A stretch of 59,562 nt of DNA, the filler included. It is 4 parts of 4 records of this genome, joined end to end, with 100 filler letters (N's around TTAATTAATTAA, not from the genome) between each part and the next. Parts side by side here need not be neighbours in the genome. Positions count along the whole stretch, not along the records: positions 24,841 to 39,746 come from SRR31156797_7105; 3 more parts are not named here. One strand, written 5' to 3'. The notes beneath the pieces were generated by a model that was not told where the DNA came from, did no database searches, and saw nothing but the letters and a program-made list of their open reading frames with translations. How positions within the stretch are numbered: position 1 is the stretch's first letter; the number at the start of each line of letters is the position of its first letter. Made by a program: the position numbers and the translations under genes. Shown here one piece after another: positions 1 to 59,562 of this stretch.

Positions 1-108
1 ATAGCATAATAAAGTTAAAAGCAATTTCCTAATGGAACAAACCTATTTTTTTTGAACATATTATTAATTCATTATCTTTCGATTTTTATCGACAAATACC
101 TAAGCAAA

Positions 109-582
109 ATGCCAAACACTTCAAGCAAGCAATTTAAAGCGTTATCCATTTTAGGAATTCTAATTGCCTTAAGCCTTATTGTTATTTTTATTATAAACGC
201 AGCGAGTAAAGAGAATGAAGCAACCATTAAAATTATAAAAGATCATTACACGATTTATGTTTCTGGTTTAGCTGCTCTTTTTATTATTATGTTTCGTCTT
301 TTTTTGTATTCGTACCAGAAAATACTCACAACCATCACCGCAGTTACTGCATTAATCCTTTTAATACCGGGGTATTTCGAAGATAATGTAACCCAACCCA
401 GATTTCATGCAGAACCTCTTTACAGTCCTTTATCAGATACTATTTCTGTAGACTCAACTTATATCCAAGACAGAGTTATTCCTCAGGAAATGGCTCACCC
501 CATTCGTCGCTATGATTCCCTTCCTCCTATTATCCGCGACTCTATTATTGAATTACCTTGTGCAGAAATAGAGGAGGAATAA
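109..582 (+). CDS. Hypothetical membrane protein (about 3 TM helices, soluble C-terminal tail)
   Basis: ORF 52..582; ATG at 109 (MPNTSSK) is the more plausible start; three hydrophobic segments; no recognisable family. Confidence 0.6.
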   Translation: MPNTSSKQFKALSILGILIALSLIVIFIINAASKENEATIKIIKDHYTIYVSGLAALFIIMFRLFLYSYQKILTTITAVTALILLIPGYFEDNVTQPRFHAEPLYSPLSDTISVDSTYIQDRVIPQEMAHPIRRYDSLPPIIRDSIIELPCAEIEEE

Positions 583-601
583 GAAGTATTATTCACAAAA
601 A

Positions 602-635
602 AAAGTCCGACTTTAAATTCACAAAGCCGGACTTT
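602..635. terminator. Probable bidirectional intrinsic terminator
   Basis: Inverted repeat AAAGTCCGACTTT...AAAGCCGGACTTT preceded by an A-run, between convergent genes. Confidence 0.65.
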
Positions 636-747
636 ACAATATTAATCAAAAACCTAATCTAGTTAATTCAGAAGTATTCAATAAACTGTGTCAACTTCAC
701 ACTCCTATATGGCACAATTTATCTATTTCAAATACTCCTCCACTCCC

Positions 748-1965
748 CTATAACCACACTTTATCTGGCTTCATAGTACCTTGATAATACAAGATCTCTT
801 TATAGGATTGGCAAGAAAATGCGATCATATGGGCTTTCTGTCCTTGGTCTATTTTTCCTCTGTCGGATAAGTTTAAGGCATGAGCTGCACGATTGGTAAT
901 GGCAGCCAAGGTTTCAGCAGTAGATAATTTTTCGGAAGCGCCTAAAACGGCTGCCTGCATTAGTAAATCACCCATGGGTGCTGAACCCGGATTCCAGTCC
1001 GAAGCAATGGCTATGCACATGCCTTTGTCGAGCATCATGCGCCCTTTAGGGTATGGCAAACCCAAACCCATGGAGCAACCCGGCAGTAAAACACCTGTGA
1101 TATTCGCCTTACTCAATAGCTCAATTTCCTTTTCGGTACTGGCTTCCAGATGGTCGGCACTTAGGGCATTAAACTGCACTGCCACCTGACTTCCCTTAGT
1201 GCTAAACTGATCGGCATGAACCACAACATCAAAACCCATTTGTTTGGCAGCTGCCAGATAAATATTGGCTTCCTCTATTCCAAAGGCACTTTCTTCTACA
1301 AATATATCCACACGGGATGCCAGCTTTTCTTCTTTTACTTTAGGTAAGATTTGATCTACTATATAGTGCGTATATTCCATTAGGCTATCAAACTCAGGCG
1401 CTTTTGTATGGGCTGCCAAACAAGTTGGCACCAAATGTACAGGATGTTGTTGATTGGCTTCCTGTATGGCCTTCAGCATCTTTACCTCATCTTCTAATGA
1501 CAGACCGTACCCACTTTTCACTTCACAGGTGGTCACCCCGTTTTTAAGCAGTACATCGGCTCGTTTCAGGATACCATTCACTAATTCCTGTTGACTGGCT
1601 TTTCGGGTATTTGTAACCGTTGAAAGAATGCCACCGCCACTTTTGGCAATATCCAGGTACGATTTTCCGGCTACACGCAAAGCATAATCATTTTCGCGTG
1701 ACCCGCCATAGCAAATATGAGTATGCGCATCAATCATTCCGGGCATAAGAACCTTAGGTTCTTCTATCCTTTCTATGTTTGCCTTTGGAAATTTACCCTT
1801 TAACTCCTGATAATTTCCTACCTCAGCAATTACACCCTCTTTGACCAACACGCCACCATCAGTAATGATTTCTAATTGCTCATCTTTTAAAGCGCCATAA
1901 AGAGATAAGTCACGCATGGTGACTATCTCCTTAAAAGGGCCTATTAATGTTGTAGCCTCTACCAT
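748..1965 (-). CDS. hutI: Imidazolonepropionase
   Basis: Amidohydrolase motifs [34 protein letters not shown]; downstream of hutU. Confidence 0.96.
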
Positions 1966-3635
1966 ATTTTCAGATTGAATTTTTCGGCCATTTCTGTTGC
2001 TTTCTCATAACCCGCATCCGTGTGTCGGAAAATACCCATAGCCGGATCGTTGTATAAAACACGTTTGATATTTTCCTCTGCTTCAGTGGTTCCATCAACC
2101 AGAATAACCATACCGGCGTGTTGCGAAAATCCCATACCTACACCACCGCCATGATGGAAACTAACCCAGGTAGCACCACCCGAAGTGCTTGATAATAGGT
2201 TTAACAAAGGCCAATCCGAAACTGCATCCGTTCCATCTTTCATACCTTCCGTCTCGCGGTTTGGAGAAGCTACAGAACCACAATCCAGGTGATCGCGACC
2301 AATAACAATAGGGGCTATTACTTTACCTGATTTAACCAAATCGTTAAAAATAAGTCCGGCTTTTTCGCGCTCGCCCATGCCTAACCAACAAATACGTGAT
2401 GGCAAACCCTGAAAAGCTATTTTTTCTTTGGCTTCTTTTAACCAATGAATCAAATGCTTGTTTTCAGGAAAAGCTTCCATCAAGGCTTTATCTGTTTCAT
2501 AAATATCTTGCGGATCGCCCGATAAGGCTACCCAACGAAAAGGCCCTTTGCCCTCGCAAAACAAAGGACGAATATATTCCGGCACAAACCCGGGAATATC
2601 ATAGGCATCCGCCGTTCCACCCTGAAGTGCATATTCGCGAATATTATTCCCATAATCAAAGGTTTTAGCACCTTTGGCTTTCATCTCCAACATTAAAGCT
2701 ACATGTGTAGCCATGGTTTTAATGGCTTTTTGTTTGTATTCTTCAGGATTAGATACACGAAGCGCTAAGGCCTCTTGCAAAGTCATTTTGTTAGGAATAT
2801 AGCCAAACAATGGATCGTGAGCAGAAGTTTGATCGGTTAGCACATCCGGAATAATACCATCATTCAACAGCATGGCCAATACATCAGCGGCATTACCCAC
2901 TAATCCTACCGATATGGCTTCTCCTTTTTCTTTTGCCTCTAAGGTCCAGAGAATAGCCTCCTCATAATCCGCCGTCATTTTATCGATATAACGTGTATCT
3001 ACCCTTTTTTTGATACGTTCTGGATCTACATCAATACCTAAAAAAGTACCACCGGCCAATGTTCCTGCCAAAGGTTGAGCACCACCCATTCCTCCCATTC
3101 CGGCCGAAACAATAAGTTTACCTTTTAAATTACCATTGAAGTACTTTTCGGCACAAGCCACAAAAGTTTCATATGTACCTTGCAAAATACCCTGAGAACC
3201 AATATATATCCAGCTACCAGCGGTCATCTGACCATACATCATTTTACCCTGATCTTTTAATTTCTGAAAATGTTCCCAGTTGGCCCAGTTAGGCACCAGA
3301 TTACTGTTGGCAATTAAAACGCGTGGCGCATGCGGATGTGTACGAACGATACCTACCGGTTTACCCGATTGCACCAAAAGACTGTGATATTCATCCAGTT
3401 CCAATAATATTTCAATAATTTTTTCGAGACTTTCCCTGTTTCTAACCGCCTGCCCGGTTCCGCCATATACCACAAAATCAGCAGGCTCTTCAGCCACTTC
3501 TGCATCCAGGTTATTTAATAACATGCGTAAAGGCGCTTCCGTTTGCCAGCTCTTAGCATTTAACTGGTTGGTTCTGGGTGCATAATAGCTTGGGTGCTTG
3601 GCGTATTTATTGATAAAGTCCGAATATTTCGTCAT
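1959..3635 (-). CDS. hutU: Urocanate hydratase
   Basis: Motifs [58 protein letters not shown]; likely start ATG 3635 (MTKYSDF), ORF extends to 3671. Confidence 0.97.
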
Positions 3636-5178
3636 GATTACTAAGTTTAATGCGGTTGCTTTTTGCGGCACTGTTTAAAACAGCGACCAATTCTTTATTT
3701 TTAATGATATTAATGCAAGTCTCTATATCATCGCCAAAGCGACGATCCTGATCAGCATGGTCGATAAAACGACGGATATAATTATGGCATTCTTCGAGTA
3801 AAACACCTGATTTCAATGGTTTTCTAAAATCAAAAGCCTGGGCAGCTGATAACAATTCGATGGCCAGTATCTTTTCCAGGTTTTCAATAACCCGCAAGGA
3901 TTTCCGCGCACTTACCGATCCCATACTCACATGATCTTCCTGTCCCAAAGAAGTTGGAATACTATCTGATGAAGCTGGAAAACACAGTGTTTTATTTTCG
4001 GTAGCTAATGCCGCGGAGGTGTATTGCGGAATCATAAAACCGGAATTTAAACCGGTATGTTTCATGAGCAACACCGGTAAGCCTTCATGCCCTTCGAGCA
4101 GCATATAACTTCTTCTGTCCGAAATATTTCCTATTTCACTGGCAGCAAGTGCTGAATAGTCCAAAGGCAAAGCAATAGGCTGACCATGAAAATTTCCTCC
4201 ACTGTAAGTGTGATCAGCATCTTCCACAATCGGATTATCGGTAACTGAATTGATTTCGATATGAATGGTGTCTTTTAAGTGTTTCCATGCATTTCGTGAA
4301 GCGCCATGAACCTGCGGGATACATCGCAACGAATATGGGTCCTGTACTCTTGTACAATGCTGTCCCTGATGAGAAGCCAATATCTCAGACCCTTTTAACA
4401 TGGTGCGCATTCGGGAAGCTACGTGTTGGTTTCCATCATAAGGTCTTATCTCATGAAGAATAGGTGCAAAAGGCTTTTCAGACCCCAGTAAAGCCTCTAA
4501 GGTCATAGCGCCAATAATATCGGCAGCATCCAGACAATTGGCCAGTTTTTCAATAATTTTAATACCATGTGCAGCCATAAACTGAGTACCATTAATTAAG
4601 GCCAAACCTTCCTTGGCGCCCAGTTTTATTGGATTCATTCCTAATTTATCCAACACTTCTGAAGCTTCATATTCCTTTCCTCCGTAGGAAACTTTTCCAT
4701 GACCGATTAAGGGTAAAAATAAGTGAGCCAGCGGAGCTAAATCACCGGATGCCCCCACCGATCCCTGCTCCGGAACTTTTGGAATAACATCATTTTCGAT
4801 ATGCCAGATAATGCGTTCAACTGTTTCTAAACGAATGCCGGAAAAACCTTTGCTTAAAGCATGAACTTTAAGAATGAGCATTAGTTTGGCAATTTCATCA
4901 TCGATATAATCACCTACACCTACGCTATGACTGATTAATAAATTGTATTGTAACTGCTCGGTATCATCTGCCGAAATAATGGAAGTACAAAGGGGCCCGA
5001 AACCGGTATTAATTCCATACACGACCTGCTCGCGAGCGACAATTTTTTCTACTTCGGCTCTGTTTTTAACAATGGCATCAATGGCTTCTGAATCGAGCAG
5101 CCCTTTGATATTTCCAGCAGCTATATCCAAGGCCAGGCCTGTTGTTAAAAAATCTATTCCGTATTTGAATGTTTTCAT
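3607..5178 (-). CDS. hutH: Histidine ammonia-lyase
   Basis: [12 protein letters not shown]-forming [34 protein letters not shown]. Confidence 0.97.
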
Positions 5179-5202
5179 ACTTTGTTTTGTATTAACTATC
5201 AG

Positions 5203-5676
5203 TTATTGACATCGCTCTGCCAATGATTTCATATTCAAATTGCTTTCAACCTCATCAAAAGCCTCAAAAAGTTTACTACTGAATTCTCCTTCTTTTAAAA
5301 CTTGTTGAATGGATTGTTGAATTTTTTCCCAAACAGGCAGTAGTTTATCCACCAGTTTTTCACCTTTCGGCGACAATGCCAGCATTCTTTTGCGTTTATC
5401 TTCCTTTCCGGGATAAGCTGCAATTAGTTCCTTGCTCAACATGACTTTAGAAACCTGGATTACCGAAGGATGTGCCATTTGTAATATCTCTGCAATTTGA
5501 GTGATAGACAATTCTTTGTTCAAGTGCAAGAGGTACAAAATATGAAACCAACCAGGTTCAAATTCAATTCCTTTACTTTTATATACTTCAGCAATTTCCT
5601 GTAAAATGCGTTCGCTTACTTTCCGTAAACGAGAAGCTAAAACCAGTTCGCCTAATTGTTGATAGTAATTGATCAT
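5203..5676 (-). CDS. MarR-family transcriptional regulator
   Basis: 157 aa winged helix with SITQIAEILQMAHPSV and wing motif DKRKRMLALSPKG; embedded in the hut cluster. Confidence 0.88.
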   Translation of the reverse strand: MINYYQQLGELVLASRLRKVSERILQEIAEVYKSKGIEFEPGWFHILYLLHLNKELSITQIAEILQMAHPSVIQVSKVMLSKELIAAYPGKEDKRKRMLALSPKGEKLVDKLLPVWEKIQQSIQQVLKEGEFSSKLFEAFDEVESNLNMKSLAERCQ

Positions 5677-5747
5677 TATGATTTTGTTAAAATATAGTTG
5701 TAATGTACCTTAAAAATTACTTAGACTGAAAGCCTTTTACTTTACAA

Positions 5748-5766
5748 CAAGGGACATCGTCCCTTG
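5748..5766. repeat. Short palindromic hairpin (REP-like or terminator)
   Basis: CAAGGGAC-ATC-GTCCCTTG perfect 8-bp inverted repeat. Confidence 0.5.
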
Positions 5767-5835
5767 ATATAGATACATTGTAAATGTCAGACTGTAGTTC
5801 TGATACCTTTATGGATTTCATCCCTAAAACCCTGA

Positions 5836-5882
5836 CTTACTTTCTTTTCTTGATGAAAGAAAGTAAGCAAAGAACATCAAGA
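5836..5882. repeat. Structured intergenic element with H-type pseudoknot potential
   Basis: 12-bp stem CTTACTTTCTTT/AAAGAAAGTAAG; its 8-nt loop TCTTGATG is the exact reverse complement of CATCAAGA 7 nt downstream. Confidence 0.6.
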
Positions 5883-5948
5883 CTGCGACTGCCTTGCTGT
5901 AAAAAACAAGATCTTATTTTATTTCAACTACAATTCTGTTTGTTGACC

Positions 5949-7568
5949 TTATCCTCTTTCATCTAAAGCTGCTAACACCTTGTTTTTATATACCTCAGCT
6001 CTTTGTAACAATTCATCTGCTTTTTCCAGCATTTCGTTTTTGTAGTTTTCATCGGTAATATCTGTCATATTGATCAATACATTTTTATGCGCACCCCAAA
6101 TGCCTGTTTCCAATGCTTTTGCACCTACTTCCACATCTGATTTGGAAGCAATATTGCCGTATTTGGCCACTTCCAGCATTTTATCCCATGCTTTATCTGC
6201 GACCTCCATAATATGCAAAGGAACCTGAATGGCCTTTTTTAAACCTTGTTGCATAGCTTCAGTTCTTAGCTGCTTCTCTTCTTCTGTATCTTTAGGAAGA
6301 CGCAAAGCTTCTACATAATCATTAAAAGCATTGGTATCAGCATCAATCAGCGGTATTAATTTCTGCGTAGCATTATGCAGTACCGGAACAATTTGACGCA
6401 TATGCTGATCTACCTTTTCAAATTTGCGCACACCATAAGTCAAATGACCAACCATACATCCCAATCCGACACCAATAGCAGCAATAGCAGCAGAAGCAGA
6501 ACCTCCTCCAGGGGCTGAAGTCCTGGCAGCCACATTTTCAATAAATCCTCTTAAACTCAAATGTACCAATGGATCATTAGCCGGATCAGCCACCACATAC
6601 TCTATTATTCTTTTTTCCGGAATAAATGGCGTGATTGAATTAAGTCCCAAACGATCAATCACCAAATTAATCTTCTGACGTTCATCCACAATCATCAGAC
6701 CTTCTTTTTCCATGTAATAATCTGCAGCCTGCAGCATGGCTTCCAATGGCACCAATCCAACCAATTCTGAACCAGCAATGGCCACATTCATAAAGTTTGC
6801 CTGTTGTTTACATGTTTCAAAAGCCTTATGAATGGACGTTACATTATAATCATTCAGGTTAATGGATACCTGAGCCATATTGTATTCATCCACATACCAT
6901 CCAATTCCTTTGGTCATAGGTAATAAGCCCGGCTTTCCATCATTACGACCAGCTTCGCGAATATCAAAAGCTATACGAAAAGCCTGCTCCTTCGTACCTA
7001 ATACATTTACATTATAAGCAATAAGAAACGTTCTGGCACCAGTAACCGTGGCTCCCCAACTGGGAACAAATTCTGCCGGGCCAAAATCGGGCTTCCATTT
7101 CTCCTGTGTAATCCTATCCGGAATGGCTTCGTATTCTCCTTCTCTGATATCCGGTAATTTTTTTCGGTAATCCTTTTCCTGGGCGTGCTCATATAAATAC
7201 ACCGGTATTCCCAACTCTTCTGCGGCTCTCCTTCCAAACTCCTTTGCACAAGCCACGCAATCATCCATAGTAGCATTAGCCACAGGTATAAACGGACAAA
7301 CATCCATAGCTCCCATCCGGGGATGCGCTCCTTTGTGTTTGCTCATATCTATTAAACGATAGGCCACTTTTGCAGCGTTGATGGCTCCATCCACAACTGT
7401 TTGCGCATCGCCAACAAAAGTAAATACAGTTCTGTTGGTTGATTTTCCCGGATCAACATCTAAAACGGTACATCCGGATGTTTGCTTTATGGCTTCGGTA
7501 ATGGCTGAAATAACTTCCTCATCTCTTCCTTCTGAAAAATTGGGAACACATTCAATTATTTGCTTCAT
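5949..7568 (-). CDS. ftcd: Bifunctional glutamate formiminotransferase / formiminotetrahydrofolate cyclodeaminase
   Basis: ECVPNFSEG, HPRMGAMDVCPF in the N-terminal domain; APGGGS cyclodeaminase motif in the C-terminal domain; 539 aa; hut context. Confidence 0.95.
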   Translation of the reverse strand: MKQIIECVPNFSEGRDEEVISAITEAIKQTSGCTVLDVDPGKSTNRTVFTFVGDAQTVVDGAINAAKVAYRLIDMSKHKGAHPRMGAMDVCPFIPVANATMDDCVACAKEFGRRAAEELGIPVYLYEHAQEKDYRKKLPDIREGEYEAIPDRITQEKWKPDFGPAEFVPSWGATVTGARTFLIAYNVNVLGTKEQAFRIAFDIREAGRNDGKPGLLPMTKGIGWYVDEYNMAQVSINLNDYNVTSIHKAFETCKQQANFMNVAIAGSELVGLVPLEAMLQAADYYMEKEGLMIVDERQKINLVIDRLGLNSITPFIPEKRIIEYVVADPANDPLVHLSLRGFIENVAARTSAPGGGSASAAIAAIGVGLGCMVGHLTYGVRKFEKVDQHMRQIVPVLHNATQKLIPLIDADTNAFNDYVEALRLPKDTEEEKQLRTEAMQQGLKKAIQVPLHIMEVADKAWDKMLEVAKYGNIASKSDVEVGAKALETGIWGAHKNVLINMTDITDENYKNEMLEKADELLQRAEVYKNKVLAALDERG

Positions 7569-7644
7569 TTTAACGCGTGTTTTTGTTGTCGTAATTCATA
7601 TTTAAATAATCGGTAATACACGTTTTTAGATAATTGGGAAATTA

Positions 7645-7662
7645 TATGTATGTACCTACATA
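7645..7662. promoter_or_regulatory. Candidate operator palindrome upstream of the ftcd-marR-hut cluster
   Basis: TATGTATGTACCTACATA, an 18-bp near-perfect palindrome about 77 bp upstream of the ftcd ATG. Confidence 0.55.
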
Positions 7663-7753
7663 AATTTACACAATCTTTTAATTAAAGACAATATTAATGA
7701 CACACTTACTTTTGAATGAGTTCAATCCGCAATAAGAAACTTATAAAATATAA

Positions 7754-7784
7754 AAAACCACATGAATTAGATCCATGTGGTTTT
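7754..7784 (-). terminator. Intrinsic terminator after the MCP gene
   Basis: AAAACCACATG...CATGTGGTTTT stem with T-run on the minus strand. Confidence 0.65.
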
Positions 7785-7817
7785 CTATATGATATTGTTC
7801 GTTTAAAGATCGAAGTA

Positions 7818-9428
7818 TTAACTCTTCACCTTAAAAAAGGAGATTTGTTTTTGTAAGGCACTCGCATAGCTATTTAACTGTTCTGCTTTACTTGACATTT
7901 GATCAGCAATTTGGGCATTGGTTTGGGTATCATTATTTAGTCCCTGGATGGCATTATTGATTTCTGAAGCCCCAGCTCCTTGTTCAATAGAAGACGAAAC
8001 TATTTCAGCTAATAAACTGGATGTTTTGGTAATGTCCGGAACCAGTTGAGCCAACTTCACTCCCGTTGAACTTACGGTATCCATTCCTTCCGAAAACAAA
8101 CGATCAATTCTATCCGCCGAAGTTTTAGTTCTTTCTGCCAACTTACGCACTTCTCCTGCTACTACACTAAAACCGCTTCCTGCTGCTCCAGCCCTGGCAG
8201 CTTCTACAGAAGCATTTAATGCCAAAATATTGGTTTGTTGAGCAATATCACCAATTGCCGCTAATTCCACTTTTATAGAATCCATTGATTTAACAGCTTC
8301 CTGCGACGAATCATTTCCTGATTCAATCTCTGTAGCCGAAGTATTCGCAATTTCTTCTGTGGTTTTAGCATGCGCACTGTTTTGATCAATCGTAGCGGTC
8401 ATCTCTTCCATAGAAACCGATATTTCTTCCACTGCTGCTGCCTGCGAATTGGCTGATTGGCTCAGTTGCTTGGCTAAAGTCGTAGAAGACGTACTTTCCT
8501 GAATCAATCGTCCTGTAGCTTCATTTACGGCCTGTATTACCGACAATAATGAATCACTCATTTTATTCAGGTTACGATATATTTCAGAGAACTCATCACT
8601 GCCCTCTTCCGGTAACTTCTCAGTTAAATCACCTTGCGCAATCTTTTCATTGGCTCTGATAATTCCTCTTAGTTTATGATTTGTTTTAGAAATAAAATAA
8701 CTGCTAATAATCACAACAATCAAAAGTACAGAAAGCATAATTAACACAATACGCCAAATTGCTCCTTTAATATTGGCCTGTACTTCATTATCATTAGCAT
8801 TTAAGCTTGACTTAATAATAAATACGCCTTCTATATCACCGTCCTTATAGTTTTCAAGTGGGTAGCCTAATACATCTTTACCGTTACCCCAGGGACTGGT
8901 AGATGGTGCACCATGACAAGTCAAACAGCCTTGTTTTTCAGAAAGTTTTACAGGACTCATCACCCACAATTCATTGGTTTCCTTATTGGTATAAGTTAAA
9001 CTGTTTAAAGTATCGTTTTCCTCAAACTGAGTAATAAAATCAGCTTCCAGTTCCGAAGCCATATTCTTTTTATTTCTTGGCTTTTTAGAGGCCACTCTAA
9101 AAACATAGCTGTCTTTATCTGCATTAGTACTACCTACCGCCATTGAAGCAAAAATAGGTACCTTTTTAAGCATAGTTTCTTTTTCGTGATCAGGAATCTG
9201 ACCATCAGGATACTTCTGAGCTAGTTCATCAATTTCCTCTTGCATATTGAATTGCGTGGCCACGTAGGTTCTAACAGCTTCCATCCTGGTCAGGATAGTT
9301 TTTGTTTTTCGCTCCAATGTTTCAACTCCTTGCTTTTTTAGCGTAGTGGACGAAACATATATCGCTATGAAGGTAGAGATTAGAATTGGTAGAAAGACGA
9401 TTAGAATTAGTTTTACTCTAAACTTCAT
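7818..9428 (-). CDS. Methyl-accepting chemotaxis protein with periplasmic c-type heme (CxxCH; DUF3365/Tll0287-like) sensor and HAMP domain
   Basis: Two TM helices flank a sensor containing CLTCHG; HAMP; signalling hairpin [20 protein letters not shown]...[13 protein letters not shown]. Confidence 0.9.
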
Positions 9429-9742
9429 ATTTACATATTAATTAAGGACGTTTTTGTCTCATATTACGAATTGAACATATGAAGGTTAGATTCTGAAATG
9501 ATGTTTAACCTACTTTAACAAGGGATATCATGTCACTAAATAGTCATTTTATACAAACAACTATTATTTAGCATTTTAATATTTAAGTATTTTAATTACC
9601 TTTTTATGTAAAACTGGGAAATTAAAAAAGAAATGTAAAAAAATGTAAACTCTATTATATACTTTAGACTTATAATTTTTATAAAAAACTTTAAAATCAA
9701 TTCAACACCCCTCCCATATCCCAATTCTTTACTATTAATAAC

Positions 9743-9750
9743 TATATTTG
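9743..9750 (+). promoter_or_regulatory. Bacteroidota sigmaA -7 element
   Basis: TATATTTG matches TAnnTTTG about 100 bp upstream of the gene at 9848. Confidence 0.45.
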
Positions 9751-9847
9751 TACATACAACACCCATCTATTATAACTGGATCACCCTCCAGTTTACAATA
9801 TTTTCAGGTAAGCACTTGATTTAATTTTCATCCGTAAACGAATAGAT

Positions 9848-10447
9848 ATGCAAAATAATTATGCCTTTTTTGATGTAGACAGCGTTGAGATTACTCCGGG
9901 AACTGTAAGATACAACTGCCCGGACAGAAGTGAACCTATAAGTGAGTATTTATTTGAAATATACGGATTAATATCTGGTATCAATGCTCCTTATTTATTT
10001 ACTATTCATGAAAATGGATGTAAACCAACTCAGGAAGATAAACGTGATGCTGTTTTTGTTCCCATCAATGGTGATGATAAGGAATGGAAAAAATCTGCCG
10101 GTTTGCGCTATAAGTATTACCTGGAAAGAGGACACTCGAATGAAGCAGATGACCTGATGGTTTTTAACAGTAACAAAAATGCCAGCGAATGCATTAAAGC
10201 TATTGACGCCAAGCAATGGATTGTTTTTGGAGTGGGCTTAGAAAACAAAGTAGATCATGTTATTACCGAACTCATTAATCAAAAACGCAGAGTTGCTTTT
10301 ATTCCGGAATTGATTATCAATGAAAGTGCCAATGAAGATGGTGAAATTAATGAAGATGAATTAAACAGCTATTTTACCAAGTGGGAACTTTTAGGTGCTA
10401 AACCGATGAAGTATAACCATGTAATGGCTTTGATAAAGAAAAAATAA
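9848..10447 (+). CDS. Hypothetical protein, probably degenerate isochorismatase/nicotinamidase (cysteine hydrolase) fold
   Basis: N-terminal YAFFDVD strand and WIVFGVGLENKV resembling the family GVATDYCV motif, without the Cys. Confidence 0.5.
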   Translation: MQNNYAFFDVDSVEITPGTVRYNCPDRSEPISEYLFEIYGLISGINAPYLFTIHENGCKPTQEDKRDAVFVPINGDDKEWKKSAGLRYKYYLERGHSNEADDLMVFNSNKNASECIKAIDAKQWIVFGVGLENKVDHVITELINQKRRVAFIPELIINESANEDGEINEDELNSYFTKWELLGAKPMKYNHVMALIKKK

Positions 10448-10492
10448 ACGGAGAGAAGAATATCTCAAATTAGAATCCGTTAATCCCCATCC

Positions 10493-10541
10493 CTCCATCT
10501 AAGATGGAGTACTTCCCCTTGCTCTCTGGAGCAAGAGGAAG
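10493..10541. repeat. Tandem hairpins (REP-like element or bidirectional terminator) between convergent genes
   Basis: CTCCATC-TAA-GATGGAG followed by CTTCCCCTTGCTC-TCTG-GAGCAAGAGGAAG. Confidence 0.55.
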
Positions 10542-10582
10542 AATTAAACCTATAATTCTAAAACAATAATAGAGACAGGCTT

Positions 10583-12082
10583 TTACTGTTCTAGTGACTG
10601 ATAATTAAAATGCTTAAACCTTACTGATCCGGTGCCCATAGAACACAAACCTATCCTTAGGCTCATAAAACCACTTAACACATTATGATGATAAGCTGAA
10701 GATTCAAATGAGTTTTCAATTTTTATCCATTGTTCACCATCCAGACTGTAATACATATCAACCGTATGTTCTACATTTTTTAATCGAAGATAAACCTTGC
10801 CATTTAACACCTTTTCCTCTGTTGGAAATTGCCATCCTCTTAAATTAGCCAATACATTTTCAGTATCTGCCAATATTCCGGAAAATGCTTTTTCGTTGTA
10901 GAAAAGAACTAAACCGCCTACTGCATCTCCAATGATCTCCATTTCAACATCTGCTATATAAGAATGATCTTGTGGTACACAAAGCATGGGTGAGCAATCG
11001 GCCACCGAAGTTCCCTTTCCCTTAATGAGAATATCTTTTCCCTTCATTTCATAGCGGTTCGTTTCACTACCTTTAAAGAACTTCCAATGAGGACTTAATT
11101 CCTTACCTTCAAAATCATCACTTAGGGAAAATTTAGTATCACCCGCATTACCCTTGGGCTTTTCAACTGGGGTATATATCGTGTATCCATCAGGAATTTT
11201 AAACCAATTATCCGAAGTCCATTCAATGGGAGAAAGTAAACTTTGTCGCCCCATATTATAATAATCTTTTTCATAGGCATGCAATATCATCCACCAATCA
11301 TCATACGCATCTTTGAAAGGTGTAGCATGCCCCACTGACCACCACCTGTCGGCATTGCTTTTGGCTCTGATAATCGGGTTGTATGGTGAGTTTTCCCATG
11401 GACCCAAAGGAGATTTAGAGCGAGCAGAAATTACCATATGTCCGGTTGCCGGGCCGGCGGTTCCTCCCTCTGCTACCGTTAAATAATAATATTCTCCTCG
11501 TTTAAATAACTTGGGTCCTTCCATACAAAAACATTCAATGGACCATTCCCTGGGTATTTCCCATCCATCGTAACTATGCTGTATTTCGCCAACAATTGAA
11601 AGACCATCTTTGGATAAAGGCACATAACTTCCACTACTAAAGTACAAATAACGATTACCGTCCTCATCTACTACATGACCGGGATCAATCATGGTAATAT
11701 CCAACTCAATAGGGTCGCTCCAAGGCCCTTCAATCTGATCAGCCCAAATTACGTAATTTGTATTTGAAGCCGGAAAATAGATATAATATTTATCCTCATA
11801 TTTCACCAAATCAGGCGCCCAAACAGAACCTACATATTTATGAAGGGTATTCACCAAAGGGGTCCAGTTCAACAAATCGGTAGAATGCCAAATCAATAAA
11901 CCCGGATAATATTCAAATGAAGAATGAACCACATAATAATCTTCTCCATCAACCAATAGGCTTGGGTCAGGATTGTCTCCGGGGAAAATCGGATTTACAA
12001 ATGTTGGCTTGGTATTTTTATTTTCCTGCGCATTAGAAAATACACAGAAAGCGGCAAGTAATAATAAAATTAATGGCTTCAT
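10583..12082 (-). CDS. GH43 beta-xylosidase/arabinofuranosidase with C-terminal beta-sandwich
   Basis: Signal peptide; NPIFPGDNPDPS, WAPD, IDPG, MEGPKLFK, AEGGT motifs. Confidence 0.9.
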   Translation of the reverse strand: MKPLILLLLAAFCVFSNAQENKNTKPTFVNPIFPGDNPDPSLLVDGEDYYVVHSSFEYYPGLLIWHSTDLLNWTPLVNTLHKYVGSVWAPDLVKYEDKYYIYFPASNTNYVIWADQIEGPWSDPIELDITMIDPGHVVDEDGNRYLYFSSGSYVPLSKDGLSIVGEIQHSYDGWEIPREWSIECFCMEGPKLFKRGEYYYLTVAEGGTAGPATGHMVISARSKSPLGPWENSPYNPIIRAKSNADRWWSVGHATPFKDAYDDWWMILHAYEKDYYNMGRQSLLSPIEWTSDNWFKIPDGYTIYTPVEKPKGNAGDTKFSLSDDFEGKELSPHWKFFKGSETNRYEMKGKDILIKGKGTSVADCSPMLCVPQDHSYIADVEMEIIGDAVGGLVLFYNEKAFSGILADTENVLANLRGWQFPTEEKVLNGKVYLRLKNVEHTVDMYYSLDGEQWIKIENSFESSAYHHNVLSGFMSLRIGLCSMGTGSVRFKHFNYQSLEQ

Positions 12083-12083
12083 A

Positions 12084-13661
12084 TTATAATTTCTTAAAAC
12101 TAATTAGGTACACATCATTCTCTCTCATAGGAAATTCCCGATTAAAAGTTCCATCACGCTCTATTTTAATTAAATCGGTCAATTCCGGATTTCCACTGCT
12201 CTTACTTTTTAAAAAATCAACCTGCCTTTGGTTTAATTGCTGAGGCTTACCCAGCATGCAATAAGCAGAGTAAGGATCATTTTTCATAAAGCCGCAAGTA
12301 TATATTTCTAATTGATACATACCTTGTGGTATATTTGCAATGTTCACTTTTACATTTCCTTTGTTCTTTGAAGGTAAAATCTGATTAAAGTAGTCCTGGT
12401 TATTTACTGAATCTTTAGGCAAAGTATGGGTATAATCCCAAAACAAAATCTGAAAATCACCTTGATTATTTTTACAAGCCCATGATTTTTCATCTTGATT
12501 GCTCAGTTCAGTTTCTCCGAGTTTATTCAGAAAATCATAAGCATAATAAGCCGTCTTTTTAATCCCTTGGGTATTCATCAGTCCAAATCCTCCATGAAAA
12601 GGGGTAAATCGGGGTCCAGCCTCTTCAAATATATCTGTAAAAACCCAATACGACATGGAGTTTGCAGCGTCCCCAACCTGCTTTATTTTATTTAAAATGT
12701 AAGGTGCCTGATGGTAACTATCGTGAATTGGATCGGCAGGTGTGTAGGACGAACTCCACTCGGTATAATGCAATTCCAGATCAGGCATTTTTGATGCTGA
12801 GATCTCCTTTCTGGATTGGAGCACATCTTTGCTTACACTCATTTCATCTGCACTCAATACGGTACCCGATCCTCCAAATTCATCTAGAAACCCTTGCTCA
12901 ACTCCATAAGCATGGGTACTGATAAAATCCAAAGGCACTGAATTCTTATCACAGAATTCAATCATTTCCGGTTCCCAGACAGCGCCGGCCGTTGCAGGTC
13001 CACCAACCTTATAATCCGGATTCACTCTTTTTACTGCTACGGCAGCATGTTGATACAACTTAAAATATTCTTCTTGCGTACCGGTCCAGAAACCGGGAGA
13101 TAAATTAGGCTCATTCCACACCTCAAAATACCAGCTTTTTACTTCTTCTTTGCCGTAACGTTCTGTAAAATGCCTTACCAGATTTTCAATTAAATCTTCC
13201 CACCTTTTATAATCATACGGTGGGGTCACATTTCCTTTCCACCAGAATATAGTTTCGGAACCACTTGCCAAAGCATTAGGCATAAACCCTAGTTCTACAA
13301 AGGGTTTCATCCCTAATTCCAGAATATAATCGTACAATACGTCTACGTACATAAAGTTATATTGCGGATTTCCTTGACGATCTACTTTGTAAATGGCCAT
13401 ATCATCACTTAAAAGTCCGTGCATACGGATATACTTAAAATCGCAATCATTCTTTACCACTTTCAATTGCTGTTGCCAGTCTGCCCGCAATCCTTCATTT
13501 GCTCTTCCGGCACCAATACACTCTTTAAACATGGTATTTAAACTTCCTTTCTCCTGCAATAAATCGACTTCAATTATGCGTTTGTCTTTTGTATTTTGAG
13601 CTATACTCCATTGCCCTATCCATGCCAGAGCGATAAAAAGAGTTAATATTGATCTTCTCAT
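12084..13661 (-). CDS. GH39 beta-xylosidase
   Basis: Signal peptide; YIRMHGLL, PFVELGFMP, FEVWNEPN (acid/base), HYTEWSSSY (nucleophile), SYWVFTDIFEE, FHGGFGL. Confidence 0.92.
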   Translation of the reverse strand: MRRSILTLFIALAWIGQWSIAQNTKDKRIIEVDLLQEKGSLNTMFKECIGAGRANEGLRADWQQQLKVVKNDCDFKYIRMHGLLSDDMAIYKVDRQGNPQYNFMYVDVLYDYILELGMKPFVELGFMPNALASGSETIFWWKGNVTPPYDYKRWEDLIENLVRHFTERYGKEEVKSWYFEVWNEPNLSPGFWTGTQEEYFKLYQHAAVAVKRVNPDYKVGGPATAGAVWEPEMIEFCDKNSVPLDFISTHAYGVEQGFLDEFGGSGTVLSADEMSVSKDVLQSRKEISASKMPDLELHYTEWSSSYTPADPIHDSYHQAPYILNKIKQVGDAANSMSYWVFTDIFEEAGPRFTPFHGGFGLMNTQGIKKTAYYAYDFLNKLGETELSNQDEKSWACKNNQGDFQILFWDYTHTLPKDSVNNQDYFNQILPSKNKGNVKVNIANIPQGMYQLEIYTCGFMKNDPYSAYCMLGKPQQLNQRQVDFLKSKSSGNPELTDLIKIERDGTFNREFPMRENDVYLISFKKL

Positions 13662-13705
13662 TTAATTTAAATTTATAGATGAATTCGTCCTTTGATAGAT
13701 TCTAT

Positions 13706-15472
13706 TTACTGAATACCTTCCATTAAGGCATTGATGGCTTCCTGATCGTAAACGGTATTGGTATGCCTGTTAAAAAGAGCAGAGGAGTTGTCACCCATGT
13801 TACCGGCATCCCAGTAAAAAGGCAAAATTCCATTTACTTTTGATTGCTTCATCAGGTATTTTAAGTAATACAACCTTGAAGCTTCATGTAAAGCCTGATC
13901 TCCCACTGATAAGGAACGTTTAATCGCAGCAAACTCACCCATAATGACAGGGATTCCTTTATCAACAAACTGAGTTTTCATCCTCCTTAAGAAATCATCA
14001 ATGGTATCTTCTTCTCCCCAGGTGGCATTTCTATCCGAATATGTATTGGAATGATATCCTTCACCCCAATAGTAAAACATATCTCCCCAACTGGCATCTT
14101 CTGTCATTAAACAAAACTGATAAGGTGTATAATAATGAATTTCAGCCATCAACTTACTATCCACCTGATCATTGGGCATGGCTGTCATTAGACTATTTGT
14201 TTTTTCAATATCAGTATAAGGTCCCTGAACAACCAATACGCGGTAACTGTTTTTTCCTCCCGTAGATCGAACTGCATCTATAAACGTCTGATGATAAGAC
14301 ATCAACACTTCCATTTGTGTAGCATTTTCAACATTAGGCTCATTGGCGCCGGCAAAAATCAAGTGCTCATCAAAATCACGTAAATGCGTGGCTATCTGTT
14401 CCCAAAAAGCCTTTTGTTTAGCATTGTTTTCGATTTGTTTTTCCGGGGTACAATTGTTCTCAAGCCAACCACCATCCCAATGGATATTTAAAAACACGTA
14501 TATATCATTATCAACACAGTATTCCACCACCTGTTTTACCCTGTTTAACCACTCTGTTGATATTTTTGCGGTTAAACTATGCTCTACATATTGATTCCAG
14601 GAACACGGCACTCGAATAGCATTAAAACCATTTTGCTTTACCAACTGAATTAACTCATTGGTAACTTGCGGATTTCCCCAAGCCGTTTCACCTCCGATAG
14701 CTTCAAGTGTATTACCAATGTTCCATCCAATATTAATTCGTGAAGCAATATCCTGTGCACTACTACTCATACCAATCTCATCCGGAGCCAGCGGATTAAT
14801 ATTAAAACTTGGATAAATATCTTGTTGTGTAATTTGAATTTCTATACTTGGAGCCGATTCACCACTTAAGGTGATGGTTGCAGATCGTTCTGCACTTTCT
14901 GTATTTTCAGGTACACTAACGGAAATGGCATAGGTTCCTACACCTCCATTAGCTTTACTTAAACTTACCCAGGATGCGTCATTGTTTATGTTCCAATCTG
15001 AAGTTTCTGAAGTGATATTGAAAACCATTTCTCCTGCTGAATTATTGAAAGAAAGTTGTTCTTTATCCACCTGCAATTCATATTGATAAAGCGATGCTTC
15101 CTGCGTAATGATAACCTGACTTCCCGGAGCGTTTCCTGCAGTAATATATAATGTATCTCTACGGCCTTCCAAGGTTTTAGAATCAACATCAACTGTAATT
15201 TCTTCTTTTGAGGAAGTGCCGGTCATTGGTGAAATATGCATCCAATCACTTGCCGGATTTTGAACACGCCATGAGTCTGCATCTGTTTCGAGGGTAAAGG
15301 TAGCTTGCCCGCCATTTGCCGGTATTTCAACCACTCTTTTGGATACAATTAAAGTATTTGTTTCTTCATCATTTTTACCACAACTATTAATAATAAATAA
15401 AATAACAATGGCGACTATTGAATACCGAAACGATTTATAAAACCTCTTGAAATAAGGATAAGAAGTATACAT
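13706..15472 (-). CDS. Lipoprotein with two BACON domains and a GH5 endoglucanase/xyloglucanase-type catalytic domain
   Basis: Lipobox INSC; two BACON repeats (W...R...ITQ); GWNIGNTLEA, NIHWDGGW, NEP, HYY, MGEF. Confidence 0.9.
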   Translation of the reverse strand: MYTSYPYFKRFYKSFRYSIVAIVILFIINSCGKNDEETNTLIVSKRVVEIPANGGQATFTLETDADSWRVQNPASDWMHISPMTGTSSKEEITVDVDSKTLEGRRDTLYITAGNAPGSQVIITQEASLYQYELQVDKEQLSFNNSAGEMVFNITSETSDWNINNDASWVSLSKANGGVGTYAISVSVPENTESAERSATITLSGESAPSIEIQITQQDIYPSFNINPLAPDEIGMSSSAQDIASRINIGWNIGNTLEAIGGETAWGNPQVTNELIQLVKQNGFNAIRVPCSWNQYVEHSLTAKISTEWLNRVKQVVEYCVDNDIYVFLNIHWDGGWLENNCTPEKQIENNAKQKAFWEQIATHLRDFDEHLIFAGANEPNVENATQMEVLMSYHQTFIDAVRSTGGKNSYRVLVVQGPYTDIEKTNSLMTAMPNDQVDSKLMAEIHYYTPYQFCLMTEDASWGDMFYYWGEGYHSNTYSDRNATWGEEDTIDDFLRRMKTQFVDKGIPVIMGEFAAIKRSLSVGDQALHEASRLYYLKYLMKQSKVNGILPFYWDAGNMGDNSSALFNRHTNTVYDQEAINALMEGIQ

Positions 15473-15530
15473 ACAAAGCTGATTTTAGATTTTTTTCATC
15501 AACAATGATAGTAAACAATTTTTTAGTGCT

Positions 15531-15564
15531 TTTTACAAAAATGACAATTCCTTTTACAAAAATG
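15531..15564 (-). promoter_or_regulatory. Candidate AraC-type operator: 13-bp direct repeat with 21-bp period
   Basis: TTTTACAAAAATG at 15531-15543 and 15552-15564, upstream of the GH5 gene. Confidence 0.6.
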
Positions 15565-15565
15565 G

Positions 15566-16675
15566 TCATGATTGATTATCAAGGTATTCGGAAGGATTTA
15601 TTTGCATTTCGGCTTTAAACACCCTGTTAAAATGGCTTTGACTATTGAAACCAACTTTATAGGCAATTTCGCCCATATTCATGTCTGATTTGTTAAGTAA
15701 TCGCTTCGCTTCATTTATTCTTAAACGATTAATATAAGTCTTAAAATTACATTGATATTTCGTGCTGATAATTTCAGTAATTCTTCTTTTTGGAATGCCT
15801 GTTTCTTTGGCAATAAGCTCCAAATTCAGCTCATTATGATGAAAATTACGATTGATATATTCAATACAATCTCCTTCTGTTTTTTTCTCTTCTCCAACCA
15901 CAACTGGGTTATAATGAATGGTAATTTCATTCTGTTTTTTCAGCTGCTTATGGGTTAACAAATAAGGTATAGTGAATAATAAAGTCAGGCAGATGAAATA
16001 AAGTGCGAAAAGCTGCATAAATAATACCCGGTTATTTCGGGTAAAAACAATGGAATATATTTTAAGTGTTTTTACGCCATCCATATCCGGAGAAAATGCC
16101 GAACCAATATTTAAATGTAGTAATTGGTTTAATTCAAGTTTTTCATGTTGTGTTGATGAGATCTGATGCATATCTTCCCACCATTCAGGAATTTTTAGTT
16201 GTTCAACTGATAAAGCATACTTTTTACGCTGTGTACTAATATCCAAATAAGAATGATAAACAGTTTCGTCCTGCACCTGATGCGACAATGTTCTTAATGG
16301 AGGAGTATACACACCCAAACCAATTCTATTGATATTTTCTCCTGCTATTTCAATCTGAATTTCATTAAAATGCGTAAAGTTCAATTTACTTTTTGGTGTG
16401 ATACTTAGCCCGGCATAAGGACTTAAAAAACCTTCCTTTAATAGAAAAGAGAAATGAAGCAACGAATCACTGACTGTAAAATCAACTACTTCTGAGTTTC
16501 CTTTATTAGAATCATCAGTATATGAAGCCAGCGAAAAATGAGAAGAATCAGGAAATAAAACCACATCTTGAATCGAAGAATAATATAGCATTGCAGCAAC
16601 AAGCAGACCGGTAAGAACCAGGCTTATTAGTTTAAAAGCAGTAGACTTTAAAATTTGTATGGCTGATGACTTCAT
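15566..16675 (-). CDS. Membrane-spanning AraC-family regulator (TM, CBM11/CIA30-like periplasmic domain, TM, AraC HTH)
   Basis: C-terminal NFKTYINRLRINEAKRLL...IAYKVGFNSQSHFNRVFK; two TM helices; start ATG 16675 or TTG 16687. Confidence 0.85.
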   Translation of the reverse strand: MKSSAIQILKSTAFKLISLVLTGLLVAAMLYYSSIQDVVLFPDSSHFSLASYTDDSNKGNSEVVDFTVSDSLLHFSFLLKEGFLSPYAGLSITPKSKLNFTHFNEIQIEIAGENINRIGLGVYTPPLRTLSHQVQDETVYHSYLDISTQRKKYALSVEQLKIPEWWEDMHQISSTQHEKLELNQLLHLNIGSAFSPDMDGVKTLKIYSIVFTRNNRVLFMQLFALYFICLTLLFTIPYLLTHKQLKKQNEITIHYNPVVVGEEKKTEGDCIEYINRNFHHNELNLELIAKETGIPKRRITEIISTKYQCNFKTYINRLRINEAKRLLNKSDMNMGEIAYKVGFNSQSHFNRVFKAEMQINPSEYLDNQS

Positions 16676-16957
16676 TATCATTCTCAATTATTAGCAATTA
16701 TAGTGAAAGCTTCTTTCTCATCAAAAAAGTGTTAGTCTGAAACTATGGAAAATATTATGCTTTCCGTTATAAATAAAACACACCTATGCTTTCTCTCCAT
16801 TTCTTTTGTTAGTTTTAAACATACAAAACTAAAGGGCTTTACCAATTGTTATATCAGATGTATGTGAGGCTTTCATAAGCTGATTTAGACACACACATGA
16901 ATGACAAAAAAGCCTAAATATTTAATTATAAATTGCCGTTTTATAAACTTTTAAAGG

Positions 16958-18757
16958 ATGCCGATATTAAAAGCATGTTGTATACTTCTCCTTTATATAT
17001 TGACTTTCACGAGCAACTATGCACAAAAAAGCTACCGGGTTAAAAACATCCATATAGAAGGCAATGAAATATTAACTGATGAAAGTTTATTTAAACAGAT
17101 GAATACTTTGCCGGCTAAAAAACTGGATAAGTTATTATTCTGGAAAAGAAAGCAGCTGTTTACCTTATCTGTATTTGATGATGATATTGAACGATTAAAA
17201 AGCTATTATCTACGTAATGGATTTCCCTCTTCCAAAATTTCTTACACGATAGACAGTATAAAACGAAAAGTAAACCTGCACATTAAAATAGTAGAGACCG
17301 ATTTTATTAAAATTAACCAGCTCAATTATGTTATAAGTGGTGATAGTATAGCTCAGTTTATTGTTGATTCTATCAAACCATCCCTTCCGATTAAGGAAGA
17401 CAAGCGCTTTAGAGATGATGATATTTTTAAAACAAAGGAATTACTCGAAAAAAGCTTTGAGAAATATGGTTACCCTTTTGCCAACATTGACTATAAAATA
17501 CAATTAAACAAGGAACACACTATATCGGATGTGGCTTACCATATCGACTCTGAAAAGAAGTACTATTTTGAAAATATAAGCATCTTGGGAGATACTTTAA
17601 CTCCTCGCAAGTTTATACATAAGTACATTGCCTTTTCGCCAAACCAAACCTACAATCAGCCCAATATTGATAAAACGCAGCAGAGACTATTTGATACGGA
17701 ATTATTTCATTACGTGATTATAAAATCCATAAAAGACAGTATTCAGGATAATAAAATTCCTATAGAAATATGGCTTAAAGAACTACCTCGTTGGCAATTT
17801 GAAGGAGGCGTAGGTTTTGGTACAGAAGACAGACTTCGCTTAAGTGCCCAATTAACCCGACTGAGCTTTCTAGGGGGAACCCGAAGACTTATTTTTAAAG
17901 CTAAAACATCGCACTTTGTTCCCCTTCACCTTGAATTGAAGTTTATTCAACCGGATTTATGGCTGGAAAATCTGGATATGATCATAAAGCCTTTTTTTCT
18001 TAGAGAACGTGAACCTAGTTTTATGATTGACCGCTTCGGAGGAAGTCTGAATTTTATTTATGAATTCAACAAGCGCCTTAGTATTAACTTAGGTTATGCC
18101 ATAGAGCGAGATGAAATTCAGGAATTGAACGAACTACAACTCAACGAGGATGAACTCAACCACGAGAAATCAATTATTAGCATTGGAAGCGACTATAACA
18201 CCACCAACAGTAAATTTTATCCAACAAAGGGCTATAAAGTAAGTGGAAGTCTGTCCTATGCAGGATTGGGTTTCGGGGAAGACATTCATTATTATCAAAC
18301 CGTTCTGTCGTGGTATAAATACCATGAGCTCAGTAAAGCCATTAGTTTAGCTTTCCGCTTAAAGTCGGGCTTAATGCAAGCCACCGAAAACAGCCGTCAA
18401 ACACCAATTGAAGAAAGGTTTTTTGCCGGCGGTGCTTCTTCGCTCAGAGGATGGAGCAGGCATAGCATTTCACCTGTGAATGCAGATGGCTTTGCTACCG
18501 GAGGAAATACCATTTTTGAAACAAGCGCTGAAGTTCGTTTTCCGATCTATGATATTTTTGGAGGAGTAGTATTTATGGATATCGGAAATGTTTGGCTGGA
18601 TACATTTGATTATGATTTTAATAACTTACGCTATAATACAGGTGTTGGTATTCGGGTAAAATCACCTATTGGACCGATACGGCTAGATATGGCTTCACCC
18701 GTAATTAAAGATTCGTTTAATTTTCAGTTTTTTATTTCCATAGGACAAACATTTTAA
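16958..18757 (+). CDS. tamA: Omp85/TamA-family outer membrane protein
   Basis: Signal peptide, three POTRA-like repeats, RFFAGGASSLRGW, GVGIRVKSPIGPIRLD, C-terminal SIGQTF; directly upstream of tamB. Confidence 0.85.
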   Translation: MPILKACCILLLYILTFTSNYAQKSYRVKNIHIEGNEILTDESLFKQMNTLPAKKLDKLLFWKRKQLFTLSVFDDDIERLKSYYLRNGFPSSKISYTIDSIKRKVNLHIKIVETDFIKINQLNYVISGDSIAQFIVDSIKPSLPIKEDKRFRDDDIFKTKELLEKSFEKYGYPFANIDYKIQLNKEHTISDVAYHIDSEKKYYFENISILGDTLTPRKFIHKYIAFSPNQTYNQPNIDKTQQRLFDTELFHYVIIKSIKDSIQDNKIPIEIWLKELPRWQFEGGVGFGTEDRLRLSAQLTRLSFLGGTRRLIFKAKTSHFVPLHLELKFIQPDLWLENLDMIIKPFFLREREPSFMIDRFGGSLNFIYEFNKRLSINLGYAIERDEIQELNELQLNEDELNHEKSIISIGSDYNTTNSKFYPTKGYKVSGSLSYAGLGFGEDIHYYQTVLSWYKYHELSKAISLAFRLKSGLMQATENSRQTPIEERFFAGGASSLRGWSRHSISPVNADGFATGGNTIFETSAEVRFPIYDIFGGVVFMDIGNVWLDTFDYDFNNLRYNTGVGIRVKSPIGPIRLDMASPVIKDSFNFQFFISIGQTF

Positions 18758-18758
18758 C

Positions 18759-21700
18759 ATGGTGAAAAAAATAATACATACAACAAGCTACATACTTGGC
18801 AGTTTAACCGCCATTGTATTGCTACTTGTGCTGATGATTCACTATGGTTATCTCAATTCTTTTATTGCACAGCTTATTTCCTCTCAAGCTTCGCAACAAA
18901 TAAATGGCCAACTAAAAATAGAAAAGCTGGAAGGAAGTGTATTTTCTGATTTTATACTGGGTGATATCAGTCTGCTAAACGAAGAGGATACCCTTTTCTA
19001 CTGCCAGGAATTGAGTGTGGATTACCAGCTGAAAGAATTGGTAATTAATAAAAAGCTAATCCTCAACCAAATCAACACGCTGCATATCAATTTAAATTTA
19101 ATTCAAGAAGCCGATTCTTCGTTTAACATTTCTCATGTTTTCCAGAGTGATTCAAAAGATACTGTTTCCTCTGGCACTACCATTCCAATTTTGCTTAAGG
19201 ATATTCAGCTTAAAGATATTCAGCTATATATTTCAACACTGGATCAAAACGCCAATATCCCTAAACTCCTAAAGTTTGGAGCAAAAGCAAATGGCTATTA
19301 TACTCCAGATTCTGCTTTATTCTCACTTGACTCCTTGCAATTAGAAACCCAATCTCCTCACCTATTGATAACGCAATTATCGGGTACTTTGTGTAAGGAT
19401 AAAGACTTGCTACAATGGGAGGATATCTATCTTAAACTAACAAATACAATTGCTCAAACACAAGGATATATTGAAACTAACCAAATGCAAGCCTTACATA
19501 TAGAAGGCTCTATTTCGCCGCTTAACTTAAGTGATATAAAAGCATTTTTGCCCAGGATTGAATTCAATGCACAACCCAACGTCAGGCTTTCTATTTCAGG
19601 TGATTTAAAAGCATATTTGTTTCATATGCAAATTGATGAAGCAGAACAAATGGTAGCGCTTGATGGCACCATAAAAGATATTCAAGAATCTGCAGACTAT
19701 GCGCTCACTTGCCAGGTAAAAAACATAGACAATGGGCCCTGGTTAAAGAACAAAATACTCTCAGCTCCGCTTACTGGTCAATTCAACCTAAAGGGCTCAG
19801 GTTTAAACTTTAAAGAAGGAAATTTTAATGCCTTGGGGAGTTTTAAGTTGATACGCATTGGCAATTACAGTTTTAAAAACCTGAAGATAAATAGTTCAAA
19901 ACAAAACGATATTTTTCAAGGCAACTTAAGTTCACAAACATCTGTTGGAGATATTGATCTTAACTATCATATCTCGGAGCTCTTTACTCAAGCTCACTAC
20001 AAATTATTCGCTCGTTACCAAAACCTGAACCTGCAACATATAGTTGGCATCGACTCTATTTACACCAATTTAAATGGGTCACTATCCATAAACGGAAAGG
20101 GGAATACCTTGAAAAATCTAAATACGGATATTGTTTTCAACTCAAACAATTCCACTATCTTGAATCATCCAATTGATGACTTACAGTTTAAAGCCAATTA
20201 TAATAAAGGAGACTATCATTTCAGCGACTTACAATTTGATACGCCATACTTTTACTTAAAAGCACAGGGAAGTGGTAATTTATTTACCTCAAACAATATA
20301 CATCTGGAATTTGAACCTAAAAACCTGAATCCATTACTAAGTGAATTTGCACTTTCGAATTTGAGTGTTCAGGGAAATGCTTTGGTAGATTTATCCGGTT
20401 CGCTTGATTCGCTAAGAAGTACTGCGAAATTGCATTTCAACAATATCAATTACGATTCCATCTATATTGGAAACATAAACGCAGATCTTGAATTTCAAAA
20501 AGGTAAATCACAATATAATGGAGAGCTTGATTTACAAGCACAAAACATCAGCTATCAAAGCTATGATTTAAATGCTCTGGATTTAACAAGCCATTTTAGC
20601 CATAAGTTAATCAACTCCCATCTTAAACTTCAGGTGAACGACTCATTAAGTACCACTCTAAAAACACAAATTGAAGGTTTTACAGATCCGCGGGTTCGTA
20701 TTCTTCAATTCGATATTCATCACAAACAATCGCATTGGTCAAGTAAAAATGATTCTGCTTATGTCGCTTTAAAAAAGAACCAGATATTTATTAACCATTT
20801 TAATCTGGAAAGTGAAAATCAAAAGATCGATATTCATGGCTTATATTCTTTTGATGGCGATGAAGATATAAAGCTTAGTATTGAGAACCTTCAACTGCAG
20901 GATCTTCCGTTGAGAAAATACATTCCTTATTCCATTTCGGGAAAACTGAGTACTTCTCTTGAATTAAAGGGAACTGCCCAACACCCCGTAATTATTAACA
21001 GCACCAACATCGAAAAGCTCGACATTAATAATTATCAGATCAATAAACTGGAATCGCATGTCAACTATTCGAATAATTTACTTAGCCTGACTAGCAATGT
21101 GTATTCTTTAATAGAACAACCCATAAACATCAACTTACTGCTACCCATACAAATCTCATTCATAGACAGTACCTATTTATTCCAGGATAGTCAGGCATTC
21201 TCAGCTTCTTTAAAACTGGATAGTCTCAATCTAAAGCGCTTAAGCAATTTATATCCCGTAAGTGACATTGGCATTAGCGGTGTAGTTTCTGCAGATATGG
21301 TTTTAAGTAACACGATTCAAAAGCCATTTGTGAACGGTAAGTTAGGTTTAAGCAATGGAACATTTTCTTATATCCCATTTGGAGCCAACTACCAGAACAT
21401 TCAACTTTTTGCAGCAATAAACAACAACCTTGTTTCCCTTCAGAATTTTAGTGCGCAAACGCAGAAAAAAGGACTACTTTCTATGAAAGGAAAGTTGAAC
21501 CTAAATGCTGATTCCTTGCTGAATTCGGAAGACTTTAACTTTAGTTTAGATGCCAGCAATTTTCAGGCACTAAAATCAGATAAAGCAGATCTTAATTTAA
21601 ATGCCGATGTTCATATTACCGGCATCAATAATAAACCCCATCTAAAAGGTGAGCTAATCGTAAATCGTTCCCGTATCAATGCCGATTATTTTAACACCTT

Positions 21701-22589
21701 TCTTTCTCAAAAAACAGATGATCCCAACCCGCCATTGTTGGAAGAAATTCTGCAAAAAGAAACAATACATACCATAAAAATGGATACTGTCCGAGGGGAA
21801 TCTCCCATGCTTTCTTCCTTGCTATACAAAAACCTTGGTGCTGAACTAACTCTAAAAATACCAAGCAATACCTGGATTAGAGGAAAGGATATGAATTTTG
21901 AACTCAACGGCTCATTATTAGCTATTAAAAATGGAGACAACATTGACCTGTTTGGGAATTTAAAAGTAAGAAAGGGTTTTTATAAGTTATATGGTAAATA
22001 CTTTAACATTAAAAATGGGGAACTCAACTTTAATGGTGGAACAGAGATAAATCCATACCTTGATTTTACCGTCGCTTATAAGTTTAATGATATAGAAAAA
22101 GAACTTAGGGTATTACAGATTCAAATTACTGAGAGAATGCATCAGCCCCAAATGACTTTTCAATTAGATGAGGAAGAAATCAGCGAAAAAGATGCTATTG
22201 CATACATTGTGTTTGGTAAAAGCGCCAATCAGCTTAGTGACAGTCAAAAGAGTAAGGTTTTTAACAGCGAAGAATTTGCCTTAAATATGACTTTGAATCA
22301 ATTATCATCTATTGTTAGAGAATCGCTGATAAAATCAACAGGCTTGGATGTAGTAGAAATTAGCGGTGAAGACAAATGGAAATCAAGCAGTGTAACCATT
22401 GGTAAATACATTACCAACAAGTTGTATTTAAGCTACGAAAAATCTTACGTGTTCGATAAAAAAACAAAAGCGGTCAATACTGAAAAGATGATGCTGGAAT
22501 ATCAAATTATCAGAAACCTGATTTTAAAAGCAACCAACCAAAACAGTAATTCAGGCTTTGATTTAATGATAAAAAAGAATTGGAAATAG
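18759..22589 (+). CDS. tamB: Translocation and assembly module TamB (DUF490)
   Basis: N-terminal anchor, long beta-rich body, C-terminal GKYITNKLYLSY...LEYQI DUF490-like region; 1 nt after tamA. Confidence 0.85.
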   Translation: MVKKIIHTTSYILGSLTAIVLLLVLMIHYGYLNSFIAQLISSQASQQINGQLKIEKLEGSVFSDFILGDISLLNEEDTLFYCQELSVDYQLKELVINKKLILNQINTLHINLNLIQEADSSFNISHVFQSDSKDTVSSGTTIPILLKDIQLKDIQLYISTLDQNANIPKLLKFGAKANGYYTPDSALFSLDSLQLETQSPHLLITQLSGTLCKDKDLLQWEDIYLKLTNTIAQTQGYIETNQMQALHIEGSISPLNLSDIKAFLPRIEFNAQPNVRLSISGDLKAYLFHMQIDEAEQMVALDGTIKDIQESADYALTCQVKNIDNGPWLKNKILSAPLTGQFNLKGSGLNFKEGNFNALGSFKLIRIGNYSFKNLKINSSKQNDIFQGNLSSQTSVGDIDLNYHISELFTQAHYKLFARYQNLNLQHIVGIDSIYTNLNGSLSINGKGNTLKNLNTDIVFNSNNSTILNHPIDDLQFKANYNKGDYHFSDLQFDTPYFYLKAQGSGNLFTSNNIHLEFEPKNLNPLLSEFALSNLSVQGNALVDLSGSLDSLRSTAKLHFNNINYDSIYIGNINADLEFQKGKSQYNGELDLQAQNISYQSYDLNALDLTSHFSHKLINSHLKLQVNDSLSTTLKTQIEGFTDPRVRILQFDIHHKQSHWSSKNDSAYVALKKNQIFINHFNLESENQKIDIHGLYSFDGDEDIKLSIENLQLQDLPLRKYIPYSISGKLSTSLELKGTAQHPVIINSTNIEKLDINNYQINKLESHVNYSNNLLSLTSNVYSLIEQPININLLLPIQISFIDSTYLFQDSQAFSASLKLDSLNLKRLSNLYPVSDIGISGVVSADMVLSNTIQKPFVNGKLGLSNGTFSYIPFGANYQNIQLFAAINNNLVSLQNFSAQTQKKGLLSMKGKLNLNADSLLNSEDFNFSLDASNFQALKSDKADLNLNADVHITGINNKPHLKGELIVNRSRINADYFNTFLSQKTDDPNPPLLEEILQKETIHTIKMDTVRGESPMLSSLLYKNLGAELTLKIPSNTWIRGKDMNFELNGSLLAIKNGDNIDLFGNLKVRKGFYKLYGKYFNIKNGELNFNGGTEINPYLDFTVAYKFNDIEKELRVLQIQITERMHQPQMTFQLDEEEISEKDAIAYIVFGKSANQLSDSQKSKVFNSEEFALNMTLNQLSSIVRESLIKSTGLDVVEISGEDKWKSSSVTIGKYITNKLYLSYEKSYVFDKKTKAVNTEKMMLEYQIIRNLILKATNQNSNSGFDLMIKKNWK

Positions 22590-22982
22590 CCTATCCTAAA
22601 AGTTCAAATTAAATATTTAAAATTCAGCTATCTTATTAATCTCAAGCAGATAATTATTTTTTTGCCCAAACATGCTTGTTCAGTAAATAATTTTTTATAT
22701 TGATTTGAAACAAAATATTAACAAAGAAAAAGTAACCAGATTAACTTATAAATAGTATAAATCCTTAAACAATTATTAACGTATTATTATTATAATACTA
22801 ACTTTATATTTTTTAAATACCATAACCAAATCTATAGGATTGAACCATTGATCAACAAATAAGGATTATATATCAGAACAAAATTGCTTTTGTTAAAAAA
22901 GTTAAACCTTATTAAAATCATATCTTATCTATTTTATATGATATAGTTTTGCAGTGTAATTAAGTTACTATAACACAAAGCC

Positions 22983-23363
22983 ATGCTTAAACCATTTATA
23001 CAAGAAGCTACTACGACAACTCCAGAAATTAAACTGGATGCTGATAATGGCACAATTGAGTTATCAGGAAGTATTATTTCTGTTGATACACCTGCTTTGT
23101 TTGATCCTATTTTAGAATGGATTGATGAATATTTAAACAATCCTTTACATCGCACTCAAATAAAATTGCATCTTGAATATATTAATACACGAGCTTCCCG
23201 ATATTTATTAGAAGTTTTTAAACGTATTGAAAAATCTTGTCATCAAGATGAAATAGATGTATTAGTAAAATGGATCTGTGATAAAGATGATTTAGACATG
23301 CTGGAAGTAGTGGAAGACTACAAAGCATTGACCGACATTCCTTTCGAAATAGTAGAAAATTAA
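22983..23363 (+). CDS. SiaC/DUF1987-family protein
   Basis: TPEIKLD..G...G.S, FDPILEWI, LEYINTRAS, W..D.DD.DMLE pattern; 126 aa. Confidence 0.8.
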   Translation: MLKPFIQEATTTTPEIKLDADNGTIELSGSIISVDTPALFDPILEWIDEYLNNPLHRTQIKLHLEYINTRASRYLLEVFKRIEKSCHQDEIDVLVKWICDKDDLDMLEVVEDYKALTDIPFEIVEN

Positions 23364-23391
23364 TTTTCAATTCCCTTAGCAATAAAGATTT

Positions 23392-23430
23392 AAAAAAACG
23401 ATTGTCAATTATTATGGCAGTCGTTTTTTT
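23392..23430 (+). terminator. Intrinsic terminator
   Basis: AAAAAAACGATTGTCA...TGGCAGTCGTTTTTTT. Confidence 0.65.
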
Positions 23431-23504
23431 GTTAATTTAAGATGACAATTATAACTATCCATCGACATTACTGAACATTCCTTCTAAAAACCTGTTATCA
23501 GAAC

Positions 23505-23984
23505 ATGAAAAAGATTATTCTTTTATATTTCTTTCTTACATTGCTTGTAAGTTCTATTCATGCACAAGATGTTCCTGAATTAAATTATAATCAGTTTAAA
23601 CCATGGCTCGAAAAGCAAACCGACACTGTTTACGTGGTAAACTTTTGGGCTACCTGGTGTAAACCTTGTGTAGAAGAACTTCCTCACTTTCTACAGATAG
23701 CACAGGAACTTAAAGAGGAAAAAGTAAAGTTTGTTTTTGTAAGTCTCGATTTTCCAAAACATAAAGAAACGCGCCTTTTACCATATATCGAAAAAGAACA
23801 TATAGAAGAACAGGTAATTTTACTGAACGATCCGAATAGTAACGAATGGATTGATAAGGTAAATCCGGAGTGGTCGGGTGCTATACCTGCAACCATTGTT
23901 TACAAAAAAGATGACCTTAGTTTTATTGAAGGTAGCATGTCATACGAAGAATTAACAAAAACCATAAATTCCAAATTACCATGA
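23505..23984 (+). CDS. TlpA/ResA-like thiol-disulfide oxidoreductase
   Basis: Signal peptide; VVNFWATWCKPCVEELP; WSGAIPAT. Confidence 0.9.
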   Translation: MKKIILLYFFLTLLVSSIHAQDVPELNYNQFKPWLEKQTDTVYVVNFWATWCKPCVEELPHFLQIAQELKEEKVKFVFVSLDFPKHKETRLLPYIEKEHIEEQVILLNDPNSNEWIDKVNPEWSGAIPATIVYKKDDLSFIEGSMSYEELTKTINSKLP

Positions 23985-24580
23985 AAACACAACTATTAAC
24001 ATTATTCGCAATATTTATTTTTAGCGCTGCTTTTGCACAGGGCTATTCAACTGGTGATAAAGCCATCGATTTTAAATTAAAGAATATTGATGACAAAATG
24101 GTTTCGCTAGCTGACTATAAAGATGCGAAAGGTTTTATTGTCATTTTTACCTGTAACCACTGCCCTTATGCCGTAGCGTATGAAGACAGAATAATAGCTT
24201 TAGACAAAGCATACAAAAAGAAAGGCTATCCGGTTATTGCCATTAACCCTAATGATCCAACAGAATATCCATCTGACTCTTTTGACAATATGAAAGTAAG
24301 AGCCAAGGAAAAAGGTTTTACCTTTCCGTATTTATTTGATGAAACGCAGGAAATTGCCAAAGCATACGGTGCAACCAGAACACCTCATATCTATTTATTA
24401 CAAAAACAAAAAGATGACTTAGTTGTAAAATATATTGGTGCTATTGATGATAACCACCAGGATGAAAGTGCAGTTAAAACTAAATTTGTTGAAAATGCTA
24501 TTCAGGAATTAATAGACGGAAAAGAAGTTTCAATGGCATCTACTAAGGCAATTGGTTGCAGCATTAAATGGAAAAAGTAA
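23981..24580 (+). CDS. Thioredoxin-family (AhpC/TSA-like) protein
   Basis: Signal peptide; FTCNHCPY, YGATRTPH, YIGAIDD, IGCSIKWK; ATGA overlap with the previous gene. Confidence 0.9.
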   Translation: MKTQLLTLFAIFIFSAAFAQGYSTGDKAIDFKLKNIDDKMVSLADYKDAKGFIVIFTCNHCPYAVAYEDRIIALDKAYKKKGYPVIAINPNDPTEYPSDSFDNMKVRAKEKGFTFPYLFDETQEIAKAYGATRTPHIYLLQKQKDDLVVKYIGAIDDNHQDESAVKTKFVENAIQELIDGKEVSMASTKAIGCSIKWKK

Positions 24581-24600
24581 ATTTACGCTTCATTATATCT

Positions 24601-24633
24601 AAAGGCTTGGAGTATTTTACTTTGAGCCTTTTT
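24601..24633 (+). terminator. Intrinsic terminator
   Basis: AAAGGCTTGGAGTA-TTT-TACTTTGAGCCTTT followed by Ts. Confidence 0.6.
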
Positions 24634-24740
24634 CTTTATATTTTCTGACACTAGCCTAATGCTCTATACTAAAGGTTTTCTTTTGTACATTCCAATATTA
24701 TATAGATTATCAATACTGTCCCGTTAACCAGAACAATTAA

Positions 24741-24840
24741 NNNNNNNNNNNNNNNNNNNNNNNNNNNNNNNNNNNNNNNNNNNNTTAATTAATTAANNNN
24801 NNNNNNNNNNNNNNNNNNNNNNNNNNNNNNNNNNNNNNNN
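24741..24840. other. Artificial contig spacer
   Basis: N44-TTAATTAATTAA-N44 (stop-codon linker); composition changes across it. Confidence 0.98.
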
Positions 24841-24944
24841 AAGTTCATTGAAAGATGTAGATAGATAGTATGGGCGGGGATTTCCCGCCGGGTGAAATGA
24901 ACATATTCGGATATCAACAACCTCACCAAAAAAGGAGAACTTTA

Positions 24945-25739
24945 ATGACAACGGTTAATCCCCCTCTGTTATTGGAACGGGATGGCGCGGTAGCCGTCAT
25001 CAGCATTAATGACGCTCCCTGGAACCGAATGAGTCTCGAATTTATGGACGAGCTTGAAAAGTTGATCGATGAATTGGGCAAGGACAAATCGGTTCGGGCT
25101 GTCGTCATAACCGGCGACGGCGACGATCATTTTTCGGTAGGCATGGATCTGAAACAGATCGTCGGCAAGGCAGTCGACAAAAAAGCAATGCTTGCGGTTC
25201 TCGATCAGCGCCTGCGGGTCTTGTCGAACATTGAGAACATGACCAAACCGGTTATAGCCACGTTGTTCGGATATTGTCTGGGCGGCGGCCTGGAACTGCC
25301 TTTGGCCTGTCATTTCCGCCTGGCCGCGGAAACGGACGCAAAAATCGGTCTGCCGGAGATGGAACTGGGCTCGGTCCCGGCCTGGGGCGGCAGCGCCCGC
25401 CTGACCCGGTGCGTGGGAAGAATGAACGCCCTGGATATGATTTTGAGGGCTCGAAAGATTTCCGGCCCCGAAGCATTCCGCATCGGGTTAGTAAATGAAG
25501 TCGTCCCCAATGAAAGTCTTAAGGACAGGGCCCGTGAAATCGCCCGGGAGTTGGCTGCCATGCCGCCCCTGGCCGTTTCCGAGATGCTAAGATGTATAGT
25601 TCAGCACGGCGACAGACCTCTTCAGGAAGGTTTGTTCGAAGAACGTCGGGCCGTACTACGCACCATGGGAACCCTTGATAATATTGAAGGTATGACGGCA
25701 TTTCTTGAAAAGCGCAAGCCTTTGTTTACCGGCGAATAG
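24945..25739 (+). CDS. Enoyl-CoA hydratase/isomerase family protein
   Basis: FSVGMDL, GGGLELPLACH, LPEMELGSVPAWGG, EGMTAFLEKRKP; ATG 24945 with AAGGAG RBS. Confidence 0.92.
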   Translation: MTTVNPPLLLERDGAVAVISINDAPWNRMSLEFMDELEKLIDELGKDKSVRAVVITGDGDDHFSVGMDLKQIVGKAVDKKAMLAVLDQRLRVLSNIENMTKPVIATLFGYCLGGGLELPLACHFRLAAETDAKIGLPEMELGSVPAWGGSARLTRCVGRMNALDMILRARKISGPEAFRIGLVNEVVPNESLKDRAREIARELAAMPPLAVSEMLRCIVQHGDRPLQEGLFEERRAVLRTMGTLDNIEGMTAFLEKRKPLFTGE

Positions 25740-25760
25740 GATTATCATCTGGAGGATTCC

Positions 25761-26534
25761 ATGCCCATTAACGTAAGCGTTGAACTTTCCCATGTGTGCC
25801 CACTGGATGAAATACCAGGGCATATTGAAGTCCTGGAAAATGGAGGATTCCACCGGGTGTGGGTTCCGGACGCATTTGTTACGCCCTGGGAAGCATGGCT
25901 GACGGCGGGCTTGATTGCCGAGCGGACCGAACGCCTGAAAATCGGCGTGGGAGTTATGAATCCATACACCCGCCACCCCATGGTGACAGCACAGATGGCA
26001 ACGATGCTGCAGAGTTTAAGCGGCGGACGCCTTGCCCTGTCCATCGGTTCGGGCATTCCCAAGGCCCTGGACAAGGCCGGAATAACCGGGTGCGATTCAG
26101 CAGTCGAAGAATACATCACCTCTGTACGCGGTCTTACAGCGGGTGAACGCGTCAGCCTGGAGGGAGAAGCATATCGCCTGGACGGCCTGAAGCTTAAGGC
26201 TATTACCCCTGAAATCCCGATCCCGGTTTACCTGGCCGCCGTAAGCCCGGCCTCCTGGGAAACAGCTGTAAGAGTCGCCGACGGCGCGGTCACATTCTGG
26301 AATGAGGAGGTAGTGAAAACAAGGCGCCAGGCGATGCAGGAACACCGTATCCCCACCGCCGCACTGGTTGGATACACCCTGTCCGAGGAAGGTATTTTCG
26401 GCCAAAAAGCAGTGACGCAAGAAGAACTAAGCCGCTGCATCCAAGCCATGGATGAGGAAGGCATTGACGAGATAATGATCGGCTATCGGGACCTGGAGGA
26501 CCTAGCTGTGGTGAAGGAAGTTATGGTAGTTTGA
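25761..26534 (+). CDS. LLM-class (luciferase-like/Mer-like) flavin- or F420-dependent oxidoreductase
   Basis: GFHRVWVPD, TERLKIGVGVMNPYTRHP, LSGGRLALSIGSG, IPVYLAA; GGAGG RBS. Confidence 0.85.
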   Translation: MPINVSVELSHVCPLDEIPGHIEVLENGGFHRVWVPDAFVTPWEAWLTAGLIAERTERLKIGVGVMNPYTRHPMVTAQMATMLQSLSGGRLALSIGSGIPKALDKAGITGCDSAVEEYITSVRGLTAGERVSLEGEAYRLDGLKLKAITPEIPIPVYLAAVSPASWETAVRVADGAVTFWNEEVVKTRRQAMQEHRIPTAALVGYTLSEEGIFGQKAVTQEELSRCIQAMDEEGIDEIMIGYRDLEDLAVVKEVMVV

Positions 26535-26736
26535 ATCAGGCGCTTTTGTTATGTAAGATCAATGACATTGTCATGTCCCGCAAAAAATCAATGGTAATTT
26601 CCTCGTGGGTTTAAGAAAAATATAATAAAAGGCAGCTCCATGGCAGACAACAAAATGAGGCGCATCATTCTATACATTTCCTGAATTCAATTTGACTATG
26701 ATAAAATTACATTAATCAATAATTCATAACAGGAAT

Positions 26737-29700
26737 GTGCTGATGAATTTATTCGGCCATGACGCCTCTTCCGGGTATATCCCTCTCTTTTTTTTACTGG
26801 CAATTCAATCAATATTTTCCTTTTTATGCATTGGAGCATTTAGCCCGAGTAAATTGCATGCATCTGAAGAGTTAGCGAAATATCATATTTTCGTGCCAAC
26901 CGGTCATTCTGGAAGCGGTGTTGATTGCGCCGCCCTTTCTCCGGATGAGCAGTGGTTGGCAACGGGAGCATTCGACAATCTTATTATTATATGGGAAATG
27001 GAATCAGGAAAGGAATTCAGAAAATTAAAAGGACACCATAATTCTCTTGCAGCCATTGATTACTCTCCTGACGGCTCCAAATTAATATCCGTTTCCAGTG
27101 ACGGAGAACTCATTTCATGGAATTCCATTACCGGTGAAATTTTAAGCAGAAAGCATTTTGAATGGACGGGTGAATTTTTCTATCCAAAACTTTACTGGCC
27201 GCATAAAAACAGCATTGCCATACAAGTAGATAAAAAAACAACTCTTTTGGATTCAACATCTTTACTTCAGCATCAGGGTTCGGAACAAATCACGGGGGAT
27301 ATTCTGCATACCGACGAACAAGGCATCTTTACCAAAAGAAATATCGATTCGCAAAAATGGCTGGTCAACCTGCATTCACCGATTAACGGCGCTATTTTGC
27401 ATTCACAGAAAATCGTCGGCGAGCCGGTGGGTTTTGATCCCGAATCAAAGGGAGTAATATCACTTGAAGCCGGCCTGTTGGTGACAGGCTTTTGGACCGG
27501 CGAGACGAGTAAAAAGACGCCTGTAAAAGTTGACGGCACAATGCCTTATGATTTTCCTGTTTTCTTCAGCAAAGGGAAATATTATTACGCAAATAACTAT
27601 CCAAATGCCGATATAGGATCTGTTCAACCAGTCGTGTACTGCCTCGATGATGGTGAGCAAGGCTTAAAATGGTCTTTCAGGACCAAACTTGATTTTGCAC
27701 TGTCACACCTTAATTTCTTTATTCATTCGCCGTTACATCAATGTCTTCTGATTCATGACAATGATTCCGTAATAAAGCTTGACAGCCAAACCGGTGAAAT
27801 TCTGCCAGGATTCTCAACTCCCAAGCCGGATATTTCCTCTATGGATACTATTCCTGAAAGTGAAGACCTGATCTATGCGGATGATTCGAGCATATATCAA
27901 TGGCATGTTCAAAAGGCCGATCGTTTTAAACTGTTTGATCATCAACAGGGTTATATCAGATGGTTAAAAGTAAGCCATGATGGAAAGGAATTAGCATCCG
28001 GCGGCGACAAGGAATATCTGGAATTTTTTGATTTAGTTAAAAAAAACAAACTGCTTGCCGTTCCTGAACCTGACGACGAAATAACGTTGCCCAGAAAAAT
28101 ATTCAAAGGAATCTATTCCTTTGATGATAAATCTCTATTAATCTTCGACCACTGGCTTTCCAGTCAAAGTTATACATTTTGGGATTGCTCTGCAAAATTA
28201 TTCAACCGCTTAAACGGTTCTTACAAGTGTTTAAAAGAATATGATGGGGAGCCGCCTCTCAAGGCAAGATTCTCTTCTGACGGCAGTAGAATTGAAATTC
28301 TGTTTCAATTAAAAGATAGTCCTGCATTACACCTATTGAAATACGAAACATCCGGTATCAGGCAATTAAGCGACATAGATTTCATCCCCCCAGCAGGTGA
28401 ATCCTATAAATATTCAACTTATATTCTGAATTCCAACTCTGCCTTTCTTAATGAATCCAATAGAATCGCACTGGCCCTGAATAAAGCTGATGGGGAATAT
28501 ATCGCCTTATTCGATTCCGAGTCCGGAGATTTTATTCGTGCCTGGAAAGCTCACGATGCTGAGATAACAGCCTTGAATGTTTCAAAGGACGAAAAATGGC
28601 TGTTTTCAGGCGGGATGGATAACCTGATTAAAATATGGGATATTGCCGGCGGCCGATTAAGCGCCGTCCTGGCCGGGCATGATAACAGCATCATGCAAAT
28701 CATTCATGATTCCCGAAATCAACGTCTCTACTCACTTGGAAGCGACGGGGCTATTATTATCTGGTCAATTCCCCCCAAAAGTGAAATCGCCAGGTGCTAT
28801 TCCTTTTCTGAAGACGACTGGCTGATTATGACTCCGGAAGGTTATTATGCATCAGCGGCTTTGAGCCATAATAAAGTAAATGTCCGGCATAATGACCGCT
28901 TATATGTAATCGATCAGTTTTATGATGTTTTCTATCGACCCGATCTTGTGGAAGCTAAACTGAAAGGAGAAGATATCAGCAGGCTGATCACATTGACCAT
29001 TGACGAAGCTTTACGGAATCCTCCGCCAACGGTGCAAATTGGCGATTTTCCAAAGACTGTTAACAAAATGATTGTAACCGTAAAATATAAAGTGGAAAGT
29101 AAAGGCGGCGGGATCGGTGAAGTTCGTGTCTTCCACAATGGCAAGCTCGTCAAGTCGGATGGTTTTTACAGAACCGCGAATATTTCGCAGTTAAAACCGC
29201 AAGAGCGGTTGGCCATGAACGGCAGAGCCATACATGATGAGTATCGGAATGAAATTAAGAAAGGAAAGCAATCATCAACGGAGACTAAAGACAAGGGTCA
29301 AACACACGGCGGTTCCGTGGTGATAGAACCAGTACCCGGAAAAAATACTATCAGTGTTGCGGCCTTTAATGCTCATAACACGGTCCAGAGCCGCTTGAAG
29401 ACCATTTCCTTTTCTGCTGATATTCCGGAGGCCGAACCGCACCTGTATGTATTGGCTGTCGGCCTTGGCAGCTATGCAGACCCATCTATTCCAATGCTCT
29501 ACTACGCTGTAAAAGACGCGCATGATATGGCCGCGACAATCAGACAGCAGGCCAAATCGCTATTTAAACCTGAAAACATCCACGTTAAAGTTCTCCAGGA
29601 TGAAATAGCCGACAGAAATGGAATTTTAACCGCTATCAATGAGATTTCAAAGCAGGCCAAGGTCGGTGACAGCCTGATCCTGTTCAATGCCGGTCACGGC

Positions 29701-30183
29701 TTTCTGATCGGGTCTCAGTATTTTATCGCGCCTTATGACAGTGATCTGACCAGATGTCAATCCACCCTGATAAGTTCGAACACTATCATTGAAATGAGTA
29801 AAAAAATCAAAGCTCTTGATCAACTTTTGATTTTCGATACATGCCATGCCGGCGGCGTGGACTACATAGTAAGCGGCCTCTATGACGCCCGCATGTCGGT
29901 TATAGCCAGGAAAATGGGGCTTCATATTTACGCTGCTGCTAGTCCGCATGAAGGAGCAATGGACGGCTATAAGGGCAACGGACTATTTACCCATGTTATT
30001 TTGGAAGGGCTTAAAAACAACTCCTCTATTGATTCCAACCAGGATAATAATGTGAGTGTGGCGGAGCTTGGTAAATTTTCACGCAGGAAAACCCTGGAGC
30101 TTTCCAGGAAGGCAGGGCTCCACCAGGAACCGCTGATAATCAATTTCGGGCAAGATTACCCGGTCTATAAACTTGCTGATTAA
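26737..30183 (+). CDS. WD40-repeat protein with C-terminal caspase-family (peptidase C14) domain
   Basis: N-terminal hydrophobic segment; WD40 repeats (GHSGSGV...WE, AHDAEIT...WD, GHDNSI...WS); catalytic NAGHG and FDTCHAG; GLFT. Confidence 0.88.
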   Translation: MLMNLFGHDASSGYIPLFFLLAIQSIFSFLCIGAFSPSKLHASEELAKYHIFVPTGHSGSGVDCAALSPDEQWLATGAFDNLIIIWEMESGKEFRKLKGHHNSLAAIDYSPDGSKLISVSSDGELISWNSITGEILSRKHFEWTGEFFYPKLYWPHKNSIAIQVDKKTTLLDSTSLLQHQGSEQITGDILHTDEQGIFTKRNIDSQKWLVNLHSPINGAILHSQKIVGEPVGFDPESKGVISLEAGLLVTGFWTGETSKKTPVKVDGTMPYDFPVFFSKGKYYYANNYPNADIGSVQPVVYCLDDGEQGLKWSFRTKLDFALSHLNFFIHSPLHQCLLIHDNDSVIKLDSQTGEILPGFSTPKPDISSMDTIPESEDLIYADDSSIYQWHVQKADRFKLFDHQQGYIRWLKVSHDGKELASGGDKEYLEFFDLVKKNKLLAVPEPDDEITLPRKIFKGIYSFDDKSLLIFDHWLSSQSYTFWDCSAKLFNRLNGSYKCLKEYDGEPPLKARFSSDGSRIEILFQLKDSPALHLLKYETSGIRQLSDIDFIPPAGESYKYSTYILNSNSAFLNESNRIALALNKADGEYIALFDSESGDFIRAWKAHDAEITALNVSKDEKWLFSGGMDNLIKIWDIAGGRLSAVLAGHDNSIMQIIHDSRNQRLYSLGSDGAIIIWSIPPKSEIARCYSFSEDDWLIMTPEGYYASAALSHNKVNVRHNDRLYVIDQFYDVFYRPDLVEAKLKGEDISRLITLTIDEALRNPPPTVQIGDFPKTVNKMIVTVKYKVESKGGGIGEVRVFHNGKLVKSDGFYRTANISQLKPQERLAMNGRAIHDEYRNEIKKGKQSSTETKDKGQTHGGSVVIEPVPGKNTISVAAFNAHNTVQSRLKTISFSADIPEAEPHLYVLAVGLGSYADPSIPMLYYAVKDAHDMAATIRQQAKSLFKPENIHVKVLQDEIADRNGILTAINEISKQAKVGDSLILFNAGHGFLIGSQYFIAPYDSDLTRCQSTLISSNTIIEMSKKIKALDQLLIFDTCHAGGVDYIVSGLYDARMSVIARKMGLHIYAAASPHEGAMDGYKGNGLFTHVILEGLKNNSSIDSNQDNNVSVAELGKFSRRKTLELSRKAGLHQEPLIINFGQDYPVYKLAD

Positions 30184-30218
30184 TTCCGACATATGAAACA
30201 AGCGTTTCTTTATACAAG

Positions 30219-30242
30219 CAAGGGGCCGTTCGCGGCCCCTTG
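30219..30242. terminator. Bidirectional terminator
   Basis: CAAGGGGCCG-TTCG-CGGCCCCTTG between convergent genes. Confidence 0.75.
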
Positions 30243-30269
30243 TATTTTATAGAATCCGAGTCTGTGAAA

Positions 30270-31526
30270 TCAATCCACAATGGCCTGGTAGATCATGCTT
30301 TTAATTAAAAAACGGTAATGATTTCTAAGGGTTGAAGCGGTCATCATATACACGGCCGCAAGTTCTTCCTCGGGGTCGATCCAGAAGACCGTTCCTCCGG
30401 CGCCGCCTTTATAGTATTCGCCGACGTTTCCTGTAAAATAGGCCCGTCCTTCATCAACACGCACGTAGAATCCAAATCCCTGGCCGTATCCGCGACCTGG
30501 AATGTACAATGGATCGTCCCGATTGCCCAACACCCCCAAATGATCCGCGCTCATAAACTCCACGGTACGGGGACCGAGCATCCGTTTGCCGTCCAATTCC
30601 CCGCCGTTCAGCAGCATCTGAGCGAATCGAGCATAGTCCATGGCCGTGGAGACCATTCCGCCGCCTCCGCCGAAATAGACCACCGGTTTGGTCGGGTCGT
30701 GGTAGAAAAGATCTTTGGGATCCATGTATACAAAACGATTAAGGTCGACCTCCTTGACTTGAAAACCGGAATCTTTCATGCCTAAAGGCTGAAAGATCCG
30801 CTCTTGCATGAATTGATCGAGAGGCATGCCGGAGGCGACTTCAATAACCCTGCCCAGCACGTCGTAAGACATGCTGTACACATATTTGCTTCCTGGTTGG
30901 GCGACTAAAGGGATATTGGCCAGCTTGTCGCACATTTCAGCCACCGTGTGATTGTTGTTTCGTAAATCGGCTTTGAAATACATGGCCTGGACCGCTTTGG
31001 GAGGCCAGAACCAGTAGCTTAAGCCTGAAGTGTGTCTTAACAGGTCTTGGATCGTCATCACGGCGTTGGGCTTCACCGTGCTCGCCACGGTCTCGTTTCC
31101 CTCTGCGTCGATCTTGATTTCCCCGACGACCTGAACGTCTTTGAATGCCGGTATGAATTTCGATACCGGGTCGGCCAATGTTAGTTTACCCTCTTCCATT
31201 AAAACCATAATCGCCGCCCCTATGACCGGTTTGGTCATGGAATAGACGCGAAATATGGAGTCGTCCTGCATGGGAACCGTTTTCTTTTCATCAACAGTTC
31301 CAAAGTGTTTGAAATACGCAATTTTGCCTTTCCGAGCGATCAGCAACACAGCGCCGGGGATCTTTCCGCTTTCGACATCGGCCTTTAGTACGGCGTCAAT
31401 CCGGTCGAGACGCTCTGGACTCAGGCCTACATCTTCCGGATCGGCGGAGGGAAGGTCGGCGGCCCCTAATGCGGAGAATGAAAACAGGCAAATGAAAGTC
31501 GCGATGAGTATGGATTTGGTTTTCAC
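30270..31526 (-). CDS. Serine hydrolase, beta-lactamase class C/esterase family, secreted
   Basis: SxxK in YSMTKP, LLRHTSGL, QPGSKYVYS, GGGGMVST; GTG start at 31526 with GGAGG RBS and signal peptide. Confidence 0.9.
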   Translation of the reverse strand: MKTKSILIATFICLFSFSALGAADLPSADPEDVGLSPERLDRIDAVLKADVESGKIPGAVLLIARKGKIAYFKHFGTVDEKKTVPMQDDSIFRVYSMTKPVIGAAIMVLMEEGKLTLADPVSKFIPAFKDVQVVGEIKIDAEGNETVASTVKPNAVMTIQDLLRHTSGLSYWFWPPKAVQAMYFKADLRNNNHTVAEMCDKLANIPLVAQPGSKYVYSMSYDVLGRVIEVASGMPLDQFMQERIFQPLGMKDSGFQVKEVDLNRFVYMDPKDLFYHDPTKPVVYFGGGGGMVSTAMDYARFAQMLLNGGELDGKRMLGPRTVEFMSADHLGVLGNRDDPLYIPGRGYGQGFGFYVRVDEGRAYFTGNVGEYYKGGAGGTVFWIDPEEELAAVYMMTASTLRNHYRFLIKSMIYQAIVD

Positions 31527-31849
31527 GTTTCCTCCTGTTCGGCTTAGGGTTAATGTATAAGACAGCTGTCGGAGACGGCTGCTTTCGGCGGGTGTAACCT
31601 TAACCAGGGCTATGAAAATTGGACCTGATATCTTTTGAGTCAAAACAAACTTGGGTGGTCGAAAACGAATAGTTATAGGCCGTTAATGCATTCCCTGCAT
31701 TTTTCTGCGAAGTAAGCGTTCATTGCTTTTAAACCCGCACGGCTTACAGCAAGGAGATTTATTGTAGTATTATCCTGAATTATGCGGCAACCGTTGCGCT
31801 CTTCTTGTTTTAGGCCTCCTGATCCAACCATTCGCCCCTTTTAGAGGCA

Positions 31850-31905
31850 TTGAGCCTGGCCAAGCAGCTTGTTCATCATCCACAAAAAGCAATTTCTCGC
31901 CAATT
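31850..31905 (-). pseudogene. Possible remnant of a response-regulator receiver domain
   Basis: Minus strand reads GEKLLFVDDEQA with no start codon, and the similarity is lost immediately afterwards. Confidence 0.3.
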
Positions 31906-32188
31906 ACACTGAAATCCCCAAGTTTTCTCGATGTTTAGACACTATAATCCAACAGAATGCGTTTTCAACAGGTAAGTTGCTTTTCTCTCTTTCAAACACC
32001 TGTAATTCGCCTGGTTATTATTACATATTGATTTAAGACAGATGAAACTGGTTGAATCCAATATATTTGATATAATATAAACAAATTCATCCAAAACCGG
32101 CGCTTAATATTTTTTTCCAATTTAATCAGGATCTTCACACAAAACTGTCATCAATTCCGGGCCAGCCTTTTCCAAAAGGAGAAGATTA

Positions 32189-32980
32189 TTGGATAACAAT
32201 CACGACTATACATACGCCGTAAAAATGCTGGGTGTGGACAAGTATTTCGGCAACGTGCGCGCCTTGCACAATATAAATTTCGAGGTTGGGGCCAATGAAA
32301 TCGTCGGCCTGATTGGCGACAACGGCGCCGGGAAATCCACTCTCATAAAAATAATGACGGGCGTTTTTCCTCCGAGCAGCGGCGATCTTTTTATCCGTGA
32401 CAAAAAAATAACACTAAAGGACTACGACGTCAAGGAAGCCCACAAATGGGGCATAGAGACAGTCTATCAGGATAAGTCTCTTTGCGAGAAGCAGAGTCTT
32501 TGGCGAAACTTTTTTGTGGGCCGGGACATCACCAACCGCCTTGGTTTTATAAACGTGCGCGAAGAAAAGCGGATCGCCGCCGATGTCATGCTCAACATGA
32601 TCGGCTTTCGCGGGACGGGTATAACGGTCGATTCCAGGGTCAGCGACCTTTCCGGCGGGGAGAGGCAGGGTATTGCCATCGGCCGGGCCATGTATTTCAA
32701 AGCGGATTTAATCGTCTTGGACGAGCCCACAGTGGCCCTTTCTCTGAAGGAAGTCAGGAAAGTTCTCAATTTCGTGCACCAGATCAAGGAAAAAGGCAAA
32801 GCATGCGTTTACATTTCCCACGACATCCAGGATGTGTTTGAAATAGCCGACAGGTTTGTGGTTCTCGATCGGGGCGAGATGGTGGCCGGCATCCCTAAAG
32901 AGGATATTACTTTTGATGAGCTAAACGCCTTTCTGCTCAAGTACGCCCATGGTGAAAAAATAAAGGTGACGGACCTGTGA
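32189..32980 (+). CDS. Sugar ABC transporter ATP-binding protein (CUT2, single NBD)
   Basis: GDNGAGKST, LSGGERQ, LDEPT, ISHD; TTG start with AAGGAG RBS. Confidence 0.92.
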   Translation: MDNNHDYTYAVKMLGVDKYFGNVRALHNINFEVGANEIVGLIGDNGAGKSTLIKIMTGVFPPSSGDLFIRDKKITLKDYDVKEAHKWGIETVYQDKSLCEKQSLWRNFFVGRDITNRLGFINVREEKRIAADVMLNMIGFRGTGITVDSRVSDLSGGERQGIAIGRAMYFKADLIVLDEPTVALSLKEVRKVLNFVHQIKEKGKACVYISHDIQDVFEIADRFVVLDRGEMVAGIPKEDITFDELNAFLLKYAHGEKIKVTDL

Positions 32981-34005
32981 AGAGCGAAAGCCTTTGGAAA
33001 AATATCGGTCGGATAGAAGGCCTGCCTATCATGATGGTGTACGCGGGTATGATCGGCGTCTTCATGATTGTGGCCCCACGGGTTTTTACCGGTTACAGAA
33101 TTTACATGTCGTTTCTGCAGACCATCCCGCCGCAGCTTGTCCTGGCCCTGGGATTGACTATGGTCATCAGCGCCGGTGAGATCGATTTGAGTTTTTCCGC
33201 GGTGATAGCCTTTTCCGGATTTGTTTTTTCTTTTGTATTTCTCAAGCTGGGAGCGCCCTGGTTGGCACTGGTGTTGGCCCTGGCCGCCGGAGCCCTGGTG
33301 GGGTATATCAACGGACTGTTGATCGCGGTTGTGGGCGTGCCTTCCATCATGGCCACGCTCGCGGCCCAGTTTTTTTGGAACGGGTTGACGGTCCTGTTGT
33401 GCGGAGGTCTGTCCTGGAACATCAAAGCCATCCGCGGTCAATTCATACATGAGCTTTTTGTGGGCCGCATCTTCGGGGTGGTTCCGGCCCAGGCATTCTG
33501 GTCCCTGGGCGTTGCCGTTCTGGTCTGGTTGATCATGAACCGCCACAGTTTCGGCCAGGCGGTTCTTTTCATCGGGGACAACGCGGAAGTAGCCAGGGTG
33601 ATGGGCATTAACGTTCGCAAAACCAAAATCAAGCTTTTTACCCTGCATGGTCTGATCTCCGGTTTTGCCGCAGTGCTGCTGACCCTGGAAATGATCAACT
33701 TCTGGACAACCCAGGGCGCGGGTTTTCTGTTGCCGGTTATGGCCGCGGTCTTCATCGGCGGAACATCCATTGCCGGAGGAGAGGCCATGGTGGTTGGAAC
33801 CCTGTTCGGGGCATATATCATTGGTTCTTTGGAAGCAGGGGTAGTGGCTTCGGGCATTGGCGGATACTGGACGAGACTGGTCAGCGGCCTGGTTATGGGC
33901 GGTTCGGTGGCCCTTAACGTTGTTATAGGCGAACGCCGTGGAGCAGGCCTGCTGACTAAAATGAAACGCGGCTTCAAAGGCATAAATGGGAACAGAAACC
34001 AGTAA
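32977..34005 (+). CDS. Sugar ABC transporter permease (RbsC-like)
   Basis: GEIDLS, GVPSIMATL, IGDNAEVARVMGI, AAVFIGGTS. Confidence 0.92.
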   Translation: MKSESLWKNIGRIEGLPIMMVYAGMIGVFMIVAPRVFTGYRIYMSFLQTIPPQLVLALGLTMVISAGEIDLSFSAVIAFSGFVFSFVFLKLGAPWLALVLALAAGALVGYINGLLIAVVGVPSIMATLAAQFFWNGLTVLLCGGLSWNIKAIRGQFIHELFVGRIFGVVPAQAFWSLGVAVLVWLIMNRHSFGQAVLFIGDNAEVARVMGINVRKTKIKLFTLHGLISGFAAVLLTLEMINFWTTQGAGFLLPVMAAVFIGGTSIAGGEAMVVGTLFGAYIIGSLEAGVVASGIGGYWTRLVSGLVMGGSVALNVVIGERRGAGLLTKMKRGFKGINGNRNQ

Positions 34006-34030
34006 CCCTAAATAGCAAGGAGGAGGCATT

Positions 34031-35020
34031 ATGGGTAAAGTCATGAAATTTACCGGCGTTTTTTTCGTGGCCCTGGTTTTGGCGGCTGCCGCGGGCTTGA
34101 TGCAGGCCCCGGCGTCCCGGGCCGAGATTACCGTGTACATGCAGATGGGAGGTACAGAAGGCGACCCATCAACGCTGGCCAGGACCAACGGCGCCAAGGC
34201 AGCGGCCAAAGCCCTGGGCATCAAGCTGATTGAACAATATTCCGGGTGGCAGCCCGAGAAAATGATCAACCAGTTCAAGGAAGCCCTGGCCGCCAAACCC
34301 GACGGCATTGTCATCATGGGGCATCCGGGCGAAGGGGCTTTCGAGGCCCTTGTGGAAGAAGCAGTGGGTATGGGTATTGTAATCACCAGCGGCAATAATC
34401 CTTTGCCGAATCTTGAAACCAAGTACAAAGATAGAGGCTTCGGTTATGCTGGGGCCGAGCTTTATTCCGGAGGATACCTGACTGGTGAAACAATGATCCG
34501 CGCCGGACTGAAGTCCGGGGACAAAGCCCTTGTTTACGGACTATTTTCCCAGGCCGGCCGCAGTAAAAGCCCCCAGGGCATCTTTGACGCCCTGACCAAG
34601 GCCGGCCTCAAGGTTGAAAAACTTGAGATATCTCCGGAAGTCGACGGCGAGGCTTCCCTGTGCGTGCCCATTCTGACCGGGTATCTGGAAAGGAATCCGG
34701 ATATCAAAGCCATCGGCACCCAGCACGGCAACGTGACTTCCAACATGATGAACGTGCTGAAGGCCGCGGGTAAAAAACCCGGCGATATCATTACCGGCGG
34801 CATCGACCTTTCTCCGGCCACCATTGAGGGCATTGAGAAAGGATATGTAAGCGCCAGCTTTGACCAGGTTCTCTACCTGCAGGGGTACCTGCCGGTGCTC
34901 CAGGTCTGGCTGACCAAAATGTACATGATTCCGGGCCTGCACATCGACACCGGCGTCGGAACAGTCACTCCCAAAAACATCAAGGAAATTAAACCGCTTA
35001 TTGAAAAAGGCATCCGTTAA
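34031..35020 (+). CDS. Sugar ABC transporter substrate-binding protein (RbsB-like)
   Basis: Signal peptide; KPDGIVI, GGIDLSP, DQVLYLQGY, IDTG; GGAGG RBS. Confidence 0.88.
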   Translation: MGKVMKFTGVFFVALVLAAAAGLMQAPASRAEITVYMQMGGTEGDPSTLARTNGAKAAAKALGIKLIEQYSGWQPEKMINQFKEALAAKPDGIVIMGHPGEGAFEALVEEAVGMGIVITSGNNPLPNLETKYKDRGFGYAGAELYSGGYLTGETMIRAGLKSGDKALVYGLFSQAGRSKSPQGIFDALTKAGLKVEKLEISPEVDGEASLCVPILTGYLERNPDIKAIGTQHGNVTSNMMNVLKAAGKKPGDIITGGIDLSPATIEGIEKGYVSASFDQVLYLQGYLPVLQVWLTKMYMIPGLHIDTGVGTVTPKNIKEIKPLIEKGIR

Positions 35021-35025
35021 ACCTG

Positions 35026-35050
35026 ATGGAGGGGCTCAATGCCCCTCCAT
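35026..35050. terminator. Bidirectional terminator
   Basis: ATGGAGGGGC-TCAAT-GCCCCTCCAT between convergent operons. Confidence 0.7.
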
Positions 35051-35071
35051 GAGTGATCCGTGAATATCCGA

Positions 35072-35953
35072 TTAAGAATTCAGGTTGCTTAATTTATTTT
35101 TAATGGCTTTTATGAATTCATGGTTGGTTCCGCAGCAGCCGCCAATGAAGCTTGCTCCAGCTTCGACCAGGGCCGGGATGTAATCCGCGAATTCATCGGG
35201 AGTGGTATTATAGGATACTTGTCCGTTGATTACTTCGGGCAGGCCGGCATTGGGCTTGATCCAGATGGGCAATCCCGTGGAATCGTGCAGTCGCTTGCAT
35301 ATGGGTACAAAGCCTTCTATTCCCTGCCCGCAATTTGCACCTACGGCGTCGGCGCCGGCAGCGGTCAATTCTTCAGCGGCCTGCTCGGGAGTATTTCCAT
35401 ACATGGTCCGGTCCTTGTTTTTACCCGAATCGTAGACCATGCTGGCCACAACAGGCAGGCCGGTGGATTTGGCCGCGGCCAGGGCGATTTTCATTTCATT
35501 AAGATCCATCATGGTTTCCACGACAATCGCGTCGGCGCCGGCGGAAGCCAGGGCCCGGGCCTGTATATCAAAGGCTTCGGCCAGGTCCTTTTCACTGACT
35601 TCGCCGGTAATCATAACCTTGCCGCTGGGACCGATGGAGGCAAAAATCAAACTTTTTCCGCCCGAGGCTTTCCGGGATATTTCAACTCCGGATACATTAA
35701 CCTCTTCAACTTTGTCCTTTAGGCCGTATTGTTCCAGAACAAACCGGTTGGCGCCGAAAGTGTTGGTCAGAATTATGTCGCTGCCGGCCTGGACGTAACT
35801 TGCGGCAACTTCTTCAACCATGTCCGGCCTGGTCAGGTTCCAGGAATCGGGATTCTCGCCTCGAGTCAATCCCCTGGCCTGCATCTGGGTTCCCCAGGAA
35901 CCGTCTGTAACCACCACGCCTTTTTTTACTATATCTTCGATAAGCGAGTGCAT
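35072..35953 (-). CDS. Stand-alone homocysteine S-methyltransferase domain (MetH N-terminal/BHMT-like)
   Basis: DGSWGT, TNTFGAN, ASIGPSG, Zn ligands GANC and GGCCGT, KPNAGLP. Confidence 0.92.
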   Translation of the reverse strand: MHSLIEDIVKKGVVVTDGSWGTQMQARGLTRGENPDSWNLTRPDMVEEVAASYVQAGSDIILTNTFGANRFVLEQYGLKDKVEEVNVSGVEISRKASGGKSLIFASIGPSGKVMITGEVSEKDLAEAFDIQARALASAGADAIVVETMMDLNEMKIALAAAKSTGLPVVASMVYDSGKNKDRTMYGNTPEQAAEELTAAGADAVGANCGQGIEGFVPICKRLHDSTGLPIWIKPNAGLPEVINGQVSYNTTPDEFADYIPALVEAGASFIGGCCGTNHEFIKAIKNKLSNLNS

Positions 35954-35976
35954 AACTCCTCCTTAATTATATTGAG

Positions 35977-37317
35977 TTACAGCCCCATTATTTCCTTGGT
36001 TTCTTCCTTACTGTCGCCTATTTTGAAAGGCATGAACACCAGAAGTCCTATGAAACACGACAGTGCGCAAACCAGCCAAATGACCCGCACCCCGGTCGGG
36101 TCCGCCTTGCTGTAACCGAAAAGGCCGTAAACCGCGGTTAATATAATCGAACAAAGAGCCCAGCCTGTTTTTCTGACAATCCCATAAATGCCGTAATACA
36201 TGGCTTCTCTTCTACTGCCGGTTTTCAGTTCGTCGTAGTCGGTCAGATCGGCTATTATAGCCAGAACCGTTATGAACATTCCGCCGATCGGAATGGCTGT
36301 TATGGGGAAAATGATCATGGCCTGGACCATGGGAGAGAAAAAGGGCAAGCGTCCGATAAAAAAGCAGGCAATAAAACCGGCGGTCATAAGACAGATAATC
36401 GCCCTGAACAGGGTTTTTTTGGAAAACTTTTTAAGCAGCCAGTACCACAGCGGGACCGAAGCGACCATTAGTAATATGACTTCAGCCATTAGTATGGAAG
36501 CGTCCGCTTCTTTTCTTCCAAGAACAAGCGTGGTCAAATAAGGCACGTTCATAAGCATCAACTGGTAGGTCAATTGAACCAGCATAATCATAATGGAAAA
36601 GGACAAGACCTGCTTGTCGAAGAATATTTCCTTTACCGCCCTTAAGAAGCCTACGTGCTGCTCCCCTGCTCCCTGGTATCTTTCCTTGACGCCCAAAACG
36701 GTTAGTTCGCCGGCGACAAGACCGAGAATACCTAAAGTAAGGGCCATGCCGAACGGCCCTATTGATTGAAACAAGGGGCCGGATAAACCGCCTCCAACCA
36801 GGGCGCCCACAGCGCCGAGGGCCACGCCTATGGAAGATATTTTTACCCGTTCCTCATTTTCACGGCTCATTTCCGGCAGCACGGCGAACCAAGGTACAAG
36901 CAGGCCGGTATATGAGCAGTAATAGAAAAAGAGCAATACGGATAGAACAATCACGTTGAGGGCGCTGATCCCGTTGACCGGCGGAGACCAGAGAAAAATG
37001 AATGACAGGAAGAGAATCGGATTTGATATGAAAATATAAGGCTTTCTTCTGCCCCAGCGGGATTTCGTATTGTCGCTCATATACCCGATCAGAGGATCGG
37101 TGACCGCGTCCAGTATGCGGCCTCCGGCCAGAATAAGCCCGAGGGCGGCCAGGGGGATATACCTGGTCAGTCCTGAATCTTCCGGCGGAGTGTAAAAGTA
37201 TGGCAGCCAGGCGTAAAGAACCGTATCGTAGATATTAAAGGTAAAAGCGGCCAGGTTATAGAGGATGATTTCCCTTAAGGGCAGCATATCCTTGTTATTT
37301 GATAATTCGTGCGTCAA
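35977..37317 (-). CDS. MFS transporter, GPH/MelB-like (MFS_2) family
   Basis: DAVTDPLIGYMSDNTKSRWGRRKPY, DYDELKTGSRREAMYYG; about 12 TM. Confidence 0.88.
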   Translation of the reverse strand: MTHELSNNKDMLPLREIILYNLAAFTFNIYDTVLYAWLPYFYTPPEDSGLTRYIPLAALGLILAGGRILDAVTDPLIGYMSDNTKSRWGRRKPYIFISNPILFLSFIFLWSPPVNGISALNVIVLSVLLFFYYCSYTGLLVPWFAVLPEMSRENEERVKISSIGVALGAVGALVGGGLSGPLFQSIGPFGMALTLGILGLVAGELTVLGVKERYQGAGEQHVGFLRAVKEIFFDKQVLSFSIMIMLVQLTYQLMLMNVPYLTTLVLGRKEADASILMAEVILLMVASVPLWYWLLKKFSKKTLFRAIICLMTAGFIACFFIGRLPFFSPMVQAMIIFPITAIPIGGMFITVLAIIADLTDYDELKTGSRREAMYYGIYGIVRKTGWALCSIILTAVYGLFGYSKADPTGVRVIWLVCALSCFIGLLVFMPFKIGDSKEETKEIMGL

Positions 37318-37341
37318 CCCTGTCCCCCCGAATATTGATTA

Positions 37342-37980
37342 TTAACCCAGAAGACGCTTAGCCAGTTCGACGCCTGATTGTGCATCTTCCCCGTACCCGT
37401 CAGCCCCTATTTCATCGGCGTATCGTTGATTTACGGGCGCCCCGCCCAATATGAATTTGAATTGGCTTCGCAATCCATGTTCTTCAAAAAGGTCGATGGT
37501 CTCTTTCATGACCGGCATGGTTGTGGTCAGGAGCGAGGACATGCCGATTATGTCAGGTGACAGCTCCCTGGCTTTTTCCAGAAAGGCGGCCGGCGGCACC
37601 TGGACGCCCAGGTCCACGACATTGAATCCGTTGCCTTTGAGCAAGGCGGCCAGGATGTTTTTTCCTATATCGTGGATGTCGCCTTCAACGGCGCCAAGCA
37701 TGACCGTGCCCCGGGCCTTGTAATCGCTTTCCTGGAGCAGGTCTTCCAGAAGTGCATATGCGTTATTGTACGCCTTGACCGACATCAACACGTCGGGCAG
37801 GAAGTAGTCCCCTTCCCTGAAATGAACGCCGACTTCATCCAGAGCGGGAAGAAGGGATATATTGAGGATATCCAGGGCCGAAAAGCCGGAATCGAGTCCT
37901 TGCCTGGTCAATGCTTCTGTTTCAGCGAATTTCATATCGACAACAGCACGGCTCAATTGTTGAAGTATCGCTTCAGACAT
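37342..37980 (-). CDS. Corrinoid (B12-binding) methyl-carrier protein
   Basis: Cap domain (FLPDVLMS) plus GDIHDIGKN (DxHxxG), SSLLTTT, GGAP; ATG 37980 with GGAG RBS. Confidence 0.93.
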   Translation of the reverse strand: MSEAILQQLSRAVVDMKFAETEALTRQGLDSGFSALDILNISLLPALDEVGVHFREGDYFLPDVLMSVKAYNNAYALLEDLLQESDYKARGTVMLGAVEGDIHDIGKNILAALLKGNGFNVVDLGVQVPPAAFLEKARELSPDIIGMSSLLTTTMPVMKETIDLFEEHGLRSQFKFILGGAPVNQRYADEIGADGYGEDAQSGVELAKRLLG

Positions 37981-38011
37981 TGCTCCTATCTCCTTATTAT
38001 TTAGGTTATAA

Positions 38012-39475
38012 TTACGCTTCCCATTCAGCGGCGTAAAACTCGTCAAGCTCCCTGGCCGCGACCTTGGTAATAAAATCGTCGATTTCCTTGACCAGTTTTG
38101 GATCAAGGTCCCGCTCCTGATGTTCCGATAGTATTTTTTTGGCCGCATCCCTGGCCTTATCCACCATTTCCTTACTGCCGGCGTTTTCCCAGACATCCCG
38201 CTTGTCACGGTCGGCAAGCTTTGGTATGTAATGTTCGCTGCGAAAATTCATCTGGGTGTGTTCTTCCATCAAAAAGTTGCCGTCCGGCCCAACCCGCTTG
38301 ATAACATCCAGGGCCAGGCTGTCGTCGTTAACCTCAAAGCCGCGCACGGCCCTTTCGACCTGCCCGATCAATTCATTATCTATAACGGCAAGTTCGTGGG
38401 CGCCTGCGGTTGTGGATTCCGTTGTCCCGACGCAAGTGACGTAATTAGCGCCGGCCAGGGCGGCCAGCATCATGGAGCGCTCCCTTTCCACGCCGCACTG
38501 CAGGTCCAGGGTTTTGGCTTCTGTTCCTCCGGCCACGGCCCGGCAGGGGATGTCATAAAAATGAGCCATCTGGGTGTTGGCGGCGCTTATCATGCCTGTT
38601 TCCACGGCGCCGAGGGCGACCGAGCCCCGTTTCATTTCCGCAATGGTGGAAACCGTTCCGTAAAGAACCGGGGCGCCGGGATTGACCACCTGGGCCATGA
38701 CAATGTGGCTGAGCACTTCGGCATTGTGCTGCAGGACAAGCCCGGCCATGGTTACGGGAGCGGTCATACCGGCCATGGCTTCCGGCGACATAATGGCCGG
38801 TTGCCCTCTCTCAGCCAGGATCATCAGGCCTTCTATCTGGATCTGGGCGGTGGAAAGCGGACTCTGAATGCTGACGATGGTCATGAAAGGATGCTTGTTT
38901 TTAATCTTGTCCGGGCCGTCCATTATCAGTTCGAGCAGGTCCATCATGTCATTGGTGGCCATAACTCCATAAGCGCCCATGCCGAATGACTTGGTGCAGT
39001 TTCGGGCCCAGACTTTCATGGCTTCAACATGAATTGTGTGCATGGGGATGTCATGGGGCCATATATCCATCTGGTTTGAGACTATATGTTCGAGATTGTC
39101 GAATATTACTATGTGGTTTATTACATCCTGAAGGGTTGTTTCCCGGTACTGGCCAGTGTAAAGATCGTAGATATTTATGAGCGTTCCCAAGCCTCCGAAG
39201 ACTCGCGTCTCCGGACTGACCGGCCATAATTTTTCCGGATCGGCGCCGCAGATCATGATTTCCCTAGGCGCTTTGGCCACGTATTCTTCAACCACGCGGG
39301 GATCGAATTTGACTATCCGTGTTTTTTCATCCACCTTGCACCCGACGTCACGGAGCATTTCCCTCATTTTGAGGACTTCAACCTTGACGCCCGTTTCTTC
39401 CAGGACTTCAAGCGTTTTTTCATGGATCGCCTTGATTTCCCCGTTACTTAACACCTGGTATTTACTGCTTTTCAT
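38012..39475 (-). CDS. Trimethylamine methyltransferase (MttB) superfamily protein, non-pyrrolysine
   Basis: IHEKTLEVLEETG, SPL, MAGMTAPVTMAG...NAEVL, PGAPVLYG, ALAGAN, IDNE, VGPDGNFL...HT; no in-frame TAG. Confidence 0.92.
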   Translation of the reverse strand: MKSSKYQVLSNGEIKAIHEKTLEVLEETGVKVEVLKMREMLRDVGCKVDEKTRIVKFDPRVVEEYVAKAPREIMICGADPEKLWPVSPETRVFGGLGTLINIYDLYTGQYRETTLQDVINHIVIFDNLEHIVSNQMDIWPHDIPMHTIHVEAMKVWARNCTKSFGMGAYGVMATNDMMDLLELIMDGPDKIKNKHPFMTIVSIQSPLSTAQIQIEGLMILAERGQPAIMSPEAMAGMTAPVTMAGLVLQHNAEVLSHIVMAQVVNPGAPVLYGTVSTIAEMKRGSVALGAVETGMISAANTQMAHFYDIPCRAVAGGTEAKTLDLQCGVERERSMMLAALAGANYVTCVGTTESTTAGAHELAVIDNELIGQVERAVRGFEVNDDSLALDVIKRVGPDGNFLMEEHTQMNFRSEHYIPKLADRDKRDVWENAGSKEMVDKARDAAKKILSEHQERDLDPKLVKEIDDFITKVAARELDEFYAAEWEA

Positions 39476-39644
39476 AACGACGCTCCAATTGAATCTTCTT
39501 GTTGGGTTATTTTGATCATCTCCCTGCCGGCCGCCTGTTCCGGCCTTGAACGACCATAGAACAGATGCACGCCGGTCTACTCCACGGTTCGGCCGTTTGG
39601 GCGGGCTGCGTAAATCTCAGCTCAAGAGTTTTGGATTGACAGCA

Positions 39645-39733
39645 AATGAAGCTCCCCGTGGCAAGCTGCGCGCATCAAACGGAAACTTGTCATATAAATC
39701 GCAGCAAGCTGCGAGTCATCAACCCGCTTCATT
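39645..39733. repeat. Degenerate palindromic (REP/MITE-like) element at contig end
   Basis: Bounded by AATGAAGC/GCTTCATT; two internal copies of a CG(T/C)(G/A)GCAAGCTGCG hairpin core. Confidence 0.5.
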
Positions 39734-39746
39734 AGACCTTCGGTCG

Positions 39747-39846
39747 NNNNNNNNNNNNNNNNNNNNNNNNNNNNNNNNNNNNNNNNNNNNTTAATTAATT
39801 AANNNNNNNNNNNNNNNNNNNNNNNNNNNNNNNNNNNNNNNNNNNN
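39747..39846. other. Artificial contig spacer
   Basis: N44-TTAATTAATTAA-N44. Confidence 0.98.
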
Positions 39847-40009
39847 CCAACCTACGCAGCATGGCCGACGAGCGGCTAGGCGCCCTTCTTCGATTCTTGT
39901 GATGGTGATTGCCATTATTTAATAAAAAACTACAGGTCGTTTTCGTCCGACGGTTGGTTCAAATTATCCCGGTTCAATCTCCGGTAAAAACTTTTATGAG
40001 AATTATTAC

Positions 40010-40525
40010 ATGAAAAATCTGCACGTCATATGGTCCCACGGCAAGGAATCCGGACCGTGGGGAACGAAAATATCCGAAATGGTCAAAGTTTCCAGGGATA
40101 TGGGATTTGAAACCGAATCCCTTGATTATCGGGGCATGGAAGATCCTGACGAACGGGTCGCCAAACTGGTCGCCCACGCCGAAAACTTAAATAAACCGTT
40201 GGTTCTTGCCGGTTCAAGCATGGGCGGGTACGTAGCCGCGGCCGCGGCCGGTAAATTAAAAGCCTTGGGGTTGTTTCTTCTCGCCCCGGCTGTGGGCGTT
40301 CCCGGGTTCGGTTCAACAATCGAACTGCCTCAAAACTGTAAAACAGCCATCGTTCACGGATGGAGGGATGATATAATACCCGTTGAATTCAGCATAACTT
40401 TTGCCGCCGATAATCTGGCGGCCCTGCATATACTGGATGGGGATCATCGTTTAAAGGAAAATATCCCGGAATTGAAAATCCTCCTTTCATCATTCCTGAA
40501 CACATTGGTTTCCAACATTCATTAA
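40010..40525 (+). CDS. Small alpha/beta hydrolase (YqiA/UPF0227-like esterase)
   Basis: SHGKESGPWGTKI, nucleophile GSSMGG, HGWRDDII, GDHRL. Confidence 0.85.
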   Translation: MKNLHVIWSHGKESGPWGTKISEMVKVSRDMGFETESLDYRGMEDPDERVAKLVAHAENLNKPLVLAGSSMGGYVAAAAAGKLKALGLFLLAPAVGVPGFGSTIELPQNCKTAIVHGWRDDIIPVEFSITFAADNLAALHILDGDHRLKENIPELKILLSSFLNTLVSNIH

Positions 40526-40538
40526 CAGGAGCTCATCA

Positions 40539-41495
40539 ATGAAAATAGCCGTGACAAGAAAGTTGCCCGGGCCCGCCATGGAAAGGCTTAAGCAGGCAGG
40601 CGACACATGGGTCTGGCCCCATGACCGGGATATGACCAGGGAAGAAATAATATCAAACTGCTCGGACGCCGACATACTGGTTGCCATGTTGGCCGTTAAA
40701 ATTGATGAAGATCTGATGGAAAAACTGCCTAATCTTAAAATGGCCGCCAATTACGCTGTCGGGTACAACAATATCGATGTAAAAGCAGCCCATAAAAGAG
40801 GCATTGTCATTACCAATACTCCAGGAGTGCTAACAGCCGCTACCGCCGACCTGGCCATGGCCCTGCTTTTGGCCGCGGCCCGCAGACTCGTCGAAGGAGA
40901 CCGATTAGTCAGAAGAGAAGGCTTTAAAGGCTGGTCTCCGGATTTTCATTTAGGCTTTGACATACAGGGAAAAACCCTGGGCATATACGGGCTCGGCGAC
41001 ATCGGGGCCGCGGTCGCCCGTCGGGCGGCGCCCTTTGGGCTCAAAATAATCTACCACAACAGGCGCCCCAAACCCGACCTGGAAAAAGAAATTGGCGCCG
41101 CTTATGTTGAGTTTAATGACCTCGTATCCCAATCCGACTTTTTATCCATAAATGTTCCCCTGACTGATGAAACTTATCACCGTTTTACCGCCGATGAATT
41201 CGCCCGGATGAAAGACACGGCCATACTTATCAACACGGGCAGGGGTCCGATTGTTAAAGAATCGGACCTGGCCGAGGCTCTCAAGAGAGGAGACATCGCC
41301 GGCGCCGCACTCGATGTTTACGAATTCGAACCCAAAATCGAAGCCGGACTTTACAACCTGGAAAACGTAATCCTGTGCCCCCATTTGGGCAGCGCCACCA
41401 AGGAAGTCCGCGCCGGAATGGCCCGCCTCGTGGCCGACAATGTTGAAGCCTTTGTCAGGGGACAGACTCCGCCTTACCTGGTTATAGAAGGCTGA
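40539..41495 (+). CDS. D-isomer-specific 2-hydroxyacid dehydrogenase (glyoxylate reductase/D-glycerate dehydrogenase)
   Basis: AVGYNNID, TNTPGVLT, GLGDIG, INTGRG, LDVYEFEP, PHLGSAT. Confidence 0.9.
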   Translation: MKIAVTRKLPGPAMERLKQAGDTWVWPHDRDMTREEIISNCSDADILVAMLAVKIDEDLMEKLPNLKMAANYAVGYNNIDVKAAHKRGIVITNTPGVLTAATADLAMALLLAAARRLVEGDRLVRREGFKGWSPDFHLGFDIQGKTLGIYGLGDIGAAVARRAAPFGLKIIYHNRRPKPDLEKEIGAAYVEFNDLVSQSDFLSINVPLTDETYHRFTADEFARMKDTAILINTGRGPIVKESDLAEALKRGDIAGAALDVYEFEPKIEAGLYNLENVILCPHLGSATKEVRAGMARLVADNVEAFVRGQTPPYLVIEG

Positions 41496-41520
41496 AGTGA
41501 ACAATTTTTCGGGGAAATAA

Positions 41521-42684
41521 ATGTCCCAAACGCTTAAAACAGGTATTGCCAGACAAGCTGTTGAATCTACATCCGACATGTTTTTTCACCTTGACGAACG
41601 CGGGCGCATTCTATTCGTAAATAATGCGGTTGTAAAAAAACTGGGTTATACGGTTAAGGAATTGATCGGCGCGAACCTGGAAGACCTGGCGCCCGACATC
41701 GGTAAAGCTTACGCCCCCGGGACAAAACGCCCGATAAAGCGCTCCGCTCACGAAATAGTGATATTTAATAAAGACGGGAGCAGACTGCCTTCCGAGGCCG
41801 TATTCGTCGATATCGGCGACCGTAACGAAAAAACAACCGGCGTTTTTATCAGGGATATAACCCTGCGTAAAACTGAAAAGACAGCCCTGTGGGAAGGACA
41901 CGCCAGGTTTGCCAGCGCCTTCCAGGATGTGGCCATAGGAGTCATTGTCTTCAGCACTGACGGCCGCTTCCTGGAAGTCAATCCCTACGCCTGTAAAGTG
42001 CTCGGGTACAGTGAGCGTGAATTGTTATCCAAAACATTCAACGACTTGACCCATCCGGACGACAGGGAAATAAGCATGAGGACCGATCAGGAGATTATCG
42101 ACGGAGTTATTCCCGCCGGAAGGGTTGAAAAAAGATATTTTACCAAAAACAAAAGTGAAATATGGGTAATATCCAGCAGCGTCCTGGTCCGGGATGAAAA
42201 AGGCGTTCCCATGTATTTCATATCCCACATCCAGGACATCACCGAAAGAAAAAAAGCGGAAGAAAATCTTAGGGAAGTCAATACGGCCCTGAAAGTGCTA
42301 TTGGATCACAGAGAACAGGAAAAAAGACAGCAAGCCCGGGACATGCTCGCCAACCTTGATAAACTGGCCATGCCATACCTGGACAGACTGCTCGACAGCC
42401 GCATGACTGAAGAACAAAAAGCGCTTCTTGAAATCATTAAGACAAATCTTACCGAAGTCGCCGCCCCCTTTGCCGAAAGATTGTCCAGTATACAAACCAG
42501 GTTGACGCCCGCCGAACTGGAAGTGGCCGACATGTTACGACACGGCAAAACAACTGATGAAATAGCCTCGATCCTGAATGTCAGCCCTTCGGCTATATCG
42601 TTTCATAGAAAAAGAATCAGAAAAAAACTGGGCCTGACCAACAAAAAGGTTAACCTGAAATCATACTTGCAAACTCAATTCTGA
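41521..42684 (+). CDS. PAS-PAS-LuxR-type HTH transcriptional regulator
   Basis: Two PAS/PAC domains ending RDIT and QDITERK; C-terminal LTPAELEVA...G.TT.EIA..L.VS...FHRKRIRKKLG. Confidence 0.9.
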   Translation: MSQTLKTGIARQAVESTSDMFFHLDERGRILFVNNAVVKKLGYTVKELIGANLEDLAPDIGKAYAPGTKRPIKRSAHEIVIFNKDGSRLPSEAVFVDIGDRNEKTTGVFIRDITLRKTEKTALWEGHARFASAFQDVAIGVIVFSTDGRFLEVNPYACKVLGYSERELLSKTFNDLTHPDDREISMRTDQEIIDGVIPAGRVEKRYFTKNKSEIWVISSSVLVRDEKGVPMYFISHIQDITERKKAEENLREVNTALKVLLDHREQEKRQQARDMLANLDKLAMPYLDRLLDSRMTEEQKALLEIIKTNLTEVAAPFAERLSSIQTRLTPAELEVADMLRHGKTTDEIASILNVSPSAISFHRKRIRKKLGLTNKKVNLKSYLQTQF

Positions 42685-42715
42685 TCATTTTTCTTCTTAT
42701 CGACCTCCAGTAAAC

Positions 42716-42734
42716 TGGTAGTACACCACTACCA
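42716..42734. promoter_or_regulatory. Candidate LuxR/NarL-type operator (7-5-7 inverted repeat)
   Basis: TGGTAGT-ACACC-ACTACCA between the regulator and the dehydrogenase gene. Confidence 0.45.
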
Positions 42735-42956
42735 ATTATCCATCATTCATATACCAACATTCTCAACAAACCCTGTGGTATCTTTTATATCAGACGGCGG
42801 AAATATCGGTCCTTTTCAATTATTATTCCCACGCACTCCATCATGAGGGCGGCTGATCCGGACCAACCGACAAGGACCTAAAAAATAAAACAGAAATGCG
42901 CCGGATGCGACTTTCCGGCATCAATTTAAAAAACTATTTATTTTAAGGAGAACACC

Positions 42957-45117
42957 ATGAAAACGCACGCCAGAGTAGTAGTCATTGGTGGAGGCATCAA
43001 CGGATGCAGCGTCCTTTATCACCTGTCCAAACTTGGTTGGGACGACATTGTCCTGGTCGAAAAGAGCGAACTCACTTCGGGATCGACCTGGCTGGCCGCC
43101 GGAAACGTCGTTCAATGGAACGGCAGCCGCACCGGCGCTCGTCTGCATCAGTACAGTATAGAACTATACCAAAAGCTGGAAGAAGAAACCGGGCAGAACA
43201 CGGGCTGGCACACTACCGGCAGCCTTCGTTTGGCCACCACAAAAGACCGTATGGATGAATACAAGCACATTCTGTCCAAGGACCACGAATTAGGACTTGA
43301 ATGTTACATGGTCAGCCCGGAAGAAGCTAAGAAACTGTTTCCGCTGATGCACACTGAAGGCCTTATCGGGGCCATGCACCACGTGGTTGACGGCCACTGC
43401 GACCCCGCGGGCACGACCCAGGCTCTGGCTATCGGCGCCCGCCAGGGCGGAGCTGAAATATACCGTTTCAACAGGGTGACGGACATTAGCAGAAAACCCA
43501 ACGGCGAATGGATTGTTCACACTGAGAAAGGCGACATCACCTGCGAAATCATCGTTAATGCCGCCGGACTCTGGGCGGACCGCATTTCCGCCATGGTCGG
43601 CGTTTACCTGCCCATTATCCCCATGGAGCACCATCACCTCCTGTTCGAAGATATTCCCGAAGTCGCGGAATTCGATGAACTGATTTCCGTTCGCGACCCT
43701 GACGTTCCCTTCTACCTGCGCAAGGAAATGGGCAGCCTTCTGGTCGGCCCGTACGAAGCAAAATGTAAATCCTGGAAAGCCCACAATGTTCCCTGGGATT
43801 GGGGACAGGCCGACCTGCCCACCGATCTTGAAAGGATCCAGGATTACATCCTCGCCTTGATGGACAGGGTGCCGATCCTTCAGGAAGTTGGCATGAAACA
43901 TCTGCAAAACGGCCCGATCACTTATACTCCGGACAGCAACCAGCTCCTCGGACCTGTTTACGGCGTGCCAAACTTCTACAGCATGGCCGGCTGCAATTTC
44001 GGCATCACCCAGGCCGGCGGCGTCGGCAAATACCTGGCCGAATGGATCGTTGAAGGCGAACCCAGCATCGATATGTGGTCTCTGGACCCGAGGCGTTTCG
44101 GCAACTGGACCAGCAAAAAATACACCCTGGATAAAGTTCACGAAGCCTATCGACTCCAGTATGAACTCCAAACGCCCGACCTGGAGCGCAAGGAAGGCCG
44201 TCCGGTCAGAACCGTACCTATCTATGACATGCAGAAAGAACAGGGTGCGGTTTTCGGAAGCCGTTTCGGCTGGGAAAGAACGACCTGGTTCGCCCCCGAA
44301 GGCGTGGAACCCGTCGATCACTACTCCTTCCGCAGAGAGACGAATTACTTTAAATATGTCGGCGAAGAATGTCTTGCCGTTCGGGATAATGTGGGCGTGT
44401 ATGAGCTTTCCAGCTTTGCCAAGTTCATGATTTCCGGCCCGGGCGCCGAAACCTACCTTGACCACCTGACTACAGGCCGTCTGCCTAAACCGGGCAGGGC
44501 GTCTCTTAACCTGATGGTCACGCCCAAGGGCTTTATTGACGACGACATGACCATTTCCCGCATTGCTGAAGACAAGTTCTACCTGGTCACCGCGGCCGCT
44601 TCAGAACTCAGCATGGCCCAGCACCTGGAAGCGCACCTTCCGGAAGACGGCTCCGTCTGTCTGGAAAATGTGACTGCGCAGTACGGCGTTCTGGCCGTAG
44701 TCGGCCCCAACGCCCGCAACGTCCTCAAAAAAATAACCGAAACCGATCTATCCAATGAAGCTTTTCCTTATCTTTCCGTCAAGGACGTTCATATAGGCAT
44801 GGCCCCGGCCAGGGCCATCCGCATGAACTTTGTCGGAGAACTCGGCTGGGAACTCCATCACCCCATGGAACACCAGAGGTCGATCTACAAGCAGATTATA
44901 GAAGCCGGAAAGGAATTCGGAATCAGAAACATAGGCATGAGAGCCGTTCTTAATTCCCTGCGCGTTGAAAAAGGCTACCTCCTGGCGCCTGATATGTGCG
45001 GAGAAGAAACGCCGCTCCAGGCCGGCCTGGACTTTTTCGTGAAATTCGACAAGGGCGACTTTATTGGCCGCGAAGCCCTGTTGCGTCAGAAAGAAGAGGG
45101 CCTGCCTTCAAAACTGG
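42957..45117 (+). CDS. FAD-dependent oxidoreductase, GcvT family (dimethylglycine/sarcosine dehydrogenase-like), 3' truncated by contig end
   Basis: VVVIGGGING, LTSGSTWLAAG, GPITYTPD, GWER, GcvT-type NFVGELGWELH, SLRVEKGY; AAGGAG RBS. Confidence 0.9.
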
Positions 45118-45217
45118 NNNNNNNNNNNNNNNNNNNNNNNNNNNNNNNNNNNNNNNNNNNNTTAATTAATTAANNNNNNNNNNNNNNNNNNNNNNNNNNN
45201 NNNNNNNNNNNNNNNNN
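45118..45217. other. Artificial contig spacer
   Basis: N44-TTAATTAATTAA-N44. Confidence 0.98.
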
Positions 45218-45940
45218 ATGATCTTTAATAATTTTTGTGAGAAATTCAACTGAGTCCGTGTACCTGTCAATAAAATGAGTGTTGAAGAGAGTAAGGTTAA
45301 AATACGAACTTAAATGATCTCTAAGTGAAATGCAGTCAGCACATTTTATAAGGGTAGAGTTTGGAGTGCTGTCAGAATAAAAAGGCATGCTGCCAACAAG
45401 CTTCTCGCCATTTTCAAATGGAATGTCGCTCATTGAAAAAACAGTGAAGTTTATATTAGAAAAGATCTTTGCAAGCTTCCCACCTTTTATCAAAGATCTT
45501 TCTATTCTATCTCTGTTGATCTCAAGGATGTTCTTTCCACTTAATAGGTTAAGATCATTCAAATTGATCGCACTTTTAGGGTCAGAACTTTTTTCGATCA
45601 AAGCTGACGCTCCGCCACTGATAAGAACAATGATATTGTAAACCTTTTGGGAATTAATGAACTTTATCAGCTTGTCTCCAGCTTGAAAACTTAGTTTTGA
45701 TATCTTTGGATGAGATGAAAAAATTATGTCTTCAAGACCAAAGCTGTATGATTGCTCTGGAAGAATAATTATCTTTGGCTGATCTAGATATTCGGGATGT
45801 TTTTCTACAAACTTTTTATACATGAACGCGGCGGATTTCCCAATAGAAATAATCGCTATTTCTTTATTTGAGCTGATCGGTTTTTCAAATTCAAAATTGA
45901 GATCTATTGATCTTAGCAGTTCAACATAATTTTTCATCAT
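45218..45940 (-). CDS. Glycerate kinase type 2 (DUF4147/MOFRL family), truncated by contig end
   Basis: SIGKSA, SHP, LISGGASAL, IKGGKLA, MSDIP. Confidence 0.75.
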
Positions 45941-47955
45941 GTTTCATTTATTGCGTCTACATCAAAGGTGAGGGCGATCGAAGAAGGCTTGGAAATAGAA
46001 AGAAGTAGTTCGTTCATGTATTTATTAGAAGAGGCTGTTTTTGGTGAAATAATTGTAATGTTTTTCCTGATCCTACTTTTAATTCTCGAAAGAGGAGGCT
46101 CTTCCGGCGGAAAAACTTTGATGCTGTCAATATTTGAAACCGTATTACAAATGGTATCGTAGATCCTTTTAGCTGTGTCAGTTACCTTTTTCTCATCTTT
46201 CCCGGAGATCCTAAGGATCGTCATTTTTGTAAATGGGGGAAGTTCAAGTCTTTCACGCCACGATAGTTCTTCACGAATAAAGCTTGGGTAATCATGGTCT
46301 TTCAAGTATTTCCAGATGTAATGATCCGGATATAGTGCTTCAGCCCAGATCTCTCCCTGCACATTAAATCTTCCTGCCCTTCCTGCTACCTGAGTTATTG
46401 TCTGAAAACATTTCTCAGCGGCTCTGGTTTCTTTAAAACTAAGGAGATAATCGGCGTATTTGATAATAACGTTTTTGAGATTCGGAAAGTTATGGCCTTT
46501 TGCAACCATTACAGTTCCGGTAATAATGCTATATTTGTTTTCTAAGATCTCTTTTACAGCTTTATCGAACAGGCGGACGTTCTTTAAAGAATCTTTGTCA
46601 AATGAGATTATATTGGAATCAGGAAAGAAGTCTTCAAGGGTCTCAACTAGTTTTTCAATGCCGATCCCTTCAAAATTAAGCTTTTTATGTCCGCACTCGG
46701 AGCAGGAAAAATCTTTTTTACTGAAATTACAATGATGACAAAGTAATCTGCCGGATTTTTTATGATAAACTAGAGCCGTATTACAGCTTGGGCATTTTTG
46801 AGTCGTTTCACATTCAGGGCAGATAGCAAAAGTAGCAAAACCTCTGCGATTTAAGAAAAAGAGAGATTGTTCCTTATTTTCAATAGTATCAGCAATTTTA
46901 TTTACAAGATCTGAAGGTAGGTATAGATCGCCTTTAAAAGGAAAGCTTTTAATCTCAGGTAAAGGTTTTTTGTTAGCTCTTTGTGTAAGGATCTCAAGAT
47001 CATATTTGCCGATAGAACAGTTGTGCCATGAATCAGATGATGGAGTCGCGCTTCCAAGAATTATTGGGATCTTTAACATTGCAGCTTTCATCGTTGCTGC
47101 GTCTCTTGCATGATAATATGGAGGCTCAAAATTCTTATAACTTCCATCATGTTCTTCATCTACAACTATAAGGCCCAGATCAAAAAAAGGATAGGTTACA
47201 GCTGAGCGGGTCCCGACAATAATATCAGCTTTTTTATTCATAGCGTTATACATGCTGGAAAATCGTTTGTTCTTTGACATAAAACTGTGAAGCACAACGC
47301 CATTTTCGCCTATTCTTTCAATAAGATGTCCAAGAGCTCCAGATGTTAACCCAACTTCAGGCACTAGGTAGAGAACCTGTTTCCCTTGAGCAATTATCTT
47401 TCTGCAAAGAGCTGCAAAGATCTCACTTTTCCCACTACCGGTAATCCCGTAAACAAGTGTCGGTTTAATATTGCCCTGCTTCCATTTTTCTTCAATTGAA
47501 TCAACAACTTTTTGCTGATCATTATTGAGTTTAGCTGTTATCGACTGTTCGCACTTACAAAGTGATTTTAAATGTGAATCAGGATCACTTTTTCCAATTA
47601 ATGTGTTTTTGTTGTCGATAAGCGGGGAGAAAAGTTGTTTTACGATCTTTGGAAATGGATAAATATAATAATCTGAGAGCCATTTTAGAAAATCAGTTCT
47701 TTTTTTATCTTTGAATATTGGAGAAGAAAGAATCTTTCCAGCAATGGTCTTAAGTGATGACTCTTTAATGTTTTTAGGAAGATTTGCGCAGAAGTCTTTA
47801 ACAATTCCCCAAGTCTTGGCATTCCTGAGCTCGATCTCAACAACATCTCCAATATTTAGGTCTAGATGCTGTGGAACAGAGTAGATCAGAGGCGAAATAT
47901 CAGGTCTGGGAATAAGGATTAAGGCATGTTTTTTTTTCACAGGTTTTTCAATCAA
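45937..47955 (-). CDS. priA: Primosomal protein N' (replication restart helicase)
   Basis: GITGSGKSE, VDEEHDGSYK, YHARD, GSATPS, FLNRRG, four CxxC pairs, QVAGRAGR. Confidence 0.96.
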   Translation of the reverse strand: MIEKPVKKKHALILIPRPDISPLIYSVPQHLDLNIGDVVEIELRNAKTWGIVKDFCANLPKNIKESSLKTIAGKILSSPIFKDKKRTDFLKWLSDYYIYPFPKIVKQLFSPLIDNKNTLIGKSDPDSHLKSLCKCEQSITAKLNNDQQKVVDSIEEKWKQGNIKPTLVYGITGSGKSEIFAALCRKIIAQGKQVLYLVPEVGLTSGALGHLIERIGENGVVLHSFMSKNKRFSSMYNAMNKKADIIVGTRSAVTYPFFDLGLIVVDEEHDGSYKNFEPPYYHARDAATMKAAMLKIPIILGSATPSSDSWHNCSIGKYDLEILTQRANKKPLPEIKSFPFKGDLYLPSDLVNKIADTIENKEQSLFFLNRRGFATFAICPECETTQKCPSCNTALVYHKKSGRLLCHHCNFSKKDFSCSECGHKKLNFEGIGIEKLVETLEDFFPDSNIISFDKDSLKNVRLFDKAVKEILENKYSIITGTVMVAKGHNFPNLKNVIIKYADYLLSFKETRAAEKCFQTITQVAGRAGRFNVQGEIWAEALYPDHYIWKYLKDHDYPSFIREELSWRERLELPPFTKMTILRISGKDEKKVTDTAKRIYDTICNTVSNIDSIKVFPPEEPPLSRIKSRIRKNITIISPKTASSNKYMNELLLSISKPSSIALTFDVDAINET

Positions 47956-48544
47956 GATAGAATTCTTTTCTATAAAAAGTCCAAGTCTCTATAATTTTAC
48001 CGTCTTCAGAAATATCGATTCTGCCAGGGAAAACCATCGGCTTTACGCTTTTATTGTATTCTTGAAAGTGAAATGTGGTTTTTTTAAGTTTAAGAGTGGC
48101 AGGAAGAAAAGATCTTTTATAAAGAATAAATTCAGGCGCTAAAGCAAATCTTTTGTTTTTTCCAATGCTTATTCCCGCTTCGTTTGTTGACTTGATAACT
48201 GTTAAAGTTTTCTTTTTCACATCAATTCCCGATCTTGAGAGCTCTAGAAGAAGGTTCTTTGAAAAAGATTCAGGTGCTTTCTGTCCATCAAGATCATCCG
48301 AGAAAAAGAAGAATTTCAGAAAGATTGGTGTTTTTTCCTGATCAAAATATGAGCTGCCGCCAACTTGTTTATAGGTGGAGTCTTTTTTATTAAATTCAAG
48401 TGTTATTTTATCACCGGTAGAACTTTTTCCTTCAATTTTAATTGCTTCCTCTGGTGTAAAGATTGCTTTTCCCATATTGAGGATCATCTGGTCAGGCGTA
48501 AGGCTAAAAGTGGAAATTAGTATTAGGCAGAAAATTAGTTTCAA
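47948..48544 (-). CDS. Hypothetical exported protein (possibly LolA-like fold)
   Basis: N-terminal signal-like segment; beta-rich C-terminus (MVFPGRIDI); overlaps both neighbours. Confidence 0.55.
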   Translation of the reverse strand: MKLIFCLILISTFSLTPDQMILNMGKAIFTPEEAIKIEGKSSTGDKITLEFNKKDSTYKQVGGSSYFDQEKTPIFLKFFFFSDDLDGQKAPESFSKNLLLELSRSGIDVKKKTLTVIKSTNEAGISIGKNKRFALAPEFILYKRSFLPATLKLKKTTFHFQEYNKSVKPMVFPGRIDISEDGKIIETWTFYRKEFYLD

Positions 48545-49404
48545 TCTGTATCCTCCAATATGTCGTGTAGGTCAACGTGAATTTCCAGTTTTTTAAGCCC
48601 AAGATAGGCGTTTGCAAGAACAAAGCCTTCACTGTTTCCAGTGTCAAAAACTTTTGAATCGTCATCAATGACAAGTCCGTAGACCTTTTCAGTTTTTAAA
48701 AGCTCTGTCATAGCATCAGTAAGGTCAATTTCACCTTTTTTGCCCGGCTCAGTTTTTTCTAAAAGTGTTTTCATTTTGCTTGTAAAAATATATCTTCCAA
48801 CTATGGCTAAACACGAATCTGTATCTTCATGTGTCGGTTTTTCTATAAGCTTGTTTACGTCAATAATATTTTTTTCGGTTGTGGTTCCCTCAATGATTCC
48901 GTACATATGTTTTCTGCTTTCATGGACTTCCATGAGTGCAATAACTGAAGCTCCGGTTCTTTTGTGGAGTTCCATCATCTTTTTCATGCTTGAAGCACCA
49001 TCTTTTTTAGGGAAAAGAAGCATGTCAGGAAGAAGAACTGAAAAAGAATCGTCACCGGATGTCTGGGCTCCTTTAAGAACAGCATGTCCGAGCCCTTTTG
49101 GGGTTTTTTGACGAACAGAAATCACTTCAACGAGTTCGTTTAGGTTTGCTATTTGATGTTTAGTGTTTTCTGCTAGTTTTTCAATAGGAAACTTTGGATT
49201 TATTGTGTCAAAATGATCAAGAATACAGTCTTTTCCGGGGCTAGTTACAAAAACCAGAGAGTTGCTTCCGGCAGAGACCGCCTCTTCCACAACGTATTGG
49301 ATTGCAGGTTTGTCAACAATAGGAAACATTTCTTTCGGAATGGATTTAGAAGCAGGCAGGAATCTTGTTGCTAGTCCGGCAGCTGGAATGATAGAGATGT
49401 GCAT
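48541..49404 (-). CDS. galU: UTP--glucose-1-phosphate uridylyltransferase
   Basis: IPAAGLATRFLPASKSIPKEMFPIVDKP, RQKTPKGLGHAV, EKP, GEIDLTDA. Confidence 0.93.
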   Translation of the reverse strand: MHISIIPAAGLATRFLPASKSIPKEMFPIVDKPAIQYVVEEAVSAGSNSLVFVTSPGKDCILDHFDTINPKFPIEKLAENTKHQIANLNELVEVISVRQKTPKGLGHAVLKGAQTSGDDSFSVLLPDMLLFPKKDGASSMKKMMELHKRTGASVIALMEVHESRKHMYGIIEGTTTEKNIIDVNKLIEKPTHEDTDSCLAIVGRYIFTSKMKTLLEKTEPGKKGEIDLTDAMTELLKTEKVYGLVIDDDSKVFDTGNSEGFVLANAYLGLKKLEIHVDLHDILEDTD

Positions 49405-49405
49405 G

Positions 49406-49792
49406 TTATCTCCTTTTAAAGAGCTTGTCTCTTTCCTCTCTTTCTTCCTGGGCTTGTTTGCACTCTATGCAAAGTCCGGCAACGGGACGGAGTTTCAGTC
49501 TTTCATAAGGAATATCAATTCCGCATGCATCGCATGTGCCGTAAGATCCATTCTCGATCTTGGTAATTGTCTTCTGTATCTTGTTTATGAGCTTTCTGTC
49601 TCTATCTCTAAGTCTTAGAAGTCGGCTTCTCTGTTCAAGAAATGTGGCTTGATCAGCTTCATCACCGTGGAAAGTATCTGTCTCTCCCGGATGTTCCATT
49701 TCATTTGCTTTTTCTTTGTTTCTTTCTTCCAGACCCTCAAGCTCTTTTTCAAGATCTTCACGAAGCTCTTTGATTTGTTTTTTTGTAAGCAT
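49406..49792 (-). CDS. dksA: RNA polymerase-binding protein DksA/TraR family
   Basis: DEADQA coiled-coil tip (DxxDxA), RLRDRDRKLINKI, C4 zinc finger CDAC...CIEC. Confidence 0.9.
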   Translation of the reverse strand: MLTKKQIKELREDLEKELEGLEERNKEKANEMEHPGETDTFHGDEADQATFLEQRSRLLRLRDRDRKLINKIQKTITKIENGSYGTCDACGIDIPYERLKLRPVAGLCIECKQAQEEREERDKLFKRR

Positions 49793-49809
49793 TTTATTCT
49801 CCTTCCTGA

Positions 49810-50799
49810 TTATTTTTCTTTTATAAAGACTTCTTGAGTTAAGGCATCATTACCGATGCTTCCAATCTCAACATCGATATTTGCATTTCCTTCAAAAAGA
49901 GATGTTTCTGAGCTACTGAGACCCTGTAGAAGGATGTCGTAGCTGCCTGCAGGAATGTCGTAAACTTTGATAGGGCTGAAAATGTCATCACAGGTTTGTT
50001 CGACTGTTTTGGTAAGGTCGCTTGAAATTAGAGATGCGGCAATTGTTGAAACGTTCACTTCAGTACATGAATTTATACTGCGGCTGTCAAAGTTCCAGTT
50101 AATGATAAGGTCTGAAACGTTAACTTTTTTATAGTTGTTAATGTCAAGTGGAGAGTCTACTCCAGTTGTAACTTTAAACTCAGGAACTGTATAGGTTATT
50201 CTGGATGTTTGAGATTCGCTTGTTCTGAAAGCATCAATCGTTGCAGAATATTTGCCGGACGGAATGTTAACTACTTCAAAAAGCTCAGCTCTACAAGAAA
50301 GTTCAAACTCTGAAATTTCGGTTTCCTTTCCCCAAATATTTGTGCTGACCTTTTCACCTTCGTTAAGTAAAGTGAATTTGATCACTTCGATGTTGTAGTT
50401 GCTGCAATCAGAGCTGTTCCAGTTAAAAGTTATGCCTCCGGCGTACTCAGCCATTGTCACATCAACTGCTGTGTCTCCAGCGCTCGCATCGATCGTTCCG
50501 GAACCGTAGCTTTTTTTATTTCCATTTGAATCTTTAAGCGCAACTGTAAAATAGTAGTTATCCTTTTCTACAAAGAGCGAAAGAGTTTCAGTGGTTTCTG
50601 TACAGGTAAACGTTTCTGTAGCAGTCTTTTTCTGGTTCGAATCAAAGAGAGTTACTTCAAACATCTCTGCAAGATAAAGTTTGCAGTTCTCTCCTTGTGG
50701 AAATTTAACGTTGATCGTAACTTCAACATTGTCAGGCTTAGTATCAAAGCAACCAAACGCGAAGATCATAAGTATCGCTGATATAAAAAAACGTTTCAT
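49810..50799 (-). CDS. Hypothetical lipoprotein with three Cys-containing beta-sandwich-like repeats
   Basis: ATG 50799 with GGAGG RBS; lipobox AFGC; three ~100-aa repeats each with a Cys pair. Confidence 0.65.
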   Translation of the reverse strand: MKRFFISAILMIFAFGCFDTKPDNVEVTINVKFPQGENCKLYLAEMFEVTLFDSNQKKTATETFTCTETTETLSLFVEKDNYYFTVALKDSNGNKKSYGSGTIDASAGDTAVDVTMAEYAGGITFNWNSSDCSNYNIEVIKFTLLNEGEKVSTNIWGKETEISEFELSCRAELFEVVNIPSGKYSATIDAFRTSESQTSRITYTVPEFKVTTGVDSPLDINNYKKVNVSDLIINWNFDSRSINSCTEVNVSTIAASLISSDLTKTVEQTCDDIFSPIKVYDIPAGSYDILLQGLSSSETSLFEGNANIDVEIGSIGNDALTQEVFIKEK

Positions 50800-50930
50800 G
50801 TTGTCCTCCAAAAAGTGTCTTGAGGTGATTATAAGCCAAATCGGTCTGATTTTCAAGAAATCACTTGCAGTAAAAAGGTACTTCCAGTACAATCCTATGA
50901 ATGATTATGACGGTTTAAAATGAGGTTGTA

Positions 50931-52289
50931 ATGAACAAAAGAGTTCTTGTAATAGATGATGAGAAGTCATTACTTGAGTCAATGAAGCTCATTTTGTCAA
51001 AGTCCGGCTATACAGTTCTTACTGCTTCAGCAGCAATGGAGGGTCTAAAGATCATAAAAGAGCTGGAAAGAGACCTTTCTCTTATCATCACAGATCTTGC
51101 TCTTCCTGGAGGATTTGACGGTATAGACATTCTTGATGCTGTAAAAGATCTTGACATTGATATTCCAGTGATAATGATCACAGCTTATGGAAATGTTGAA
51201 ACGGCTGTCAAAGCGATGCAAAAGGGTGCATACAACTTTATGACCAAGCCGGTTAACTTCAAAGTTCTTCTTCAGCAGACTCAGAAAGCAATTGAAACGG
51301 CTGCTGTTATGAATGAGAATAGACGGCTTCAAGATGAGATCAGATCAATTCGGACAGGCACAAACCAGATAATATCTGTTAGTGAGAGTATTGAGAAGCT
51401 CCTGGATTCAGCAAAAAACATTGCTCAGACAGATGAGACAGTGCTTATAGAAGGAGAAAGCGGTACAGGCAAAGAACTTATTGCCAGATACATTTTAAGA
51501 GAATCTCATAGAGCAGGCAGACCTTTTGTGGCCTTTAATGCTGCCGCTGTAAGTGAATCATTGCTGGAGTCTGAACTTTTCGGCTATAAGAAGGGTGCCT
51601 TTACCGGTGCTGATAGAAATAGTCCCGGGTATATTGGAGCTGCTGAAGGAGGAACGCTTTTTATTGACGAAATAGGAGAAATGCCTCTAGGGCTTCAATC
51701 AAAACTTTTGAGGTTCCTTCAATCAAAAGAGTTTCTTCCAGTTGGAAGCGCAACGCCGGTTTTTGCTGATGTAAGAGTTATTGCGGCAACCAATAAGGAT
51801 CTTGAGAAGGAAACAGCAAATGGCAGGTTTAGAGAAGACCTTTATTACAGACTGTCAGTTTTTCCTTTAAGAATAGCGCCCCTCAGGGAAAGGAAAGAAG
51901 ATATAAATGTGCTTATAAAGCACTTTGTTGATAAGCTGTCAAAACAGTATAAGAAGAAGGTTGCATCCCCGGATGCGCAGCTGGTTAAAACGTTGCTGAA
52001 AAAGGAATGGAAGGGAAATGTACGTGAACTAGAGAACTATATGGCTAGATATGTTCTATCTTCCGGTAAAATTGATGAGCGGGAAGATAAAAAAGAAAAC
52101 ACCGATCAGGAAGTTGAGATCTCAGAAACAGTCAAGGTCACTATCGGAGAAATGACGATGAAAGAGATCGAAAAAGAGGTGATTCTAGCTGCTCTAAGAT
52201 TAACTGATGGAAATAAAGCTAAGGCATCAGAGATACTTGATGTTTCACAGAGAACTATCTATAGAAAAATTACTGAAGAAGATGTCTGA
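50931..52289 (+). CDS. Sigma54-dependent two-component response regulator (NtrC/AtoC family)
   Basis: REC (VIDDE, TDLALP, ITAYG, KP); GESGTGKE, ESELFG, GAFTGA, FIDEIGE, FREDLYYRL, WKGNVREL; Fis HTH. Confidence 0.95.
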   Translation: MNKRVLVIDDEKSLLESMKLILSKSGYTVLTASAAMEGLKIIKELERDLSLIITDLALPGGFDGIDILDAVKDLDIDIPVIMITAYGNVETAVKAMQKGAYNFMTKPVNFKVLLQQTQKAIETAAVMNENRRLQDEIRSIRTGTNQIISVSESIEKLLDSAKNIAQTDETVLIEGESGTGKELIARYILRESHRAGRPFVAFNAAAVSESLLESELFGYKKGAFTGADRNSPGYIGAAEGGTLFIDEIGEMPLGLQSKLLRFLQSKEFLPVGSATPVFADVRVIAATNKDLEKETANGRFREDLYYRLSVFPLRIAPLRERKEDINVLIKHFVDKLSKQYKKKVASPDAQLVKTLLKKEWKGNVRELENYMARYVLSSGKIDEREDKKENTDQEVEISETVKVTIGEMTMKEIEKEVILAALRLTDGNKAKASEILDVSQRTIYRKITEEDV

Positions 52290-54134
52290 TTATTTTTTAT
52301 CCTGTTCCCAGATATAATCGAAATTGAAATCTAAATTAAGCATAATCTTGTTGTGATTGAAAGTATCTTTAAGGTATGCATAGTCACTAAGTCCATTTGC
52401 CTGATTATATGCTTTATCATACTTGTAGATAACTTCTTTAGCGAAAGAGTAGTTCAGGCTAAGTGCCGCATAATCACAGAAATTGTAAACTATGCTCACG
52501 TCTATACCAAGATCTGAATTGCTGCTGTCTTCAAGAAATCTGAAAAGATAAGGTGCCTTGAAGTAATTGATCCTTGCAAGGATATCAAACATGTAGATAG
52601 AAGCGTAAGGTGCTGCAAAAAGACCGAAAGTTGTATAGTTGCTACTTCCCCAGAAGTTTGTGCTGCCATCGCGGAGGAATCTGAGTTTATCTCCGTTTCC
52701 AACTTTATTAAGTCCGCCACCTGAATCAATGTGAGTGTTTCCATTCTCGTCAATTCTGTTAGGATTGAAGATCTCTCTGCTTGAAAAATCAAACTCAGCC
52801 ATAAGACCGATCTTAACATTCTCATTAACACTGTATCCAAGATCAGCACCAATTGAAAGAAGTACATTTTTCTTATTAAGAGCGTAGTCATTTCTTCCAG
52901 CGGCATTCTTTTCTATAAGGTTTTCAGGAACCTGGTTGAGGTCGTTGAGGTATGTTCCGTTTGTAGTTGCGAAAATACCATCGGTAATTGTTTCATCATA
53001 ATCATGATAAACACTTCCCCAGATAAGTGAGAATGAAAAAGTCGAGTAGAATTTTCCCTTACTTTTAAACCTAAGGTCAAATCCAAGAGCAGGGTCTTGA
53101 AACTTGTCCTGGCCGTCAAGCATTGTCTCGTTTCCGCCATTGAAAACGAACACGTTGAATGCAAGATTCATCTTATTTGAAAGAAGGAAGTCAAGACCTA
53201 AAGACAATCCAATGTCGTTAAATCCGCCACCAAGAAATGATTCGTTGATCCTTGATCTCGTTGGGAAAGGGAGCTCATTGTCATAAAGAGCTTCGATTCC
53301 AAAAGGCATGTTGAATTTACCTGCCTGAAGCAGAACATTCATTCCCCAATGACCCTTTCTAACAGAAGGGTGAACAAGTGAAAATGAAGCATCCTGAATT
53401 ATGTCAAGTGCGTTCGGTTGATTCTGAGGAACAACGTTCTCAACAGGATTAGCTGAAGTCGTTGGCTGAGAAGGATCGTGATTGTAGTTGATCTGAACAA
53501 CCTTATCGGTTTTAAGTCCTTTTACAAAATCAAAAAGGAGTCTTCCGTTGAACATCTTGTTTCCACCCTTAAGGTCAAGAATGGCATTTCCAAGATTGAA
53601 CTTCCAGCTTGTTGAAAGGTCGTTACTTCCAAAGATCATTATACCTGTTCCGGCAGACATAAATGTTGAAACTGAGAAATATGGTTTTACAACGAAAGGG
53701 TCAAGCGGGATAACAGGTTTAGGTTCTTTAACAACTTCCGGCTCTTCCTGTTTTACTGGTTCAGCAACTGGAGCAGGCGCTGGAGCAGGTTGAACTTCAG
53801 CAGCAGGTGCCGGTTTAGCTTCAGGTGCAGGAGCAGGCGCTGGAGCAGGTTGAGCTTCAGCAGCAGGTGCCGGTTTAGCTTCAGCTGGTTTAGCTTCTTC
53901 TTTTTTCTCGCCTGAATTGTATTTATTCAGGTACTGCTGATAAAGATCTTTGTATTCCCCTTTTTTTTCCCCTTTTTTTTCTTCTTTTTTCTCTTCCTTC
54001 TTCTCTTCCTTTTTTTCCTCTTTCTTCTCTTCCTTTTTTTCTTCTTTCTTAGGTGCGATAGGAACTAAAGTTGGTTCCTGTGCAAAAAGACTAAATGCGA
54101 AAAAAAGCGTAATCAGAATAATAATCTTACGCAT
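52290..54134 (-). CDS. Putative outer-membrane beta-barrel/porin-like protein with low-complexity N-terminal stalk
   Basis: Signal peptide, KKEE and PAPA repeats, then alternating amphipathic strands including AGKFNMPFGIE; GGAGG RBS. Confidence 0.6.
   Translation of the reverse strand: MRKIIILITLFFAFSLFAQEPTLVPIAPKKEEKKEEKKEEKKEEKKEEKKEEKKGEKKGEYKDLYQQYLNKYNSGEKKEEAKPAEAKPAPAAEAQPAPAPAPAPEAKPAPAAEVQPAPAPAPVAEPVKQEEPEVVKEPKPVIPLDPFVVKPYFSVSTFMSAGTGIMIFGSNDLSTSWKFNLGNAILDLKGGNKMFNGRLLFDFVKGLKTDKVVQINYNHDPSQPTTSANPVENVVPQNQPNALDIIQDASFSLVHPSVRKGHWGMNVLLQAGKFNMPFGIEALYDNELPFPTRSRINESFLGGGFNDIGLSLGLDFLLSNKMNLAFNVFVFNGGNETMLDGQDKFQDPALGFDLRFKSKGKFYSTFSFSLIWGSVYHDYDETITDGIFATTNGTYLNDLNQVPENLIEKNAAGRNDYALNKKNVLLSIGADLGYSVNENVKIGLMAEFDFSSREIFNPNRIDENGNTHIDSGGGLNKVGNGDKLRFLRDGSTNFWGSSNYTTFGLFAAPYASIYMFDILARINYFKAPYLFRFLEDSSNSDLGIDVSIVYNFCDYAALSLNYSFAKEVIYKYDKAYNQANGLSDYAYLKDTFNHNKIMLNLDFNFDYIWEQDKK
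53761..53890. repeat. 60-bp tandem repeat (2 copies) encoding an Ala/Pro-rich linker
   Basis: GGAGCAGGCGCTGGAGCAGGTTGA(A/G)CTTCAGCAGCAGGTGCCGGTTTAGCTTCAG repeated at 60-nt period. Confidence 0.85.
53957..54050. repeat. 12-bp period repeat encoding (KKEE)n/(KKGE)
   Basis: About 8 degenerate copies; protein KKEEKKEEKKEE...KKGEKKGE. Confidence 0.85.
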
Positions 54135-54227
54135 GGACTTCCCTCCAAATTGTCAAAACTAGTATAAACACGGGAAAATATATCAGTATGCGGTATTATT
54201 TCAAGTTTTTAGAAAAGTAATGGACTC

Positions 54228-56690
54228 TTATTTCAGCTCAGACCAGTTATTTCCACAGGAATGATTTACTTCGAGTGGAACTTCAAGAAAATTTCCGGCC
54301 TTTATAAGCTCTTTTATACATTCTTCTGTGACAAGATCATTGTCCTTTGGAACTTCAACAATAAGCTCATCATGAACTTGCAGAAGAATTCGTGATTCAG
54401 GGAAGTGGTTGCGTAACAGCCTATGAACATTAGCTGTTCCAATCTTGATTATATCTGCTGCGGATCCTTGGATCACAGTGTTTACTGCCTGTCTTTCTCC
54501 TGATTTTGCAATGTTCTTATTTGAATGCTGTATCTCGGGAATATAGCGTCTCCTTTTCATAGCAGTTTCAGCAAAACCGCTTTTCCTGGCAAGTTCAATT
54601 GTGTTATCAATAAATTTCTTTACAGAAGGATAGTATGCAAAATAGTTGTCGATATACTTTTTTGCAAAGGACATATCGACACCAGTGTCCTGGGAAAGCT
54701 TAAAAGCCTGCATGCCGTAAATAATTCCAAAATTGACAGCTTTAGCGTGTCTCCTCATTTCAGGATCCACCATTCCGGGCAGTATGTTAAAAATTGCAGA
54801 AGCCGTTTTACTGTGAATGTCTTCGCCGTTTTTAAAAGCATTGATCAATTCCACTTCTTTACTGAGCGATGCAAGAATTCGAAGTTCAATCTGGCTATAG
54901 TCTAGGGAGATGAGCTTTTTACCGGGAGGAGCAATGAATATCTCTCTGATCTTTCTTCCCTCAGCAGTCTTAACAGGAATGTTTTGAAGGTTTGGATTTC
55001 TACTTGCAAGCCTTCCTGTTGCAGCATGAGTAACAATAAACGTGGTTCGGAGTCTTCCATCTTCTTCAATTCCGGCAAGTATGGGTTCAACGTATGTGGA
55101 AACCAGCTTGCTGTACTCTCTGTGTCTAATTATCAGTTCCGGAAGAGGATGAAGGTTTTTTTCAATAAGTTTCATAAGAACTGAATGGTCAGTACTATAA
55201 CCTGTCTTGGTTTTTTTGCCGTGAGGAAGCCCGAGTTTTACAAATAGCAGCTCTCCAAGTTGTTTGGGAGAAGACGGGTTAAAGTCTTTGTCTGCATATT
55301 TAAATATTTCTTTTTCTATATCTTTGAGGATCTTATTGAAACTGGTTCTTACATTTTCCAGCTTTTCTTTGTCAATGAGAAAGCCATGAGTTTCCATTCC
55401 GCGTACTGCTTCAAGATTTGGCATTTCAATATTTTCAAGAAGTTCTTTTCTTTCTTCATTAAGGTCAAGTTTCGATTTTAATGCTTCAAGAAAAGCAAAC
55501 TTTTGCCCAATGGTTTCAGGGTTTTCAGGAACAAATCCGTAAGTCGAGGAGATGTTGCTCATTGTATAGTCATGCCTGCCGCTGTCCTGACTGAAAAAAG
55601 CTATTTTAAGATCTATGAAATCTGTGTCTTTAGGAAAAGGGTAGTCTAGGAAAGACTTCACATCAAATGAAAATATGGTGCTTTCTTTCGGGAGCTCGTT
55701 AAGAGGAAACTCTATATATTTGCCACTCTTACCAAGATAAAAAAGTTCATCATGATAAATGCCGAAATATGTTTCCTGTTCTCCAGGCATAAAAAATATC
55801 TGTTCCCATTCTTTTAGTTCTGTAAAAAGTTTTGAGCTTGTGATAGGTGATTCTTTTGGAAGATCTATCTTCTTTAAAAGCGATCTAAAACCAAATTTCT
55901 CAACAAAAGCCATAAATAGCTCTTGGTCTACTCCTGACCAGGGAGTGATCTTGTCAATATCAAAACTTATCTCAGACCTAAGTGACACAAGTTTTCTGGA
56001 AAGGAAGAGTTGTTCCTTAAATTCTGTGAGTTTAGACTGGATAGCCGGTTTGAGCTCTGAAATATGGGCATAAAGGCCTTCTATATCATCAAACTCATTA
56101 AGAAGTTTTGCCCCGGTCTTTGGGCCAACACCTGGCAATCCTGGAACATTATCAGAACTATCTCCCATCAAAGCGAGCAGATCTCTCATCTTTTCAGGTC
56201 CAACTCCGAATTTTTCTATCACCTGATCAGGTTTGAAAAACTTATTTTTCATTCCATCATACATCGTCGTTCTATCATCAATTAGCTGCATAAGGTCCTT
56301 GTCAGATGAAATGATCACAACTTCATCTTCAGGATTCTTTGCCGCAATCGAGGCTATAATATCATCTGCCTCAAACCCTTCACTTGAAATAGGTGTGACA
56401 CCTAAAGCCTTAAGCATTTCAACGATATGCGGAAACTGCTGCTTGAGGTCAGGGTCAACTTCTTTTCTATTTGCTTTGTATTCTGGATACTCTTTTTTTC
56501 TAAAAGTAGGTCCTTTTGAATCAAGTGCGCCAATAACACAGAAATCATCAAACTTCTGCATTGTTTTTAAGAACATTGATGCAAATCCGTATAGTGCATT
56601 TGCAGGAACCCCTTCAGGTGAATACATGGGCGGCAGAGCGTGAAATGCCCTGAAAATATAAGAGCTTACATCTATTATGGCTATTTTCAT
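54228..56690 (-). CDS. polA: DNA polymerase I
   Basis: 5'-3' exonuclease (RAFHALP, EADD, SSDKDL, GDSSDNVPG) plus polymerase motifs TGRLASRNPNLQNIP, DYSQIELR, AKAVNFGIIYG, QVHDEL. Confidence 0.96.
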   Translation of the reverse strand: MKIAIIDVSSYIFRAFHALPPMYSPEGVPANALYGFASMFLKTMQKFDDFCVIGALDSKGPTFRKKEYPEYKANRKEVDPDLKQQFPHIVEMLKALGVTPISSEGFEADDIIASIAAKNPEDEVVIISSDKDLMQLIDDRTTMYDGMKNKFFKPDQVIEKFGVGPEKMRDLLALMGDSSDNVPGLPGVGPKTGAKLLNEFDDIEGLYAHISELKPAIQSKLTEFKEQLFLSRKLVSLRSEISFDIDKITPWSGVDQELFMAFVEKFGFRSLLKKIDLPKESPITSSKLFTELKEWEQIFFMPGEQETYFGIYHDELFYLGKSGKYIEFPLNELPKESTIFSFDVKSFLDYPFPKDTDFIDLKIAFFSQDSGRHDYTMSNISSTYGFVPENPETIGQKFAFLEALKSKLDLNEERKELLENIEMPNLEAVRGMETHGFLIDKEKLENVRTSFNKILKDIEKEIFKYADKDFNPSSPKQLGELLFVKLGLPHGKKTKTGYSTDHSVLMKLIEKNLHPLPELIIRHREYSKLVSTYVEPILAGIEEDGRLRTTFIVTHAATGRLASRNPNLQNIPVKTAEGRKIREIFIAPPGKKLISLDYSQIELRILASLSKEVELINAFKNGEDIHSKTASAIFNILPGMVDPEMRRHAKAVNFGIIYGMQAFKLSQDTGVDMSFAKKYIDNYFAYYPSVKKFIDNTIELARKSGFAETAMKRRRYIPEIQHSNKNIAKSGERQAVNTVIQGSAADIIKIGTANVHRLLRNHFPESRILLQVHDELIVEVPKDNDLVTEECIKELIKAGNFLEVPLEVNHSCGNNWSELK

Positions 56691-56691
56691 G

Positions 56692-57711
56692 TTATTTTAT
56701 CCAGCTTTTGTAAAGGCTGGTTCCGTATACTAACATCTGGAAGGTTGGAAGAAGTTGTTTTATGATCCTGTTGTAGCTGGTTAAAGCTGTTGGGGAAACA
56801 AGAACTCTATCCCCGGGCATAAGTTTGATAGCACCAGCTTTTCCAGAAAAGATCTCATCAAAATGAAGTCTGACTAAAAGATGTTTTCCAGCATGCTGAC
56901 GAACCATGTATATTCTGCCTTCTGAGCTATATGGAGGCGTGAGCCCTCCAGCATCAGCTACCAGGTCGAGTAAAGTGTAGTTGCCGCTAGTGATGTTAAA
57001 TGCTCCCGGGCTTTTTACTTCTCCAAGAATGTATGCTCTATTTGCACTTGGTGGCGGAACGTAAAATGTGTCACCGTCTCGAAGAAAATATTTTGAAAAG
57101 TCCACCTTTCCAGTTGCTAGATCACTCACATTAATGGGGACTACAAGGTCGCTTCTTTTCAGGTAGATAAACTCAGTGGCGCCATTTGCTTCAGATGGAA
57201 TGATCCCGGTAACAGCTTCAAGAAGGTTTGTGTTAACTTTTATCGGATGCTTTCCAGCGTTCTTTACATTGCCTGTAACATAATAGAACTTACTTTCATA
57301 CTTAACGATATCAAACATAACATGAGGAGCCTTAATGTATTTGGAATACATATCTTCAAGCTTTAAAGAAACTTCTTTTCTAGTTAATCCGGCAACTTGC
57401 ACATGCTTTAGTAAAGGAATGTTGACTTCCCCATTCTCATCAACAGCATGACCGAAAACTTCACCAAGCTCTGTTGCTTTTGTGCTGTCCTGCGGGTTGC
57501 CGTATATGCTGATCTTAATTTCATCACCTACACCGATCTTGTAGGTCATTTTTCCTGCTTCAAGAGAGTCCCTGCTGTTTTCAACATCCATTTCTTCAAC
57601 TTTAAATTCATCCTCAGGTATATCCTTGAATTTTCTATAACCTGCTGGAGTGCAGGCAGTTGAGAAAAGTATCAGCAGAAACGCTGCGGTTATCCGGTAT
57701 TTAACATCCAT
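56692..57711 (-). CDS. wza: Polysaccharide export outer-membrane lipoprotein (Wza/OPX family)
   Basis: Lipobox STAC; YKIGVGDEI, VDENGEVNIPL, VAGLT; SLBB repeats (GNVKNAG, GEVKSPG); C-terminal amphipathic helix YNRIIKQLLP. Confidence 0.82.
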   Translation of the reverse strand: MDVKYRITAAFLLILFSTACTPAGYRKFKDIPEDEFKVEEMDVENSRDSLEAGKMTYKIGVGDEIKISIYGNPQDSTKATELGEVFGHAVDENGEVNIPLLKHVQVAGLTRKEVSLKLEDMYSKYIKAPHVMFDIVKYESKFYYVTGNVKNAGKHPIKVNTNLLEAVTGIIPSEANGATEFIYLKRSDLVVPINVSDLATGKVDFSKYFLRDGDTFYVPPPSANRAYILGEVKSPGAFNITSGNYTLLDLVADAGGLTPPYSSEGRIYMVRQHAGKHLLVRLHFDEIFSGKAGAIKLMPGDRVLVSPTALTSYNRIIKQLLPTFQMLVYGTSLYKSWIK

Positions 57712-58055
57712 ATTCCACCTATGATCATAAATATTCCACCAGCCTGAATATAAGTCAGCTTTTCCTGAAAAACTAAAAGGGACCAGAGAGTAACAATGAT
57801 CAGTCCTGCAGAGGTCATCAATGGGTAGGCTATAGAGAGATTGAACTTTTCGAGTGCTTTTGTATAAAATATCAAAGCGATTCCAAAAAAAGCTATCCCA
57901 AGCATCAGTTTCCAGTTCGAGATGTAACTTATAATAAAATTCAATATTCCGCCTTCTGTTTTAACAGGATTAGCAAGAACGCCGGCTTTCATCATAATGT
58001 TTGCCCCGGCATTGAATAGGATCGCTAAAATTAGGAAGATACTGAAAATGTTCAT
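57690..58055 (-). CDS. SMR/DMT-family small membrane transporter (ArnE/F- or EmrE-like)
   Basis: 121 aa, 4 TM, LSIAYPL, FQEKLT...G...IIGG. Confidence 0.8.
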   Translation of the reverse strand: MNIFSIFLILAILFNAGANIMMKAGVLANPVKTEGGILNFIISYISNWKLMLGIAFFGIALIFYTKALEKFNLSIAYPLMTSAGLIIVTLWSLLVFQEKLTYIQAGGIFMIIGGIWMLNTG

Positions 58056-59026
58056 AATGTCTTTATTGTTTTAATTATTTCAGGCCATTCGTCTTCAGGA
58101 ATTCTCGCACCTATGTGTTCGATCACTTTTCCTGCAAGAAGAGAGCCGATGTTTGCTGCTTTATTAAGACTCATTTCGTTCATTAATCCATATAGAAAGC
58201 CAGCAGCGTAAAGGTCTCCAGCGCCAGTAGTGTCAATTGGGCTCGCTTCAATAGGATCAATAACACAGACATTTCTATTACATGAGATCAAAGATCCTTT
58301 AGCTCCTGTTTTGACAACTGCGATATCACACATTTCTGACATTGCAAGGACGCTTGACTCAGGATCAAGACCTGTAAATGCAAGAGCCTCATCTTCATTA
58401 GCAAAAACGATATCAACGTATCGTTTGACAACATTTTTAAGGAATTCAAGGTTTTCAGAAACGACATTAAAGCTTGCAAGGTCAATAGAGGTCTTTAGCC
58501 CCATGCCTTTTGCTGTTGCTAACGATTTTTCAATTAGCTCATGATTCTGAACGAGATATCCTTCGATATGAAAGAAATCAAATCCGCTAAAGATTTCAGC
58601 ATTTATTTCCTCTGGAGAAAGTCTGACCGCCGATCCAAGATAGGTAGCAAAAGTTCTCTCTGAATCCGGAGTGATCAGAGCAATGGCTCTTCCTGTTCTT
58701 GGCTCATCAACAAAGAGTTGCTGATCAATAGAGTTTTTTTGGAGATCAGCTCTAAAACTGTTCCCCATTACATCCTCAGAAACTTTGCCGATAAAAGTGC
58801 AACTCTGATCAAGTCTTGCCAAACCGTTTATGGTGTTTGAGGCACTGCCTCCACACATTATCTGGCGATTAAGATCTGTAACCTTTTCAAGAACTCTGTC
58901 ACTAAAAGCAAGGTCAACAAGTCTCATGCTGCCTTTTTCTAAACCAAGTTCACTGAGAATAGAATCATCCGGAAGTTTAACAAGTATATCGACCAGAGCA
59001 TTTCCCATGCCGATGATCTTTCTCAT
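58052..59026 (-). CDS. PfkB-family carbohydrate/nucleoside kinase (adenosine/inosine kinase-like)
   Basis: GMGNALVD, GGSASNT, ERTFATYLG, FANEDEA, DTTGAGDLYAAGF. Confidence 0.9.
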   Translation of the reverse strand: MRKIIGMGNALVDILVKLPDDSILSELGLEKGSMRLVDLAFSDRVLEKVTDLNRQIMCGGSASNTINGLARLDQSCTFIGKVSEDVMGNSFRADLQKNSIDQQLFVDEPRTGRAIALITPDSERTFATYLGSAVRLSPEEINAEIFSGFDFFHIEGYLVQNHELIEKSLATAKGMGLKTSIDLASFNVVSENLEFLKNVVKRYVDIVFANEDEALAFTGLDPESSVLAMSEMCDIAVVKTGAKGSLISCNRNVCVIDPIEASPIDTTGAGDLYAAGFLYGLMNEMSLNKAANIGSLLAGKVIEHIGARIPEDEWPEIIKTIKTL

Positions 59027-59059
59027 AGAATTCTCCGATATTTATTAAAGAGGTGGGAC

Positions 59060-59562
59060 TTATTTAACAATTTTGATGCGATCCATTTTAGGATCTTCGA
59101 ATTTTCCTTTTCCTTTGAGATAGTCAACGATTATTGAAGGAATGCAGTAGCCGGTATCTTTTTTCTTTGAAAGATCTTTTAGAGTTGAATATCCGTCTCC
59201 GCCACCAGCGATAAATGAATTGAATGCAACTTTGTATCTTCTTTTCTTATCAAGAGGTTTTCCGTTGATCTTTACTTCAAGAGCTGAACCTTTGAAAAGT
59301 TTCAAAGAAACGCCTGATACCTGAAGGAAGCCGGGTGAGCCCTGTCCTTTCTCAGCAAAATTATCAAGAATCTCCTGGATCTGGTACCCTGTAAGTTCAG
59401 CAAAGAAAAGTGTGTCACCAAATGGAAAAACGGAATAGACATCTTTTTCTGTGATAACACCTTTTTCAAGACCCTGCCTTATACTTCCGGAATTAATGAA
59501 AGCGATATCCGCTTTGATCTTATCTCTCATAATGTCTGTGATGATGTTTCCAAGTTCAGTCT
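59060..59562 (-). CDS. 5'-nucleotidase C-terminal domain (gene runs off window end)
   Basis: TELGNIITD, NSGSIR, VFPFGD, FLQVSG, FIAGGGDGY; frame open to the window edge. Confidence 0.85.
   Translation of the reverse strand, partial: TELGNIITDIMRDKIKADIAFINSGSIRQGLEKGVITEKDVYSVFPFGDTLFFAELTGYQIQEILDNFAEKGQGSPGFLQVSGVSLKLFKGSALEVKINGKPLDKKRRYKVAFNSFIAGGGDGYSTLKDLSKKKDTGYCIPSIIVDYLKGKGKFEDPKMDRIKIVK

Follow-up and report, generated by a model that had tools for sequence, protein, structure and literature searches.

Which methyl acceptor is served when an MttB-family methyltransferase and its corrinoid protein are encoded beside a homocysteine-binding methyltransferase domain? This question is raised by an operon in the window, by which we mean the whole stretch of DNA analyzed (59,562 nucleotides, filler included). 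The preliminary description listed four co-oriented genes with gaps of about 23-31 bp, and these are confirmed as four minus-strand ORFs with gaps of 31, 24 and 23 bp. They encode a non-pyrrolysine MttB-superfamily methyltransferase as putative MT1 (38012-39475; 487 amino acids; PF06253, E 3e-101), a corrinoid (B12-binding) carrier protein with cap and Rossmann domains (37342-37980; 212 amino acids; PF02607 and PF02310), a GPH/MFS_2 transporter with a TTG start (35977-37317; 446 amino acids; PF13347) and a stand-alone, MetH-type, MtgE-like homocysteine-binding zinc methyltransferase (HMT) as proposed MT2 (35072-35953; 293 amino acids; PF02574 only, E 4.5e-68).

We favor, with moderate confidence, a reading in which this operon performs methyl salvage, such that the methyl group of an imported compound reaches homocysteine by way of a B12 protein to yield methionine. 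Specifically, from gene content, motifs, fold and recurrence, we infer that the GPH transporter would import the methylated compound, the MttB protein would act as MT1 to pass its methyl group to the corrinoid protein, and the HMT, in the place of MT2, would move this group onto homocysteine. In genomes that also have a fused MetH, the operon would be an accessory route rather than the housekeeping synthase. The host is probably an anaerobe of the Desulfobacterota.

The operon ends at a GC-rich hairpin (35023-35053; arms 35023-35035 and 35041-35053; -24.5 kcal/mol) that separates it from a convergent operon of the sugar ABC type. This strong hairpin may be the shared terminator described earlier, but it lacks a U-run and a terminator scan made no call. 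The sugar ABC operon (32189-35020) converges on the HMT end; none was seen downstream of HMT in the six other full loci, and we treat it as a neighbor. On the other side, 271 bp separate the MttB start from the upstream end of the contig (24841-39746), which falls inside a multi-copy repeat element outside the system (39644-39746; depth about 1230 versus 44; many short contigs), and an N spacer starts at 39747. Neither a pterin methyltransferase nor the activator RACo was found in the window by our own marker profiles and by Pfam searches of most ORFs of this contig; the other contigs were covered by the marker profiles, with Pfam added for four ORFs of the third. The earlier remark that neither is visible on this contig agrees with this, but the absence weighs little because the contig is cut so close to MttB. 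A few-sequence profile for the MetH activation domain likewise found no gene in the window, whose contig is cut upstream, or in the six full loci. An Rfam scan of the contig gave zero matches at gathering thresholds, and thus no known riboswitch is present there.

What might the methyl donor be? The MttB reading frame spans its 487 codons without an in-frame stop, and the protein matches TIGR02369 with 418 bits, under the cut-off of 525. Its predicted structure (pLDDT 92.7) superimposes with TM 0.91 on MtgB (9YCE) and 0.93 on MttB (7XCL); phmmer gives 259 bits to MtgB versus 199 bits to MttB. The protein is a member of an uncharacterized clade of proteins of about 487 amino acids. The residue expected of a trimethylamine MttB is missing, with Gly317 at the pyrrolysine position and G, A, T or C there in 120 relatives. 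In MtgB, R312 binds the carboxylate (PMC13080624), and the other features compared are the cation-pi pair Y97/F356 and H348. R312 is aligned in the window protein and kept in 120/120 relatives. Sequence alignment to 9YCE places L96 at the position of Y97 (120/120 relatives), T355 at that of F356 (T or S in 119/120) and T347/C348 at that of H348. Because Y97, H348 and F356 are missing, glycine betaine appears unlikely as the donor even though R312 is kept. Both glycine betaine and trimethylamine were dropped as likely donors on residue grounds. Three new acidic residues, D137, E232 and E353, are conserved in the clade (117-120 of 120 relatives). Members occur in 13 of 401 sampled Desulfobacterota genomes and in all ten genomes of one class; since the clade is widespread in these anaerobes, its donor is probably abundant enough to be common wherever conditions are anoxic. 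An MttB tree, built without L091, L093, L154 and L156, does not resolve the positions of the full-operon copies.

The corrinoid protein carries an intact DxHxxG motif (DIHDIG), as had been noted, and shares 61-71% identity with its operon counterparts in relatives. Its scores of 188 bits to TIGR02370 and 180-185 bits to MtgC models are all below cut-off. Similarly, the transporter matches TIGR00792 below cut-off, and its best 120 homologues share 67-98% identity. A clade MttB gene or a remnant of one lies upstream in 14 of 15 GTDB loci found with this transporter. Judged from these neighborhoods, the GPH subfamily is tied to the window's MttB clade.

The proposed acceptor depends on the HMT. 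Its zinc ligands are intact as first described, with C208 in GANC and C273/C274 in GGCC, accompanied by N235 and E146. An alignment of 85 relatives that includes the window protein shows no variation at C208, C274, N235 or E146 and has C273 in 84 sequences. The best PDB match is Thermotoga MetH, with which the motifs TNTF, E146 and KPNAG agree. Could such a protein act without a corrinoid partner, in the manner of BHMT or MmuM, by taking a methyl group straight from an imported onium compound in parallel to the MttB and corrinoid pair? The consulted part of one report describes Phaeobacter Bmt converting betaine and DMSP to methionine in vitro without cobalamin, albeit in an assay with 200 uM enzyme and 200 uM donor (PMC12366255), and the window protein does match PRK07534, with 218 bits against a cut-off of 338. 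We nevertheless regard this alternative as very improbable. By scores, the HMT resembles MetH (173 bits) much more than an MmuM-type HMT (68 bits) or BHMT (51-56 bits), and Mausz et al. (PMC12478193) make the case that proteins of this kind have no betaine-binding residues and are corrinoid modules. Moreover, 39 of 80 GTDB loci of the HMT subfamily have a corrinoid protein gene nearby.

Among these 80 loci, a URO-D-type enzyme is found in 42, MtaB in four and other MttB proteins in three, and 29 of the 39 corrinoid-bearing loci are without a pterin enzyme. The HMT subfamily thus adjoins many kinds of MT1, which we count in favor of methyl salvage to methionine. The MttB operon appeared in none of the 80 GTDB loci when searched from the HMT side, nor did a GPH match, because the subfamily is broad; in that search, other MttB proteins of 26-33% identity lay near four loci. 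The operon HMTs form a grade rather than a clean clade inside a Desulfobacterota group (SH-aLRT 98), which counts against the same reading.

The order MttB-corrinoid-GPH-HMT recurs in six of 32 informative related loci at 62-72% identity (L082, L091, L087/L093, L138, L154 and L156). In addition, one contig from an independent study (run X2) carries all four genes from a strain 96.5% identical to that of the window (263 differences over about 7,450 bases). Run X1, a possible source of the DNA itself, was left out of the independent evidence. A pterin methyltransferase profile matched in none of the 32 neighborhoods, with L172 as positive control. Recurrence in separate lineages and the lack of such enzymes nearby support the earlier suggestion that a homocysteine-binding domain may occupy the MT2 position. 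The combination of PF06253, a B12-binding domain and PF02574 without a match to the pterin methyltransferase profile is present in the six loci, but HMT is not in place in 26 of the 32, among them all 12 loci of the Desulfobacterota phylum sample. HMT is therefore optional in this MttB clade, a point overlooked in the first reading that counts against a folate-free route to methionine.

The 26 loci without HMT also speak for an MtgBCDE-type hub, in which the MttB and corrinoid proteins are mainly catabolic, most methyl groups are delivered to THF by a pterin methyltransferase whose gene lies elsewhere or, in trans, by MetH with its pterin domain, and the HMT is only a side tap for methionine. 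We judge this rather unlikely. Five of ten clade genomes (G616, G781, G252, G192 and G872) hold PF00809 matches beyond FolP and MetH. The extra match in G872, the sole one of the five genomes in which it was typed, is a methyl-THF:corrinoid methyltransferase; this genome has MttB, corrinoid and GPH genes, and a stand-alone HMT was not found in it. Ruegeria offers a precedent, as it requires MtgD and shows MtgE at lower abundance on betaine (PMC12478193). What tells against the hub, besides the 32 neighborhoods, is that no stand-alone pterin methyltransferase was found in the three full-operon genomes or in G861 and G864, all genomes searched being incomplete or of unstated completeness. The two PF00809 matches of G871 and G857 are FolP and a fused MetH of about 820 amino acids, and the single one of G480 is FolP, with the operon HMT as its sole PF02574 protein (the family-level sample around G480 comprises only two genomes). 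G861 and G864 have the operon without HMT and PF00809 matches only in FolP and MetH; both carry, elsewhere on the contig of the operon, an HMT of 65% identity that faces a metY/cysK operon. The findings in these five genomes count in favor of the methionine reading, and the extra PF00809 matches of the five others count against it. RACo was found in G480 and G857 and not in G871, and PF01717 (MetE-type) in none of the ten clade genomes.

A commoner partner of this MttB clade than HMT, also overlooked in the first reading, is a PLP enzyme of the Cys/Met family. A gene for this methionine-γ-lyase-like protein lies upstream in 16 relative loci, two of which, L154 and L156, are full operons; we accordingly abandoned an early view of the PLP gene and HMT as mutually exclusive. 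The gene is probably also on the contig of the sister strain (run X2), where PLP gene and HMT would again occur together. The enzyme reads YTGT where methionine γ-lyase has its Cys, and does not reach the cut-off of any NCBIfam model among the matches listed. One relative is auto-named canavanine gamma-lyase, and the part of the study of that enzyme consulted (PMC9533460) gave no residue test for the PLP protein. In the proposed pathway, the PLP enzyme would break down the amino-acid skeleton, either of the substrate or of the product, or alternatively might supply homocysteine.

So atypical a partner could also mean that the HMT methylates another thiol or selenol, for instance a product formed by the PLP enzyme, or sulfide, in which case the operon would serve detoxification or thioether formation. 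Selenide is methylated by related corrinoid systems, according to the part of one report consulted (PMC10418091). This acceptor seems quite improbable given the MetH-type motifs of the HMT and the detached HMT copies that face metY/cysK.

R312 without the aromatic cage, the three conserved acidic residues and the upstream PLP gene in 16 loci led us to a tentative and rather doubtful extension. MttB, GPH, PLP, corrinoid and HMT proteins might together form a complete pathway that takes up and recycles a methylated amino acid that would be new as an MttB substrate. We speculate that this could be a sulfonium such as S-methylmethionine or an N-methylated homoserine derivative such as the betaine-lipid head group. 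The methyl group would travel via B12, and the C4 skeleton would be processed by PLP-dependent gamma-elimination or replacement, both possibly ending as methionine.

If methyl salvage to methionine is correct, the operon would confirm a hypothesized folate-free B12 route from an environmental methyl donor to methionine. Most non-pyrrolysine MttB proteins are without an assigned substrate; the permease and PLP partner narrow the search for one in this case, and the proteins form a small, fully defined set for reconstitution.

Several known systems share parts of this design. In the MtgBCDE system of Ruegeria pomeroyi and Sinorhizobium meliloti, MtgB, MtgC and MtgE share one corrinoid hub (Mausz et al. 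2025, PMC12478193); like the window, it has a PF06253 MT1, a corrinoid protein and a PF02574 protein around one B12 carrier, but it requires MtgD (PF00809), uses glycine betaine and belongs to aerobic marine hosts. The split MetH of Rhodobacterales resembles the window in its stand-alone PF02574 protein with three zinc cysteines and separate corrinoid protein, and genetics in Phaeobacter inhibens indicate that this module takes its methyl group from that protein (PMC5764234). Desulfitobacterium hafniense MtgB (2QNE, 9YCE; with MtgC and MtgA) shares the fold (TM 0.91), 32% identity, the lack of pyrrolysine and R312; L96, T347/C348 and T355 replace Y97, H348 and F356 in the window protein, and the HMT stands where D. 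hafniense has the pterin-binding MtgA. The core methionine synthases MesA, MesB and MesC are argued to transfer methyl groups from corrinoid to homocysteine past folate (Price et al. 2021, PMC7857596), the same shortcut that we propose; these synthases are of the MetE type (PF01717) and receive methyl groups from MtrA or CoFeSP, whereas the window HMT is a MetH-type PF02574 protein with its own MT1.

The closest precedent is the hypothesis of Williams et al. 2022 (PMC9324843; the following refers to the parts consulted) that a non-pyrrolysine MttB, an HMT and a corrinoid protein produce methionine from an unspecified donor. The same logic was thus already in print, and the preliminary view of an undescribed system does not hold; the literature searched yielded no biochemical test of any cluster with MttB and HMT. 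Their eight clusters, from Electryoneota, Marinimicrobia, an FCB-group MAG, Zixibacteria, WOR-3, Armatimonadetes and Stahlbacteria, encode MttB proteins of an uncharacterized clade that is more closely related to MttB than to MtgB. They match the window in their three catalytic components and in that no pterin module was found, and they share with its clade the folate-free proposal and coexistence with full MetH. A gene for the MetH activation domain is part of five of the eight, and none is listed with a transporter or a PLP enzyme. In contrast, the window operon contains a GPH permease, has relatives of Desulfobacterota type and shows no activation gene in place by the few-sequence profile, and its clade has a PLP gamma-family partner. 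What is new relative to the 2022 proposal is that the operon has its own transporter and that relatives add an enzyme of sulfur-amino-acid type; together these hint at the substrate.

Four minus-strand genes form a real, recurrent operon encoding an MttB-family protein (38012-39475; 487 aa), a corrinoid protein (CP; 37342-37980; 212 aa), a GPH/MFS_2 transporter (35977-37317) and a PF02574-only homocysteine methyltransferase (HMT; 35072-35953; 293 aa). As the preliminary description stated, the genes are co-oriented with gaps of about 23-31 bp (31, 24 and 23 bp) and the key motifs are intact: CP has its DxHxxG motif, and the HMT zinc ligands C208, C273 and C274, together with N235 and E146, are near-invariant across 85 aligned rows. 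For the shared terminator claimed there, a strong hairpin lies 3' of HMT, but a U-run is absent and the terminator scan gave no call at this site. As described for the contig, marker profiles found no pterin methyltransferase or activator within the window; the contig, however, ends in a multi-copy repeat, 271 bp upstream of MttB. This short palindromic repeat (39644-39746) carries its core, GCAAGCTGCG, twice.

The operon contig (24841-39746) also encodes a 1148-aa protein (26737-30183, plus strand) that combines WD40 propellers with a caspase-like (Peptidase_C14) domain at its C-terminus. On the next contig, a plus-strand gene truncated by the contig end (42957-45116) encodes a DAO + FAO_M + GCV_T protein of the dimethylglycine-dehydrogenase type, which has no physical linkage to the operon. 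The window joins four contigs through N spacers; their GC contents are, in order, 37, 49, 51 and 39%, and more than one organism may be represented.

A record of 11,065 bases from a run of an independent study (X2) spans window positions 32058-39512 with 263 differences, and thus the four genes are contiguous in this sister strain. The sister sequence and the window part ways 37 bp upstream of the MttB start; the two strains thus differ in their upstream DNA. Related loci, required to carry an MttB of at least 54% identity, came from a metagenome scan (15 loci), 401 genomes from the phylum of genome G001 (13 positive), 401 genomes from its order (8 GPH loci) and 122 genomes from the class of genome G002 (7 GPH loci). 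Loci outside the clade (L090, L092), at 44-46% identity (L126, L127), with MttB not seen (L143) or cut downstream (L081, L085, L086, L088, L089, L095, L113) were left out, and L087 and L093, which overlap at 99.9%, were counted as one. The order MttB-CP-GPH-HMT occurs in 6 of 32 loci (L082, L091, L087/L093, L138, L154, L156; 62-72% identity to the window), or about five lineages given that L082 and L154 share 90% DNA identity, and HMT is absent in place from 26. Pterin-methyltransferase and RACo profiles matched none of the 32 within flanks of up to ~10 kb, often less; these profiles do detect such genes in three other loci (L172, L176, L177). The recurrence marks this gene order as an old one, with HMT as an optional member.

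The transporter is the firmest partner of the clade MttB, which lies upstream, intact or as a remnant, in 14 of 15 GTDB loci retrieved by transporter. In L139 (9818-11649; genome G781), a 107-aa MttB remnant alone precedes an intact GPH gene, as if the operon were decaying there. Located 5' of the operon in L082 (388-5208) and L154 (520-5388) are a GntR/FCD regulator, a class V aminotransferase, an FAD oxidoreductase (PF12831) and a second GPH permease, which are possible further substrate clues.

The predicted MttB structure is a confident MttB barrel (pLDDT 92.7; TM 0.91 to MtgB, 0.93 to MttB). Glycine occupies the pyrrolysine site, and membership in Pyl-MttB was rejected on this basis. Picking et al. 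2026 (PMC13080624) give the betaine site as Y97, F356, R312 and H348, with R312 common to every characterised member that acts on acidic amines. By alignment, this arginine is the only betaine-site residue retained (120/120 relatives). The other positions are L96, T355 and T347/C348, and the replacement of Y97, F356 and H348 led us to reject membership in MtgB. Conserved acidic residues D137, E232 and E353 are clade-specific. Because the arginine is kept while the other residues are replaced, the donor would most naturally be an acidic compound other than glycine betaine.

A Cys/Met-family PLP enzyme (PF01053) is encoded upstream in 16 clade loci (L081, L083, L084, L088, L089, L123-125, L136, L137, L140-142, L151, L154, L156) and is missing from another 16 whose upstream DNA was covered. 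It falls below the cut-off of all NCBIfam models listed, and its nearest PDB relative is methionine gamma-lyase, whose substrate cysteine aligns with a YTGT motif in the PLP enzyme. The Logan contig that encodes family member P0312 is 11,065 bases long, as are the X2 record and the contigs carrying 98%-identical MttB (P0001) and GPH (P0121) proteins. From these equal lengths we infer that the sister strain has the PLP gene on its operon contig, which extends 1,725 bases past the MttB end and 1,886 past the other end of the matched part. Given this PLP partner, our best guess for the donor is a methylated amino acid, N- or S-methylated alike possible.

In one Desulfobacterota class, MttB is present in 10/10 genomes. 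Nine loci (L114-L122) have MttB then CP, with no PLP gene and neither HMT nor GPH in place; the tenth (L126) holds the 44% copy. An intact B12-binding radical SAM gene, typed by Pfam in three loci and by matching sequence starts in the others, lies directly upstream of MttB in seven of the nine. A Zn dehydrogenase and a GH116 glycosidase sometimes accompany MttB-CP.

We hypothesize that GPH imports the donor, that MttB would demethylate it and methylate CP, and that HMT would transfer this methyl onto homocysteine, yielding methionine, with corrinoid reactivation supplied in trans. We infer every catalytic step of this scheme, which we consider probable, and the route would be accessory to housekeeping MetH where one exists. 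HMT scores 173 bits against Thermotoga MetH, versus 68 for MmuM-type HMT and 51-56 for BHMT. Corrinoid-free action, as reported for Phaeobacter Bmt (PMC12366255), is thus a very improbable mode for HMT; another thiol or selenol as acceptor is somewhat less so, yet still doubtful.

In the HMT tree, the window copy and four operon copies branch from the base of a group made up mostly of Desulfobacterota (16 rows, SH-aLRT 98), the sole basis for placing the host there. Three copies of this type come after pylS genes. In L001 (8445-12412), L002 (8575-12472) and L005 (4597-12363), HMT sits immediately after pylSc and pylSn and ahead of an M20 amidohydrolase; in L005, amber-split genes of the MttB and MtbB families lie upstream. 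This linkage suggests possible methylamine-fed methionine synthesis in pyrrolysine-using Desulfobacterota. Among the best 80 of 284 GTDB HMT loci (55-64% identity; many phyla), neighbours are URO-D-type enzymes (42), corrinoid protein (39), DUF1638 (30), RACo (26), pterin methyltransferase (16), MetF (13), MtaB (4) and other MttBs (3), and the pterin enzyme was not seen in 29 of the 39 corrinoid-bearing loci. These varied neighbours and the pylS-linked copies indicate that HMT behaves like a general-purpose acceptor module, apparently joined to many demethylase kinds. Acidobacteriota, Chloroflexota and Ignavibacteriota have large HMT/corrinoid protein/DUF1638/RACo clusters with up to seven URO-D-type methyltransferases (L007, L017, L025, L048, L062 and similar); some of these include a pterin methyltransferase and MetF, but many lack them.

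Ten genomes, with completeness given for none, were inventoried. In G480, which has the full operon, FolP is the sole PF00809 match and the operon HMT the sole PF02574. Full-operon genomes G871 and G857 each have two PF00809 matches, FolP and a fused Hcy-pterin-B12 MetH (~820 aa). G861 and G864, with MttB-CP-GPH and no HMT in the operon, carry a 65%-identical HMT on the operon contig, facing a thi/cysK/metY operon, and two PF00809 matches each, sized as FolP and MetH. Alternatively, though we think it unlikely, a catabolic hub might drain the methyl group to THF in trans, leaving HMT as a side tap. G872 has MttB-CP-GPH and another MttB cluster, which includes a stand-alone methyl-THF:corrinoid methyltransferase; a stand-alone HMT was not found in this genome, and its gene set counts against the scheme of transfer to homocysteine. 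Further PF00809 matches of unassigned type in G616, G781, G252 and G192 were counted likewise. RACo is present in 8/10 genomes (not found in G871 or G872) and PF01717 in 0/10.

Mausz et al. (2025; PMC12478193) describe a single hub shared by MtgB, MtgC, MtgD and MtgE and note that the genes for all of them lie together in S. meliloti. Split MetH (Price et al., 2018; PMC5764234) and core synthases that bypass folate (Price et al., 2021; PMC7857596) are also described; PMC10418091, PMC9533460 and bioRxiv 2026.09.15.751800 have little bearing on the operon. The preliminary claim of an undescribed system does not hold, since a cluster of like working was proposed in 2022 (Williams et al.; PMC9324843) for methionine synthesis from an unknown donor, beside a normal MetH. 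No description of the GPH/PLP-linked version was found among the literature matches listed, which mostly exclude subscription journals. As proposed for both, the window operon would work in the same way as the Williams cluster, whereas its type is set apart by a permease inside the operon and by its PLP partner, which make the donor tractable.
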